From positions 4,057,567 through 4,121,566 of the forward strand of contig MU053629.1 of assembly GCA_013239625.1 (NCBI GenBank): a stretch of 64,000 bases of DNA, read 5' to 3'. A model generated the notes under the pieces. The model was not told the origin of the DNA and did no database searches. It was given only the letters and a program-made list of their open reading frames with translations. Within the stretch, counting starts at the first letter, position 1. Each line of letters begins with the position of its first letter. Source of the DNA: Lama guanicoe. Its lineage: Eukaryota. The translations under genes were made by a program, and so were the position numbers. Below, in pieces: positions 1 through 64,000 of the stretch.

Positions 1-555
1 CCCCTCTCCTCCCAGCCCCTGGTAGCCTACCTTATACCGTTGTCTCTGCGTACCTCATATAAATGGAATCGTATATTTGTCCTTTTGTGTCTGTCTTGTT
101 TCACTTATATCTTCAAGTTTTATTTGTGTCTTAGCATATATCAGAGTTGCATTCCTTTTTAAGGCCAAACAATATTCCATTGGATGTACATACCACATTT
201 TATTTATCCGTTCATCTATTAATGGATATTTGGGTTATTGCCACCTTTTTGGCGAATGTGAATAATGCTACAGTGAACGTGGGTGTTCAAATATTTGCTT
301 AAGTCCCTGCTTGCACTTCTTTTGTATGTCTATCCAGAGATAGAATTTCTAGATCGAATGACAGTTCTTTGTGTAATTTTTTTGTAGAGCTGCCATATGC
401 TTTTCCACAGTGGCTGTACTGTTTTGCATTCCCAACAGCAGTGCACAACGGTTCCAGTCTCTCCAGCCTCCCTCACCAACATTTGTTTCCTGGTTTTTTG
501 TTTTCATATCATTTTTGACAAGTAGCCATCCAAATGGATGTGAAGTGGTACAACT
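1..555 (-). mobile_element. Old L1 (L1MB-like) 3' fragment
   Basis: Antisense L1 3'-end text, e.g. 'aatattccattggatgtacataccacattttatttatcc' and 'gtgaataatgctacagtgaac'. Confidence 0.85.
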
Positions 556-1919
556 TGGCTTTTCAGCCAAGGGAAACTCATGTGACGATTAACCATTAAT
601 ACATTGAATAATGTTCCCACCTGACTCACCCAGCTTGCACCCTATTTCTGGCGCCTCGCCATCCGTGGCCCCTTCCCCACCCCGTCTCTTTCTCCCTCTT
701 CTCCAGTTGTGTCCCTGTGCCCAGCCCAGAGTATGCACACACCAGGACGGAAGAGACGATGGATGGGAGGAAGGATGGTGGTTAGCCCCTTCTTAGCAGA
801 CAAGGAAACTGAAAGGGGATCTAGATCGCATCTCACAGACTCGCCGCCCTGGCTGGGTTTTTGTGATACTCCTGAGTTCTGAGCCTCACCCCTGGCCCTG
901 AAAGAGGAGACCACCCCCTTCTGAGGTCTGCTACACAGATTCTTCCCAGTGACTGCCCCCAGACCATCCCAGTTTCCTCATCTGAGCACTCCCTCCTTGG
1001 GCCATGCCAACCTCTATGGCTTCTCAATGAAACTCCCCATGGAGGGGGGGGGCGTGAGGATTTTCCCCATGCCCACGAGTCATAGGAAATAATTGATTAC
1101 AGGAATTAATGGATTAATAACAGATATTTCATTGAGTAAATTACTTTCACTTGTGCACATGTAACTGCTTGTTTGGGGGTAACTGCATGCGAATGGGCGG
1201 GCACAAGAGAGTCAGTGTGAGGCCCACGAGGTGGCTCGAATCGGGGGCACAGAGTCATCTGTTTCCTCCCCTCTGCTGTCCATGAAGCGGGCTCTCACCT
1301 GGACCCTGGTCAAGTCAGCGAGGCATTTAAACTGTGACGTATAACAAGGTGGCCGCCACATCCCCGGTGGTCACCGAGATTGTTCCACAAGCCGTTGGGA
1401 AGTGCATTAACCTATTTAACTGTCCAGAAATCCAGCATCGTGAACATCTCAGTGTCTTATTACTTGCTCAGTGTTGCTTACCTTTACTTATTTGTTACCA
1501 TTTAAATTTTGCTTCAGTTAATTCTTGGATGGGAATGTTTCCACAAACGCAGGCCTGGGGAGAGGGCTCAGAGTCCTACTGTCAGTGGTGTGTTCAGAGT
1601 CTCAAAGATCTCAACCATCTGCTGTTCTTCCAGACACTGCTGCTGAAGCGTTCTTGTTAGACTGTGTCGGGGAGGTGGGGCAAAGATGACTCTGAGATGT
1701 GAAAGCAGGGGTGGAGAGGCTCTGAGGGGTGTGGTGGCTGAAGGAGCCGTGGTTGATGAGTCCTGAGACCGCCTTTCTTGCCAGGCTGTTGCTAACTTGC
1801 AGTGTGACCCGGGGAAAGTCACTTCACCTCTTTGGGGTCTCGGTTTCTCTAGTAAACGCTGTCCCTACAAAGATCCCCTGAAAGTACCGTGTCCCTGTGT
1901 ACTCACGATCCCCCCATAC

Positions 1920-2138
1920 CAAGGTTTCTCAACCTTGACACCTTTAGCATCTGGGGCTGCAGCATCCTTTGTGTCGGGGCTGTCCTGTGAACTGGAGGAT
2001 ATTTAGTTGCAACCCTGCCCTCCAGCTTCCAGCAGCCCCTTCCTACCCTTCCAGCCCCGATGTGACAACCAGAAATGTCTCCAGACATTGCCTCATGTCC
2101 CTGGGGGCAACATTGCCCGGTTAGGAACCGAACCGCTG
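1920..2138 (-). mobile_element. MER20 hAT-Charlie DNA transposon
   Basis: 'tgtgacaaccagaaatgtctccagacattgcc...tccctggggg' is the reverse complement of the MER20 core; TIR-like ends. Confidence 0.85.
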
Positions 2139-2898
2139 ATCCAGGCAGGGGTGTGGGCCCCTCATTCACTTCTCAAACACCGTGAAGCAGCGCCCCCTCT
2201 GGCAGGCGCTGGGAGTGCACAGTGCTTTCTTTACCGTGCAGCAGGTGGGGGCAGGTCATCTGGGTGGTGATGGTGGAGGAGTGTGGGGTGCTCTGGGAAC
2301 AGAGAAGAGGGCACCTGACCTGAGAAGAGGGGCCTGGGGGACCATCTAAACTGAGTCCTGCTGAGAGGTGCCTGTGTGATGTGAGGTGACAGGTGCCAGA
2401 CCTCATCCTGAAGCCTTCCGTGACACCCCACGTGAGGCTGACTCCTTTCATTCGAGGCCTGGTTAGAACTTGGGACTGTGTGTGACAGTCATGGGCGATG
2501 GGCTCTTATCAGCCAGTGACCATTCAGCTGGTCAACCCCTTCTAGTTGCTGGCATCCTTCCCAGCTTAGCCAAACTTTCCTGGAGGGTTTAGGGAAAGTG
2601 GGCTCCCCTCCTCACCTCCTATAGCCTGGAGGGGGTGAGACCTATGTTATGGTGAGGGTGATGGAAAGTAAGACCTGCAGCATCGATAGAGCTTGGAAGG
2701 GGCAGGCTGGGTGGGTGAATGCGTTAGCAGGTGAGTCTTAAGCAGCTGGGACCCAGGAAGTCTGGCTTTTGGGAGCTGCGGCCTGGAGACTAGGAGGAGA
2801 GAGGAAAGAAAGCTATTTAGTCTAAATCCCATCTTCTTGTCTGCGTTGTCTCTGGCTGGTCCTAAGGGTACCACAGGCTTGAAGGGTGCGCTGGACCC

Positions 2899-3063
2899 CA
2901 TGGTCTGTACTCGGCACGTGGCCTGTGGACCAGGAACCTCGGTGTCACCTGGGAGCTGGTTAGAAATGCAGGGTCACAGGCTCAGTGCTGGCCCTATATA
3001 ATCAGAATCTGCATGTTAACAAGATCCCCAAGGACTCACGTGTGCTAAGTTTGAGAAGCACTG
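2899..3063 (+). mobile_element. MER5A-like hAT MITE
   Basis: 'tcacctgggagctggttagaaatgcag...aatcagaatctgcatgttaacaagatcccc...tttgagaagcactg'. Confidence 0.8.
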
Positions 3064-3859
3064 TGCTAGAAAACAAGAAATCCGTATTTATTTAGGAAGA
3101 CCATTTATGTGACCCTCCGTGGGCTAGGCACTGGGGAGGCTGCAACGTGGAGCAGGTGCAACCCCTGCCGTGGCATTCCCTTTTGGCCAGGAGACAGGAG
3201 TCCCAGAGCCACCTCCACCGGCAGCCCACCATCTGAAGGGTGAAAGCCAGACTTCTTTGCCCATCCCTGAAAGCCCTTGGCAGTCAAGACCTCACATTCC
3301 CTTTCTGGACCCTTTCTCCAAGATTTCCCCGCAGGTACCCTGGGCCCTTGCCAAACTGGACAGCAGTGTGCCAGCACACACCTTGCCTTGCCGACTCTGA
3401 GTCTTTGTCTGAGTGGCCCCTATGCCCGTAGAGCACCTTCCTGAGTCTAAAAGTCTTGCAGTGTCTGTTCAAGGGTCACCTCCTCCTGAAAGCCCACCCT
3501 AGCACCATTTCCAAAGCGAGCTCTACCTCCTGTGATCTCTCCCAGCCTGTTGCCTGCGTTCTCACCCCTGACGGTAGCTGTGTCCTCAGCCTAGATCCTT
3601 GGCAAGACTGAAACTGCCGGAGTGCAGGAGTCAAGTGCAAACGCTCTTGCAGTGCATGGCCAGAGCTCAGTGAGGGTCTGTTCACGGACCGACTGAGTGA
3701 CCATGGGCAGAGGCAGGGGATATCTGAACCTGTGATCCAGAGGGGGGACCCAGTGGGTATAGGGAAGTGGAGAATGGAAGCTGACATGTACTGAGCATTA
3801 ACCTTGGGATAGCATGTAACGTTATCCACCCTCAGAGTAACATTTGGAGCCTCTGTTGT

Positions 3860-3985
3860 AACTTCATCCTGCAGATAAGCAGTGGAGGCTCAGAGATGTT
3901 ATGCTACTGACTCAAGGTCACACAGATAGTAAGAGCGGAACTGGGATTCAAATATCCATCTGTCTGGTTCCCGAGTCCATGTCTG
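3860..3985 (-). mobile_element. MIR SINE
   Basis: Antisense MIR core 'gaggctcagaga...caaggtcacacag...ctgggattcaaa'. Confidence 0.75.
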
Positions 3986-4556
3986 TTAGCTGTGCCATGG
4001 ATTGATCTCAGAAAATCCACAGTTCCGGTTGTGCTACATCAGTCAATGTGAAGCCGAGATTTATGGAGTTGAAGATAATTTTGAGGCCAGCTGGTCCAGT
4101 TCCTCCTATTTACTGCTGGTAAATTGAGACGGAGGAAGCAGAGAAATTACTTATCTGAGGATGTGGCAGAGCCGGGACCAGATCCCAAGTCTGGGTGATG
4201 TCAGGGTCATGTCCCTTTCCCCTGTACCAAACTCAGCAGGGCAAGAAAGCCCCGGGGCTTGGGTAGCCAGGAAACCATCCTGGAAGGGACGATCTTTGAT
4301 GGGGGCAGGGATGGGAGCCCTCGTAGGCATCTTTATCGCTCCAGGCAGGAAACATGCCACCTCACACAGTCCTCCCAACAGCCCTTTGGACCATCCCTGT
4401 TTTATAATGTTAGGAAAAACTTGTGGAAGTCTTTGAAATGAGCAAAAAAAAAAAATTGCTTGATGTCTTGGAGAGTGCGCCTTTCTGGGTAATCTGTACA
4501 TTTTATTGTCCTTGAGCAATTTGAACAACTCGAGAAGTTGTCGAAAACTGATAATA

Positions 4557-4612
4557 ATGCAAATGATTCCTGTCCAGAGATGCAAATAAATTTTGCCTGT
4601 TGGGATGCAAAT
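4557..4612 (+). promoter_or_regulatory. Cluster of three perfect POU octamer motifs (candidate enhancer)
   Basis: ATGCAAAT at 4557-4564, 4580-4587 and 4605-4612 within non-repeat AT-rich sequence. Confidence 0.55.
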
Positions 4613-5994
4613 AACTATTGCCTGAGGATACTGACCAGTTTTGCAACTATTTATATAAATTCATTTCAGATTGCCTTATGTGTGTAAGATCTTTGAGTTC
4701 TCCTTGGAACCAGTGTTTAACACCTTACTGGTTCCCTCGTTAATTAGTTAAATAAAATCATTCTGACATTCGTTCGTCTTTGTATTTGTATTAGAGCAGC
4801 TACTTTACATTTTAAAAACTGTCCTTTAACACAGATGACAGGACTTAAAATGGAAAAACCTCGCCCAGGGTCACAGCTTGTAAAAGCTGCAGTCTGATTC
4901 CAAACCTTATCTTCTTGCCGCTACCCACCCCGCTAGCCAGCTTTCTATCTTTTCTTCTTAGATATAGCGCCTGCTTTACAAGGGCTCCTGCTGTGGTCAC
5001 TTGAACTTCTCGGACCTTCAGTTCCCTCAGTTGGTGGCTGAGTATCCGACCTCAGTTCGTCCAGCAGAGTCATGTATACGGAAGCACCCTGAGAACAATG
5101 GAAACCAAGTACACGTGTTACACTAAAGGAGGCGCATGGGCTCTGGACTTGGACTTAGAAGATCTGAGGGCAAATTCTGGCTTCTCTGCTTGGCAGCCCT
5201 GTGACGTTTTTCAAGCCACTCAGTTCTGTCTTGGACCCTCCATTTCCTCAGCTGTCAAATGGGCTTGCCCTGCCTCCCGTACAGAGCTGTTGTAAGGATG
5301 GAGCGAGATGATGGGTGTGTAAGGGTGTTGGAGACTGAGCGCCACACAGAGGTTAAGCCTTAGTGTGAGTGTGACTGCCCGTGTGGTTGTCTGCCCTCCA
5401 GCCTCCAACCCACCTAGAGCGGGCAGGTGGGGAAGTTTGAATCAGGGGATCCTGGTCCTGCTCCCGGCTCTGCAGCCCACTTCTCGGGGGGATAAACTGG
5501 GGCCGCTAGGAGGGCCCTGGGGGATGGGGCGGTGGGGGTGGGGCTCCCACCTGGGGCTCTCCACCCTTCGCCCTCCTCTCTGCATCCCACAGCCAAGCCA
5601 GCTGCCCTGTGCGGTCCACCTTTATTTGGAGGCACTTTCCCACCAGAAGCTGGACAGGGATAAATTTTCCCAGGGCAAGTGTTGCGTGATAAGACCCTTC
5701 ACAAAGCCCTTACATCTGCCTGTGGGCACGTGCCGGTTTATTTATAGCTACTTGATGGTTCTGGAGCCCCATCCATCTGGATGTTTACCTGAGATGACTT
5801 TCCATCAGGTGTGACTTTCGTCAAGTTCAGCCAGCTGAGCGACCGTGAAGTTCTCATTTGGTCTGGGATGAAGAGCCGAAGAAAGACCCAGGTCTCCCAT
5901 CCCCTCTTCCTTCACCAGGACGGAAAACCACAGAACCTCAGGGGCAAAGGCAGATAGAGATTTTCCAGTCCGAAAGCCTCTGTATCTGGCTGTT

Positions 5995-6186
5995 AGTTTT
6001 TCAGAATCACCTGTTGAGGGGTGGGGTTGGGGGCGGAGGAGTTTAAAAAATCCAGATTTGAGGACCCATTTCCTCTAAATTAGAATCTGAAAGTTCGAGA
6101 AAGTTCGAGACATGGCAAGCATGTCTATTTTATGTTTTAAATCTCCCCATGGGCTCCTGGTGTCCAGCAGCCTGGCTTGGGAACCT
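5995..6186. mobile_element. MER5-family hAT remnant
   Basis: 'cagaatcacctg...aaaaatccagatt...ttagaatct...ttgggaacc' pattern; contains a short tandem duplication of aaagttcgag. Confidence 0.5.
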
Positions 6187-6973
6187 CTTTTCCGAAGCAA
6201 TCTTCTTTCTCTGAATAAGGAGGAGCCTTCGACCCAGGGATGTTAAGTCAAGCGTCAGGGTCACCCAGACCACTTACATCCCCTTTTTGGACCCGTTGTT
6301 CCAAAGGGACAGCTTCTTGGGGTGGGTGGCATTTTCTCTGAGCGAGGCTGCTTTCAGGAGCTGCTGCGAGGGGTCCGGGATGGGGAGGGAGCTCTCTGCT
6401 GCCTTCCAGAACAGATCTGGCTGTGAACAAACGAGAGAGAGCTTCAGCGTAAGACAGGCTGAATGGATAATTAAACAGATAGGAAAATGGAGTGCTCTTC
6501 CCTGTACCTCCCGGGAACTGGCTGTGGGGAGATAAAATGCTTCCTTGTCATCAGAAGGCACAGAAGGAGAAACAACCGGGCCTGGCCGTTGGCCATTTAA
6601 CAATATTGCTTTTGTAAACAAGTTGAAAAATCCAGTAACTGTCAAACTTATGGCATGTCCTTTAAAAGCCTGTGTCTGTTTTGCCCATCAACGGATGAGC
6701 GTTTCTGACTGGAGGTGTTCTAATTAAACAGTCCCCGGCTCCAGGGAGGGTGGGGTCATCCTGGCGAAGGAGGATCTGATCTCTTTTGGTGGCTTTGGGA
6801 CCAGAGGTCGGGGTGGTGGGCTTGTGGGGGCAGCGTGTGACAGCTGGACAACCCTCCTCCTCCTTCCTGCGCTCTGCAACTTGGAGACCCCTCCGAAAAC
6901 AACCCAGCAGCAGCTCAAAGAAGCCCACTGGTAAGGTGGGACCCCAGTAGCGAGCGCCCCGCCCCCACCGCAG

Positions 6974-7158
6974 GGGCCCCAGGGAGGCCAGCGCTGCGGG
7001 CCCGGAGGAGGAACGGCTGTTCAGTCCATCCACAAAGAAACCCTTCGGTGGTGGCAGCAACGAGACAGTAGGAAGTGCCGTTCAAGGTGCGGAGGAGCTC
7101 GCAGCCTCGATGGAGAATGGACACACCCCCCCTGGAAAGGACGGAGGGGAGCCCAGTG
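6974..7158 (+). CDS. Candidate internal exon, product unknown
   Basis: Acceptor cccccaccgcag| and consensus donor TG|gtgagt; CpG- and purine-rich; two frames open (one reads GPREASAAGPEEERLFSPSTKKPF...GGEPS); no recognised homology. Confidence 0.2.
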
Positions 7159-7793
7159 GTGAGTGAGCGGGGCAGATGGCGGGGGGCAGGTGTGCTCAGT
7201 CAGTGTTTGTTGAATGAATGAATGGACTTCAGTCCCTTTACCTGAGCTGTGAGGGTTGTTGCCAGAGCCTGATGTGTGGGGGCCCCTGGGGAGCTGGGAG
7301 GTGTTCGGTGGGGTGGGGGACGGTGCCCCTGACCGTGGCTGTGGCTGTGGCCAGGTTAGCCCCTCCCAGGTAGCAGGTGCAGCCTCATCAGAGGAACCTT
7401 CTAGACCACGTGCCTTGACTCAAGGGAGTGGCTGGAGCAGGAGGCTGGCTAAGGTCTCCTGACCTTCCCGCAGGACGTGGGGTGTTTTTCTAACAGCTCA
7501 TCAGGCCCCACTGCCTCAGCCCAGTTTCCAAAAAAGGCCTCAGTTCCCCGGAGAATGGGTGGGAATGCCAACCGGCTTTTTTCTCTTAAGGAACAAGAAA
7601 GACTGGGAAAACATGTCGCCTCCGGACACTGGCCAGGCCTGTTTGCCTCAGTTCCTCATCCGGGTCTCTGTTTGGCAGATGGAGACGCTGCAGCTCAGAG
7701 GTCAAGGCCTCCTGGGGGTGAGTGGGGGAGGGCCTGCGACTCCAGGCCCTGCCCCTGTAAGAGGCTGGGCTGGGCTGCGGTGAGCAGGGGCCC

Positions 7794-8211
7794 TGGGGTG
7801 GCCTGAATAGTGGCCCTAAAAGATACATCCACATCCAGGAACCTGTGAATGTGACCTTATTTGAGAAAAAGGGTCTTTGCTGATGTAATGAAGGGTCTGG
7901 AGATGAGGTCATCCTGGACCACCCAGGCAGGCCCTGAATACAGACATGTGTCCTTCTAAGACACACACAGATGGAAGATGTGGGGATGAGAGGAGACGGC
8001 CGTGTGAAGATGGACGCAGAGGCAAGAGGGGTGTGGCCACAAGCTGAGGAACCACCCGAAGCCAAAAGAGCAAGGAGGACTACTCCCCTAGAGCCTTCCG
8101 GCCGACACCTTGGCTTTGGGCTTCTCCAGAATTGTGGGAGAATCTCTTTCTGTTGTTTTATGCCATCAAGTTTGTGGTCATTTGTTACAGCAGCCCTAAA
8201 AAATAATTACA
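7794..8211 (+). mobile_element. MaLR solo LTR (MLT1B/C-like)
   Basis: 'ggaacctgtgaatgtgaccttatttg...gggtctttgctgatgtaat' and 3' end 'tttgttacagcagccct...taca'. Confidence 0.85.
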
Positions 8212-8429
8212 AAGCCCTTGAGTGGTACCCCACACTTACCGTGGCATCCCCTGAGGACTAGGAGGGAAACCGAGGCAGGCACCCAGGCAGAGGGGACAGT
8301 GAGAGGGTGTGGCAGGTGTGGGTGGGAGCCCAGCCCATAGACTTCTCCCTCTGCATCCTGATAAAAAAAAGCCCAAGGCCTCTAGTGTCCACCATCCTCT
8401 GTGCATCCGTGCATCGGGGAAGCGACTTC

Positions 8430-8840
8430 CTCCTGCGTCGCCTGGCCAATCACAGTGAGCCTTGACTCCTTTGCCAGTGATTGGTTAAGGGGTGGGCTTG
8501 TGACCATGTCTGTGCCAATGAGCTGTGAAAGTTTTCCTGGATTCTAAAAAGGGATGTATAGGACCAGACAGACCCTCATTCTCTCATGGACTTGTCAGGG
8601 GTGAGTGGAGCCCCAGCAGCCACCTTGTGACCATGAGGACAGTGAGCTGGCTCACTGAGGATGGCCGAGGACAGAGGGAGAAAGGAAAGTACCTGACACC
8701 CTGTGATGTTGTCTGGCAATTGGTTAACTAGCGCTGAGGTTGCCCTGCCCTTGGGCTTCTTATAGTGGTGATAGTAAGTTCCTTCTTATTGAACTTGTTG
8801 GGTCAGAGGTTTCTGCACTTGCAGCCAAAGCATCCCCACT
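8430..8840 (+). mobile_element. Old MaLR LTR (MLT1J/K/L-like)
   Basis: 'ggccaatcac...ccagtgattggttaaggggtgggcttgtgacc' and end 'cttgcagccaaagcatcc'. Confidence 0.6.
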
Positions 8841-9067
8841 CAGTGGTTGTCTAACTTTATTTATTTAACCAAATTTCATAGTGAAAATATTTTACACTGG
8901 AACCCGGGACACACAGTCATGTAGAAAACCGAAACAATTTACAAGCTAGTCCGTGCCACACACTCTGATACTTTGTTTTATTTTTGCTTGTTTAATTGCT
9001 GGTCACAATCTAGGACATTGATTTCTTGACCTACCAAGGATCATGACACACAACTTGAAAAACACTG
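8841..9067. mobile_element. hAT-Charlie-type MITE
   Basis: Terminal inverted repeats cagtggtt... / ...aaaacactg. Confidence 0.55.
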
Positions 9068-9093
9068 TTCTGAAATATACAGAAATAGGTGCA

Positions 9094-9115
9094 AGAGAGA
9101 GAAAGAGAGAGAGAG

Positions 9116-9154
<39 letters not shown>
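9094..9154. repeat. Compound (AG)n(GT)n microsatellite
   Basis: Read directly from sequence. Confidence 0.98.
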
Positions 9155-9156
<2 letters not shown>

Positions 9157-10344
9157 TAGAAGGAAGGATTCAAGCTGCCCCAAGGAGGCAAAATCACACA
9201 GACCTGGCCTCAAGACCTCAGATGTTACAGACGTCACTGAGGTGACTTGGGCCTAAAGAGGTGGAGAGGGAGATGCAGGGAGAGGGATGGAAGGGGAGAA
9301 CCAGCATGCACAGAGCTGCTCACCCACTGACACGGTGTGACACTGAGAAAGGAGGAGAAGGAGTTGTGTGAAATCAAGTGGAAAACACAGAGGCCCAGGG
9401 CCGGGGAGCTGGGCCCAGAGAGGTGGGAAATTAACAATGAGATGCAGAGACAGAAACACACACAGGCTGGGAAGCAGAGGGCCCAAGGCTGAGATCAGAG
9501 ATGCAGCTCAGAGCAGAAGGGGATGGAGACGGGCCTGAGTGAGAGCAGTGGTCCTGGAGAACAGAGGCCGGGGTGGGGCTGGGAATCCATCACTGATTAG
9601 CGGTGTGGCCTTGACTGAGGTCATGTGGCCTCCCTTGGCCTCTGCTTCCTCCTCCGAGAAATGGGGCTAACCATCTCCTTCACACGGGTGTGGAGACAGT
9701 CACAATGGGCGTTCTAGGACAGTCCAGCCTCCGAAGAGCCGTCCTCCCGGACCCCTGCCCTTGACCAGACGCAGGGTCTTTAGCTGTCATGCAGCCACGG
9801 TGTCCCGGGTCCCCAGCGTCCCTCCCCCAACAGTCCCCTCCCCCGCTTCCCTGCCCAAAGGAGGGAAACCCATTTCCCTGGGAACAGCTGTGTCTCCTCC
9901 ACAAACAAATGTTCCCTTAAAACGTTTCAGAGGAAGAGCGGGTGGTAATGAGCGCACATCTGGCGCGTCGGCACACTTTCGTTTTGGCAGCTCCGGAGCC
10001 CGCCAAGTGACGATCCCCTAATGCTCACCACAGCCCAGCACCTGCTATTCCCAATCAGGCTTGTACCACTACGCCTCAATTAAGAGCAGACGCGGGGCTG
10101 AGCGAACGAAGAGGGAGCGACCCCCTTCCCCAGCGTGGGAGCCAGAGAAGTGGTCTGGAAACCAGCAAGGCCCCCCCACCCCCCGACCCCGCCGCTCCTG
10201 CCCTGCCTCCCTCCCACCCTCCGTCCTTCCTTAGCTCACCCAGCTACCTGTGCCGGGTCCTTCAGGGATGCAGGAATGAATGACACATCCCTGCCCTCAA
10301 GTTGCCCACAAGCTCCCAGACAGGCACACCTGCTCCCGGTCATA

Positions 10345-10567
10345 CAGGGGTTGGCAGACTTGCTTTGCAAAGGGCCAGGTAGTGAATGCCTGGCTTTGCA
10401 AGCCCCCACGGTCTGTGGCACAACTCTTCAACTCTGCAGTCGCATCACAAAAGCAGCTGTGGACAATACAGCAATGAATGAGCATAGCTGTGTTCTAATA
10501 ACATTTTATTTATCAAAAATGGCGGCAGCCTGGATTTAGCACCTGGGTCATAATTTGCTGACCCCCC
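10345..10567 (+). mobile_element. MER58A hAT MITE
   Basis: 'caggggttggcaga...aaagggccaggtagtgaat...caactcttcaactctgc...tttgctgacccc'. Confidence 0.85.
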
Positions 10568-11459
10568 CTCCCGCTACACTCGAAATGCAGGTAGTCACGT
10601 CTTGGGGGTGTCTGCCCTTACTACCCCTCCCACCCACCGTATTACGTGAGCCCCACCTGGCCTCCCCCCAGTGCTGGAGGGGCACAGCTTATTGGACCGG
10701 GGTGACACCTGACCCAAGCCGGGCCACTCCCTGACCTGGGAACTGGGTTAAGAGGGCCAGCTTGCGTCTGGAGCTGATCTCACCGGGAGCTCAAGTGTGG
10801 CGTCTTGTTTCTGCCCCCTGGACAAGGAAGCAGAAAAGGCCGGGCTACAGAGCAGGTGGATGAAGCGGCCTGTGTGGAGAGAGGCTGCCGGGATCCCAAA
10901 GCCCTTCCAGACCCGCAGCATCCCGTCCCAAGCCCTGACTGCATCACTGCCCTCTGCTACCTGTATCCACCCTGGAGCCTTATTTAGGTGCCGTCTGTTC
11001 TATTTATGCCAGTTCAGATTGGCACCTGCTTCAGCTAACTGAGCAAAGCGCCCTGGACCACATTCTGCTTCTGCAGCGCATTCGTGCAGTTATGGGACAT
11101 TTGTGCCAGGGCTGACTTGCCCTGTGGCTGACACCGCATGTGTGGGTCATGTCCTTGCCCTCCAGCAGCCACGGGGAGCTGACATCCCTGTTCCTTACCT
11201 GGGTACAGCCTGTAGTGATGAGGAGCATGTCGTCTCCCAAGCAGCCAGGGGTGGGGAGAAAGAGACGGAGGACTCCGAGGGCCTTGGTGGCGGAGTGGCC
11301 ATTTGTGGGCCTGGAAGAATGAGTTGACTGTCACTGGGTGGAAAAATAAGATGGCATGAGTGTAGAGCAGCATTTTCCAAATCAGATTCGCAGAACCCAA
11401 CCCCAGGAGGGGTTTTACGGTACCCACTCCCCCATTCTTCTTCACCCACAGACCTCCAA

Positions 11460-11855
11460 TCCCATCTGGGTGATAATGTGCCCCTTAAACTTACTCAACC
11501 TTCCCGGCTCCCTTGCAGCTAGGGTGCTCATGTGACATGCTTCTGGCTGATGGGGTGAAGCAGAAGTCTGCTGGGGGAGCTTCAGGGGTATAAAGATTCA
11601 ACCCACCTTTTCTCTTTGCCTTTTCCCTTCTTCCTGCCTGGAATGGAACTGTGGTGCCGGAAAGGGCTGTAGTCATTTGCAGCCACTATGGTGGAGGCTA
11701 TGTGTTAAGGGCGGCAGAGAGGGAAGCTAGAAAGAGCCTGGGTCCCCAGCTCTGTGTCTGAGCCACCACACCGGCCCTGGACTGCCTGTCTCTGTACTGG
11801 TTCCCAGTCACTCCTGGGGAGGTCATTCTCTACTTGGAGTTCAGCACATCCCTCA
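11460..11855 (+). mobile_element. MaLR LTR (MLT1I/J-like)
   Basis: 'ctcccttgcagctagggtg..catgtgac...aagcagaagtctgctgggg...cttcctgcctggaat'. Confidence 0.65.
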
Positions 11856-13499
11856 CAAATGCAATGCTTTGTGATAAAAAGGGACTGTGGAACAAGTAAG
11901 TTTCAATATGCCAGTTTCTGCTGTCAGAGATTCAAAAAACTAGATTGGATTATTACAGTCTTAATGTAAGAATAGTTGTCTAACCCAATGCTTCCCAAAA
12001 TGTTTGTCCACCAACGTCTCCCCCACCGCCCATCCTTTCCAGGATACCAATGGACATCCCATGGAATACACTTTGGGAAATAAGCAATAGAGGAAAGAGT
12101 ATGGGCTTTGGAGTCAAGGAAGATCTAAGCTGAGTGCTGTGTGGCTTCAAGCATATCACTTAACCTCTCTGAGCCTGAGAGTCCTACTCCATAAAATGAG
12201 GGAGAGTCATAGAGATGAAAGATAACCCAGATAAAGCACCTGGCACTGTACCTGGTTGCTACTTGAGTCTTTGGCCATTCTCATTAACTCTGGATCATGC
12301 TTTGGGAAGAATATGACATTAGAGGCAGAAGATCCTGGCTTGAGAGATAGTTGTACCACTTTTGTGAGACTCTGGGTGAGTGACTTCATTTTTCAGAGCC
12401 TCCGTGTTCTGAACTGTAGTGTGGAGATGATAACGTCCACTTGGGGGAGAGGAGGTATGTGAAAAAATTTGGCACAGAGCAGGCTCACCCAATGTCAGAG
12501 GTGCTGTCTGAGCTGAGCTGGGTCCACAGACCCTGTGGGCAAGCTCCACCCCTGCCTCTTCCCTGAAGGCGACATCCAAACAGAGCATCTTGGTGCAGGA
12601 AGTCAGGCAGGGTGGCTTTGGCATTTCTGTGTCGCCCTGCCTCCCAGCCCGCCCCTCCATCTTCCTCAGGAATCACCGCTGGGCCCCCAGGGGGGCTCCC
12701 CAGGGCAGACCTCTGCTCCAACCCACTCTGTCACCTTGTCACCCAGGCCCGCAGCACTCAGGGCAGCTCCCAGCCTTCACTCGGGCCGGGTTCCCCAGAG
12801 CACAAGGTCGAAGCCACCGATGTGTGGTGGAGTCTTGACTCTGCCACGGGAACCTCAGGAAATCACTGCCCCTCTGAGCCTCATTTTGGCTTGAAATGGC
12901 CTTGAAAGTGGAGATGAGGAGACAGCTGGACTTGCTTCACAGGGTTGTGAGGAAGATGAAGTGAGAAAAAGATGTACCTGTGAACGGGCTTGTAAGTGAT
13001 GCCGTGAGCTAAGTCGTTGGTCACTGCAGGGTCCTTGGCCATCCCAGCTTCTCTCTTGAGGCCTGTCATTGTCCTTAGGAGCCCTCCCCCTCTCCAGAGC
13101 CCAGAACTTTGCTTTCTCTGTAACATTCACGTTGTGCTAACCGCTAACAGCTGTTTCCCCGATTCCCCCTCAGCGCTCCCGGACCCGCCCCTTCGCCCCG
13201 AGCATCTCCGCGAGGCTCCCTGTGCCTTCACTCTTGCCGGGCGCACAGGCCCGGCCACCGCTCTTTCCATGGGATGCCTTCAAGTCTCACGTCTTCGGCA
13301 GGCCCCTCCGCCAGCCCTGAGAGCAGCTTCTTTCCTTAACAATGCTCGGTGCTCTATTGTGTGTGCGCCCCGCGCCCCACGCTGCGCTGGGGGCTGGGCT
13401 CCTCTTGTGACACCAGACCTATCAACAGGGACCGGCCGATGAGGCTGCTGCCATCTCGCTCATCCCAGGCAGAAACACGGGGCCAGAACTTGAGCAGAA

Positions 13500-13617
13500 A
13501 TGCCCCGAAGGTTCCCGGCCACCCAGCGGTGCAGGTTGGACTCGCACTTTGACCGTGACTCCCACCCCAGCCCTTTCCACCCCTCTCAGGGCTGCCCACT
13601 CCGGCCACGTGGAAAAG
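13500..13617 (+). CDS. Candidate first coding exon of a hypothetical 111-aa protein
   Basis: ATG at 13500 with purine at -3, downstream of CpG-rich 13170-13440; consensus donor AAG|gtaagt (13618-13623); phase 1. Confidence 0.15.
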
Positions 13618-15265
13618 GTAAGTTTTCTGACTTGCTAGTTCCCTGGGGGAAGTTGCAGGGCGGGTTTGGGGCAGGGAGCGGCTGGTGTGAGAGACAGATG
13701 ATGGAATTTGGCTTGTCTCCGGGGAAGAGCACACACAAGGTTGAGTGAGCAGGCCCCGCTCTGAGAAGGCAGATGCTCAGGCCCCCGGGAGCCTGTCCGA
13801 AGGCAGGGCCAGCCTCCCTGCTCTGTCCTTCGTGCAGGAAGGGAGGGCTCTGTGACCCTTGGTGCAGCCTGGAGGGCCCTTCAGAAACAGGTGGAAAATG
13901 GAGAAGAGAGAAAACCAGTGGGAGAAGGACACTGGTCCAGGGGCCCACGGCGAGTCCCGGCCCCTGCCTCTCTTCCCTTCTGGATGTTGGAGCTGGAGGC
14001 CCAGCCACATTCCTCCCCTCTGCTCACCCCCAGGCCCTCTGCTTTGGCTCCAGACCCCGGGCAGGAGGGGCCTGCAGGCTGCCTGTGTCTGTCCAGGGTG
14101 TGAGGGGCGGGGTGGGGGGAACAGTTCCCAAAGACACACAGCTGCCAGATACCTTCCCACGTTCAGGGGCCCCAGAGGGGAGGCGAGGCCCTTCGGTCAC
14201 CACTCTGGGTTAGGGCGTCAGCTTGGCACCTCTGCTCCCCTCTCGAGCTCCAAACTGCCTTTCCCTGTATCCCCTTCCCTGGAGCTGAGGTATGAGTTGG
14301 TAACACATGCAAGATGAACGTGAAATCCAGAGTTTGGGGGTGAAGCCAAACCCAGGGAGGCGCTCAGTGCATCCAGCTTGGCCTGGCCCCTCTCCTGTCC
14401 ACGTCCAGCTAGTCTCCCTGACTCCATCAGCCATCAGCGGTCCCCAGGCCACCACCGGGCACCGCCACAGGGCAGCAGCCCCCTCAGAACTGTCTCTCTC
14501 CATGGCCATTTGCCTCCAATCTTCCCTCAGGCTCAGGCCTGCCCACCAAGCCGGGGCCCGAATCCCAAAGATGCCCAGGGAATGAGGGGCAGGGCTGGGG
14601 GATGGCTCCTCCCAGAGAGGCCGGGGGTGTAAGTGGCCTGAACGTGGACAGACACCTCCCAGCCCATCACTGACCCACCTGTGAGAGCTCAGAGGAGCCA
14701 CGCCCCCCACCCCCCACCCCCGCCCAGAGCCCCCACTTCCCTGTCTGGGAATGTGGATAATAGTCGTTCTCTCTAGAGTGGTTGTGAGGGTTTGAACTCA
14801 TGTCCTCAAGCTCCTGCCCCTGGAAGTTTACCCCGAAATGGTCATCGGGACAATTACCTCTTATATGAACATAAGTTACTTGCTTTCTAGAACATATGCC
14901 CCTTTCATGTGAATGTACATTCAAAAAACAATGATAAAGGAAAATGAGGCTGTAACTCCAAGTATCCACTGCGTCCCCCCCCAGCTCCCTAAGAGCCTGG
15001 TCCCTCTCTGAGGGGCCCTCTTGGTGTCTGTGACTGGTCTGAGGTCTCCCCTGCACTTGGGTCTCAAAAATCTCACAGTTCTTTGCTTTCCTAAGTCAAG
15101 CTCAGCCTGAATCCTGCACCCACGTATAAGAGGGCCAGTTTTGTGTATTTCTATAGCAGCCTGATTCCCACTCCTTTCTTAGATGGTGTCTGGGGACACA
15201 GGGCAGGGCCTGGCCCGTAGTCCAGGCTGTGGCTGTCGACACTGTCACTGCCCCTTCCTCTGCAG

Positions 15266-15483
15266 GTGACTGCGTGGGGCCTGGTCTTTCTCCTCTGGTC
15301 CCCGCCGTGTGGGGCTGGTTGCACTTACAGCCACCAAAGACCCCCGTCCAGCCCCCGGCCCCCACCACCAGCCCATCAAAGCCCTGCCTGCATGGGGAGG
15401 AGGCACAGGACGCCACCTCGGAACTGACAACCCCCTGCTGTCCTCCCCCAGCGGAGTGTGGACGGGCAGCCACCATCTTCTAG
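15266..15483 (+). CDS. Candidate terminal exon (DCVGPGLSPLVPAVWGWLHL...RAATIF*)
   Basis: Strong acceptor ccccttcctctgcag|; frame open to TAG 15481-15483; AATAAA at 15736-15741; no recognised homology. Confidence 0.2.
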
Positions 15484-16118
15484 GTGCCAGGGTACCACCT
15501 CTCTGACCCTCAAGGCACTCTGGCCCCCAGGGTCTCCTTCCAACACCTGGGAAAAGCCAGGTCTACCCGCAGGATGGACCAAACATAGTGACAGCCCCGA
15601 AGCCTACAAAGGCTGCTGCTTTGCCCACCTCTGCCTGACCTTGAAACTCAAAGTCCTGGATTCCCCTTCCCCAGGGAGAGAGAGAGAGATGCTTCATTTT
15701 CTTTTACCACAAAATTATGATATCAATTTTTTTTCAATAAATAACTTGCAACCTAACTGCTCAGGCCCCTGGGACCCACCTACCTGGGTTTCTGCCCCAA
15801 ACTCTTGAATTTTTGGAGAAGGAGCCAATTCCCTGCTAGCCAGCCCCCAGCCACTTGAGATGAGCTTAGCTCCCAACTCAGACCAGGACTTGCTTGCTGT
15901 GATTTGCTAAGGGTGAGTTTGCACCCATTGCTCCTACAAGCACCGCAGCCAGTGGAAGGGGTGGGAGGAAACCACAAAGCCTCAGGATCCTGAAGGCTTT
16001 CAGAAATCCATCAAGAAATATGCCCACAGGTGGCAAGTGGGCATGTAATTTATCACCCACTTGGTAGAGTACCTACACTTGGTAGCGACCAAATGATCTG
16101 TCATTCAGACCAGGATAC

Positions 16119-16120
<2 letters not shown>

Positions 16121-16152
<32 letters not shown>
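16121..16152. repeat. (GT)16 microsatellite
   Basis: Read directly from sequence. Confidence 0.98.
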
Positions 16153-16153
<1 letters not shown>

Positions 16154-16708
16154 GAAGGTTGCCGGGGTGGTGGTGGGGGTCATTAGTAACTGTTCCAAGC
16201 AGCAGGTGTAAATCAGGCTCTTCCCAGGCAGTCCTGGACATGTAGTCGCCCATTAATTGGGAACTGGGATCTATTATTTTTATCTCATTAGCTCCTGTGA
16301 AACTCTGGGCAAGTTCACGGTCTCCAATGCAGAGATAAAGACGCTGAGGTTGAAAGCAGGAATGTGATATCCCCAAGGCCAGGCAGACCATTAGGGGCAG
16401 CCTCGGGCCTTCCAGGTGGACTCTGTCCTCCGCAGCCTTTGTCACTGGCCCAGTCCCTCCTCATGCTGGTTCAAGGCTCCCCTTGTCTGTCCGGAGAACC
16501 TCCAAGGGGTCCCATTCTTAAGGCAGTTTCCAGCATCAGGGCCAGAAAAGGACACTTCTGGAACTTTGAAGGAAGAGGACACAGGTATCTTTACAGTGTA
16601 GATGAGGAGAAACCCCGGCCTGAGGCAGGGGACTAAATGAGATGACTTCTGAGAACATCGAAAGCTGGGAAAGAGTCACAAAATCCCAGACCCCGCCCGG
16701 TGCGGTAC

Positions 16709-16742
16709 TGCATTGTACTATAAAGACCACAAGAGGGCGCCC
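16709..16742 (+). promoter_or_regulatory. CTCF binding motif with possible upstream module
   Basis: CCACAAGAGGGCGC at 16727-16740 closely matches the CTCF core; TGCATTGTA just upstream resembles the ZF9-11 upstream motif. Confidence 0.65.
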
Positions 16743-16819
16743 TTGCACCAACAAAGACAGGCGCCTTAAACAGTCTTCCCACAGCTACAGAGCCAGGAAA
16801 AGCCTGTCACTTTTCTGTA

Positions 16820-17990
16820 ACTCATTTGATTGTTTTTGTTTTCAAAAAGTAGCAAGCACAGTACAAGTAGTCCCCCCCCCCACCAACCATTACGAATAAG
16901 TTGCTGAAACGACTCCCGCAAGTCCACCAAATTCTTGTGTGTTTCCTACAGACAAGCACATGTTCTAACCACACTGCCGCCATCAAAATCAGAAAATTCA
17001 CATCGAAACCTCGGTGCCTCCTACTCGGCAGCCCCCTTCCCCGTTTTGCCGTGATAACCTTTGCAGCAAAATACCCAGAACAGAAGCACGCTTGCACTTA
17101 GTTGTCAAGTCTCTCCTTGCATTTCTTCAGCTTTGAGGACGTCTCTCAACTGGGGGTTGTCTGATCTCATTCAGGTCCTGCGTCTTCAGCGGGAATCCCC
17201 CCTGCTCTTTTCCAGTGCTGACTTGTCACTGCATCCCACCAGAGGGGCAAGATTTTTATTTGTCCCATTCCTGGTGACGTGTTTTCATCACTTGATTAGG
17301 ATGGTGTCTGCGGACTTCACCGCAATGTTATTCTTCTGCTGTCTGTAATTGATAAGTTTTGTGGAAGGTAGTCTGACACCATGTAACTATCTTGTTCAAT
17401 TTCTTCATTTATTTACTTGTGTGCGTACGGACTCAGGGTCTCGTATTCTGCCCAATGGGTTATAATCTGTTACCCACATTATATAATTTGGCGCTCAGCT
17501 TGTCCCAGATTTGCCCGGTGGGACCCCCTTTGAGGTGGCACCTGTGCCCCTTTGGCACGTCCGCATCATTCTCGGAGCACTTCTTTGCTTTCTGGCACCA
17601 CAAGATGTTTCAGGCTCATCGGGCACTTTCTCTGCCCCAGTTTTGGAATCAGCCATTTCTCCAAGGAAATACTCTAGCTTTCTAGACATGGAGAGAGAGA
17701 AGCCAGGTGTGCCTTAGGCCTTCTCTCAGTTCTGCTGTGTTAGTCCCTCCAGAGGCTCCCGGGGGGGTTCTGGATCCTCCAGGTCCTGAGTCTTCTAGAG
17801 ATTCTGCAGCCCAAGCCGTGCTGGTGCTTGGCTTTCCCGCTACTGTGTGAGTGCTCTGTTCTCTTGGGTTTCTGTCTTCCAATGTTCTGTTGCCATTGTT
17901 TCTTCTCCTGTCCTCCCGATCTTTGTACTTTTTTTTTTTAATCACCCTTTCCAGTTTTTGTGGGGAGGACTGAGGAGGCAGCAAAAGGAG
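16820..17990 (-). mobile_element. Old L1 (L1MC-like) 3' region
   Basis: 'tttctggcaccacaagatgtttcaggctcatc...ggaatcagccatttctccaagga' and 'gctcagcttgtcccagattt'. Confidence 0.7.
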
Positions 17991-18479
17991 ATGTGGGTGT
18001 CTACTCTGCCGTCTTGACTCACCCCCCTTCCCTCGCCCCTACAGCAGACTGACTTTTGGGTTGTCGTCTTTGTCCACCCCAGCTCCCCAGCTGGCCTGTG
18101 AGAGTCCCGCTGGACATCGGGGAGGAACTCAGTACACCTTTGACAGACAGATGTGTCCTTTCTGCAAAGAATCTGCCAACAGGGGGTCTGTGACATCTTG
18201 CCACCCGTCATTCATTCAACATCCCACAAATTAGAGCATCCTCACCAGGACTTTGACCCCAAGGACCTATTGACCTCATCCTGTCCCCTTGAGATCCTTC
18301 CTCCAGCTCCAGGCTGTTCCTGGACCCTGGGCAGCCCTTCTCAGGGACAGAAATGGTGCCCAAGAATGGGCCCAGCTTTGGAGTGGTCATGACCACATCA
18401 GCTCCCCGTCCAGCCACTCCCTTGCATGTTCTTGAGTGGGCTTCCAACTGCCATGCCTGCAAATGTAAGATGAATGATT

Positions 18480-18838
18480 AGGGCTGGTCTCCTCCTGCTT
18501 CCAGGTGTTTCTCAGCAACTGTGTGCTTGGGTGGGGCCATGTGACTAGTTCTCACTGATAACTTATGAGCAAAAATAATGTGTGTAACTTCCGAGTTTGA
18601 TCCTGTAGTCACTGATACAAGACCCTCCAGAGCCTTCCCTCTGCCGCCATGGTTGCTGGTATTTCTGATGATGGCTCCTCTGTGAGTCTGGGTCTCAGAG
18701 TGAGAACAAGGGTGAAGTGGAACAGAAGTCCCAGCCAACCTGCAAGGTCATAAGTGAGAGACAAATCTGCCGTAGGTCATGGAAAGGTGAGGGGCTCTTT
18801 GTTACTGCAGCATAACCTAGCTTCCCTGACTGATACAC
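18480..18838 (+). mobile_element. MaLR LTR (MLT1G-J-like)
   Basis: 'tggggccatgtgactagttct...tttgttactgcagcataacctagc...ctgactgataca'. Confidence 0.75.
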
Positions 18839-19859
18839 CTCGTAGAGTTGTGAGGGGTGTGTAGTAACATGTGAACGTGCACACGGTCTGCCTGGCACTC
18901 AGCAGGTACTCAACAAATGTGATCTCTTTGTGATTCAAGGAAACCTGAGAGACTGCATATGGTTCAGGCAACCTGTCCCACATCTGAGCACAAGAGGCAA
19001 AGGTCCCTAAGCACTGTCAACATGGCCACTCTCAGGGGCAAATGAATGTACAATTATTCAGATCCCAATTCAGTGCCGGACTCAACTGATGGAAATTAAG
19101 CCATTACTACATGGCAGGCCAGAGGCCAGTGCTCATGCTGTGAATTCAGGGAGTCGTGGTCTGGTTGGGGTCACAGACACAGGGGACCAGCTCATGTGAC
19201 AGGGGTCAGAGCAGTAGTTGCAACACTTCGGGGGTGCTGAGCCCCTGGGCGACTGTCATGAGCGCTGTGGGACTCCTTTCTGGGAAGTCACACGTGAGCC
19301 TCTGTACACACGCCCACACATTTTGCACACACCTTCAGTAGCTTCCAGGCCCGGGTTAAAATGCCTGCACCAGGGAAGCCCAGAGGGCTGTGCAGCTGTT
19401 GGGTTCCTGGCCACATGTGGCCTTTGGTGGCCACTGGGTCCCAGCACAGGAGCTCTCAGGCAGGGCCTCCCCACTGCTCCTCCCCCCAGGGCCGAGGCCA
19501 AGTGCCCCCATTAGGTTCCATTTCCTGTTTACATGCCCTGGTTCTCTCTGCAATGCCTCATCCCACCTGCACCTGCATCATGACGTCTCTCCTCCTCCTG
19601 GCACCATCGTGAATGCAGCACAGGGACCTGGAATTAAGCCCAGGGTCCACCACTAACTGGCCATGTGACTCTGGGCCTCGATTTTCTCACCTGTGAAATG
19701 AAGGTGATGCAAACACTCGCCCTGCCTGCTGCTCCACAGGAGCCCTGTGAGACTCAAATCCAAAAATGGGCATGAAAGATCTTTCCAAACTTGGCGGTTC
19801 TTTAAGAAGGTGAATTTGTTTCAGTTAGATCTTACCCTTTCCAGGGAGCTAGGCAGAAC

Positions 19860-20010
19860 AGATAATTTTATCCCCATTTTACACATGAGGAAACTGAGGC
19901 ACAGAGAGGTTAAGGGACTTACCCAAAGTCCCACAAGCAGTGAGTGGCAGAGCCAGGGTTATAGTCCTGTGAGTCTGAATCTAGTCTCTGCTTCACCAAG
20001 CCATGTCTCT
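19860..20010 (-). mobile_element. MIR SINE (an oppositely oriented MIR lies at ~19630-19790)
   Basis: 'tatccccattttacacatgaggaaactgaggcacagagaggttaag'. Confidence 0.85.
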
Positions 20011-22719
20011 ACAAAACCCTCATGAAAAGAAAATCCTGCTGGATTCCACCCTGCGGGAAAGGACTTCTCCTGACCTCGGGGCCCACTGTTCTGGGAACCA
20101 ATGAGCAGGTAAGGGGACATCACCCAGAAGTACAATGGGGGAGTGTGCCTCCATCCATCCTGACACACTGGAATTTGGGGACAAAGTGATGCCCGTGATG
20201 AGCTGAAGCTGGAATGTGACAAGATGTGGCAGAAACAGTTAACGTGGCTGCACATTCTAGCAGGGTCAGGTCCCGGCTGGTCACGAAAGGGACTCTGCCC
20301 TCAGTTCCATGTGCCAAGGAGCTGAGTGACTCATAGCACCCTTGGTCTGTGGTTATTAAATATGTCATCGCTCCATCTGCTTCCCAAACTCAGCCCCTGT
20401 GCAGCCACCTGTGACTAAGCCCGCCTTAGTCAACAAGCAAGTCAACATGCTGGGGACATTTGGTAGGTGAAAGCTGTCGAGGATATCGGGGGGCTGTGTG
20501 TTTTTCCTGGCACCAGGATCAGGGTGACTAAGAGAGGCATGCATAACCATAGGAACAACCCCTCCTACTTATGCAGTCCCAAGAGTCTCCAGAACATTTT
20601 TGTACATAAGATCTTGCTGATCCCTGCAGCTGTTTTGTAAGCAAGGGATTGCAGAACTAGTCACCCTGGGGCTTAAGAGTGCAGAGATAGCAAACCGCCT
20701 GCTCTCAGGCCGCTCTCCTCCACTCCCTTGCTCATGGCAGACATCATTAATCAATCACATCACTCTTCCCAGTTCAGAATCTTTCTCTACATAGCCCTCC
20801 ACATAGCCACTACCAGTCGATTGACGATCACCATCCCTGATGTAGTGGATGGAGGTTGATTACCTACATGGCTGGGCGACCTGGGGCAATTCTTGTCAGT
20901 TTTCCCATCTGAAAAACAGGAAGATAGACTGGAAATCCTGTGTTTCTGTGAAACGGTCTCTCTTCCTTCTCTGCTCCCTTCAACGTCATTGTAGCTCAAT
21001 TGTCTCTTGTCACCTCTGCAGGGACCCCATGCCGGTCTCCTCTCTGGGCCCCGGTGCATGGTGGAAACTTGCCAGCGTGCTCTTCCCAAAGTTCTCAGCT
21101 CAAGAACTTCTAGAAGTCCCCCACCGCCTTCCCAAGAGAGTCCAGCTTCAGACTGTCCATGATCTGGCCCTGCTGCTCATCTCCAAACTCAGTGACCAGA
21201 TTCCATGTCACACCCCCTGGTTTCAGCCAAGGTGAACGTGTTTGTCTCTGTGTGGCCCACACTATCCCACCCCGGGCCTTTGCCCACACGGCCCCTCTGC
21301 CTGGGGTGCTGCCCTCACCTCCACGCTCCATGCTGACTTCGCAAAGCCTTTTCTGTCTTCAAAAGCCATCTTAGTGCTCCTACCTCCTTAAGGACCTCAC
21401 GAATTCTCCACAATAGGGGGTGCTCTCTGCCTCCTATACATTTTAGTGCATTATTTTTCTTGTTCTCTTCCCACATGCCTATCCCTGCCCCTTCCTCAAC
21501 CTTCTGACTCACTTACTGAGGAAATTCCAGGTCACTCACAGCCGGCATTCTGTGCAACAAACAGGAGCATCACCTGGTCTGTCCCCCTTCCTTCCAAACA
21601 GAAGTCATGAGGAAGGCATTTTCTGAGACCAGGTGCCAGGTGCTGACCGGGCCACCTGGGGCCCGTGGTGCCCTCAGTTCTTTCCCTCTAGGGAGGGGTG
21701 CAGGCATCAGAGAGGTAGCTTTGGTTCTGAAATGGAACCGCCTTTGCAAAGTCTGTGCCCCGATAGGGGCAGGGAAGGGTAATAGGAAGACAGGCCAGTC
21801 AGGGGGTAAGGCTCCCTCCCCTCTTCTCCTCCCTCTCCAGGAACCTTCATTTTCTGTGCATATTTACTGAACACTTCCTGACACACAGCAAGGACAATGA
21901 CCTGGTCTCTGCCCTAATTGTGGGGACAAGACACTCACAGGCCTCTGTGCTTGTGCTCAGGCTGTTTGCACTATCTGGACTACACTGCTACTCCCTCCCC
22001 CTAACCCGGTCTGGATCTCCCAGTCCAGCGCCACCTCCTCCAGGAAGGCCTCCCTGATTGCCTCATCTGGCCATGAACTCTGCTCATTTAAAGGACTCCC
22101 TTAGTCCTTTAACACTCATGGAGTGTTCATCCAGCTCCACCTTGCCTGCCAGGGAGATCTTTAAGCCAGAGTCCCTTTCCAAGCCTCTCTGACAGCCTTG
22201 GACCTAGACATCCTGACAACTGGGTGCCCACAAAGATCTGCCCTCAGAATGAGCAACGAGCATCCAGCATTAAGCGGGGATGCGGGAGCATGAGCCTCCC
22301 AGGGCCCTTTTCTGAAAAGTTGTCTAGAGCAAAGGGCCTGGAGAGGCAGGTCGGGCCGTAGGGAGCAGCTGGGGAAGATTAGGGCCCTCCCCCTGCCCTG
22401 ATGGGCTGAATGCCTTCATGCCAAATTCCAGGGCGTGATAGTAAAAACCAACTCTCCTTGAGGTTTTTCTAGGCCCGGGGCCAGGGGTCCGGGCTTCCCC
22501 ACAATTGCCCTCACGCCTGACAACACGGAAGGGCCTCGGGCCGCCCCACCTGGAGCAGGTCTCGTGAGGACCCGGCTAAGCCAGGAGGGCTGCGTGAGCC
22601 TCCTCGGAAAAAGGCAGCCTGGGCCGAGGTCCTGGCTGTGTCACTCACTAGCTGGTGACAACAGGTAAGTGGCTTGGTCTCTCAGGTTCCCAGCTCTTTG
22701 CTCTAAAATGGAGCCAGTC

Positions 22720-22972
22720 ACCACAAAAAGACAAATAGCATGTGATTCCTCTTGTGTGAGAGATGCTTCAAGTCGGCTCGTTCACAGAGTGGTTGCCAGG
22801 GGATGGGGGAGCGGAGACTGTTTAACGGGCCCAGAGTTTCAGGTTTGCAAGATAAGAGTTCTAGGGGTGGGGTGCAAAATAGTGTGAATGCTCTTGACTC
22901 TACTGAACTGCATCTTAAAAATGGTTAAGGTGGTAAATTTTACATTACGTGTATTTTACTCCAATTAAACTT
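22720..22972 (+). mobile_element. L1MB-like 3' end inserted into a MIR
   Basis: 'gtggttgccagggg...actgaactg...cttaaaaatggttaaggtggtaaatttt'; MIR halves at ~22620-22715 and ~23010-23095. Confidence 0.8.
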
Positions 22973-24975
22973 TTTTAACCTAAAAAAGTGGGGGGGGCAG
23001 CAAGAGCTCTTCCTTCATGGGGTTGTTGTGAGAATGAAATGCGATGATCACCTCGGTCACTCTGTACAGTGTGTGAAGTGCCAAGCACACTGAATACATC
23101 CCGTCCTTCCTTCCCGTCCCTCTTCCTACGAGGGCAGGTCCCTGCGGCTGCAGTGGGCTTCACATGTGGCTGAAGCCCCTGGAAGTGCTCGTGGGCGCAG
23201 AGCCGCGGTAGGAGGTGGTCATCTTCTCGGAAGAGCTGGTGTGCAAGTGGAGGTCGGCGGCCAAGCCATGCTATGGGGGTGGCCTCTGAGCTCCCTCCTC
23301 TCCCGGGCTCTGAGACCGCTCCCACCACCATCTTAAGCGGCTGTACTCACGTCCTGGTCTTTCCACCCCCTACCTCGCATCCCCCATCCAGACAGGTCCA
23401 GAGGATCAGCCTCAGGCCTCCCTGGGCAAGGCCCCGGCCCTGCAGGAGCTCCTGGTGGGTTCAGGTGAGCAACGGAGGAACCAGCGACAGAAGCCCCAGC
23501 TGACAAGCTGCTGCAGGTCACAGCTCAGGCCCCTGCGGCCCCAGGAGGGGGGTCGCTGGGGAGCGAAGGAGCGAGGTGGCTAGAAAGGCAGTGGAGGCTT
23601 GAGGCCGAAGCCAGGCGTTAGACCTCCCTTCCCTGAGCCCGTGTCTTCCCCTGTGAGAGGCTGTGACGACAGCACCTCTTTTGGGGGGTCGTTGGGACAG
23701 TAAATGTCATGATGCGTGACAGTGATGGAACACAGTGATCCTCGGCAAACAGCCATATATGTAAATGGTTAGTTGTGTGTTTAGTAGAGTGCGTTCAATC
23801 TGTTTTTGAGATAAAAGGACAGAGAGGAGAGACAGGGGCCAGGGGTCCTGCTGGCATCCTTCCTGGGCTGAGGCGCCTTCCACACTCTGATCACCTCCCC
23901 CTCCGCCCCTCCAGCCATGACTCCTGTCAGAGCAGGGTCAAGTGGCCCAAAGACCCAGCTCCCCAGGGCTCCCAGGGAGACCCCAAAGGGCCCCCCGTTC
24001 CTCAGCCAGTCCTCCCTCCCCATACAGAGGCCTGGAGGCGGGCACAGGGACACCCAGGACCTGAGTCTTCAGCTCAGGGCTCTCTCTCCTCACCCCGAGG
24101 AGAGGTATCGCGAAGCCCACTCCCCACACGGGGTCTTCGGCTCTGCCCATCCCTCCAGATGCAGCTCACAAGCTCGCTTCATTTCCTCTGTCCCGGGGGA
24201 GCTCACCCAACCGTAGGAAGCTCTCAGCACAGAGGAAGCCTCTGCCATTTGTCAGGAGGCAGTTTAGAAGTGATGAATTCCCGGGAGCAGTATCGGCAGA
24301 GCCATCCCAGGACAGCCCCGGGTCTCACCCGGCACATGGGGGTGGAGAACCCTGTGGAAATCAATTCTCTAACCTCCTGTGAACCCTCCAGGAGAGGAAG
24401 CCAGAGGCAGGGTTAGGGTTCAAGTGAGACAAAGCCAGGACGTGTCCAGGTAGTCTTCTGTTTGCACGATGACACAAATAATTATACAGTAAAAATATTA
24501 GTCATAACAGTTAAAAGAGCTAATATTTACTGTGCATCTGAGGTGGATCAGACCACTGTTCCAAGGGCTTTTACATCGATTATCTAACAGTAGATGCTAC
24601 TGTTATCCCATTTTACAGAGGAGGAAACTGAGGCTCAGAGAAGGAAAACCAAAGCCACCAGTTAAGCAGAGGGTTGCGATTCCAGCGCCTACCTGCCAGC
24701 CCCTTAAAGACCCGGTGGGCACAGGATATGAACCACTGGCTGAGACACTTCTTGTGGGAGTCGCGTGAACCAGTGTGTGCAAAGGCGCCCAGCAAACTCT
24801 AAATGGAGTTATTAATAAAATGACAGCCTCCCTCTCTAGATGATCTCAGAACCAAACACATAAGCAACGCTCTTTTTCTTCAAGAATGGTCAGCGGGGTC
24901 TCACCTTCCCAGCGGAGGCCAAGGGAGAGGCTATTTCCATAACAGCTTTAGAGCAGAAGAGACAGCCTGGACATG

Positions 24976-25227
24976 AAACCAGTCAGTATTGCCTTGATCT
25001 GGACAGTACTGGTTTGATCTAGTTAGATTTAGCCAGCATCTACTTTGAAAGGTCTACACTGGTGTGATCTGACCAGATCACGTTAGAACCAGTCTTCATC
25101 CTGATCCGGTCAGAGCTGGAATTAGCTGGAACCTGCTTGGACTGGTTAGAAGTGATCTGAACCTGTTGTGACTGGTTTGAAGCAGCCAAAACCTGTCTGG
25201 CATGGTCACAACCCCTGGCTCTGGTTT
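24976..25227. promoter_or_regulatory. Degenerate 10-bp-periodic array of CP2/GRHL-like motifs
   Basis: AAACCAGT 24976, ACTGGTTT 25008 and 25171, GAACCAGT 25086, ACTGGTTA 25141, AACCTGTT 25160, AAACCTGT 25189, TCTGGTTT 25220. Confidence 0.5.
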
Positions 25228-26137
25228 TACCACAGCAAGAGCAGCTTCAAGTATATATGAGAAGTTGGGTGCCGCAGGATGAGAGGTGGGGGACGTGGAG
25301 TGAGCAGGTGGAGGGGGTGAGAGCCAGGCCTGGCCCGGCCTGGGAGGACCTCAGGGCTGGAGAGCAGGTGATGTCATAGCCACATTCATACCACACGTAA
25401 CCCTCCAGAGTCCCGCAAGGACCACATGCCTGTAAATCAATTAGCCTCTGTCCAGTGATTAATGGGAGGGAAGCTTTCATCACTCGTTTTGGGTAAATTA
25501 TTGCATATGGAAGCACATCCTTGATTTTATGAGCTCTTGCTGGAGCATGAAATTTCTTGGAGGTTCCCTGAGGAACGTGGAGCCCCTGCACGGCCCTCCC
25601 ATCCCCCCTCCCGTGCTCACATCCAGCTAGCTCCCTGCTTCCTCCTCCCCCACCCTGCCCTCCTTCACATCTTTTCAGGCCCAAGGGCTCATCAGAGCCC
25701 AGGAGTAAGGAGGACTGGGGGAGGCGATGTTCACCAGACCAAAGCCAGTTGTGCTTTGTCGACAACAAATGTGATGGAGAAGGGAGAGGTGGCGGAGCAT
25801 GGAGACCGACTTGTCGCCGTCCAGAACCAGATATGATGCACACAGTGCAGGCCAACCTGAGGACAGGGAGCTGGGAGCCACAAGGGGCCAGCCACGTGAG
25901 CTGTGTCTGGAGAAGCCCACCATGCCATGGATGACTCCAGATGTGAGTCCTGAGTAGAAGCCCAGATGGTTAGGAGTCTAGGGGGATCCTTCAGAATGCA
26001 CATGGGATACACCTTCATTTTCCCTGAGGGGGAAGGACCTGATTCAGGCCACACAACCAGGACCAGAAGCTGTTGACTGCCTCCCTCAGTGTGTGGTGTC
26101 TGTCTTCAGACCCTGGGAGACTGGGGGCTCAGATCAC

Positions 26138-26400
26138 CATAGTGTTTAATGGCACAGGTCCTGTAGGGTTTGGAGCCTGGCAGACCTGGCTCTGAGTCTG
26201 TGACCCTCGCTTGACTAGCTGAGTGACCTTGGGCGAGAGTCTTCACCTCTCTGGGCCTCAGTTTACTTGTCCACAAAATGGGGATCATATACTAGACGTC
26301 AACTCAGAGGATTGTTGGGAAGTTTAAATGAACTAATGTGCAAAGTTTATGACATGATGCCTAGCCGTTCACCTAATGGTTACTCAGCAACACTAATTGT
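26138..26400 (+). mobile_element. Near full-length MIR SINE
   Basis: 'actagctgagtgaccttgggcgag...cctctctgggcctcagttt...aaaatgggga'. Confidence 0.85.
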
Positions 26401-26654
26401 TAGCATTTGCAGTAATGATGGTTATTACTTTCACGGAGCCCTTGCTCTCGGTCACAGAGACGCTCGAGGACCCTGAAGACCTGGCTTAGAGAACCTGCCC
26501 AGCACTGTCTCACTGGATGTGCGGCCCCAGTTTGCCCATCTGTAAAGTCAGGTAAGTCCTTCCGCTCTGCCTGCGCCCCCAGGTGGTTGCAGGATTCGAG
26601 AGACGCGTAAGTGCTTTGAAAACTAACTATTCTTCTGGCCACAGAGCTCACCGC

Positions 26655-26985
26655 CCACTTCCCCCTCTGGGATGCTGCCAGAGGTGTGGTCAGTGGTCAG
26701 AGGGCTTCCAGTTTGTCACCACCTTCAGCTGGTCTCAGCTGCGGAGACCCACCCTGTGCGAGGTCATGCCCTCCACAGGGGCAGGGTGCAGCCAGGGATG
26801 GAGCAAGCTGGGGGCATAAAGACCAGCCACGTGGGTCCTCATGAGACACTCTGATGGGCATTGAGGTTCACCTCCCCTCTGCTCACCCCTCCTTTATCCC
26901 TTTTCCTCTCACATGTGTTGGCATCTTATAACATCTTAACCCCAAACTTCACCTCCGACTGCTTTTGGGGAACCTGACCTCAAAA
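26655..26985 (+). mobile_element. ERVL solo LTR (LTR16-like)
   Basis: 'gaggtcatgccctcc...ggggcataaagaccagcc...gacactctgatgg...ggggaacctgacct'. Confidence 0.65.
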
Positions 26986-28871
26986 GCTGTGTGATGGAAA
27001 GGCTTATCTTGCTAACACAATTATCCTGATCACACAGAGAGAGCAACCCCAGGGCCTGAACCACTCATCCCTGAAAAACAGGCCCTTTAAGACCTGGCTC
27101 CGATTCCTGTAGAGCTGGCCATACAGGGACGGAGGCTTCCCTGGTAAGTATTGTTAGAGTTACAGGAAAGACAAAATGCGGGAGGAAGGTAAGAGGGGCA
27201 CATGCCCTAACTCACACAACTTTTTAGCTGGTCCCTGAGGGACCCTCAGCTGGGAGTATTTTATGCACAACATTGACCTGATGCTTGGGGGTCCACGAAG
27301 GCACTGGGCAAAGCACTCGCCCCTGCTGGTGGCAGTGGGGTTTTCCCAATTCGCAGCGAAGTGAGAAAAGTAGGACAATGCAGTGAATTTAGGGAGGTGA
27401 TTATGCTGATCATAATCTTTTGCTATTAACATGACTGTATGATGTTAGTAATTTAGAGTGTGGGGTTGTTTAAAAAATATCTTTCCTTGGCGAAAGGATA
27501 AACAGAAGGAGCTCTACACTCTGAAAATCTAGGTCTGGGGCCCCCCAGCAGGCCCCAAATCAGGCCGAGTTGCAGGGGAGGATCAGCTGACTTTTGCCCT
27601 CGGCCGAGCAGGCAGGCTGGGCACCGTGGGCCCTGGCCCCGTCTGGGACAGCTGGTAGCTTGGTGATAGTCCTTCTTAGGGCCTTGGCCCCTCTGTGGAT
27701 TGAGCTGTAGCTGGGGGTGACTGCAGGTCCCATACTGACCCTAAGGTGCCCATAGAGAGAGTCTCAGAGAATTAAGGAGGAGGGGCTGGTAAGGACAAGC
27801 CAGCCTTAGGCACCTGCCCCTCGGCCCCCTCGCTCAGGACCCCCCAGAGGGGTGAGGAGGGCCAGGGGGGGTCACAGTGCCCCTCAGATGAGCTGTCAGC
27901 CCCGACTTCATCACTCCTGGACTAATTGTCACCCCACCCGCCTGCCAGGTGCCTGCCTGTGTGTCTCCCCGGCTCTGGGGCCGCTGCTAAAGACATGTCG
28001 CAGCGGCTTTACGAAGCGTGGCTCGGAACAATTTTACACCTCATTTGATTTATGTTCCGGGATTCACTCCTCTCTGAGGCTCCCCTCTTCTGGAGAGAAG
28101 CGTGTGTCGTCCCCCGGGCTCTCCTGCACTCCCCCAGAGCCAGTCCCTGGGCCAGGAGGGGCCAGCCTCGGACAGACCCCAGGTCCTGACCCGCCCTTCC
28201 TCCCCGGCCTTTCTCCAGGTGTCCCCGAGCCAGGACATCCGTGACTGAGACCCTCACAGCTGGACTCAGTAATGACTGAGGGAATCCTTGGGGACTGGCC
28301 AGCAGCTCCCCATCTCCCCACTGTTGGAAAGAGCCCCTAGGGTCCTCAAGACCCTCCTGAAAATCCTGTTGCCAGTCTGTGGCAGACACCTGCCTCCGTC
28401 TCAGCAGGGAAGTGGGGGGCTGTGTGGGGAGTCACCAGGTCACCTGTGAGCCAGCCTTCCTGGCAGTAGGACCCACTGGATTGGACTTCTTGTCCAGGAG
28501 GTGACATTGATCTAAGCTGAGAAATGGACAAGCCAAAATTTGGTCCACCTCCCTTATTGCAGCAGGGAGGGAAGGCAGGCTCAGAGAGGGAGAGCGATTC
28601 CCTGCCAGGCACACAGCCAGCAGGATACAGAGTCAGGCTAGGACCCTGGCTTCACAACTCCAGGATTTCATCACCTTCGCCCTACCAGGCAAGACCATTT
28701 CTACAACCGCATCCTCTCATTCATTCCGTTGTGAAGGAATGCCTCCCGGGAGCCAGGCTTTCTGTCAGGCTAGGAAGAAATGTGGTTGGACCAGACAGAG
28801 AAGCATCCAGATTGTCGCAAGCCAGTGTGGTGAGGCTGTGAAGGCAATGTCTTGGCCCCAGCAATAGACCT

Positions 28872-29668
28872 TGTGTTTGGAGAATTCCTGGAACTGAGTT
28901 CCCAAAACCCCTGTCATTGCCTGAGTTATAGAAGCATCTTTTATAGCATTTAGTCTTGGTCCCTGGTTCCTAACGGGAGAGCTTTAAGACCTTGGAATGT
29001 CCTGAGTAATGAGTGTCTTTTGTATGCTAGTAAGATGACTGGTGGCTGAGGGCTGGTTACCCCCATGATTGGAGGGCAGGAACTTCTAGCCCCACCCCAC
29101 CCTCATCCTCTGGGGTTGGGAGAGGCACTGGACAGTGACTACATGGTAAAGCTCCCATAAAATTCCTTACAGTTTGAGTTCAGAGAGCTTCCAGTTGGTA
29201 AACACATGCATGTGCTGGGATGTCCACATGGGAGGGACAAAAGCACCTGCTCTTGGGACCCTTCTGGACCTCATCCTATATACCTCTTCAACTGGTTCTT
29301 TCTTTAAAACGCCGCCAAAAATTAAGTGTAGATCTAAGTGTCTCCCTAAATTCTGTGAGCTGTTACAGCAAATCATTGAACCTAAGGAGAGGGTCATGGG
29401 AGCCCTCGATTCGCAGCCAAGTCAGACAGACGTGTGGGCCACGTGGACACCCGCTACTTGTGCTTGCCCTCGGAATTAGGGGCGGCCTCGTGGGACTGAG
29501 CCCCTAACCTGTGGGGCCTGCGTTAATTCTGGATAGTTAGTGTCAGATTTGAATTAAACCGTAGTACACCCAGTTGGTGTCTGCAGAAAATTGGAGAACT
29601 TCTTGGTGTGGAAAATCCGCCCACGTGGTGTCAGAAGTGTTGTAAGCAGAGAAACAGATTTTCTTTCA
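28872..29668 (+). mobile_element. MER21-like ERVL LTR
   Basis: 'agagagcttccagttggtaaacac', 'ttctgtgagctg...caaatcattgaacc', 'gggactgagcccctaacctgtgggg', 'tggtgtcagaagtg'. Confidence 0.8.
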
Positions 29669-30740
29669 CTGACTGCCCTTGTTTTTGGGGACCCTGACAA
29701 TTTTGAGGAGTGCTGGTCAGGCACATTGCAGGACGCCCCTCTGCTGGAACTTGTCTGCTGTTTTTCTCACGATGAGACTTGGGTGATGGGTTTAGGGGAG
29801 GAAGATCCCGGAGGCAAAGCGCTATTTTCTTCACTCCATGTGAAAGGTACGCACCGTCAACAGGATTTACCGTTGTTGGTGTTGGCCTGGCCGAAGTCGT
29901 GTTCGTTAGGTTTCTCCATCATCCCTGCAGCTCCTTCCACACTGTCCTCTTTGGAAGCAAGTCACTATGCAAAGTCCACGCTTAAGAACTGTGCCTCCTT
30001 CTTTAGACTGGAGGATCTACAAGATTCATTTTATTTTTTATCTTTTAAATTTTATTGAGTTACAGTCATTTTACGATGTTGTGTCAAATTCCAGTGTAGA
30101 GCACAATTTTTCAGTTATACGTGCACACACATATATTCATTGTCGCATACTTTCTCACCATGTACTACAAGATCTACAAGATTCACTTGGAAAAAAGAAT
30201 TTCCAGACACCCTACCATTTTACTCATAAATCCTTCAGTATGTATCTCTGACGGATATGGACTTAAAAGCCATGCATATGGCTACATTACTATTATGCCA
30301 ACCTGCACCACCACTGGTGATTCTCTGATATCATTTAGACCTAGACCATATTCAGTTTTCCCTAATTGTCTGGGGGAAAAAATGGTATGGTTGGTTTGTT
30401 CAAATCAGGATCCAAACCATACTCGCCCATTGCATTTGGCAGACATGCTCTTAAATGTCTTTCCATCTATAAAAACTTTCCCCTCCCTTTTTTGGTTTTG
30501 TGACCCTTATTTCCTGAAGAGTTAGGGTCAGTACTTCTAGAGACTTTTCTATACCTTGGTCTTGGCTGATTGTGGTCTCATAATTTTGTTTAACATGTGC
30601 CCTGGCCTCTGCGTTTCCTGGAAACTGGTAGTTATGTTAGAAGCTTGATCAGATTTCATCAGAAGTGATGAATCAAATCAGGACACATAAATGTCCAGAT
30701 GTCCCTCTTTTCATGGAGCTGAGATTAGTCAAGGGTTGAC
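29669..30740 (-). mobile_element. L1MC-like fragment(s), interrupted by a younger L1 3' end
   Basis: 'ttttgaggagtgctggtcagg...tttctcacgatgagacttggg' and 'tcaaatcaggatccaaac...cattgcatttgg'. Confidence 0.65.
30029..30170 (-). mobile_element. Short 5'-truncated younger L1 with perfect 15-bp TSD
   Basis: T-rich tail plus L1 3'UTR text; GATCTACAAGATTCA at 30014-30028 and 30171-30185. Confidence 0.85.
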
Positions 30741-30959
30741 ATGTTGTCCGCGTTTCCCCTCTTGGGCTTAGCACCTGCAGCTGATGGGTGCCTAGACCTG
30801 CGGCCTCTTAATAAAACCTTTTCCTCCTTAAAGAAGGAAGTCAGTTTCTATTGCTTGCAACTAAGAACTCTGATGGATAAATCCAGGGTGCCCAGTCTGG
30901 TGCTGTTTTAACTCCGCCTGGAAAAATGCTTAATTCAGTGCCTACCCCTGATGTGGACA

Positions 30960-31200
30960 TAGCATGGAAACTGAGAGAGGACTCTAGAGCCAGAAATGCC
31001 TCAGTTGAGGTCCCACCTCTTCCACTGACCAGCTGTATGCTCTGGGCAGCTTTCCTCAGTTTCTTCATCTGTAAAATGGGGATGCTACTGTTCATAGCAA
31101 CGCCTAACTCTTAAGGTTAGAATTATAATGAAAGTATTTAATACATGCAAAGCCCTTAGAACAGTACCTAGTACACAGTAAGCATTCACTCAGTTGTTAA
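30960..31200 (+). mobile_element. MIR SINE
   Basis: 'cctcagtttcttcatctgtaaaatgggga...cttagaacagtacctagtacacagtaagc'. Confidence 0.85.
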
Positions 31201-31989
31201 GTGATGTGACAAAACTACTCATATTTTAAAATTTTATCTTATTTCCTAGTTCTTTCTCTTCCTACCCCACATCTTCCCCTTAGATAATTTCACCCATTCC
31301 CATGACTTTGGCTGTCATCTTCCCTAACACCTCAATGTCAGGAATGAACTTGACTGAAAGATATACACCATTGATATGATAGCTTTGTTCTGTTTTGTTC
31401 GGGGGTGGGGGGCGAACCTACAGTAAATGGAGACAGCGACTGTAAGACGTACCTCAATTTCAGAATTGTTAACGTGGGCGGGATTTGTGCTTAGAACTGA
31501 GACATTTGAAATGCTCTGAGAACTTCCTAAGTCACACTGACCACAGCAACCCTCTCCCGTGAGGTTGATGAAGTCTTGGTTGTGACCCCTCCTGCCGATA
31601 ACCTTGATTTGCATACATTTTCTGTGTCCTAGGGTTAAAAATATGTGAGGAGGGGGACGTGCACTTTTTGCTGAGCGCTCTGGGTGTTGGGGACTGGACA
31701 CTACCAGGACAGGGAGGTAAATTTGTCCCTGCCACCCTTGGGGAACGCCCGCTGGTGGGGAAAGGGCACGTTCTTAGGTAAAATGGGTCAGTAGATATGC
31801 TCTCTGCCTCAGGACTATGAAGATGAAGCTGAGACAGCAGCCCAAGGTATGGATCATTGCGTGGCTGTTCCTAGGTACAGATCTGGCAGACTGGGGCATT
31901 TTATATTATTCTATTCTATTCTAATTGCCATTAAGGATTCGTTAGGAATCCACTGTGCGGGCATGTGGAGAGAGGCGATGGGTGAGGGA

Positions 31990-32855
31990 CATAAAAGTGG
32001 TGCTGAAGTGACTGGTGGCGGCTCTCCAGCGCTAGGAATTCCCTGAGGGAAAGTGGTGAAGAGAAATCGTCCCAGTGGGCAGAGCTTTGAGCAGGACGCC
32101 TGAACATTTATCTTGCCTGGAAGGAAATACATATGGCTGGAGATTTGGATCTTTGTTCGTTCGTGGACCTGGCTAATGGCTTGGTCAGGGATTTGATGGC
32201 AAAGAGGTCTGAGAGAGAGGTCTTTGGATGGGCCCCTCCAAGTGGGCTCAGAGGCAACGATATTTGCATGTCAAGTGAATGCTCATCAAAGAGCAATCTC
32301 AGTACAGAATGAGCTTAATAATCAGGTGGACCAGATGCCCCATTCTGGGTATGTCAGTGGGCTCATAAACAAAGCAGCCATGATGGCATGGGTGGGGACT
32401 TGCATGGGCCCGACTACATGAGCTTTCACTCACTAAGACCAGTCTGGTTACAGTCACTTCGGAATACCCAGCCTACCTCACAGCAGAGACCAACACAGGG
32501 CTCCCAATGCAGCACGGCTGTTTGGAGAGACCAGCCAAACACCCGATGGTAGGTCAGTTACATTGGGTTGCTTCCGTTTTGGAAACACATTTTTTTTTCT
32601 CTTCCACTGGAGAAGATGGTTATTCTGGATATGGGTTTGTCTTCCCTGTTTCTGCCTATATCACCATTCACAGACTTAACAGAATATCTTATTACTGTCA
32701 TAGTATTTCACACAGCATTGCTTCTGACCAGGGAACTCATTTCACAGCTAATGAAGTGCATCCACGGGCTTGTAGTCATAGAAGTAGCTGGTGTTACACG
32801 TTCCCCGTCATTCTAAAGCGTCAACCTAACAGGACAAGAGAAGTGCTGTTTGGAG
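31990..32855 (+). mobile_element. Degenerate ERVL internal pol fragment (RNase H to integrase core)
   Basis: Translatable remnants SGEEKSSQWAEL (RNase H), YSGYGFVFP and HSIASDQGTHFTANEV (integrase core), broken by frameshifts. Confidence 0.85.
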
Positions 32856-33189
32856 ATCTGGGCTTGGGGTCAGACCAACCTGGCGATGCATTCTCCCTCT
32901 GACACGTACAGTTGTGTAGACTGGGTAAGCTACGTGTCTGTTTCCAAATGGAGTGGAGTGAACACTAAAAATACAGTAGCTATGATCATCACTCCTTTTT
33001 TCCTTAAATTCCCTAAATTACTCAGCATTAACACAATTAGCTCAAGCAACTGGAGGGTACAAGCTTTTCGTCTTCTTTTCGCTCCTGTCTATGTGTATAA
33101 GATTTTCTTTTCCATTCCATTCAGCCTTTCTGCTCTTCTTTCCACTGTTCTGGCCATTCTCAGGTTAAATAATTATAGGTGCTCCCAAA

Positions 33190-33770
33190 AGATGTAGCTG
33201 TGTGGCTGTTCATTATAGCGTTGTTTATAGTAGTAAAAAAAAATTGGAAACTACCTAGATACTCACTAATTGAGAATTGTTTAAAAATTACTATGTATCA
33301 ATTTGGAGGAGGGTGTAGCTCAAGTGGTAGCATGCATGAGGTCCTGGGTTCAATCCCCAGTATCTCCTCTAAGAATAAATAAATAAACCTAATTACCTCC
33401 CCCCACCAAAAAAATAAAAAGGAAGTAAGGAAACAAACAAAATTGCTATGTATCGGTTGAATGAAATACTCTGTAGCTATTAATGTTTTAGAGGAGCATT
33501 TATTAAATAGATAGTCATGATACACTAGTAAGTAAAAAAAGGCAAGTTATAAACTAGTAATATGCTGTATAATTTCATTTTAGTGTTGTTTAAAAGCTCT
33601 ATATCTTGCATTAAAATAATGCTTGAATTATATAAAATATACTGGGCAGAGTGATTATTAAGTCTGGGAGATGGGAAATTGGGTGATTTTCATTTTCTCC
33701 TTTTGCTTGTTCATAGTTCCTAAATTTGTTTTAATATCTGTGTATTGTATTTGTAGTGTAAAAAAGTATC
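33190..33770 (+). mobile_element. L1ME-like fragment (duplicated at 35273-35853), host of a SINE
   Basis: 'tgttcattatagcgttgtttatagtag...ttggaaactacct...tgaaatactctgtagctatt'. Confidence 0.7.
33305..33438 (+). mobile_element. tRNA-derived SINE (camelid Vic-1-like)
   Basis: A box gtagctcaagtggtag, B box gggttcaatccc, body aacctaattacctcccc, A-rich tail, TSD aaaatt(a/g)ctatgtatc. Confidence 0.85.
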
Positions 33771-34832
33771 ACCCCCCCAAAAATGTTTTTAATGTAGAGA
33801 GGCTGAGGGCCGGGCCAGGTGGGCTCTGCCCGCCCCATCCCGGGCTGTCTTCTCCTGCATCTGGGAGGGTACCAGCTGGCCGGAAGGAGATTTCAGCCAC
33901 ATAATTTCTGTAACCTCCAGGGCACGGCCCTTCCTTGGCATGACTCCATCCTTGTCCTGGCAGCCCCTGGCTTTCCTGTAATGGCAGGGAGAGAATTCCC
34001 CTAACCCGGTCCACCAAGAGGATGGGAGAATGTCACAAGAGTCGCCTCCGGGACCAAGACCAAATTCGCCATATTCAGGACATCAGACAGGAATGTGGCT
34101 GCCTGGGAGAAATGGGCCTGAACCCAGCACCTGGGCTGCGTGTATTGGCTGAGGTTCACAAAGACGCTGGACTTCAGTCTGGCAGATTGAAAATATTTTT
34201 CAGTGGAGTCCCAGTATTTGACTGGAGAAATAATATTCCTTCTCTGGATGTCAAACATCCGGATAAATAGAAGCCTTTTTTTCCCGCCTGCACTCTTCCC
34301 TGAGTGTTACAAAGGATGCTCTGACATAGGGTTTTGGAAGGGACTCGCCTTGCCAGGGTGAAGGCCAGCTTGAGCCACAGGGAGTGCTTATTTTTAAAGG
34401 AGTGGGAAACGTGTGGCCCATCACAGGTTTGCTCAAAGGGCCTGGCTTCCTCAGGAGAGAGGGTGTGGGATCGCAGGACCTGCCTTCCTGGCCGTGAAGG
34501 GCTCCGAGAGTGCAGTGGGTGCCCAGGCCCCCTGCCCCGGCAGGAGGCTGCGACAAGGCAGGGCTGGGGAGGGTCCTGGCAGGGAGTGTATTCCACCCAG
34601 AGCTGGGCTGTGGGTGCAGCCAGAGTCAGGGAACAGGGGTAGGAGTCGGGAGTGGAGAGGGAGGTTGAGGGCAGACATTAGATGAAGAACTCCCATTATT
34701 TTCAATGAACTGGAACCCAGGATGCCCAAGCCACAGAAAGCGCATCTCACCCAGCAGCTGGGCAAATCCAGCGGCTTTGGCTAGACGCAGAAATCGAATG
34801 AAGGCATTCCTAGTGAGTCTTCCCTCAAATAT

Positions 34833-36915
34833 CACAGCTAATGAAGTGCATCCACGGGCTTGTAGTCATAGAAGTAGCTGGTGTTACACCAGCTACTAAA
34901 GCGTCAACCTAACAGGACAAGAGAAGTGCTGTTTGGAGATCTGGGCTTGGGGTCAGACCAACCTGGCGATGCATTCTCCCTCTGACACGTACAGTTGTGT
35001 AGACTGGGTAAGCTACGTGTCTGTTTCCAAATGGAGTAGAGTGAACACTAAAAATACAGTAGCTATGATCATCACTCCTTTTTTCCTTAAATTCCCTAAA
35101 TTACTCAGCATTAACACAATTAGCTCAAGCAACTGGAGGGTACAAGCTTTTCGTCTTCTTTTCGCTCCTGTCTATGTGTATAAGATTTTCTTTTCCATTC
35201 CATTCAGCCTTTCTGCTCTTCTTTCCACTGTTCTGGCCATTCTCAGGTTAAATAATTATAGGTGCTCCCAAAAGATGTAGCTGTGTGGCTGTTCATTATA
35301 GCGTTGTTTATAGTAGTAAAAAAAAATTGGAAACTACCTAGATACTCACTAATTGAGAATTGTTTAAAAATTACTACGTATCAATTTGGAGGAGGGTGTA
35401 GCTCAAGTGGTAGCATGCATGAGGTCCTGGGTTCAATCCCCAGTATCTCCTCTAAGAATAAATAAATAAACCTAATTACCTCCCCCCACCAAAAAAATAA
35501 AAAGGAAGTAAGGAAACAAACAAAATTGCTATGTATCAGTTGAATGAAATACTCTGTAGCTATTAATGTTTTAGAGGAGCATTTATTAAATAGATAGTCA
35601 TGATACACTAGTAAGTAAAAAAAGGCAAGTTATAAACTAGTAATATGCTGTATAATTTCATTTTAGTGTTGTTTAAAAGCTCTATATCTTGCATTAAAAT
35701 AATGCTTGAATTATATAAAATATACTGGGCAGAGTGATTATTAAGTCTGGGAGATGGGAAATTGGGTGATTTTCATTTTCTCCTTTTGCTTGTTCATAGT
35801 TCCTAAATTTGTTTTAATATCTGTGTATTGTATTTGTAGTGTAAAAAAGTATCACCCCCCCAAAAATGTTTTTAATGTAGAGAGGCTGAGGGCCGGGCCA
35901 GGTGGGCTCTGCCCGCCCCATCCCGGGCTGTCTTCTCCTGCATCTGGGAGGGTACCAGCTGGCCGGAAGGAGATTTCAGCCACATAATTTCTGTAACCTC
36001 CAGGGCACGGCCCTTCCTTGGCATGACTCCATCCTTGTCCTGGCAGCCCCTGGCTTTCCTGTAATGGCAGGGAGAGAATTCCCCTAACCCGGTCCACCAA
36101 GAGGATGGGAGAATGTCACAAGAGTCGCCTCCGGGACCAAGACCAAATTCGCCATATTCAGGACATCAGACAGGAATGTGGCTGCCTGGGAGAAATGGGC
36201 CTGAACCCAGCACCTGGGCTGCGTGTATTGGCTGAGGTTCACAAAGACGCTGGACTTCAGTCTGGCAGATTGAAAATATTTTTCAGTGGAGTCCCAGTAT
36301 TTGACTGGAGAAATAATATTCCTTCTCTGGATGTCAAACATCCGGATAAATAGAAGCCTTTTTTTCCCGCCTGCACTCTTCCCTGAGTGTTACAAAGGAT
36401 GCTCTGACATAGGGTTTTGGAAGGGACTCGCCTTGCCAGGGTGAAGGCCAGCTTGAGCCACAGGGAGTGCTTATTTTTAAAGGAGTGGGAAACGTGTGGC
36501 CCATCACAGGTTTGCTCAAAGGGCCTGGCTTCCTCAGGAGAGAGGGTGTGGGATCGCAGGACCTGCCTTCCTGGCCGTGAAGGGCTCCGAGAGTGCAGTG
36601 GGTGCCCAGGCCCCCTGCCCCGGCAGGAGGCTGCGACAAGGCAGGGCTGGGGAGGGTCCTGGCAGGGAGTGTATTCCACCCAGAGCTGGGCTGTGGGTGC
36701 AGCCAGAGTCAGGGAACAGGGGTAGGAGTCGGGAGTGGAGAGGGAGGTTGAGGGCAGACATTAGATGAAGAACTCCCATTATTTTCAATGAACTGGAACC
36801 CAGGATGCCCAAGCCACAGAAAGCGCATCTCACCCAGCAGCTGGGCAAATCCAGCGGCTTTGGCTAGACGCAGAAATCGAATGAAGGCATTCCTAGTGAG
36901 TCTTCCCTCAAATAT
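34833..36915 (+). repeat. Tandem duplication, copy 2 (2083 bp)
   Basis: Differences seen from copy 1: three substitutions and one 13-to-6-bp replacement. Confidence 0.97.
35388..35521 (+). mobile_element. tRNA-derived SINE (Vic-1-like), duplicated copy
   Basis: Appears identical to 33305-33438. Confidence 0.85.
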
Positions 36916-38004
36916 GACTGGCATTTGGGGGAGCCACTGGGGAATTTATAGGAAGGAAGGTAGCAGAGAATAATCCTAAACCTTCCTCACGTTGGAGAAT
37001 GAATCATGAAAACCTTCCATTCCCCTGGGTTCTACTGAGCAACATCTTAACTCTGTTCAGCCAGTGACCCCTAGGCTGCGCCGTCTGTCCCCTCACTCAC
37101 TGCTTATCTCCACATCACAGGCACAGCCTGCTTCCTGACACATGGCCACCCTGCCTGGCTATCTGGACCCCTCCCCTGGGCCAGGATAAAAATACCTCTT
37201 TCCAGCACTTCATCCCGGTCCAGCTCATCCTGAGCCAACGGGCAGCCCTGCGGGGGCAGACTCACTGACCTGCCTTTCCCTCTGCTGGGACACGGTGGCC
37301 CTACCCATCTCCACGCCATGCCTTTACTCTGTGAGAGTCACACCTTCACAGGCAGAACCAGCACCCACTCAAGTGTCCTTCCATCACGCGTGCTCAAAAT
37401 GGAGACTCGGTGCTTTGACTTGATGGGGTAAACTTGAGCCTCCTCACTAGAAGTTCTTGGAAAACTGAGTGTAGGGCTTCCTCTCCGTTCATATAGACTG
37501 AATCAGTCCCACCTCCAGGCTGGAATGGAAATCCTGGCTCCTCTGCAGAGGCTCTAATCCTGAGCCCATGGCCAATCTGCCCCTTGGTTTCCAACTTCTC
37601 CACCCTCCCTGGTCCAAACACCCTTTATCTCTGCTGAATTACCACAGTAGCTTCCTTCCTCTGTCCACTCTGGTCTCATCCAACCCACTCACCGCACAGT
37701 AGTTCTGCTTAAAACCTTTCCCTGATCTGCCACTGCGCTCAGAAAACAATCCAGGCTCCTCACCCAGTGACCTGGCCATCTGTCCTTGCTTGTCGCATCT
37801 TCACCCAGAGTGCTCTGTATCATGGCTTGCCACGCACTTTCCTGCCTCAGGGCCTACCCCGTTTCTGTTCCCACTGCCTGGAACACCCTCACCTCACCAG
37901 GCTGGCTCTTTGTAATTCTTTTTCTGTCAAGTCCAAGTGTTTTTACAGAGGCTTCCTTTGACCTTCTGAGCCAAGAAAGTCCCTCATGGGTTTTCCTCTT
38001 TTCT

Positions 38005-38195
38005 TTCTTTTTTTTTCAGATTGATTTTTTCTTTTCTTTTCTTTTTTATTGAAGTCCAGTTGATTTACAATGTTGTGCTGGTTTCAGATGTACAGCAAAG
38101 TGACTCCATTATACACATATATCCACGTATTCTTTTTCATTATGGTTATTACAAGTTATTGAATATAGTTCCCTGTGCTGTACGTGGGACCTTGT
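38005..38195 (-). mobile_element. L1 3' end (cetartiodactyl-type) within an L2 remnant
   Basis: T-rich tail plus 'gttgatttacaatgttgtg...ttgaatatagttccctgtgct'. Confidence 0.85.
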
Positions 38196-39445
38196 TTTCT
38201 GCTTTTTCCTCTTTCCTCATGGTACTTGCCATATTTGAAGGTGGATCTCTAACTGCCTTCATTTGTTTAGTATCTGTCTTGACCATTGGACCATGAGTTC
38301 CATTAGGGCAAAAGCTAGGACTGTACTAGTTACCCCTGTTCGGCATCTCCCACGTAATAGATGCTCAGAAATATTTCCCGAATGAGTAGGAGAGCAGTGA
38401 AGGAAAGAGAGAGACTGGAGTGTGATTTGATAACAAAGGGCGGACCCTGGGTTGGGTGGTCCTTGGCTGGTACCTGGGCACAGCAGCATGCTACCTGTGT
38501 GATGCTGGGCAAGCGACTCGCTGAGCCTCAGTTTCCTCATCTGTAAAATAATGAGTATAATAATTTCCTTGCTAGGTGGTTTTGAAAATGAAAGGTAAGG
38601 TATTTGGAGAGTCTGACCCAATGCCTGGCACTAAACACGTCTATTTATCAACCACTGCTCCCCCCTCCCCAACCCACACACATATTGGCAGTACAGAGTG
38701 AGCCAGACCTGTGCTAGGACCGAGGGGCTGCTCAGGCCTTTCACTCAAGGAGGGTACCATTCAGAGGTCCATAAATCACAGCTATTCATAGTAATAGTAC
38801 CACTGCTACTAATAGTAATAATAAACAAAATGTTAGGAAATTCTCTAGCCGGAGTGAATGAGCCAAGCCCCGTGGAAGCCCGCCTGGGGAAACCAGGATA
38901 TGAGAGAAGGGAACAGGGTGTGAAGAAAAAATACAGGAGCGAGTGTGTGGTTTGCTATAAATCGTCCTTTGATCTTTCTTTCATAGTTGGCTTAGATTTT
39001 CCATTTAGCTGAATTCAAGAATCCTATGACTAAAGTATTCATTCACTGAAAGGATGTGTGTGTGTATGTGTGTGTGTATTTATTTGATGCATATAAATTT
39101 AGGAGAGAGAGGTTCAGAGGTGAATCTGACAGAGTCTCTGCCTTCAAGAGGCTTACAGGGGAACGAGACACACACAAACAAGTCCTGTCACAAGGAGGAC
39201 GTAAAGAGACACAAATGAAGGACAGTGGGGATTCAGAGACCGAAGTAAGAGGCTTCGTGGGGAGGTGGATAGACTTCAGGACACGTGATGGAGAGAGAAG
39301 TAAGGACGTGGAGTCAGATGACCTGTTTCCAAACCCTGCTTTACAATTTGCATCTAGAAAAGTCACAGTTTCTCTGAGCCTCAGCTTTCCCATCTGTAAA
39401 ATGGGGATAATACATCTGCATTATTGTGATTATTTTGTGTGGTCA

Positions 39446-39458
39446 TCTTCTCTCTCCT

Positions 39459-39498
<40 letters not shown>

Positions 39499-39508
39499 GC
39501 ACGCGCGC
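39446..39508. repeat. Compound (TC)n(CA)n microsatellite
   Basis: Read directly from sequence. Confidence 0.95.
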
Positions 39509-41137
39509 AGGTACCCAGGAAAAGGTCAGAGCCGCGGGACTAAGAAACACCACTTGAGGCCCCGGTGAGCTCACCAGCAAGCTCGTGCTGGTGTTTGATG
39601 GAAGTGGCGATGGCGGCGGTGCCACATCCTGCCTGGCTCACGGCTCCACACCCTTCCATTTAATCCATCTGAGAGAGAAGCGGCACTTCCCAAAATCCCA
39701 ACTCACTCTCATTCCCAGTCAGAGGACTTTCAGGAACCCTAGGCTGGGCCCACGTCCGAGCCAGCCTGAGCCCTGAGCCCAGGTTGTGGGAGATGCCGGT
39801 GGGCTGCGGTTGGGCGTGGTGGAGACTGGCTAGTTGCCTCCTCGTCTCCCTGGGCTCCCAGCTAGACTCCATCCTTGCAGCTGGGCGAGGCCACGCAACA
39901 CAGTTCTGATCAGTGAAAAGTGATAGATGTGTGCTCTTTCCGGGCCTGACCAAGAAAACCCTGCCATGCTCTTTCTCTTGGTCAACCTGACAGTGATCCC
40001 CCAGCATGAGTTTGGACGCTGTTTAAAGATGCCATGGCTGCCATCAGCCAAGGTCTCACGCTGCGTGGAGAAGGGTGCCCCCTCACCCCCATCCACCACC
40101 CGTGAACTCCAATCCAGGAGTGCCCTAGACTGTTAGATGAGACATGAAATAAACTTCCTTTATGTTTATCTCTTCTATGTTTGGGTGTATTTTCTGAAGC
40201 AGCGATACCTAAGTAATACACCAGAGTAGGGGTATCCCACCCGAGGAGGACCAAAGCAAGAAGGGCTGAAGAGCAGTTCTCCAAGCATCATCCTTGGAGA
40301 GCGCAAGGTGTTGGGAGCCAAGTGCCTAAGTACCATATGCAAGACATGTGGCGGGTGAATGGAGTTGAGGGTTAGGAGCTGGGCAAAGTAGGGTCAGAAA
40401 TAGGGGTGGCTGGGTGACAGGGGTCTGTTAAAAGTGCTTGTTCTCCTGAGTGGAGCTGATTTGAAGGTAGCAGCCAGTGCTTTTATAGTTGGGTCTGCCT
40501 CACACCTGGATTTTACCTCCTGCCCTCGACCCAACTCCTGCCTGAAGCCTAAGGCTGGGTAACTGGGATCCCGTGTCATCCCCCTGGGCCCTGACTGGCA
40601 TCCACTCTGCAGCCTGATGGCCTAGTCTTGTTTCACAGATGAGGAAAAGCAGACCCAGAAGAATGAAGGGACTGATTCATAAAGCCCAAATTGATCTTTC
40701 CACCTGGTCTTGGCCACGGAGCACAATTTCCAGCAAAGTCCTGCCTCTTTAATGCCCTGGCCAGAGCCTCCCCAAAGGACCGCTTCTGGCAAGCTAGGTT
40801 TCCAAGCCTGACCACTGAGAATGAAAAGGAGCTGGTTTCTTCTGGTCCCAAAGATAAACAAGCCGGTCGATTTTCTGCCGGTCCCAAGGCGGCTCTTTGC
40901 TGCCCTGGAGCCAAGCAGACACTGGGCAGTCTGTGTGCAGGGCTGGGGCTGCAGTCCGCACCGGCTGGTAACGACTTCGCGACTTCTCGGAGGGAGCTGG
41001 CCGCAGCTCAGACCACTTGGGTGGGGGGAGAGGAGGCTGAAGACACAACTGTGCTTCTCGTAAAGGTCTCGTCCTACAAAGAAAGACAGGGGTAACCTAC
41101 TGAGCGTCTGCAGTGATGCTGGTCTGCGTACGGAAAT

Positions 41138-41787
41138 ATATTAGTCTGAACTCTCTAGATAAACAGAGGGGCACCCAACACAAATTTACTGCAGTGGACT
41201 TTCCATAGACTATATATATGTGTGTACATATAAACATATACATGAGAATATATATAACATATATGTAGATATATAACATAAACACGATATAGATACATAA
41301 TAAACATGTAGCTATGTAATATAGCACATATAGATATACACATGCTAATTTATCTGTCTGTATATATAGAGAGATCTATAGCTGTATCCATATCTATATA
41401 ATTGGTTCATGCGGAATAGAAGCTAAGTCCTGTGATCTATAGTCAGCAAGCTGGAGAGCCAGGGGAGCCGAAGGTATAGTTCCAGTCCAAGGTCAAAGGC
41501 CTGAGAAGCGAGGGAGCCAGCAGTATAAGCGCCAGTCTGAGTGTGGGTCCCAAGGCGGGAGAAGACCAATGTTCTGCTTAAAGTCCTCCCTCGACCTGCC
41601 TTTTTGTTCTATTCAGGCCTCCGATGGATTGGATGAGGTCCGCACACACTGGGGAGGGCAATCTCCTTTACTTGGTGCACTGATTCAAATGTTAATCTCA
41701 CCTGGAAATACCCTCACAGAATAACGTTTCACCAAATATCTGGGCACACCACGGCCCGGTCAAGTTGACACATAAAATTAGCATCTC
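41138..41787 (-). mobile_element. MLT2B-like ERVL LTR with expanded degenerate (TA)-rich tract
   Basis: 'gattggatgagg...ggagggcaatct...gattcaaatgttaatctca...gtcaagttgacacataaaatta'; TA-rich at ~41208-41400. Confidence 0.85.
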
Positions 41788-42115
41788 GAGGAGGGACAGA
41801 GGCACACAGAGGTTCCTGACTTAGGGCGGCCAGACTAAGAAAAGTGTACAAAGCAGGATTTCTCCCAGCAAGATCTGCATCCCCAAAAGATCAGAGCTTT
41901 CAGCTTCTGATCAAGGTGTTAGGTTAAAGAAGGTTCTGAGAAACTGAAAAACAGTCTCAAATCTAGTTAAACAATAAAAAGGACGTGTTGGTTTTTGTAC
42001 CTGAACGTTTCTCAGGAGTGTCAGCTTCAGACAAAGCTTGATCTAGTGGCTCAAATATGTCACCAAGAATCCAGTTTCTATTTTGTCTCTCCTCTCTGCC
42101 TTCCATGGAATCATT

Positions 42116-42307
42116 GGGTTGTCTGAGTTAGGAAGAAAAAAATACAGGCTGTCTAGTTAAATTTGAATTTCAGATTAACAATGAATACTTTTTTTAGTAT
42201 AAATACGTCTCATGCAACATTTGGGACCTATTTATATGAAAAAATTATTTGTTGTTTATCTGAAATTCAAATTCCTCAGGATGTCTTATATTTTATCAGA
42301 CAACCCT
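42116..42307. mobile_element. MER53 palindromic hAT MITE inside an old MaLR LTR
   Basis: TIRs gggttgtctga/tcagacaaccc; internal arms aatttgaatttcagat / atctgaaattcaaatt. Confidence 0.85.
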
Positions 42308-44027
42308 ATGCTAAGACAAGCCCTCTCTTTCTCTCTCTTTGTTTGGTAGCTCCTACAGACGAGAGGGGGCAGTTCTTTTCCAGAACCTCAAGCGAACACC
42401 TCCTTGGCCTGAAATGCCTGTTTCTGAACCAGTTTCTGTGACTGGGAAATAAGATGCAGTGATTGGCTTAGTGAGGAGGCCAGAGGCTTTTCTGGAAAGG
42501 AGAAGAAAAATGAATGTTTGAGGGGCACCCAACATAAGTCTACTGCAGTGGACTTTTCAGGATCAGTCACAGAATCCAAACTCCTCAAGGTTGGATGGGA
42601 CCCTAAAGATTACTTAGTCCAACTTGTGATGTGATTCCTGAATCTGCCCATAATATCCCAATTTTATGTTCATATCTGTCCTGACAGGGAACTCACCTTC
42701 TTCCAAGGAGCTCATTCCATCAACAGCCTTGATGGTTGGGACATTCTAGCTGAAATTGCTCTTTTCCTAGGGTTTTCACTCCTGGGTTCCGGTGCTAACT
42801 GGAGGTACCTATAGGGCAGTTTGCTAAACCAACTTGGGATGGATGAGTACTTGGTATATGCCAGGTACTCGGTTATGTGCTTTCACGTTTTTGTTTCATT
42901 TCACCTTCCCAGCACCCTGTGAAATAAGCGAGTCCCTTCTGATGGATACAGAAGCTTGGGGGTTGAGCCCCTGCCCTGATTCTACAGCTAGGGGCTGAGC
43001 TGGACTTGCACACGTATTAGTCCTGGTGTCCCACCCACCTGCCCCTCCACCACGGTGAGGAATCCACAGCTTTTCAAATACTGATTGACAGTGTCCGAGC
43101 TTCCTTGTTTTCTTAGGGCCTTGGGCTCAGGGACCTTTGCTCCTTAAATCTGGTGTCCCCAGTGGAGCACGCTGCTCAGATGTGGTCAAGGGTAAAGAAT
43201 TGTGGAGGAGGAGAAGCTAGTGGTCCAGAGAGCTTCATACGTAAATCCTCATCAGTTGATTTCATTCGCTTGTCAGCTGAAGCTGCGTGCCTGGTATGGG
43301 CAGACACCACGTGAGGCACGGAGGATGAGGACAGAAGGAGTGGAAACAAGAGAGAAGATACAGTCTGTAGCAGGAAGGAGCTCATGACCCAGAAGGGGAA
43401 ACAGATGTGAAATTACAATCACAGTGCAATGTGATATATACATACTTGACTGTATCAGCGTGGACAGAATGCTGAGAGTCTGGGCGCAGCAAGTCAAGGG
43501 GGAAGGGCACTCCAGGCAGGAGGAACAGCCTAGGCAAAGCACAGAGTGATGAGATCCTGGATTCAGACAGAAGATTAAAGGAGAACCCAGATGGGAAGGT
43601 GCCTCGTTGAAAGACCACTGAGCACACGTACCAGTGGGATTCTAATGGCATGAAGGACTTTTGCTTCCCCAGGTGCTCCTGGCCTGGGGCTTCCTTCTTG
43701 AAACCCCAAACTCTTCCTACAGAAAATACTCTCCATCCATTTAGACAAATTGGAGATGTATTCCCAAAGAGGAAACTGGGTTTTGGCATTTGAAAAAACA
43801 TCATAAATGGGCCAAGGGCACAGGCAGTTCACACAAAAGGAAAATGGCTAGTAAACAAACATGAGGAAACACAGTCAACCTGGCCAGGAATCAAAGAAAT
43901 GCATATTGAAACAACTGAGGTGCACATTTCCAGCTATGAAATTAACAGCCGTAACAAAAAGATTGAGATGGTTACACTCCGTTCCGGTGAGGTCTAGGGA
44001 AAGGAATGACTCTGACGTTGTGGGAGG

Positions 44028-44140
44028 CAGGACCAGCTACCAGATCTACAGGGCTCAGTGCAATTGGAAAATGTAGGATCTCTTGTTCAAAAATGATTAA
44101 GAATTTCAAGGCAGCAACAGCAGAGCATTAAACCAAGTGC
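44028..44140 (-). mobile_element. MER45A fragment (hAT-Tip100)
   Basis: 'ttgttcaaaaatgattaagaatttcaaggcagcaacagcagagcattaaaccaag'. Confidence 0.8.
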
Positions 44141-44149
44141 TGGACTCTT

Positions 44150-45699
44150 CTTGGTTCCAATCTCATCCCCTCCCGCCCGCTCAGGGACTTTATTGTCATT
44201 TCTCTCTTGAAATTCACCTTGCCACCAGTGTTCAGCATACGCACAAGTCCTCCTTTTTGGAAAACAAACAAACAAACAAAACCAAAAACCCTCCCTCAAG
44301 CTTTCACCCTGCCTTCTCCAGCTATTTCCCCAGTTCTCCTCTCTGCCATGCTTCTGGAAAGGTCTGTGTAGCCTTGCTGTCCCTGTATCCTTATTTCCTG
44401 TTCATTTATCCACGCTGTTTTGTCCCCCATCATTATAGGTCTTGCCGAGGTCACCACTGACCTCGATTCATTTTCTGGGACCTTTCGGGCAGCATTTGAC
44501 ACCGGTGACGACTCTCTCCTTCCTCCAACACTCTTCTCTTGGCTTCTGGGACGTCACGTCCTCCTGGCTTCCCTCCCATATCTCTTTCAGTCTCCTTGAC
44601 CAGCTGTCTCCCTCCATCTGCAAGTGAAAGTTCCTCACTCACCTGGTCTGGACCCTGTTCACCCTCAGCCCTTCTCCTTAGGCGAGCTCACCCATGTCTG
44701 CGGCTTTAGTCACCATCTGTACATTGATGACTCGTACGTTCATGGCTATGCCCCAAACTCTGGTCTGAGTTTCTGCTCATTTGAGAGCTCCTCTTGCCCA
44801 TCTCAAAAATACCTTGAGCTCTTTATGTACCAAACCAGTCCGGGCTGGCCCTGTTCCATTGTTCTCCAGCTCTGTCAAGGCCACCACCATTCATCCTGTT
44901 CCTTACACCAGAAATCTAGCACCTTCAATATACCCTTCTCCTTCCCCTCCCCAGCTCCCCACCACATCTTAAATCAAATCCACTGCCAAGTCTTGTCAGT
45001 TTCCCCTCTGAAGTATTTCCTAAATGGGTCCACTTATCTCCATTTCCATCCCCATTCTCGTCATCTAAGCAACTGCCATCTGTCGTCTTGACCATGGTAG
45101 CAGCTGCCCATTGGTACCCCTTAACCCTTCTCAGACTCCGGCTCCCTTCATACTGCAGCCAGACAGAGTGCTTCAAAACCCACAGTCAGGTCAGGAGGGT
45201 CCCACTGCTCTCAGGATGAAGACCAACAGCCTTCTCAAGGAAGGTCCACAGGTCCCGCCTGGTCTTGCCTCAGGCTCTCCCAGCAGTTTGAGCTTCAGCT
45301 ATTGTAGTCTTCTTAGCTCTGCTGAAAGGCATTCGTACATGCTGTTCCCTCTGTCTGGAATGCTGTTCTTTCCTCCCTTTTGGTCCAGTTAGCTCCTAGT
45401 CATCCTTATTCCCTAGCTCCATCACTTTTTCCTTAGGAAATCCTTTTATTAACCACCAAGCAGAGTAGGGTTCTACCATGAAATGCTTTTTGTAGCTTTG
45501 TGTCTCTCTCCTTAGTAATACTTAGCAAGGTTATAATTGTATCCAGCTGTGTGATGACCTGATCGAGTCCATCTCCCCAACTAGAGGGTAGGGCCCAGAA
45601 CTGTAGACTGTATGTTCTTCCTCACCATTTAAACCCAGTGCTTAATCAGTGTCTGTCAAGAAGACAGTGCTCAATAAATATTTGGTGAATGAATGAATG
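44150..45699 (+). mobile_element. L2 LINE, ~1.5 kb 3' portion
   Basis: Pyrimidine-rich L2 body ending in canonical 'gtgctcaataaatatttggtgaatgaatgaatg'. Confidence 0.85.
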
Positions 45700-46494
45700 G
45701 AAATCCATTTAACAATTTATTTTGAGAGCTATGGAAATGTTTCTATGTTTTGATCAAATAATCCCACTTCTAGGAGTTTATCCCAAGGAAATAATCCAAA
45801 AAAAGAATATTTTTTTAAATGCGTGAAGGTATTAACCACATTGTTTTTTAGTAGAGAATTTAAAAAATACAGATAGATGTCCAGCAATAAAGGAAATGTT
45901 ACAGAGTAGTAGATCCACAAAGTAAACAACAGGGTCATTTAAAAACAATTGTGAAGACTAAGTGGCAATATGGAAAACAGTTTACCATGTTACAATCGCT
46001 TTTCAGAAGCTGAATGCAAAATTGGAGTTTTACAACTATGTAAAAATGTTTTATGCATGCAGACAAGTACCAGATGGGAACCAGGAAAAATAAATGAGTT
46101 GATTTGTCAGAAAAAGTGGATCGTGATTGAATTTTCCATTTCATGTTGATTTTTCTTAGTGCGGTGGTATCGTTTTTGCTCAAGTAATACTTTAATGTCT
46201 TCTGTGAGTTTCACCTACAATCACAGGCTGAATGAAATGGCCACGTTAAGCTGAGGACCCGTCAAAGCACAAATGCCTGACAAATATCCTTGTTTTAGAG
46301 CAACCTATTAACCACTTTAAAAATAGACCCCATGATAATTATACCTTATGTTTATAATGTTTTCTGTGTGGACATATGTTTTTGTTTCCCTTGGGCAAAT
46401 ATTTAGGAGTAGACGAGATGGACTGTATGATGGTAGGTGAGTGTTTACCTTTTCTTTTCCCCACTTCGCTGTGAACCAGGTGGTGTCATTATTA

Positions 46495-47710
46495 TATTTT
46501 TAAATAAGAGTTGTATGTACTTAAGGTGTACAGCATGATGATTTGATATACACACACATACTGAAATGATTACTATAGACAAGTTAACATATTATCTCCT
46601 TTATCTCCTTGCTTTTTTTTTTTTTTTTTTGTGTGATGAGAGCATCTGAAATCTATTTTCTTGGCAAATTTTGACTATTCGATACATTATAGTTAATTAT
46701 AGTCCTCATCATGCTGTACATTAGATCTCTAGACGTCTTCATCCTAGGTAATTACAACTCTGTATCCTTTGACCAATGTCTCCCCATTTCCCTGGCCCTG
46801 ATAACCGCTTAACCACTGTTCCACTGTTTGCTTCTATGAGTCTGACTCTTTTAGATTCCATATATAAGGGAGATTTTGCAGCATTTGTCTCTCTGTGTCT
46901 GGCTTATTTCATTTAGCATGATGTCCTCCAGGTTCGTCCATGCTGTCACAAATGACAGGATTCCCTTCTCTTTTTTTAATGCTGAATAATATTTGTGTGT
47001 GTGTGTGTGTGTGTAATCTTTACCCATTCATCTGTTGATGGACACAGGTGGATTCCTTATCTTGGCTATTGTGAATAATGCTGCAATGAACATGACAGTG
47101 TAGATATCTCCTCAAGTTACTGATGTCACTTCCTCCAGATATATACCCAGAAGTGGGATTTCTGGGTCATATGGTAGCTCTATTTTTAATTTTGGAGGAA
47201 CCTCCATACTGTTTTCCATCATTTACATTCCCACCAGCAGTGTACAAGAATTCCCGTTTCTCTACCTCCTCACCAACATTTGTTGTCTTTATTTCTTTGA
47301 TCATGGCCATCCTGACAGTAGTGAGGTGCCATCTCACTGTGGTTTTGACTTGCATCTCCCTGATGACTGGTGATGCTCAGCCTCTTCTCACACACCTGCT
47401 GGCCACCTGTGTGCCTTCCTTGGAGAAATGTCTATTCAGATTCTTTGCCCATTTAAAAAAAAATCAGGACATTTATTTTGCTGCTATTGAGCTGAGTTCC
47501 TTATATATTTTGGATATTAACCTCTTAACAGATGTATGGTTTGCAAATGTTTTCTCTCGTTCTGTTGGTTGTCTCTTCACTCTATTGGCTGTTTCCGTGC
47601 TGAAGCTTTTTAGTTTAGTGAAATCCTGTTAGTCTGTTTTTGCTTTTGTTGCCTATGCTTTTGGGGTCATATCCAAAAAACTCATTGCCCAGACTAATAT
47701 CAGAGGTTTT
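46495..47710 (-). mobile_element. L1MA-like 3' end (ORF2 end plus 3'UTR)
   Basis: 'gctgtacattagatctctaga', 'atatatacccagaagtgggatt', 'ttggagaaatgtctattcaga'. Confidence 0.9.
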
Positions 47711-47819
47711 CTACCATTCAGCTAGCTAGCATGGATCACGCACTTACTAGGTGCTCGCCACAACTGTATTAGGATAAACCATTTTTGACCAGTGAGGACT
47801 TTGACAATTTCATATGGAT

Positions 47820-48020
47820 CAACCTAGTGTATTACTTTACTTAATCATGATAAGACTCCGTGAAGTATATACTATTATTAGCCTGATTTTACAGATGAGG
47901 AGACAGAAGCACAGAGGGAGGAAGTGACTTACCCAAGGTCACACAGCTGGTAAGTGATGGAGCTAGTTTACAAATCCGGGAGGTCTGATTTCAGAGCCCA
48001 TGCTTGTGAACCCCTTCTCT
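47820..48020 (-). mobile_element. MIR SINE
   Basis: 'attttacagatgaggagacagaagcacagag...acttacccaaggtcacacagctggtaagtg'. Confidence 0.88.
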
Positions 48021-50179
48021 AGACACCAGCGTGGGTGTGCCCACAGTCTCGGTGGTGAGGTGCTGGCCCCAGGCATCTGGGCCCCACGCTGACCCCCAGA
48101 GTCAGGGAACCAGCTTCCCTTGGGGAATGAGATCAGCCCAGCCTGCTGGGGCCTTATCAGAAAGAGCACGTGCTGGACCAGCCCTGTGATCTCAAGCTGC
48201 CGGGGCTTCGAGACAATGGAACAACTTGTGAGCACAGGCATCATCGCGGAGACAATGTGCTTCTCCAAACACCAGCCCCCAGAATAACAAACACTGCTGA
48301 CTTCCACCGCACCGAAGTCTAAATACTGAAGCGGAGCATCCGTGCCTCGCCACGTGTGGTGATCTTTCAGCGGAAACAAATCGGCAGTTGCTATTGTCTG
48401 CATTCCCCAGGGGGAAGATCTGAAGCTGTTTCTCTAGTTTTGCAAGACTTCTGCCGCCTCTTTCTAGCCCCTGGTCTGAGAGAAGGCTCATTTGATGTGA
48501 GCCAGACTGGGGGACCGCCCCCCAGCAACAGCCCACTGTGATCTTTACTGGCCTCGAGCAAAACAAGAAGATAAGGACAATGTGGAGAGTTGAGCTAAAA
48601 GTATTCCACTTAAAGAATCCTATTTATAATGTGCAGCATCCTTTCCATGGCTCCTGTGCTCTGTGCTACGCCACTCTCCTCCCCGCCCTCCCCAGCCTCC
48701 TCTTCTAATGCGTTCTCTGCGCTGCGCAAGGCTCTCATGCTGACTTCTCAGTTTCCACTGCTCACTGCCTCATCCTCTCAATATTTCTTTGCTCACATTT
48801 TCTAGAGAGGATCAAATGGACCCAACATGCCTTCTTTTACCCCAGACCATGTCACTTGTTGCTGGCCAGTCCGTTGGCCAGCTGCCTTCGGGCCAGGTGG
48901 CTGACATTGGTTCAATAGTCTGGCATAGCCTAAAACCCATTTGTGGTAATTCGGGCCAGTTCTCCTTGAGAGGAGCTTAAAAGGCAGGTGCTATGATTGA
49001 TATGGCTGGCACAAATGTCCAAGTGGGAGATTTCACGCCAAAATTGAATTTGCATTTGACAGCCTAGGAAGGTGTTGGAGTCACGGCGTGGGAGGGTCCA
49101 CCTGAGTCATACAAGGGACACCAGAGCGGTCAGGCTCTGGGGGAAAGTAGTCAAGGGGCAGACTGACACCAAATGGGCGGGATTCAACCAACTGAAGGGG
49201 GTGGTTGTTGAGGCAGAAAGGAACACACAGGTTCAGGCATCGTTTGGAAGAGAATCTGTAAACCTTGGTGAAAATTTGGATAAAAGGAATGAACTGGAAG
49301 GTGTATAGAAGGGGGCGGCATTCACTGAGAAACAGCATAGGAGAACACGTGTGGGAGATGAAGGAGGAATGGCCAGTTCCATTCTGAGATGGTGAGCCCA
49401 TGAGACATCCTGCTAGACTTACCAATAGGAAATTGGCTGCTTGCATATAAGGTTTAGGAAACAGGTCTGGGTTGGAAGGAAAGATGGGAGCAGCTTCAGT
49501 ATGTTGGTGGTTGAAACCATGGAGAGGGTGATTTCGCCCTGGGAGGAATGGAGTGTGTAACTGACACGTGACAAGTGCTTGTTGGATGAACGTGTGAATG
49601 AATGAATGAATGACCTGGCCAAGTCCTGGGATTTGCTCATATGTCACTCTTTCCCAAGTGACAGAGCCCCTCGTTGAGACCTTGCAGTCTGAGAAAGCAG
49701 AGTGGGGAGTGGCAAGCACGTGGGCTTTGAAGGCAACACCAAGTTCAATTGCAGGGCCTGAAACTTCCTGGTTGTGAGCCTTTGGGCTTCGTCCTTAACC
49801 TCCTGCAGCCTTAGTTTCCTCATCTAAGTGGGTGTAATGATATTTACCTTAATCAGGCTGAAGTGAGGATTAAAGACAGCGAGACTGGAGCTTCAGGCTC
49901 AGGGTTTGGCACACGTAGTAGGTGTTCGACAGAAGTGACCGGCTCCTGCCTCGCCCTGAGGCAAGCTTTCAGGTGCTGGAGAGCACTTTGGGTTAGAGCC
50001 TAGGCTCTGAGGATGTCATACCCTTAGGCAATGGCGTCTCAAAAGGACCTACTGATAATGTAACTAATTCCATCCGGAGCTAATTCATGAGTCTGAGTGC
50101 CCTCCTTCCCCCCACCCCTACCTCTGTGACAGGCCATCCCCCGTTCATGTGGTCACATTCCCCAGTGGGCGCCTCCCTC

Positions 50180-50322
50180 TTTTTTTTTTTTTAAGAAATT
50201 TTTTGGAGAGGACAGGTAATTAGGTTTGTTTATTTGTTTGTTGGTTTTTAATGGAGGTACTGGGAATTGAACCCAGGACCCAGTGCTAAGCATGCACTCT
50301 GCCACTGAGCTATACCCTCTCC
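50180..50322 (-). mobile_element. tRNA-Ala-derived SINE (Vic-1-like)
   Basis: Antisense A/B boxes ('ccactgagctataccc', 'gggaattgaacccagg'), poly-T tail, TSD gg(c/t)gcctccctct. Confidence 0.85.
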
Positions 50323-50639
50323 TTCTGGTGCCTCCCTCTTGCAGGACTCTCACGGGCCCCCAGGATCTGCCCACCCCCAGCCTCCCTCAACCCCGCCACC
50401 TCAGCAGGGAAACTTCTTCCCTCTGCCCGCAGTTGTCCAGGTACCTGCCACACCCCAAAGTGAGTGCCCAGTTTCCAGGTCATTGAAACCTTCCCATGAG
50501 CCAAGAGCTCCCATTCCGGCACGTATACCAGGCCCACGTGGATAGAAAACACGCAGGAAAGGGTGTCACCTTCATTTACCATCACATATTCAGTCCTTGG
50601 ACATTAGTTTACTTCAAGTCATAAGATTTCTTCAAAGAA

Positions 50640-51580
50640 GATTACAGACCCCTGTTGGGAGAAATAAAACAAGACTAAAATTAATGGGAAGCCCACCCAC
50701 TCCAGGCTGGATTAAAGACAGCAATGGTAACAATTTTCCTTGAGTTTCTACATAGATTTAGTTCACTGCCTATTAAGGCTCCCAAAGGATACTTTATAAG
50801 AGTTTGAGAAATGAATAGTGATGTTCAGTTACCAGAATAAATGGTTAAAAGGACTAAAGCTTTTTTTAAAAAGGGTATGATAGTAAATTTAACCTACCAG
50901 GTTTCATAACATATTACAAAGAGACAATTATCCAAACCATATGGTAACAATGGGGAAAAAAAGATCAGTGGAAGAGACTGAACGATCCAAAAGTAATTCA
51001 ATATGTGGCAAAACTAGAAATAATCCAACAAGGAGGAGAGAAGTTATTATATAATAAATTTCAGGGAGAGAACTGTAATTAATATGTCAGAAAAACTTAC
51101 ACTTTATACCGTTTCCTGCAGTAAATTGCAGGTGAAATTTTGTGTATGTCAAAAATAAACCATAAAAAAGGCAAGAAAGTGCAATCTCACATTGATCACA
51201 GTGGAGGAGAATCCGTCACCAGAGACAGAAAAGATTCTCAAATTAAAAAACAGGAAAATTTCGTTGAATAAAATACAGGACAATTCATCACAAGAGGAAA
51301 ATAAGAGCCTGGAATAAAGAAACCACCAATCCATCTACAATATATTAATTTTCACTTTTTCACAAAAGCTAAAATCAGTGCCCAGATTCCACCCAGTAAG
51401 CAACAAAATAGATGAACAGACAGTTTACACAGGAAGTCCAGATGGTACGTCAAAACACGAGAAACTCCGTAACTCTACCAGGAATGAGAGCAATGCAAAC
51501 AAAGCAGCTCTGAGGTATCAGCACATGCTCATCAAACTAGTCAAAATAAAATAAAACGGTAGAGCTGTGGGAGGCAGGCC
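50640..51580 (+). mobile_element. Very old L1 (L1ME-like) ORF2 remnant
   Basis: A-rich degenerate ORF2 text, e.g. 'gatcagtggaagagactgaac' and 'gaacagacagtttacac'. Confidence 0.6.
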
Positions 51581-52310
51581 AGATAATATAGAGACATTCA
51601 GGGCAGGGACTGCTGGGGCCAGGCTGCTGGATTCAGTGCTGGCTCTACCGTGGGCCACTTCTGAGACCTCCAGCGAGTGGCTGAATCGCTCTGTGCCTTG
51701 GTTTCCTCATCTGTCAAATGAGGTTTAAACGAGTCAATAGATACGTATATATAAAGTGCCTGGAACCTCGCCTGGCACATAGCAAGTACTAGATACGTGT
51801 TAGCCGTTACTATTCGTAGATGGGGTGCCTTCCCCATCATCTTCTCACAACAGTGGTAGAAAGGGCACAGGCTTTGGAGCCAAAAATTCATTCATTCAAC
51901 AGATATTTACCAAATGCCTGATCCAGGTGCAAATCCCAGTTCCATTAGTTATTAGTGATGTCACCCTGTGAAAAATTGCTCAGCAATATTGAATCGCAGT
52001 TTCTTCCATCTGTAAAATGGAGTAACAAAATCTACTGCTTTGTCTGGCTTTGGGGAAATGAGATATTGCACCAGAAAGTCCCTAGGATGGGGTCTGGCAT
52101 GAAGAAGTCTTTAATCCACCATCAGTTCCCCACTTCTCCTCCCAGAACTTCGGCCCAGACATAATGCCCAGCCCATCTCTGTGGTCATGGAAGTTAGGCT
52201 AACTTGAGATCTTCAGAGGGCCCCAAACCCTGAAGCTCACTGCCACCTACCTCCAAAATATGTGAATCAAAATGACGTCGCCAGTCTGTACGATACAAGT
52301 TGGTGTTTTG

Positions 52311-52458
52311 GGGGTTGGGGATGTAGCTCAGTGGGAGAGCGCATGCCTTGCAGGCACAAGGTCCTGAGTTCAATTCCCAGGACCTCCATTTAAAATTAAT
52401 AAGTACACCTAATTACTTCCCCTGCCAACAACAACAAAAGCTAAAATTAAAAAAAAAA
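52311..52458 (+). mobile_element. tRNA-derived SINE (Vic-1-like) with perfect 14-bp TSD
   Basis: A/B boxes, poly-A tail; AAGTTGGTGTTTTG at 52297-52310 and 52459-52472. Confidence 0.9.
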
Positions 52459-53221
52459 AAGTTGGTGTTTTGATGTGCCACAGAACTGACTTGTATGCTG
52501 CAAATACAACCACTTATTTCTGTATTTTTTCCCTCCCTCTTCTTTACCTTTTTGGTTCCTTGGTTTGCTACTGGCCTTTTTCCGGCAGTTTAGCCAGCCG
52601 GGCGGGTAATCCTAGCCGGCTGCCTAATCATCCCCGTGACACAGGGGCCATAAGGACTTCAGATTTCTCCCCCGCAGGGGTATTTGTATTTTGGGCAGTG
52701 GGGAGCAAGAGCTCCTGGGGCCTGAAAGCTGGCACACAGGGGGTGCTCAGCAAATATTTGTGGACTCAAAGAATGAACGGATGCATGAAATCTCTGAATG
52801 GTGGAATTTCAGCTGCGATGGGAGGCAGAGGAGGAGGCTCTCTTTAATGGAAAGACAGTGACTAGAATTCCTCAGATCACCCTACGTAGGTGCCGGGCTG
52901 ATGGTCAAAATATTTAACAGGCAGAGCCGCGCTAAGTACTGACCAGGCACCTGGGGAGCCCTGCTCGGCTGAGCGTCACCTCTTTGCTTGTGGGTAATGG
53001 GAGGCCCAGGGGTCCTAAAGGGAAAGGCTGGGGAGAGAGGGGGTCTAGGGGCTCCCCGCAGCTGCTACTCACTCACGTGTATGAAAGAGCTTTAATATTC
53101 CCACAACCAGCGAGGTCCTATCACACAAACACAAGGACAGGAAGCCAGGACGGGTTAGAAGGTGGCATAGGAATCAAGAGACTTCTGCCCCCTCCCTCCA
53201 TAGGCACCTGATTTTCCATCC

Positions 53222-53581
53222 GTAAAACAAAGAACTCTGGTTTGACAAGACACATGCACCCCAATGTTCATAGCAGCACTATTTACAACAGCCAAGACAT
53301 GGAAGCAACCTAAATGTCCACTGGCAGATGACTGGATAAAGAAGATGTGGTGTATATACACAAAGAAATACTACTCAGCCATAAAAATGAATAAAATAAT
53401 GCCATTTGCAGCAACATGGATGGGCCTAGAGACCATCATTCTAAGGGAAGTAAGCCAGAAGGAGAAAGAAAAATACCACATGGTATCACTTGTTTGTGGC
53501 ATCTAAAGAAATAACACAAATGAACTTATTTACAAAACAGAGACAGATTCGCAGACATAGAAAACAAACTTATGGTTACAT
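53222..53581 (+). mobile_element. L1 ORF2 C-terminal fragment
   Basis: ORF 53264-53506 MFIAALFTTAKTWKQPKCP...WIKKMW...MPFAATWM is the conserved L1 ORF2p C-terminus. Confidence 0.95.
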
Positions 53582-53765
53582 GAAAGAAAGAAAGAAGGAA
53601 AGGAAGGAAGGAAGGAAGAAGAAAGAGAAGAAAGGGAGAAAGAAAGAAAGGAAGGAAGAAAGCAAGGAAGGAAGGAGAAAGGAAGAAAAAAAGAAAGAAA
53701 GGGAGGGAGGAAGGAAGGAAGAAAAAGAAATAGAAAGAAAGAAAGGAAGGAAAGAAGGAAAGAAG
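53582..53765 (+). repeat. Polypurine (GAAA/GGAA) low-complexity tract
   Basis: About 180 nt, almost entirely A/G. Confidence 0.97.
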
Positions 53766-55002
53766 TCAGACTTTTCTAGTCTTTCTGACCCACTCTAGCT
53801 CTGATGGCCTGTGATTTCAATATAATAATAACATCAGTTTGTAGAAGGCAGTGGTACAAGTAGAGAAAGCACATGCTCTGAAGCTGGAAAACTTAGTTCA
53901 AATCCCAGCTGTTACTTGCTGTGCAGCTTGGGTCTAAATCAATTAACTTCTCTGAACCTCCACTTTTCATTAATTCAACAAGTGTTGACTGAGCACTTAT
54001 TATGTGTCACATCCCAGGGACACACTGGTGAACAACACCTGGTCTTTGCCACCAAGGAAGTCACTCTCTATAGACTTGTTGGATGCAAGTGACAGAAACT
54101 GACTCAAGCCGCCGTAGGCAAAACCAGAATGCATTATAAGGATGTGGGCAAATCTGGGGCCACAGGGTGGGAGGCAGCCAGACAGGAATACCACCGCCCA
54201 CTCCACTGACCCCAGCATACCTGCTTCACTGTTCGTCCTCTCTCTCTCCTTCCAGATCTGATTCCTGTGAGCCTCGGTTGATATGCCGTCCCAATTCCAA
54301 ATCTCAAGGAGAATCTGACCATCCCAGCTTGGCTCATGTCCACTCTTAATCCAATCATCTGTGACCTTGGGACACAGCCCCTCGGTACAAACATGGCCCC
54401 AGGGACTCGCTCATGTGGATGGGGGAAGGGTCAGGTCCCAGAGAAAGAGGGGCTCTGGATCCTGGTGTCCACTCGACAGCCTCATAGCGTTCTTGTGAAA
54501 TTAAACAAAATTCCATGAAAAGTGGCTGGTACGTAGCCTGGGCGCGAATGGAGCCCTGGGACGCCCTGCCGTGTTCATGACCGTGAGGAAATGCTTGTTA
54601 GCTATAATGTCTTTCATGTCTCCAGCTGCTCTGTGTCCATTTTTCAGTGACTTCCTCCCTTTGCTTTGATCGTGGGCCCCACCTGGCTGAGCTGACTTGT
54701 AAGTTAGGTGGGCACACGTGGCACCCAGGCTGGCCTCACCCACAGCTCAACACCTGGCCCACACGCCTGGTGGGTACCTATATGCTAAATGAGTGAATTA
54801 ATGGAGTGAATAAGTGAACGTTCTCCCAGGCAGCCGTCAGTACTCTGCTAGGGGCAGGGGGATGGCTGGGGAAGTGTGTGGGGGTGGAGATCTTTGGAAT
54901 TTGTCTCCTTCCCACCCAGGTCTTTGGTACAGGACCTGTCTTTCCCCCTCTGCTTAGTGTCCACTGGACCAGGAACTCAGGTCCTCTTAAGACTCCTAGG
55001 AG

Positions 55003-55224
55003 GTTTGCAGACACTAACCGCTGTACATAAAATAGATAAACAGCAAGGTCCTACTGTATAGCACAGGGAACTATATTCAATGCCTTGTTATAGCCTATAA
55101 TGAAAAGAATATGAAAAGGAATATATATATATATATGTATAACTGAATCACTACGCTGTGCACCAGAAATTAACACAACATTGTAAACCGACTGTATTTC
55201 AATTAAAAAAAATTTAAAAAAAAA
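55003..55224 (+). mobile_element. L1 3' end (cetartiodactyl-type)
   Basis: 'caaggtcctactgtatagcacagggaactatattcaa...aacacaacattgtaa' plus A tail; imperfect TSD aagactcctagg/aagaattctagg. Confidence 0.9.
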
Positions 55225-56234
55225 GAATTCTAGGGGGGATCAAGGACTGGGTTCAAGTCCTCCCACCCGAATTTGCGGAATATCATTGAGCCGCTGACTT
55301 CACCTCTCTGGGCCTCAGTTTCCCCAGGGGCAACGGTATGGAAACGGACGTGAGGACTGGCCCAGGTCAGAGATGGGGAAGGGCTTGGACAAGGCGGGTC
55401 TGTGGCCCTTCCCCACCCCTCCGCAGGGGGTCTCTGAGGGGGGTGGGTGCTGCCTGGAGGGGTAGAGCTGGAGGCTTCCTCCCAGCTGCTCCGTGCCCTG
55501 GGGAGCAGCTCTGCTGACAACCTCGCCCGCTGTGTGGCTGAAACCTGAGCCCTCTCGCAAGGGGCTGAGCAGGAAGTTTCTTCCTGCGGTGGAAGCTTTT
55601 GTTCTGCAAGCCTTGATCATGGGGCAGAGGAATTTCCAGCCGGCTGACGTCAGCCCGGACTCCAGCCAAGCCCTTCCGACCTGCAGGGGGCCTGAGGGAG
55701 GGCCGTTGGCAGGTCAGAAGGTGCAGGGTTTCAGACACCAGGAGGCCGTCCCTCCTCCCTCTTCCTTAGCCAGCTGTGCCCTGGGGTCAGCTCCCCGTCA
55801 GTCAGGCAGGAGAAAAGCCCGGGGGAAGCTCACTGACCCTGAAAGTAGATAGAAAGGTGGGAGGAAAGTGAATTCCAATCCTGGTCCAACCACTTACTGT
55901 TGGCTGAGTGCCTGGGACTCAGCACTTGACCTCACTGGCATTCAATTTCCTCATCTGTAAAATGGGAATAACACTGATTCAGACCTCCTGGTAGAGGGTA
56001 TTTATTGTAAAGCAGTAAAACTGCCTGATCTATGGTAAATGCTCGGTGAAGATGCGCAACACTTTTCGTTGTTTTTATCCCGTCTCTCCCCCCGGTGAAG
56101 AGGGGATGAGATGCATGTGGAGGCACCTAGCAAGGGGTCCAGCTCTAACCCAGAAGCTCCTTTGCACAGAGATCTTCATTCTTTTCTGCTGCTTGAATCT
56201 GGCCGTCCTTTCCTTCGCAGCACCACAAGCCTCC

Positions 56235-56612
56235 ACACAGGTGACTGCGTTAGTTTCCACACAGAAGTGGCTTGTCTCACAGCTCTGGAGGCTGGAAGTC
56301 TGAAATCCAGGTGTCAGCAGAGCTGGTTCCCACTGAGGGCTCCGCGGGGACAGTCTGTTCCCGGCCTCTCGGCTTGGTTTGTGGCTGGCTGTCTTGTCTC
56401 TGTCTCTTCGCCTAGTCTTCGCTCTGTCTGTATCCCTGTGCCTGAATCTCTTTTTATCAGGACACCAGTCACATTGGACCAGAGCCCACCCCAAAGACCT
56501 CATTTTTAACTTGATTGCCTCTGTAAAGACCCTATCTCCAAACACCATCACATTCTGAGGTTCGGACTCTGACATGTAACTTCTGGGGGAAGACACATTT
56601 CAACCCAAAACA
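56235..56612 (-). mobile_element. MaLR solo LTR (MLT1A/B-like)
   Basis: 'tctcacagctctggaggctggaagtctgaaatc...ggacaccagtcacattgga...ctgtaaagaccctatctccaaa'. Confidence 0.88.
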
Positions 56613-58104
56613 GTGACCCAGGGTAAGAGGGCAATGCTTAACTGAAAGGTGGATTTCTTATCTTTTAACACCAGAAGCGAGGAGATAATTCAGAGCAGAG
56701 AGGCCCTATTCAGGTCGTTCACCCTCCTACCCCCGCTCCCCAGAAAATGGCTATTAATTCTAACAGAGTCAAATCTTAAAAGCATGAGAACCTAGCTGCA
56801 GGGCCCAGATGATTAAGTTACTTATTTTCTCCTCTAAACTTCCCGCTACCCATTCCTAACTTCATCTGCCAAAATCAAACGTGAAATCCAAAATCTCCAG
56901 TAAAGCTCTACTGCCATCCTCACTTCCCTTGGCAACAGAGTTGAGTAGGAGGAACACTGCATAGCGAGTCGATGGACCAAGATTCTAGTTTATGTACTTG
57001 CTGTGTGACCTTAGGCACGTGGCCTCCCCTCTCTGAGCCTCAGTCGCCTCGACTGTAAAATTACGGGTGTATGCGTGCGCATGAGTGGGCAGATGTGGGG
57101 AGGTGAAGGCTGAGGGGTCACTCTGCTCCTCTAACTGGGAGCATCATGGGACAAACTGGTATGTCTCCACTGAGTGCCAATTTCACGTAGAATATGATTT
57201 TTAAAACTGCGAAACACAGAAGTACATCACAGGAGGAGAATGCAAAATTGCGAGGATTTTTAACCTAAAACATGAGGCTTTAGAAAAACTAGAGAATCTT
57301 GAGGCTTGTGGCTGCTGTTCCCTGTTCCACTTTGAACCCTGATCTCTGGGGTAGGACCTCTTTCCTGTGTGCCAACAGAGGTCCTTCACTGGAAAAATTT
57401 GAGGTGCTTTGCACAGGATGTTGGCAAAAATATTCCAGTTTAGAGTCCATGGCGCTTCAGATCTGAACTCCCTCTAGCGCACTGAGAACCCCAGGGCATC
57501 TTCATTCATGCCCTAGTTCGAACCGCCTCTTCACTGTGCACTTAACAGCCGAGCCGGGGTGAGAGGTCTGCGTGGATCAGAAAGGCTGTGGCTGGGAGAG
57601 GAGGTACACCCGCAGTGGGCATGGTGGCAGGGGAAGTGGAATTAACCACTGGAGGAAGCAGCCTCGGGCAGCTGTAGGGGGAAGTATCTCGGGGCTTCCC
57701 CCACCTTCCAGTTCCTCTGATGATCGAATGGCAGGAATTTGAAAGTGAGGGTCTGCCTTCCCTTCAACCTCTGGACCTCTCTCCTCTCCTTCACGGCGAA
57801 GCTTCTTGAAGGGGGCGTCTGCTCACCTCTCGCTCACTCCTCCATCCGCTGTGTCCTGGCTTCTGCCCCTGGTACCCGCTGATGTTTGTTGTTGATTCAC
57901 CTGCTCCCACAGCTCAGTCCCTCTCCTTCTCCGTCTCAAAACCCTCCAATCTCCATCTCAGCCCAGAATTCTGCTGGAGCTTGCGGCCCATCCACCTGGC
58001 TTTCCCCGGGATATCCCATGGGGCTCAAATCAGCAGGGTTCATATGGAGTCATCACCTTCCCCTGGACCCCACCCTTCCACCTGTGTTCCAAAGCACAGA
58101 AACT

Positions 58105-58196
58105 GGGGATGGGTACAGCTCAGTGGTAAAGTGCATGCTTAGCATGCAGGAGGTCCTGGGTTCAATCCCCAGCACCTTCATTAAAAAAAAAAAAAA
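58105..58196 (+). mobile_element. Short tRNA-Ala-derived SINE (Vic-1-like)
   Basis: tRNA-like head with AGC anticodon arm (catgcttagcatg), B box, poly-A; no intact acceptor stem. Confidence 0.85.
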
Positions 58197-59713
58197 GATA
58201 ATGACAAAGCGCCGAAACCAACTGGGGGGCCACCCGTGGTACACACCGGCCTCCTGTTGTTTTATCGGTGGATTAGCTGCTTAGCTTCCACCTCGTCTCT
58301 GGACTGAGGTCAGGTTTGCGAATTGCATCTCAGCATCCTTCGCAGGGCCTGGCACAGTTGGGTGCCCAGTAGGACCTCAATAAGCGTGTGTGATTGGATC
58401 CTTAAGCGGGGTGAGGCCCACCTTCTGGGCACTATTTTCTTCAACATTCTGAGAAGAACCAGCAACAGGCATGGAAGGGGTGATGCAGAGCCCTGGCATT
58501 TTGCCCTTGTTCTGTCACTGATTATCTGTGTGACTCTGGGAGAGACACACCTGACTTTCAGCCTCAGTCTCCAATCGGCAGCCCGGAGGCTGGGGCAGGT
58601 GGGTTCCCTCCCGGGGAGGGGAAGCCTACAGGCAGCACGGTCCCTCACAGGGTAGCATGTGGTGGGAGGAATGTGCCAGAAGCAGGGACAAGCAAACCTG
58701 CTCTGTCTCAGGCCAAACTGGCTGCCAGACTCGCCCCTCTCACAAGGCAGGAAGCAGGCAAGCCCCCTGTGACAGATTTCACTGGAAAACCTAAGACCCA
58801 GCCCAGGACTCAGGACCAGAACATAGCGAAGCAATCTAGCCCCTCATCCACATTCTCCGGCTGCTCTAGACTTTGATCACCAGCCTAGGTGAAGGTCCCG
58901 TGTGGTCGACCAGCCAGATCACCCATTTACACCCCTCCCCTATACCACACAAGCAAGGTGTCCACGGACAGATGACTGGATAAAGCAGTTTGGGTCCATA
59001 TACACACACAGTGTACTGTAAAGTCAGACCACTTGGTTTCATTGCCAGCCCTGCCTGGCACTACTCACCTACCTTCTCTCTGCCTCAGCTTCCTCAGCTT
59101 TAAAATGGGTATAGTATTTATAGCTGCCCGTAGGGTTGTTGTAGGGCATAAATGATCTAATTTTATGTAAAGCACTTGGAACCATACTTGTTACACAATA
59201 AATCACTCAGGAAAGTATTATTATTACAATTATTATTTGTGGGATGATGCAGGCCAGCCTGGGTGCCAGTCTGCTCACATACAGTAACATCTGCATCTTG
59301 TCATCGCAGATAACAAATGAGGAAGTCCCGCATCACCACGGGGGCTTGGCCTCTGATACAGGTGCAGGGCCTCCCCGGGATAAGCTTGTGGATCCTACAA
59401 GTTATGCCTCTGAAACCCCCAGGGGCAAGGAGCGCAGGCCTTCCACCAGGTGGATTTAGCAGCTCATCTCCCTGGGCCGGCTTCCTCGTCAGCCTCTCCG
59501 GACTCAGATGCCAAAGCCGCCAGTCCCCTCCTGGCAGAATCCCAGGCTGCTCCGACTCAGTTTTTGCTGGAGGACCAGGTCTGGGCCCCCTGCCTGCTCT
59601 CTGGCTGGGGCTCTGGCCCCAGCTCACCCCAGGATTGATGCTGACTTGCCTGAGGACCCTCAGCTGCCTTTCTGTCCGGAGAGGGCGCTAGCCAACATTG
59701 GGGAGTAATACAT

Positions 59714-59805
59714 TTCTTTTTCTTTAATTGGAGGCACTGAGGATTGAACTCAGGACCTCATGCATGCTCAGCACGCGCTCTACCACTGAGCTACCCCCTC
59801 CCCCC
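59714..59805 (-). mobile_element. Short tRNA-derived SINE (Vic-1-like)
   Basis: Antisense 'ctctaccactgagcta' and 'ggattgaactcaggacctc'; short TSD catttct. Confidence 0.8.
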
Positions 59806-60779
59806 TCTGCATTTCTATTTCACAAGTTCTCAGGTGTACATGACCTATACCTGGAATCTTCAAAACACTCAGCAAACAAAGGGAACAGCGGTGGAAGTTT
59901 ATGAGAATGAAAAGAGAGATGAGAGAGGCATTTAAAAATCTATGAATTATAAATATATCCTGCTGCCTTTTACATATATAAAAAAACATGGTGGTGAAGT
60001 GTACTGGTTACCAAAATATAGTCATCTCCATCCCTGCCCCTCCCAAAGCCTCGACACGTGCTTTAATCATTGAGGAGGAAGGGTTGGGGGGGGGGAGGCA
60101 AGGAGAGAGAAGGAGAACATGAAAAAAACCTAGAATTTGTATAAAAGGAAAACCAACACTTTCGTGGAAGAATTAGCTCGACTTTCCTTTTAAGGAAAAA
60201 GATTCATTTTGCAAAGGAAGAGGTTAAAATGCGCTATCACTTAGGGAAAAATCAGCTTTTAAAAGGATCCCCAGAGGACCCCACTCCTGGGACTCTTGTG
60301 GTCGGAGAGTGAGCCGTTCGGCCAGCCAGCTACGATCTTCAAGTGCTTGCCGGTCAAGTTCAGGGAGCAAGACACAGTCCAGCTCCAAACCTGCTCCCAT
60401 GTTGGACAGGAGGGCGCTGGGCTGGTCATAAAAGACTGGCCTGTTTCTGCAAACTGACTGTTCTTCTCTTTAGGAAAATGGGCATTTGGAGAAGCGTCTC
60501 TCACCCTATTTGATTCTGATGACCAGCTAAGTGCTCATTTTCTCACCAGCAAGCCATTAGCATGATGTTCAAGATGCAGTCATCCACTCCATGACAAACT
60601 GATGCTCTGTTTTCTCAAACTGGGGTTTCCAAAGAGCTGTGAGAGAGAAGAGGCTCCAGTTTTTCCCATGAGATCATGGCTTTGGGATCCCAAGTCCTTG
60701 GCCTTGGTGGGGCCAGGATGCTAGAACTGGGGCTGGCTCTTTTGACTCTAGGATAACAGGACTAAAGCTCTCCTTATTC

Positions 60780-61290
60780 ATTTACTACTTCATTCATTCG
60801 GGGAATATTTATGGAGCACCTACTATGTGCAGCTAGGCACCGTACAGGCACTGGGCTTACAGCAGAGAACAAAAATAGAAAAAAAATCCTGCCCTCGTGG
60901 AATTAATATTTTAGTGGGGGGAGGAGGCAGAGCATGTAAGGAAGAGACGATGCCACTTTAGGGAGTTCTCAGAAGGCATCACTGAGATGCTCATGTTTGA
61001 CAAAGGCCGGAGAAGCGAGGGACTGCTGTACAGATACCTGGGGAAATAGTGCTCCAGGCAAAGCAAACAGCCAGTGCAAAGGCCCTGAGGTGGGGGTGAG
61101 CCAGGTGTGTTTGAAAAACCAGTGATACAAATGGGCAGGGTGGGAGGTCAGGTCAGAGGAGTCGTAGGGGGATGGGGCAGATCACGCAGGACCTCCTGGG
61201 CCAGGACAAGCCCTTTGGATTTTTCTCTGACTGAAACAGGAAGCTATTGGAGAATCTCAGGCAGAAGGATGACATTGCACATTTTATAAT
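60780..61290 (-). mobile_element. L2 LINE 3' fragment
   Basis: 'cattcattc...atatttatggagcacctactatgtgc...cagtgcaaaggccctgaggtggg'. Confidence 0.85.
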
Positions 61291-64000
61291 CCACTGTTGG
61301 CTTATTTCTCACTGTTTCATCCCCATCTTAAAGGTGAGGAAACTGTTGTTCAGGAAGGTTAAGAAAGTTGGCCATGAACACACAGCATGAGCTGCCAGGA
61401 CCCTAAGCCCAACTCTTCTCCCTTCTAATCCAGGGCTCTTTCCTCTCTCATATGTAATTTCCAAATGTGCTGACCTTGGCTTTTGCCTGAGAAGGCTGGG
61501 AAAGGGGCGGATGGGGCTGATTCTTACACCTGGATTGCCGGGTGGATCCGGACCTGTTCTGCAGCATCTTTTGAGAACACATACAGAAAGTGCTCTGAAA
61601 ATGATCAAGTATTACACCTATGGTGAGTCTTATAGTAGCTCAATGAGAAGCTCCTAATGATTGGTTCTTCCCGATCCCAGGTCCCTAGGACCTGACAGTC
61701 CTCCACTGAAGCACTGAGCACTGCTGGTGGCTGTTACTCATCTAGGAAGGCTCCGATGCCAGCTCCTGTTTCCACCTGGCCCACCCCCCACATGTAGATC
61801 TGCTCCAGGTCCAACCTTGCCTTGGGTCACAGACCAGTCAGCCTGCACAAAGAAGAAGCACTTAGCTGCATGTCAGGTCATCCTCCCTATCGGGTGGCCC
61901 GGCACCGTACCCGGGACACAGAAAATGCCACATACCCATCAGTCGCCTTGAGCACTGGGCCTCGCCCTCCTGTGTGGCCCGCCACTGCTGGCCCCCCCGC
62001 AGCTAGGTCTGCCCTGGTCCTCCTGGGAGGGCTGGGGGCTGGCCCCCCGAGCTTCCCTGGCTCCAGGCCACTGGTTCCTGCTGTAAGGAAACAAGCAGCC
62101 TCAACATCCGGGAAACAGGCTCGTGTAAGGTACATGATGGGCACAGCCATAGTTCGGGGCGCTCAGGTCCAGTTTTGCTTGTTTCCCAGCAGGCTTGTTG
62201 GGGAGGGGGAGTGGCAGCCGCTGGCCCAGGAGAGGGAAACCCCCATGTGCCCTGGAGAGATTGTCCACCTTTCTTTGCGGGTCAGCTCCTCAAGATTCCA
62301 TCACCAGAAGGGTTTACTTCCCCGTGTGGATTGCACAGAAGGTAGACGGACTTGTACCTGCAGAGTGGCCGGAGTTCTGAAGGCTTTCAGTACCCTTCGC
62401 CCCATACCGTCAAAGAAAAAGACAAGGAGAAACAAAATTAGAAGGAAAGAAAGCAAGAAAGGCTCTTAAAATTAAACAAAACCACCCACAAATAGCCTGG
62501 GGTGGGGGGAAGAGACTGTTCCAGATCACGGCAATTGTGGACAGTTTGGCAGCTGAGCTAATGATGACTCATTCGTAGACTCTGGTTGCATAATCCCCCC
62601 CGAGCTCAGGCAGGAGAATGAAGCTAGGAAACCAATGCAGTGACATTTAGTAGCAAAAAGGAAGCCCACACAACATTTGTGCAAGGCCATCCAAAAATAG
62701 CAGGGCTCCTCCATGCTTGGGTTTGGAAACTATGCATTTTACTTGAAATGCCTGAGTCGTGGCACATTTTTCTTGGACCACCCACCCCCAAATCCAGTTC
62801 ATTTCAATTCAGCAAACATTTATGGCTAGCCTACTGTGTGCCAAGGCCCGTGTGAAGGATTTAGGGGTGGAAGATCCAGGGATGCGGGAGACACGATGAG
62901 GAAAAGGTGGAAGGAAGAATGAATGGGGTTTGGAGCCAGGGAAGGATGAAGTCCAACCCCAGTGTGGTCCCTTACCAGCTCTGAGCCTTGCTTTCCTTGT
63001 ATGTGGAGTGGGGGTAGCCATGTCCGCATCATTCAATTGAGCAAGGGTTCGATGAGATGAGGTATTGTAAGTGCCCAGCCTGCTGATTAGCACATAGTAG
63101 GGCTTCACCCTATGGCAGTTGCTTCTGCTCCCTATGGAAGAATCCTCTGTGTGTGTGTCTGTGTGTACGCATGTGTGAACTGTAGGAACAAAACTTTATG
63201 GAGAAGCATAAAGCCATAAGGCAGCTCGGTGAGAAGAGCTCTCAGACCTGGTCAAGGTGGTTCAGGGGTTCCCGTAGGGAGGAAGAGGGCTTTGAAATTG
63301 GCCTCTGACTTATTTCAGCTGAACTGACCTGAACTGGCAGACTGCACAGTGGCAGTGTTTTCCCTTCAACGCTCACCAGGTGTCCAGCCTGATGCCAGGC
63401 CCTGAGGATGCCAGGACAAAGGAAAGAAGTCTGTCATCAATTTTTAACCGTCATAACAATCAAAATCGAAATAATAATACAGGGAAGCCATTTGGCATCA
63501 TAGTTGTGGGTGCTGGTTCTGAAGACAGATCCCTTGTGTATAAATGCCAGCCCTTTTGCTTCTAGAATTTAACCATTCTCTGCCTTAACTTCCTTTTCTA
63601 GAAATGAGGGTACAAGTAGCAACTTCCTTATAGGGTTGTTGTAAAAAATAATTGAACTAGTGCTTGGAAAGCTCTTAATATCATGCCTACCCCCTAAGAA
63701 GAGGATGCTAAAGGGGAGTACCACCGTCTTCATCATCATCATCCCTGCTGCCAGCTCATTGCCATCCCAGAAGAGAAGGAGGTGCAGAGTCCCCTGGGGA
63801 CCAAGGAGAACTTGGAAAGTCAGGGAATGCCAGGGAAAGGAAGTGTGTTTTGAGGGCCATGTAGGAGTTTGCCAGGAGGATTCTGGAAGGAAAATGTATT
63901 CCAGGCAGGGGGATGATATGAGAAAAAAAAAAAGCATGAATGTGCAGGAGATAAATGTTCAGGAAACGGGAAACGACTTGGGCAGAAAGCCAGGCTGAGA

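Follow-up and report, generated by a model that had tools for sequence, protein, structure and literature searches.

A unit of about 2 kb is present twice in tandem in the window (the whole stretch of DNA that was analysed, 64 kb of mammalian DNA with 50% G+C and an N count of 0), and shortly after the junction the second copy carries a short replacement that has turned its surroundings into a perfect inverted repeat. The locus raises two questions, namely how the replacement was generated and whether it belongs to the same event as the duplication. The duplication was the dominant long self-match of the window, between 32739-34835 and 34829-36918, with 99.2% identity. Copy 1 (32743-34832, plus strand) comprises 2,090 bp and copy 2 (34833-36915, plus strand) 2,083 bp, and the latter is distinguished by the replacement and by three transitions at positions 35038, 35377 and 35538. 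At the junction (34829-34835, plus strand) a 1-base microhomology is located at position 34832, the parental ends agree at 5 of 7 positions, and neither inserted bases nor Ns are present. The similarity of the breakpoints was weak: 6 of 11 positions agreed, a p value of about 0.04 was obtained at the best of six window sizes and values of 0.06-0.26 at the other five, and the gapped local score was equalled by 72% of random pairs. Breakpoint homeology was not significant and was dropped as support. A small inverted repeat with 5-bp arms (32737-32754) has the start point of the duplication on its loop side, and the end point (36915) lies inside another inverted repeat (36909-36927); both repeats are of a size that is common by chance.

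The divergence between the copies is 0.14% (95% interval 0.03-0.42%), which would fit a young duplication or heterozygosity alike. All four differences lie within the first 706 of the 2,083 bp of the unit, and the final 1,377 bp are identical; for the clustering of the three substitutions within this first third, which was noticed post hoc, p was about 0.04. This distribution is compatible with a tract of error-prone synthesis, with the border of a haplotype, with gene conversion and with chance. Both copies look like real DNA, because all three substitutions are transitions (two of them at CpG/TpG-type sites) and all eight homopolymer runs of at least 6 bases agree between the copies.

The unit includes a tRNA-derived SINE (about 33309-33413) with its target-site duplication (33285-33454, plus strand), which was copied with the unit to 35368-35537 and which, from its appearance, may be the camelid element Vic-1. 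Camels carry vic-1 as a simple SINE (PMC3531059). The target-site duplication (TSD) indicated that copy 2 is derived at position 35377 (T in three of four TSD copies). At position 35538 the indications conflict, CpG decay pointing to copy 2 as derived and the TSD to copy 1. An Rfam search over the window yielded four tRNA-like SINE heads, and four more tRNA-derived SINEs were found at 50199-50319, 52317-52434, 58108-58195 and 59712-59798, with 72-84% identity to the SINE of the duplicated unit.

Replaced segment and inverted repeat

The two strings that had been quoted for copy 1 and copy 2 in the initial annotation were found to be exact. An exact run at offset 2090 spans 34832-34889 (copy 1 32742-32799), and the run at offset 2083 begins at 34896 (copy 1 32813). 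A segment of 13 bases (32800-32812, plus strand), which is ancestral (see below), has been kept in copy 1 and is absent from copy 2, where 6 new bases are present (34890-34895, plus strand). This 13-for-6 replacement, with a net change of -7, explains the offset change from 2090 to 2083, as had been proposed. The product is a perfect inverted repeat (34873-34897) with 12-bp arms (34873-34884 and 34886-34897) and a 1-base centre; in copy 1 the arms have 4 bp, so that the previously noticed extension of a 4-bp stem to a perfect 12-bp inverted repeat was verified. When folded as DNA, the repeat forms a stem of 11 bp that is closed by a loop of 3 bases. The folding energy of the copy-2 hairpin was -11.5 kcal/mol (z -4.83), none of 200 shuffled sequences folded as well, and the matching stretch of copy 1 had a z value of 0.01. 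Among the five perfect inverted repeats in the 64 kb (arms of at least 9 bp, loops of at most 10 bases) it is the longest, and arms of at least 12 bp occurred in none of 60 Markov-simulated windows. The next-longest perfect inverted repeat (22088-22112) has 10-bp arms and a 5-base loop, and it has no second copy that could be used to polarise it. The distance to the junction, which had been given as about 45 bp, had to be revised: from the junction at 34832 it is 41 bp to the left arm and 58 bp to the first of the replaced bases.

The direction of the change was deduced from relatives of a decayed, frameshifted retroviral integrase relic (32237-32839, plus strand; frame 32384-32899), inside which the duplication starts. 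One of its frameshifts directly precedes the replaced segment, and from its motif the relic probably belongs to ERVL. A Pfam search with six window frames over the relic yielded no match, and the integrase call rests on the 112 relatives, of which 20 were scanned and 7 matched Pfam rve, 4 of them above the cut-off. Most relatives (89 of 112) were left out, 42 because they had no anchor motif and 47 because they had no second anchor or ended too early. Of the 23 that were anchored across the site, 20 favoured copy 1 and 2 favoured copy 2, with 1 tie. The query was a single copy-1 frame, which could introduce a bias toward copy 1; 18 of the 23 relatives matched best in a frame that was absent from the query, and copy 1 was still the better fit for 16 of them. 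In addition, the match of a cluster of 11 members (P0001) to copy 1 runs across the site and continues into the downstream flank, and a further relative (P0005) matches at 8 of 10 residues across the site; these two apparently represent the same locus in other mammals. For the reverse change, no piece of at least 6 bases of the 13-mer was found at a distance of up to 200 bp from the site in copy 2. Judged by these relatives and by the two apparent orthologous loci, the state of copy 1 is ancestral and that of copy 2 is derived, in agreement with the initial proposal.

Within 200 bp, two sources for the 6 new bases were found, an inverted one with four matching bases before and two after, and a direct 6-mer. 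The new bases are the reverse complement of 34875-34880, which is the only flanked template within this distance; in copy-1 coordinates the inverted template covers 32783-32794, with a total match of 12. Directly before the new bases lies an older 4-base primer arm (34886-34889, plus strand), which pairs with 34881-34884 and marks the first switch (left homology 4). Directly after them lies a 2-base microhomology for the return switch (34896-34897, plus strand), which is common to 32813-32814 and complementary to 34873-34874 (right homology 2). The ancestral site itself is a weak quasi-palindrome (32779-32815 in copy 1), with a 5-bp outer stem (32779-32783/32811-32815) and a 4-bp inner stem (32791-32799).

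A bare 6-base match is commonplace, as 215 of 2,304 6-mers had one within 100 bp. When flanking matches were included, only 1 of the 2,304 possible 6-mers at the site reached 12 matched bases, and the same total was reached in 74 of 109,593 random trials; the chance of an inverted 4/6/2 template was about 4-7 x 10^-4, and reverse-only and complement-only controls contained no exact template. In PMC5453318 it is stated that below 12-13 bp matches often arise by chance genome-wide, and a 14-base filter is used that is aimed at signal-to-noise, without ruling out shorter events. As an additional approach, an own rough and uncalibrated version of the pair-HMM of PMC7954356 was applied, for which the paper gives a threshold log ratio of 8.95. 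The values were 7.5-19.2 and lay above the threshold in 8 of the 9 settings, but the threshold was likewise exceeded by the reverse-only control in 3 settings; the inverted template exceeded this control by 4.9-7.9 log units in all 9 settings. An ordinary 13-base deletion with 6 bases that completed the inverted repeat fortuitously, either untemplated or copied from the direct 6-mer (34835-34840), is disfavoured and appears very improbable. It would draw on the low number of new bases, on the identical 6-mer in direct orientation beside the junction and on the settings in which the control passed. It is at odds with the low probability of the inverted template and with its superiority over the control, and the direct 6-mer was rejected as a template since such matches are common and flanking matches are absent on both sides. 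That the new bases were copied in reverse complement from the adjacent flank, as had been claimed, was supported by the 4/6/2 template and the empty controls, and the replacement very probably arose by a template switch.

Comparison with known types of template switching

The scar was compared with four described processes. From the order of its switch points it belongs to the standard 3-2-1-4 type of template switch, and its anatomy is that of snap-back end joining. It has in common with the four-point template switches of PMC5453318 and PMC7954356 the 3-2-1-4 order with one new inverted repeat, the reverse-complement fragment from within 100 bp and a direction assigned with an outgroup. According to PMC5453318, the 3-2-1-4 order makes one inverted repeat and may be intra- or inter-strand, and together with its mirror, 1-4-3-2, this type comprises 31% of the high-confidence human-chimp events. 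For great apes, the median 2-to-3 length is 12 (PMC7954356), which equals the match length found here, and 29.5% of events led to a net shortening, as here. With regard to the filters described in PMC7954356, the new bases include A, C, G and T, and the 13 lost bases are fewer than 50 deleted positions. The match is 12 bases at most and falls below the 14-base filter of PMC5453318, which is a confidence filter and not a definition. A further difference is that the catalogued switches were detected between species, whereas the scar described here was detected between paralogous copies and beside a duplication junction.

Snap-back synthesis-dependent MMEJ (SD-MMEJ), or polymerase theta templated insertion, as described in PMC5728401, shares with the scar the 4-bp inverted primer repeats, a short synthesis, a new 2-base microhomology, a deletion of less than 20 bp and an insertion that becomes part of a longer inverted repeat. 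A difference is that the primer repeats are only 1 base apart, so that initially only 3 pairs and a 3-base loop could form. In FoSTeS/MMBIR duplications (PMC2621351, PMC4352052; the source of the MMBIR model is PMC2621351), a tandem gain is likewise combined with an extra switch and small changes no more than tens of bases away from the junction. In contrast, the junctions described there have 2-5 bp of microhomology and the events comprise tens to hundreds of kb, whereas the junction here has 1 exact base and the unit 2 kb.

The initial annotation had interpreted the replacement as quasi-palindrome correction by template switching. The inverted template switch was substantiated; classic correction was not, because the outer stem was copied incompletely. 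A perfect product and a prior imperfect repeat (4-bp inner and 5-bp outer stem) are in common with the Ripley model, as outlined in PMC5453318. However, copy 1 was not near-perfect, as its z value shows, only 6 of the 12 pairs of the new stem were there beforehand, the change removed 13 bases, and had the ancestral outer stem been copied in full, the product would have been 3 bases longer than it is. A two-step route, with full correction of the outer stem and a subsequent 3-base slip, would be possible and was set aside since it needs two events.

Origin of the duplication and of the scar

The question remained whether the duplication is real and whether the scar was generated together with it. 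The best explanation is probably a real and recent tandem duplication, in which junction and fold-back would represent a single event, namely an unstable polymerase at the start of copy 2. If the plus strand is read as the new strand, synthesis would have reached position 34832 and would have been re-primed 2,090 bp upstream on the 1-base match (an imperfect match of 7 bases), after which 57 bases would have been synthesised. Then the 3' end would have detached, and its last 4 bases would have paired with the complementary 4 bases just behind, either by fold-back or by a switch to the opposite strand. Eight bases would have been copied backwards before release, and the last 2 bases would have re-annealed 13 bases further along the template. 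We infer that junction and fold-back belong together, which way synthesis ran and which enzyme was at work (MMBIR-type synthesis or polymerase theta), and the sequence is compatible with either enzyme.

Several observations make it plausible that the scar arose in the same event as the duplication. The derived allele is located in the copy that follows the junction. The scar begins 58 bp into the 2,083 bp of copy 2 (if placement is taken as uniform, p is about 0.03), and a switch point at this distance probably reflects one low-processivity synthesis tract. In PMC5453318, 4,778 template-switch candidates are set against 14.5 million base differences; as substitutions outnumber these events about 3,000-fold, an unrelated template switch among only three substitutions is unlikely. 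For replicative rearrangements, additional switches at the junctions and a de novo point mutation about 50 bp away from a junction have been described (PMC4352052). As counterpoints, the scar is located away from the junction itself, and the three substitutions imply elapsed time or two haplotypes. Inserts made by polymerase theta usually lie at the junction. If the duplication is real and the scar separate, a later snap-back repair in copy 2 would have to be assumed, or an older allele acquired from the homologous chromosome. The anatomy of the scar is a complete snap-back SD-MMEJ product by itself (PMC5728401), the ancestral site was a weak quasi-palindrome, and the substitutions would provide the time or the haplotypes required. 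Nevertheless, this reading requires that an event that occurs about once per 3,000 substitutions happened to arise no more than 58 bp away from the junction, and it is regarded as rather improbable.

The scar had also been put forward as an argument that the duplication is real, and this argument had to be abandoned, as the picture would be identical if a region heterozygous for a true hairpin had been duplicated falsely. The scar shows that the allele of copy 2 is biological. A real scar does not imply a real duplication, because false duplications form preferentially at heterozygous sites (PMC9516828). The allele could thus be a real product of a template switch in a false duplication, in which two haplotypes were assembled head to tail and the second starts before the largest heterozygous difference. 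The divergence of 0.14% is within the range of mammalian heterozygosity (0.22% in platypus; Table 1 in PMC9516828), and the restriction of all differences to the first 706 bp, followed by 1,377 identical bp, would fit a heterozygous/homozygous border. In PMC9516828 it is stated that such borders are favoured and that false duplications are sometimes gapless due to wrong gap filling. Word shares in 19 sequencing runs were 0.86-0.95 (24 rows were listed, 4 of them nearly wordless and 1 unindexed), and none of the 19 runs reached 1.0; contigs of the runs with sequence in common with the window total about 2.0-2.1 Gb. The top share of 0.95 agrees equally well with modelled values of 0.946, if the junction, the hairpin and one substitution are absent, and 0.947, if junction and hairpin are present and the three substitutions are collapsed, and the word shares were not counted as evidence for either state. 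On the other hand, most false duplications are separated by gaps (PMC9516828), and the N-free junction favours a real duplication without settling the matter. The 1-base overlap within a 5-of-7 match is also slightly better than a random butt joint, though not significantly. Overall, a false duplication is judged to be unlikely. A library artefact, i.e., an amplification fold-back chimera or one bad read that produced both junction and hairpin, is hardly credible. Strand-displacing amplification is known to generate fold-back chimeras; however, three transitions (two of CpG/TpG type) and the lack of homopolymer errors are unlike one damaged molecule.

If junction and scar go back to one real duplication event, it is tempting to speculate that the whole of copy 2 represents one error-prone tract from the germ line of a mammal other than human, with the junction, the fold-back at +58, substitutions at +206, +545 and +706, and accurate copying thereafter. 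This extension is doubtful; it is based on the location of all four differences in the first third and on the derived state of copy 2 at 35377. If true, small evolutionary tandem duplications would share the low-processivity, low-fidelity start of human disease rearrangements, and template-switch hairpins should be enriched genome-wide just downstream of duplication junctions.

Significance and surroundings of the hairpin

The hairpin is regarded as a scar, for which no function is proposed, and as a clean instance of an error in copying that is well known rather than as a new element. An Rfam search yielded no match at the hairpin, and a miRNA precursor was rejected because its stem has 12 bp, compared with the 30-55 bases given for template-switch miRNA hairpins in 10.1101/2023.04.19.537475. 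Taken alone the event has little weight, as thousands have been catalogued in apes (PMC5453318, PMC7954356). Its value is that of a tidy example, with the states before and after the change side by side on one contig. The event would gain some weight if junction and hairpin proved to be inseparable, since a short template switch would then be linked to the origin of a 2-kb duplication in material other than human disease cohorts.

The surroundings are gene-poor. The scar is located in a dead endogenous-retrovirus relic, and no coding exon was detected nearby. In 269 of 273 stop-to-stop frames of at least 75 amino acids, a set that took in a minor part of the duplicated unit and no shorter frames, no Pfam match above the cut-off was found. 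The lone match below the cut-off among the scanned frames, DUF6052 (E 0.0011), was discarded. Metagenome contigs were scanned for the flank that is common to both copies, with 0 matches. Several other repeats were observed in the window. An AT-rich stretch of 114 bp (42160-42273) matches its own reverse complement at 80% and resembles an ancient miniature DNA transposon that has terminal inverted repeats. A degenerate AT-rich array was found at 41212-41336, a purine-rich GAAA array of 184 bp at 53582-53765, and two perfect GT/TG microsatellites at 9119-9154 and 16120-16152. The sole 500-bp bin with CpG-island-like composition is 13001-13500 (G+C 0.62, observed/expected 0.64), which is a possible regulatory site in a window in which coding exons were not found.
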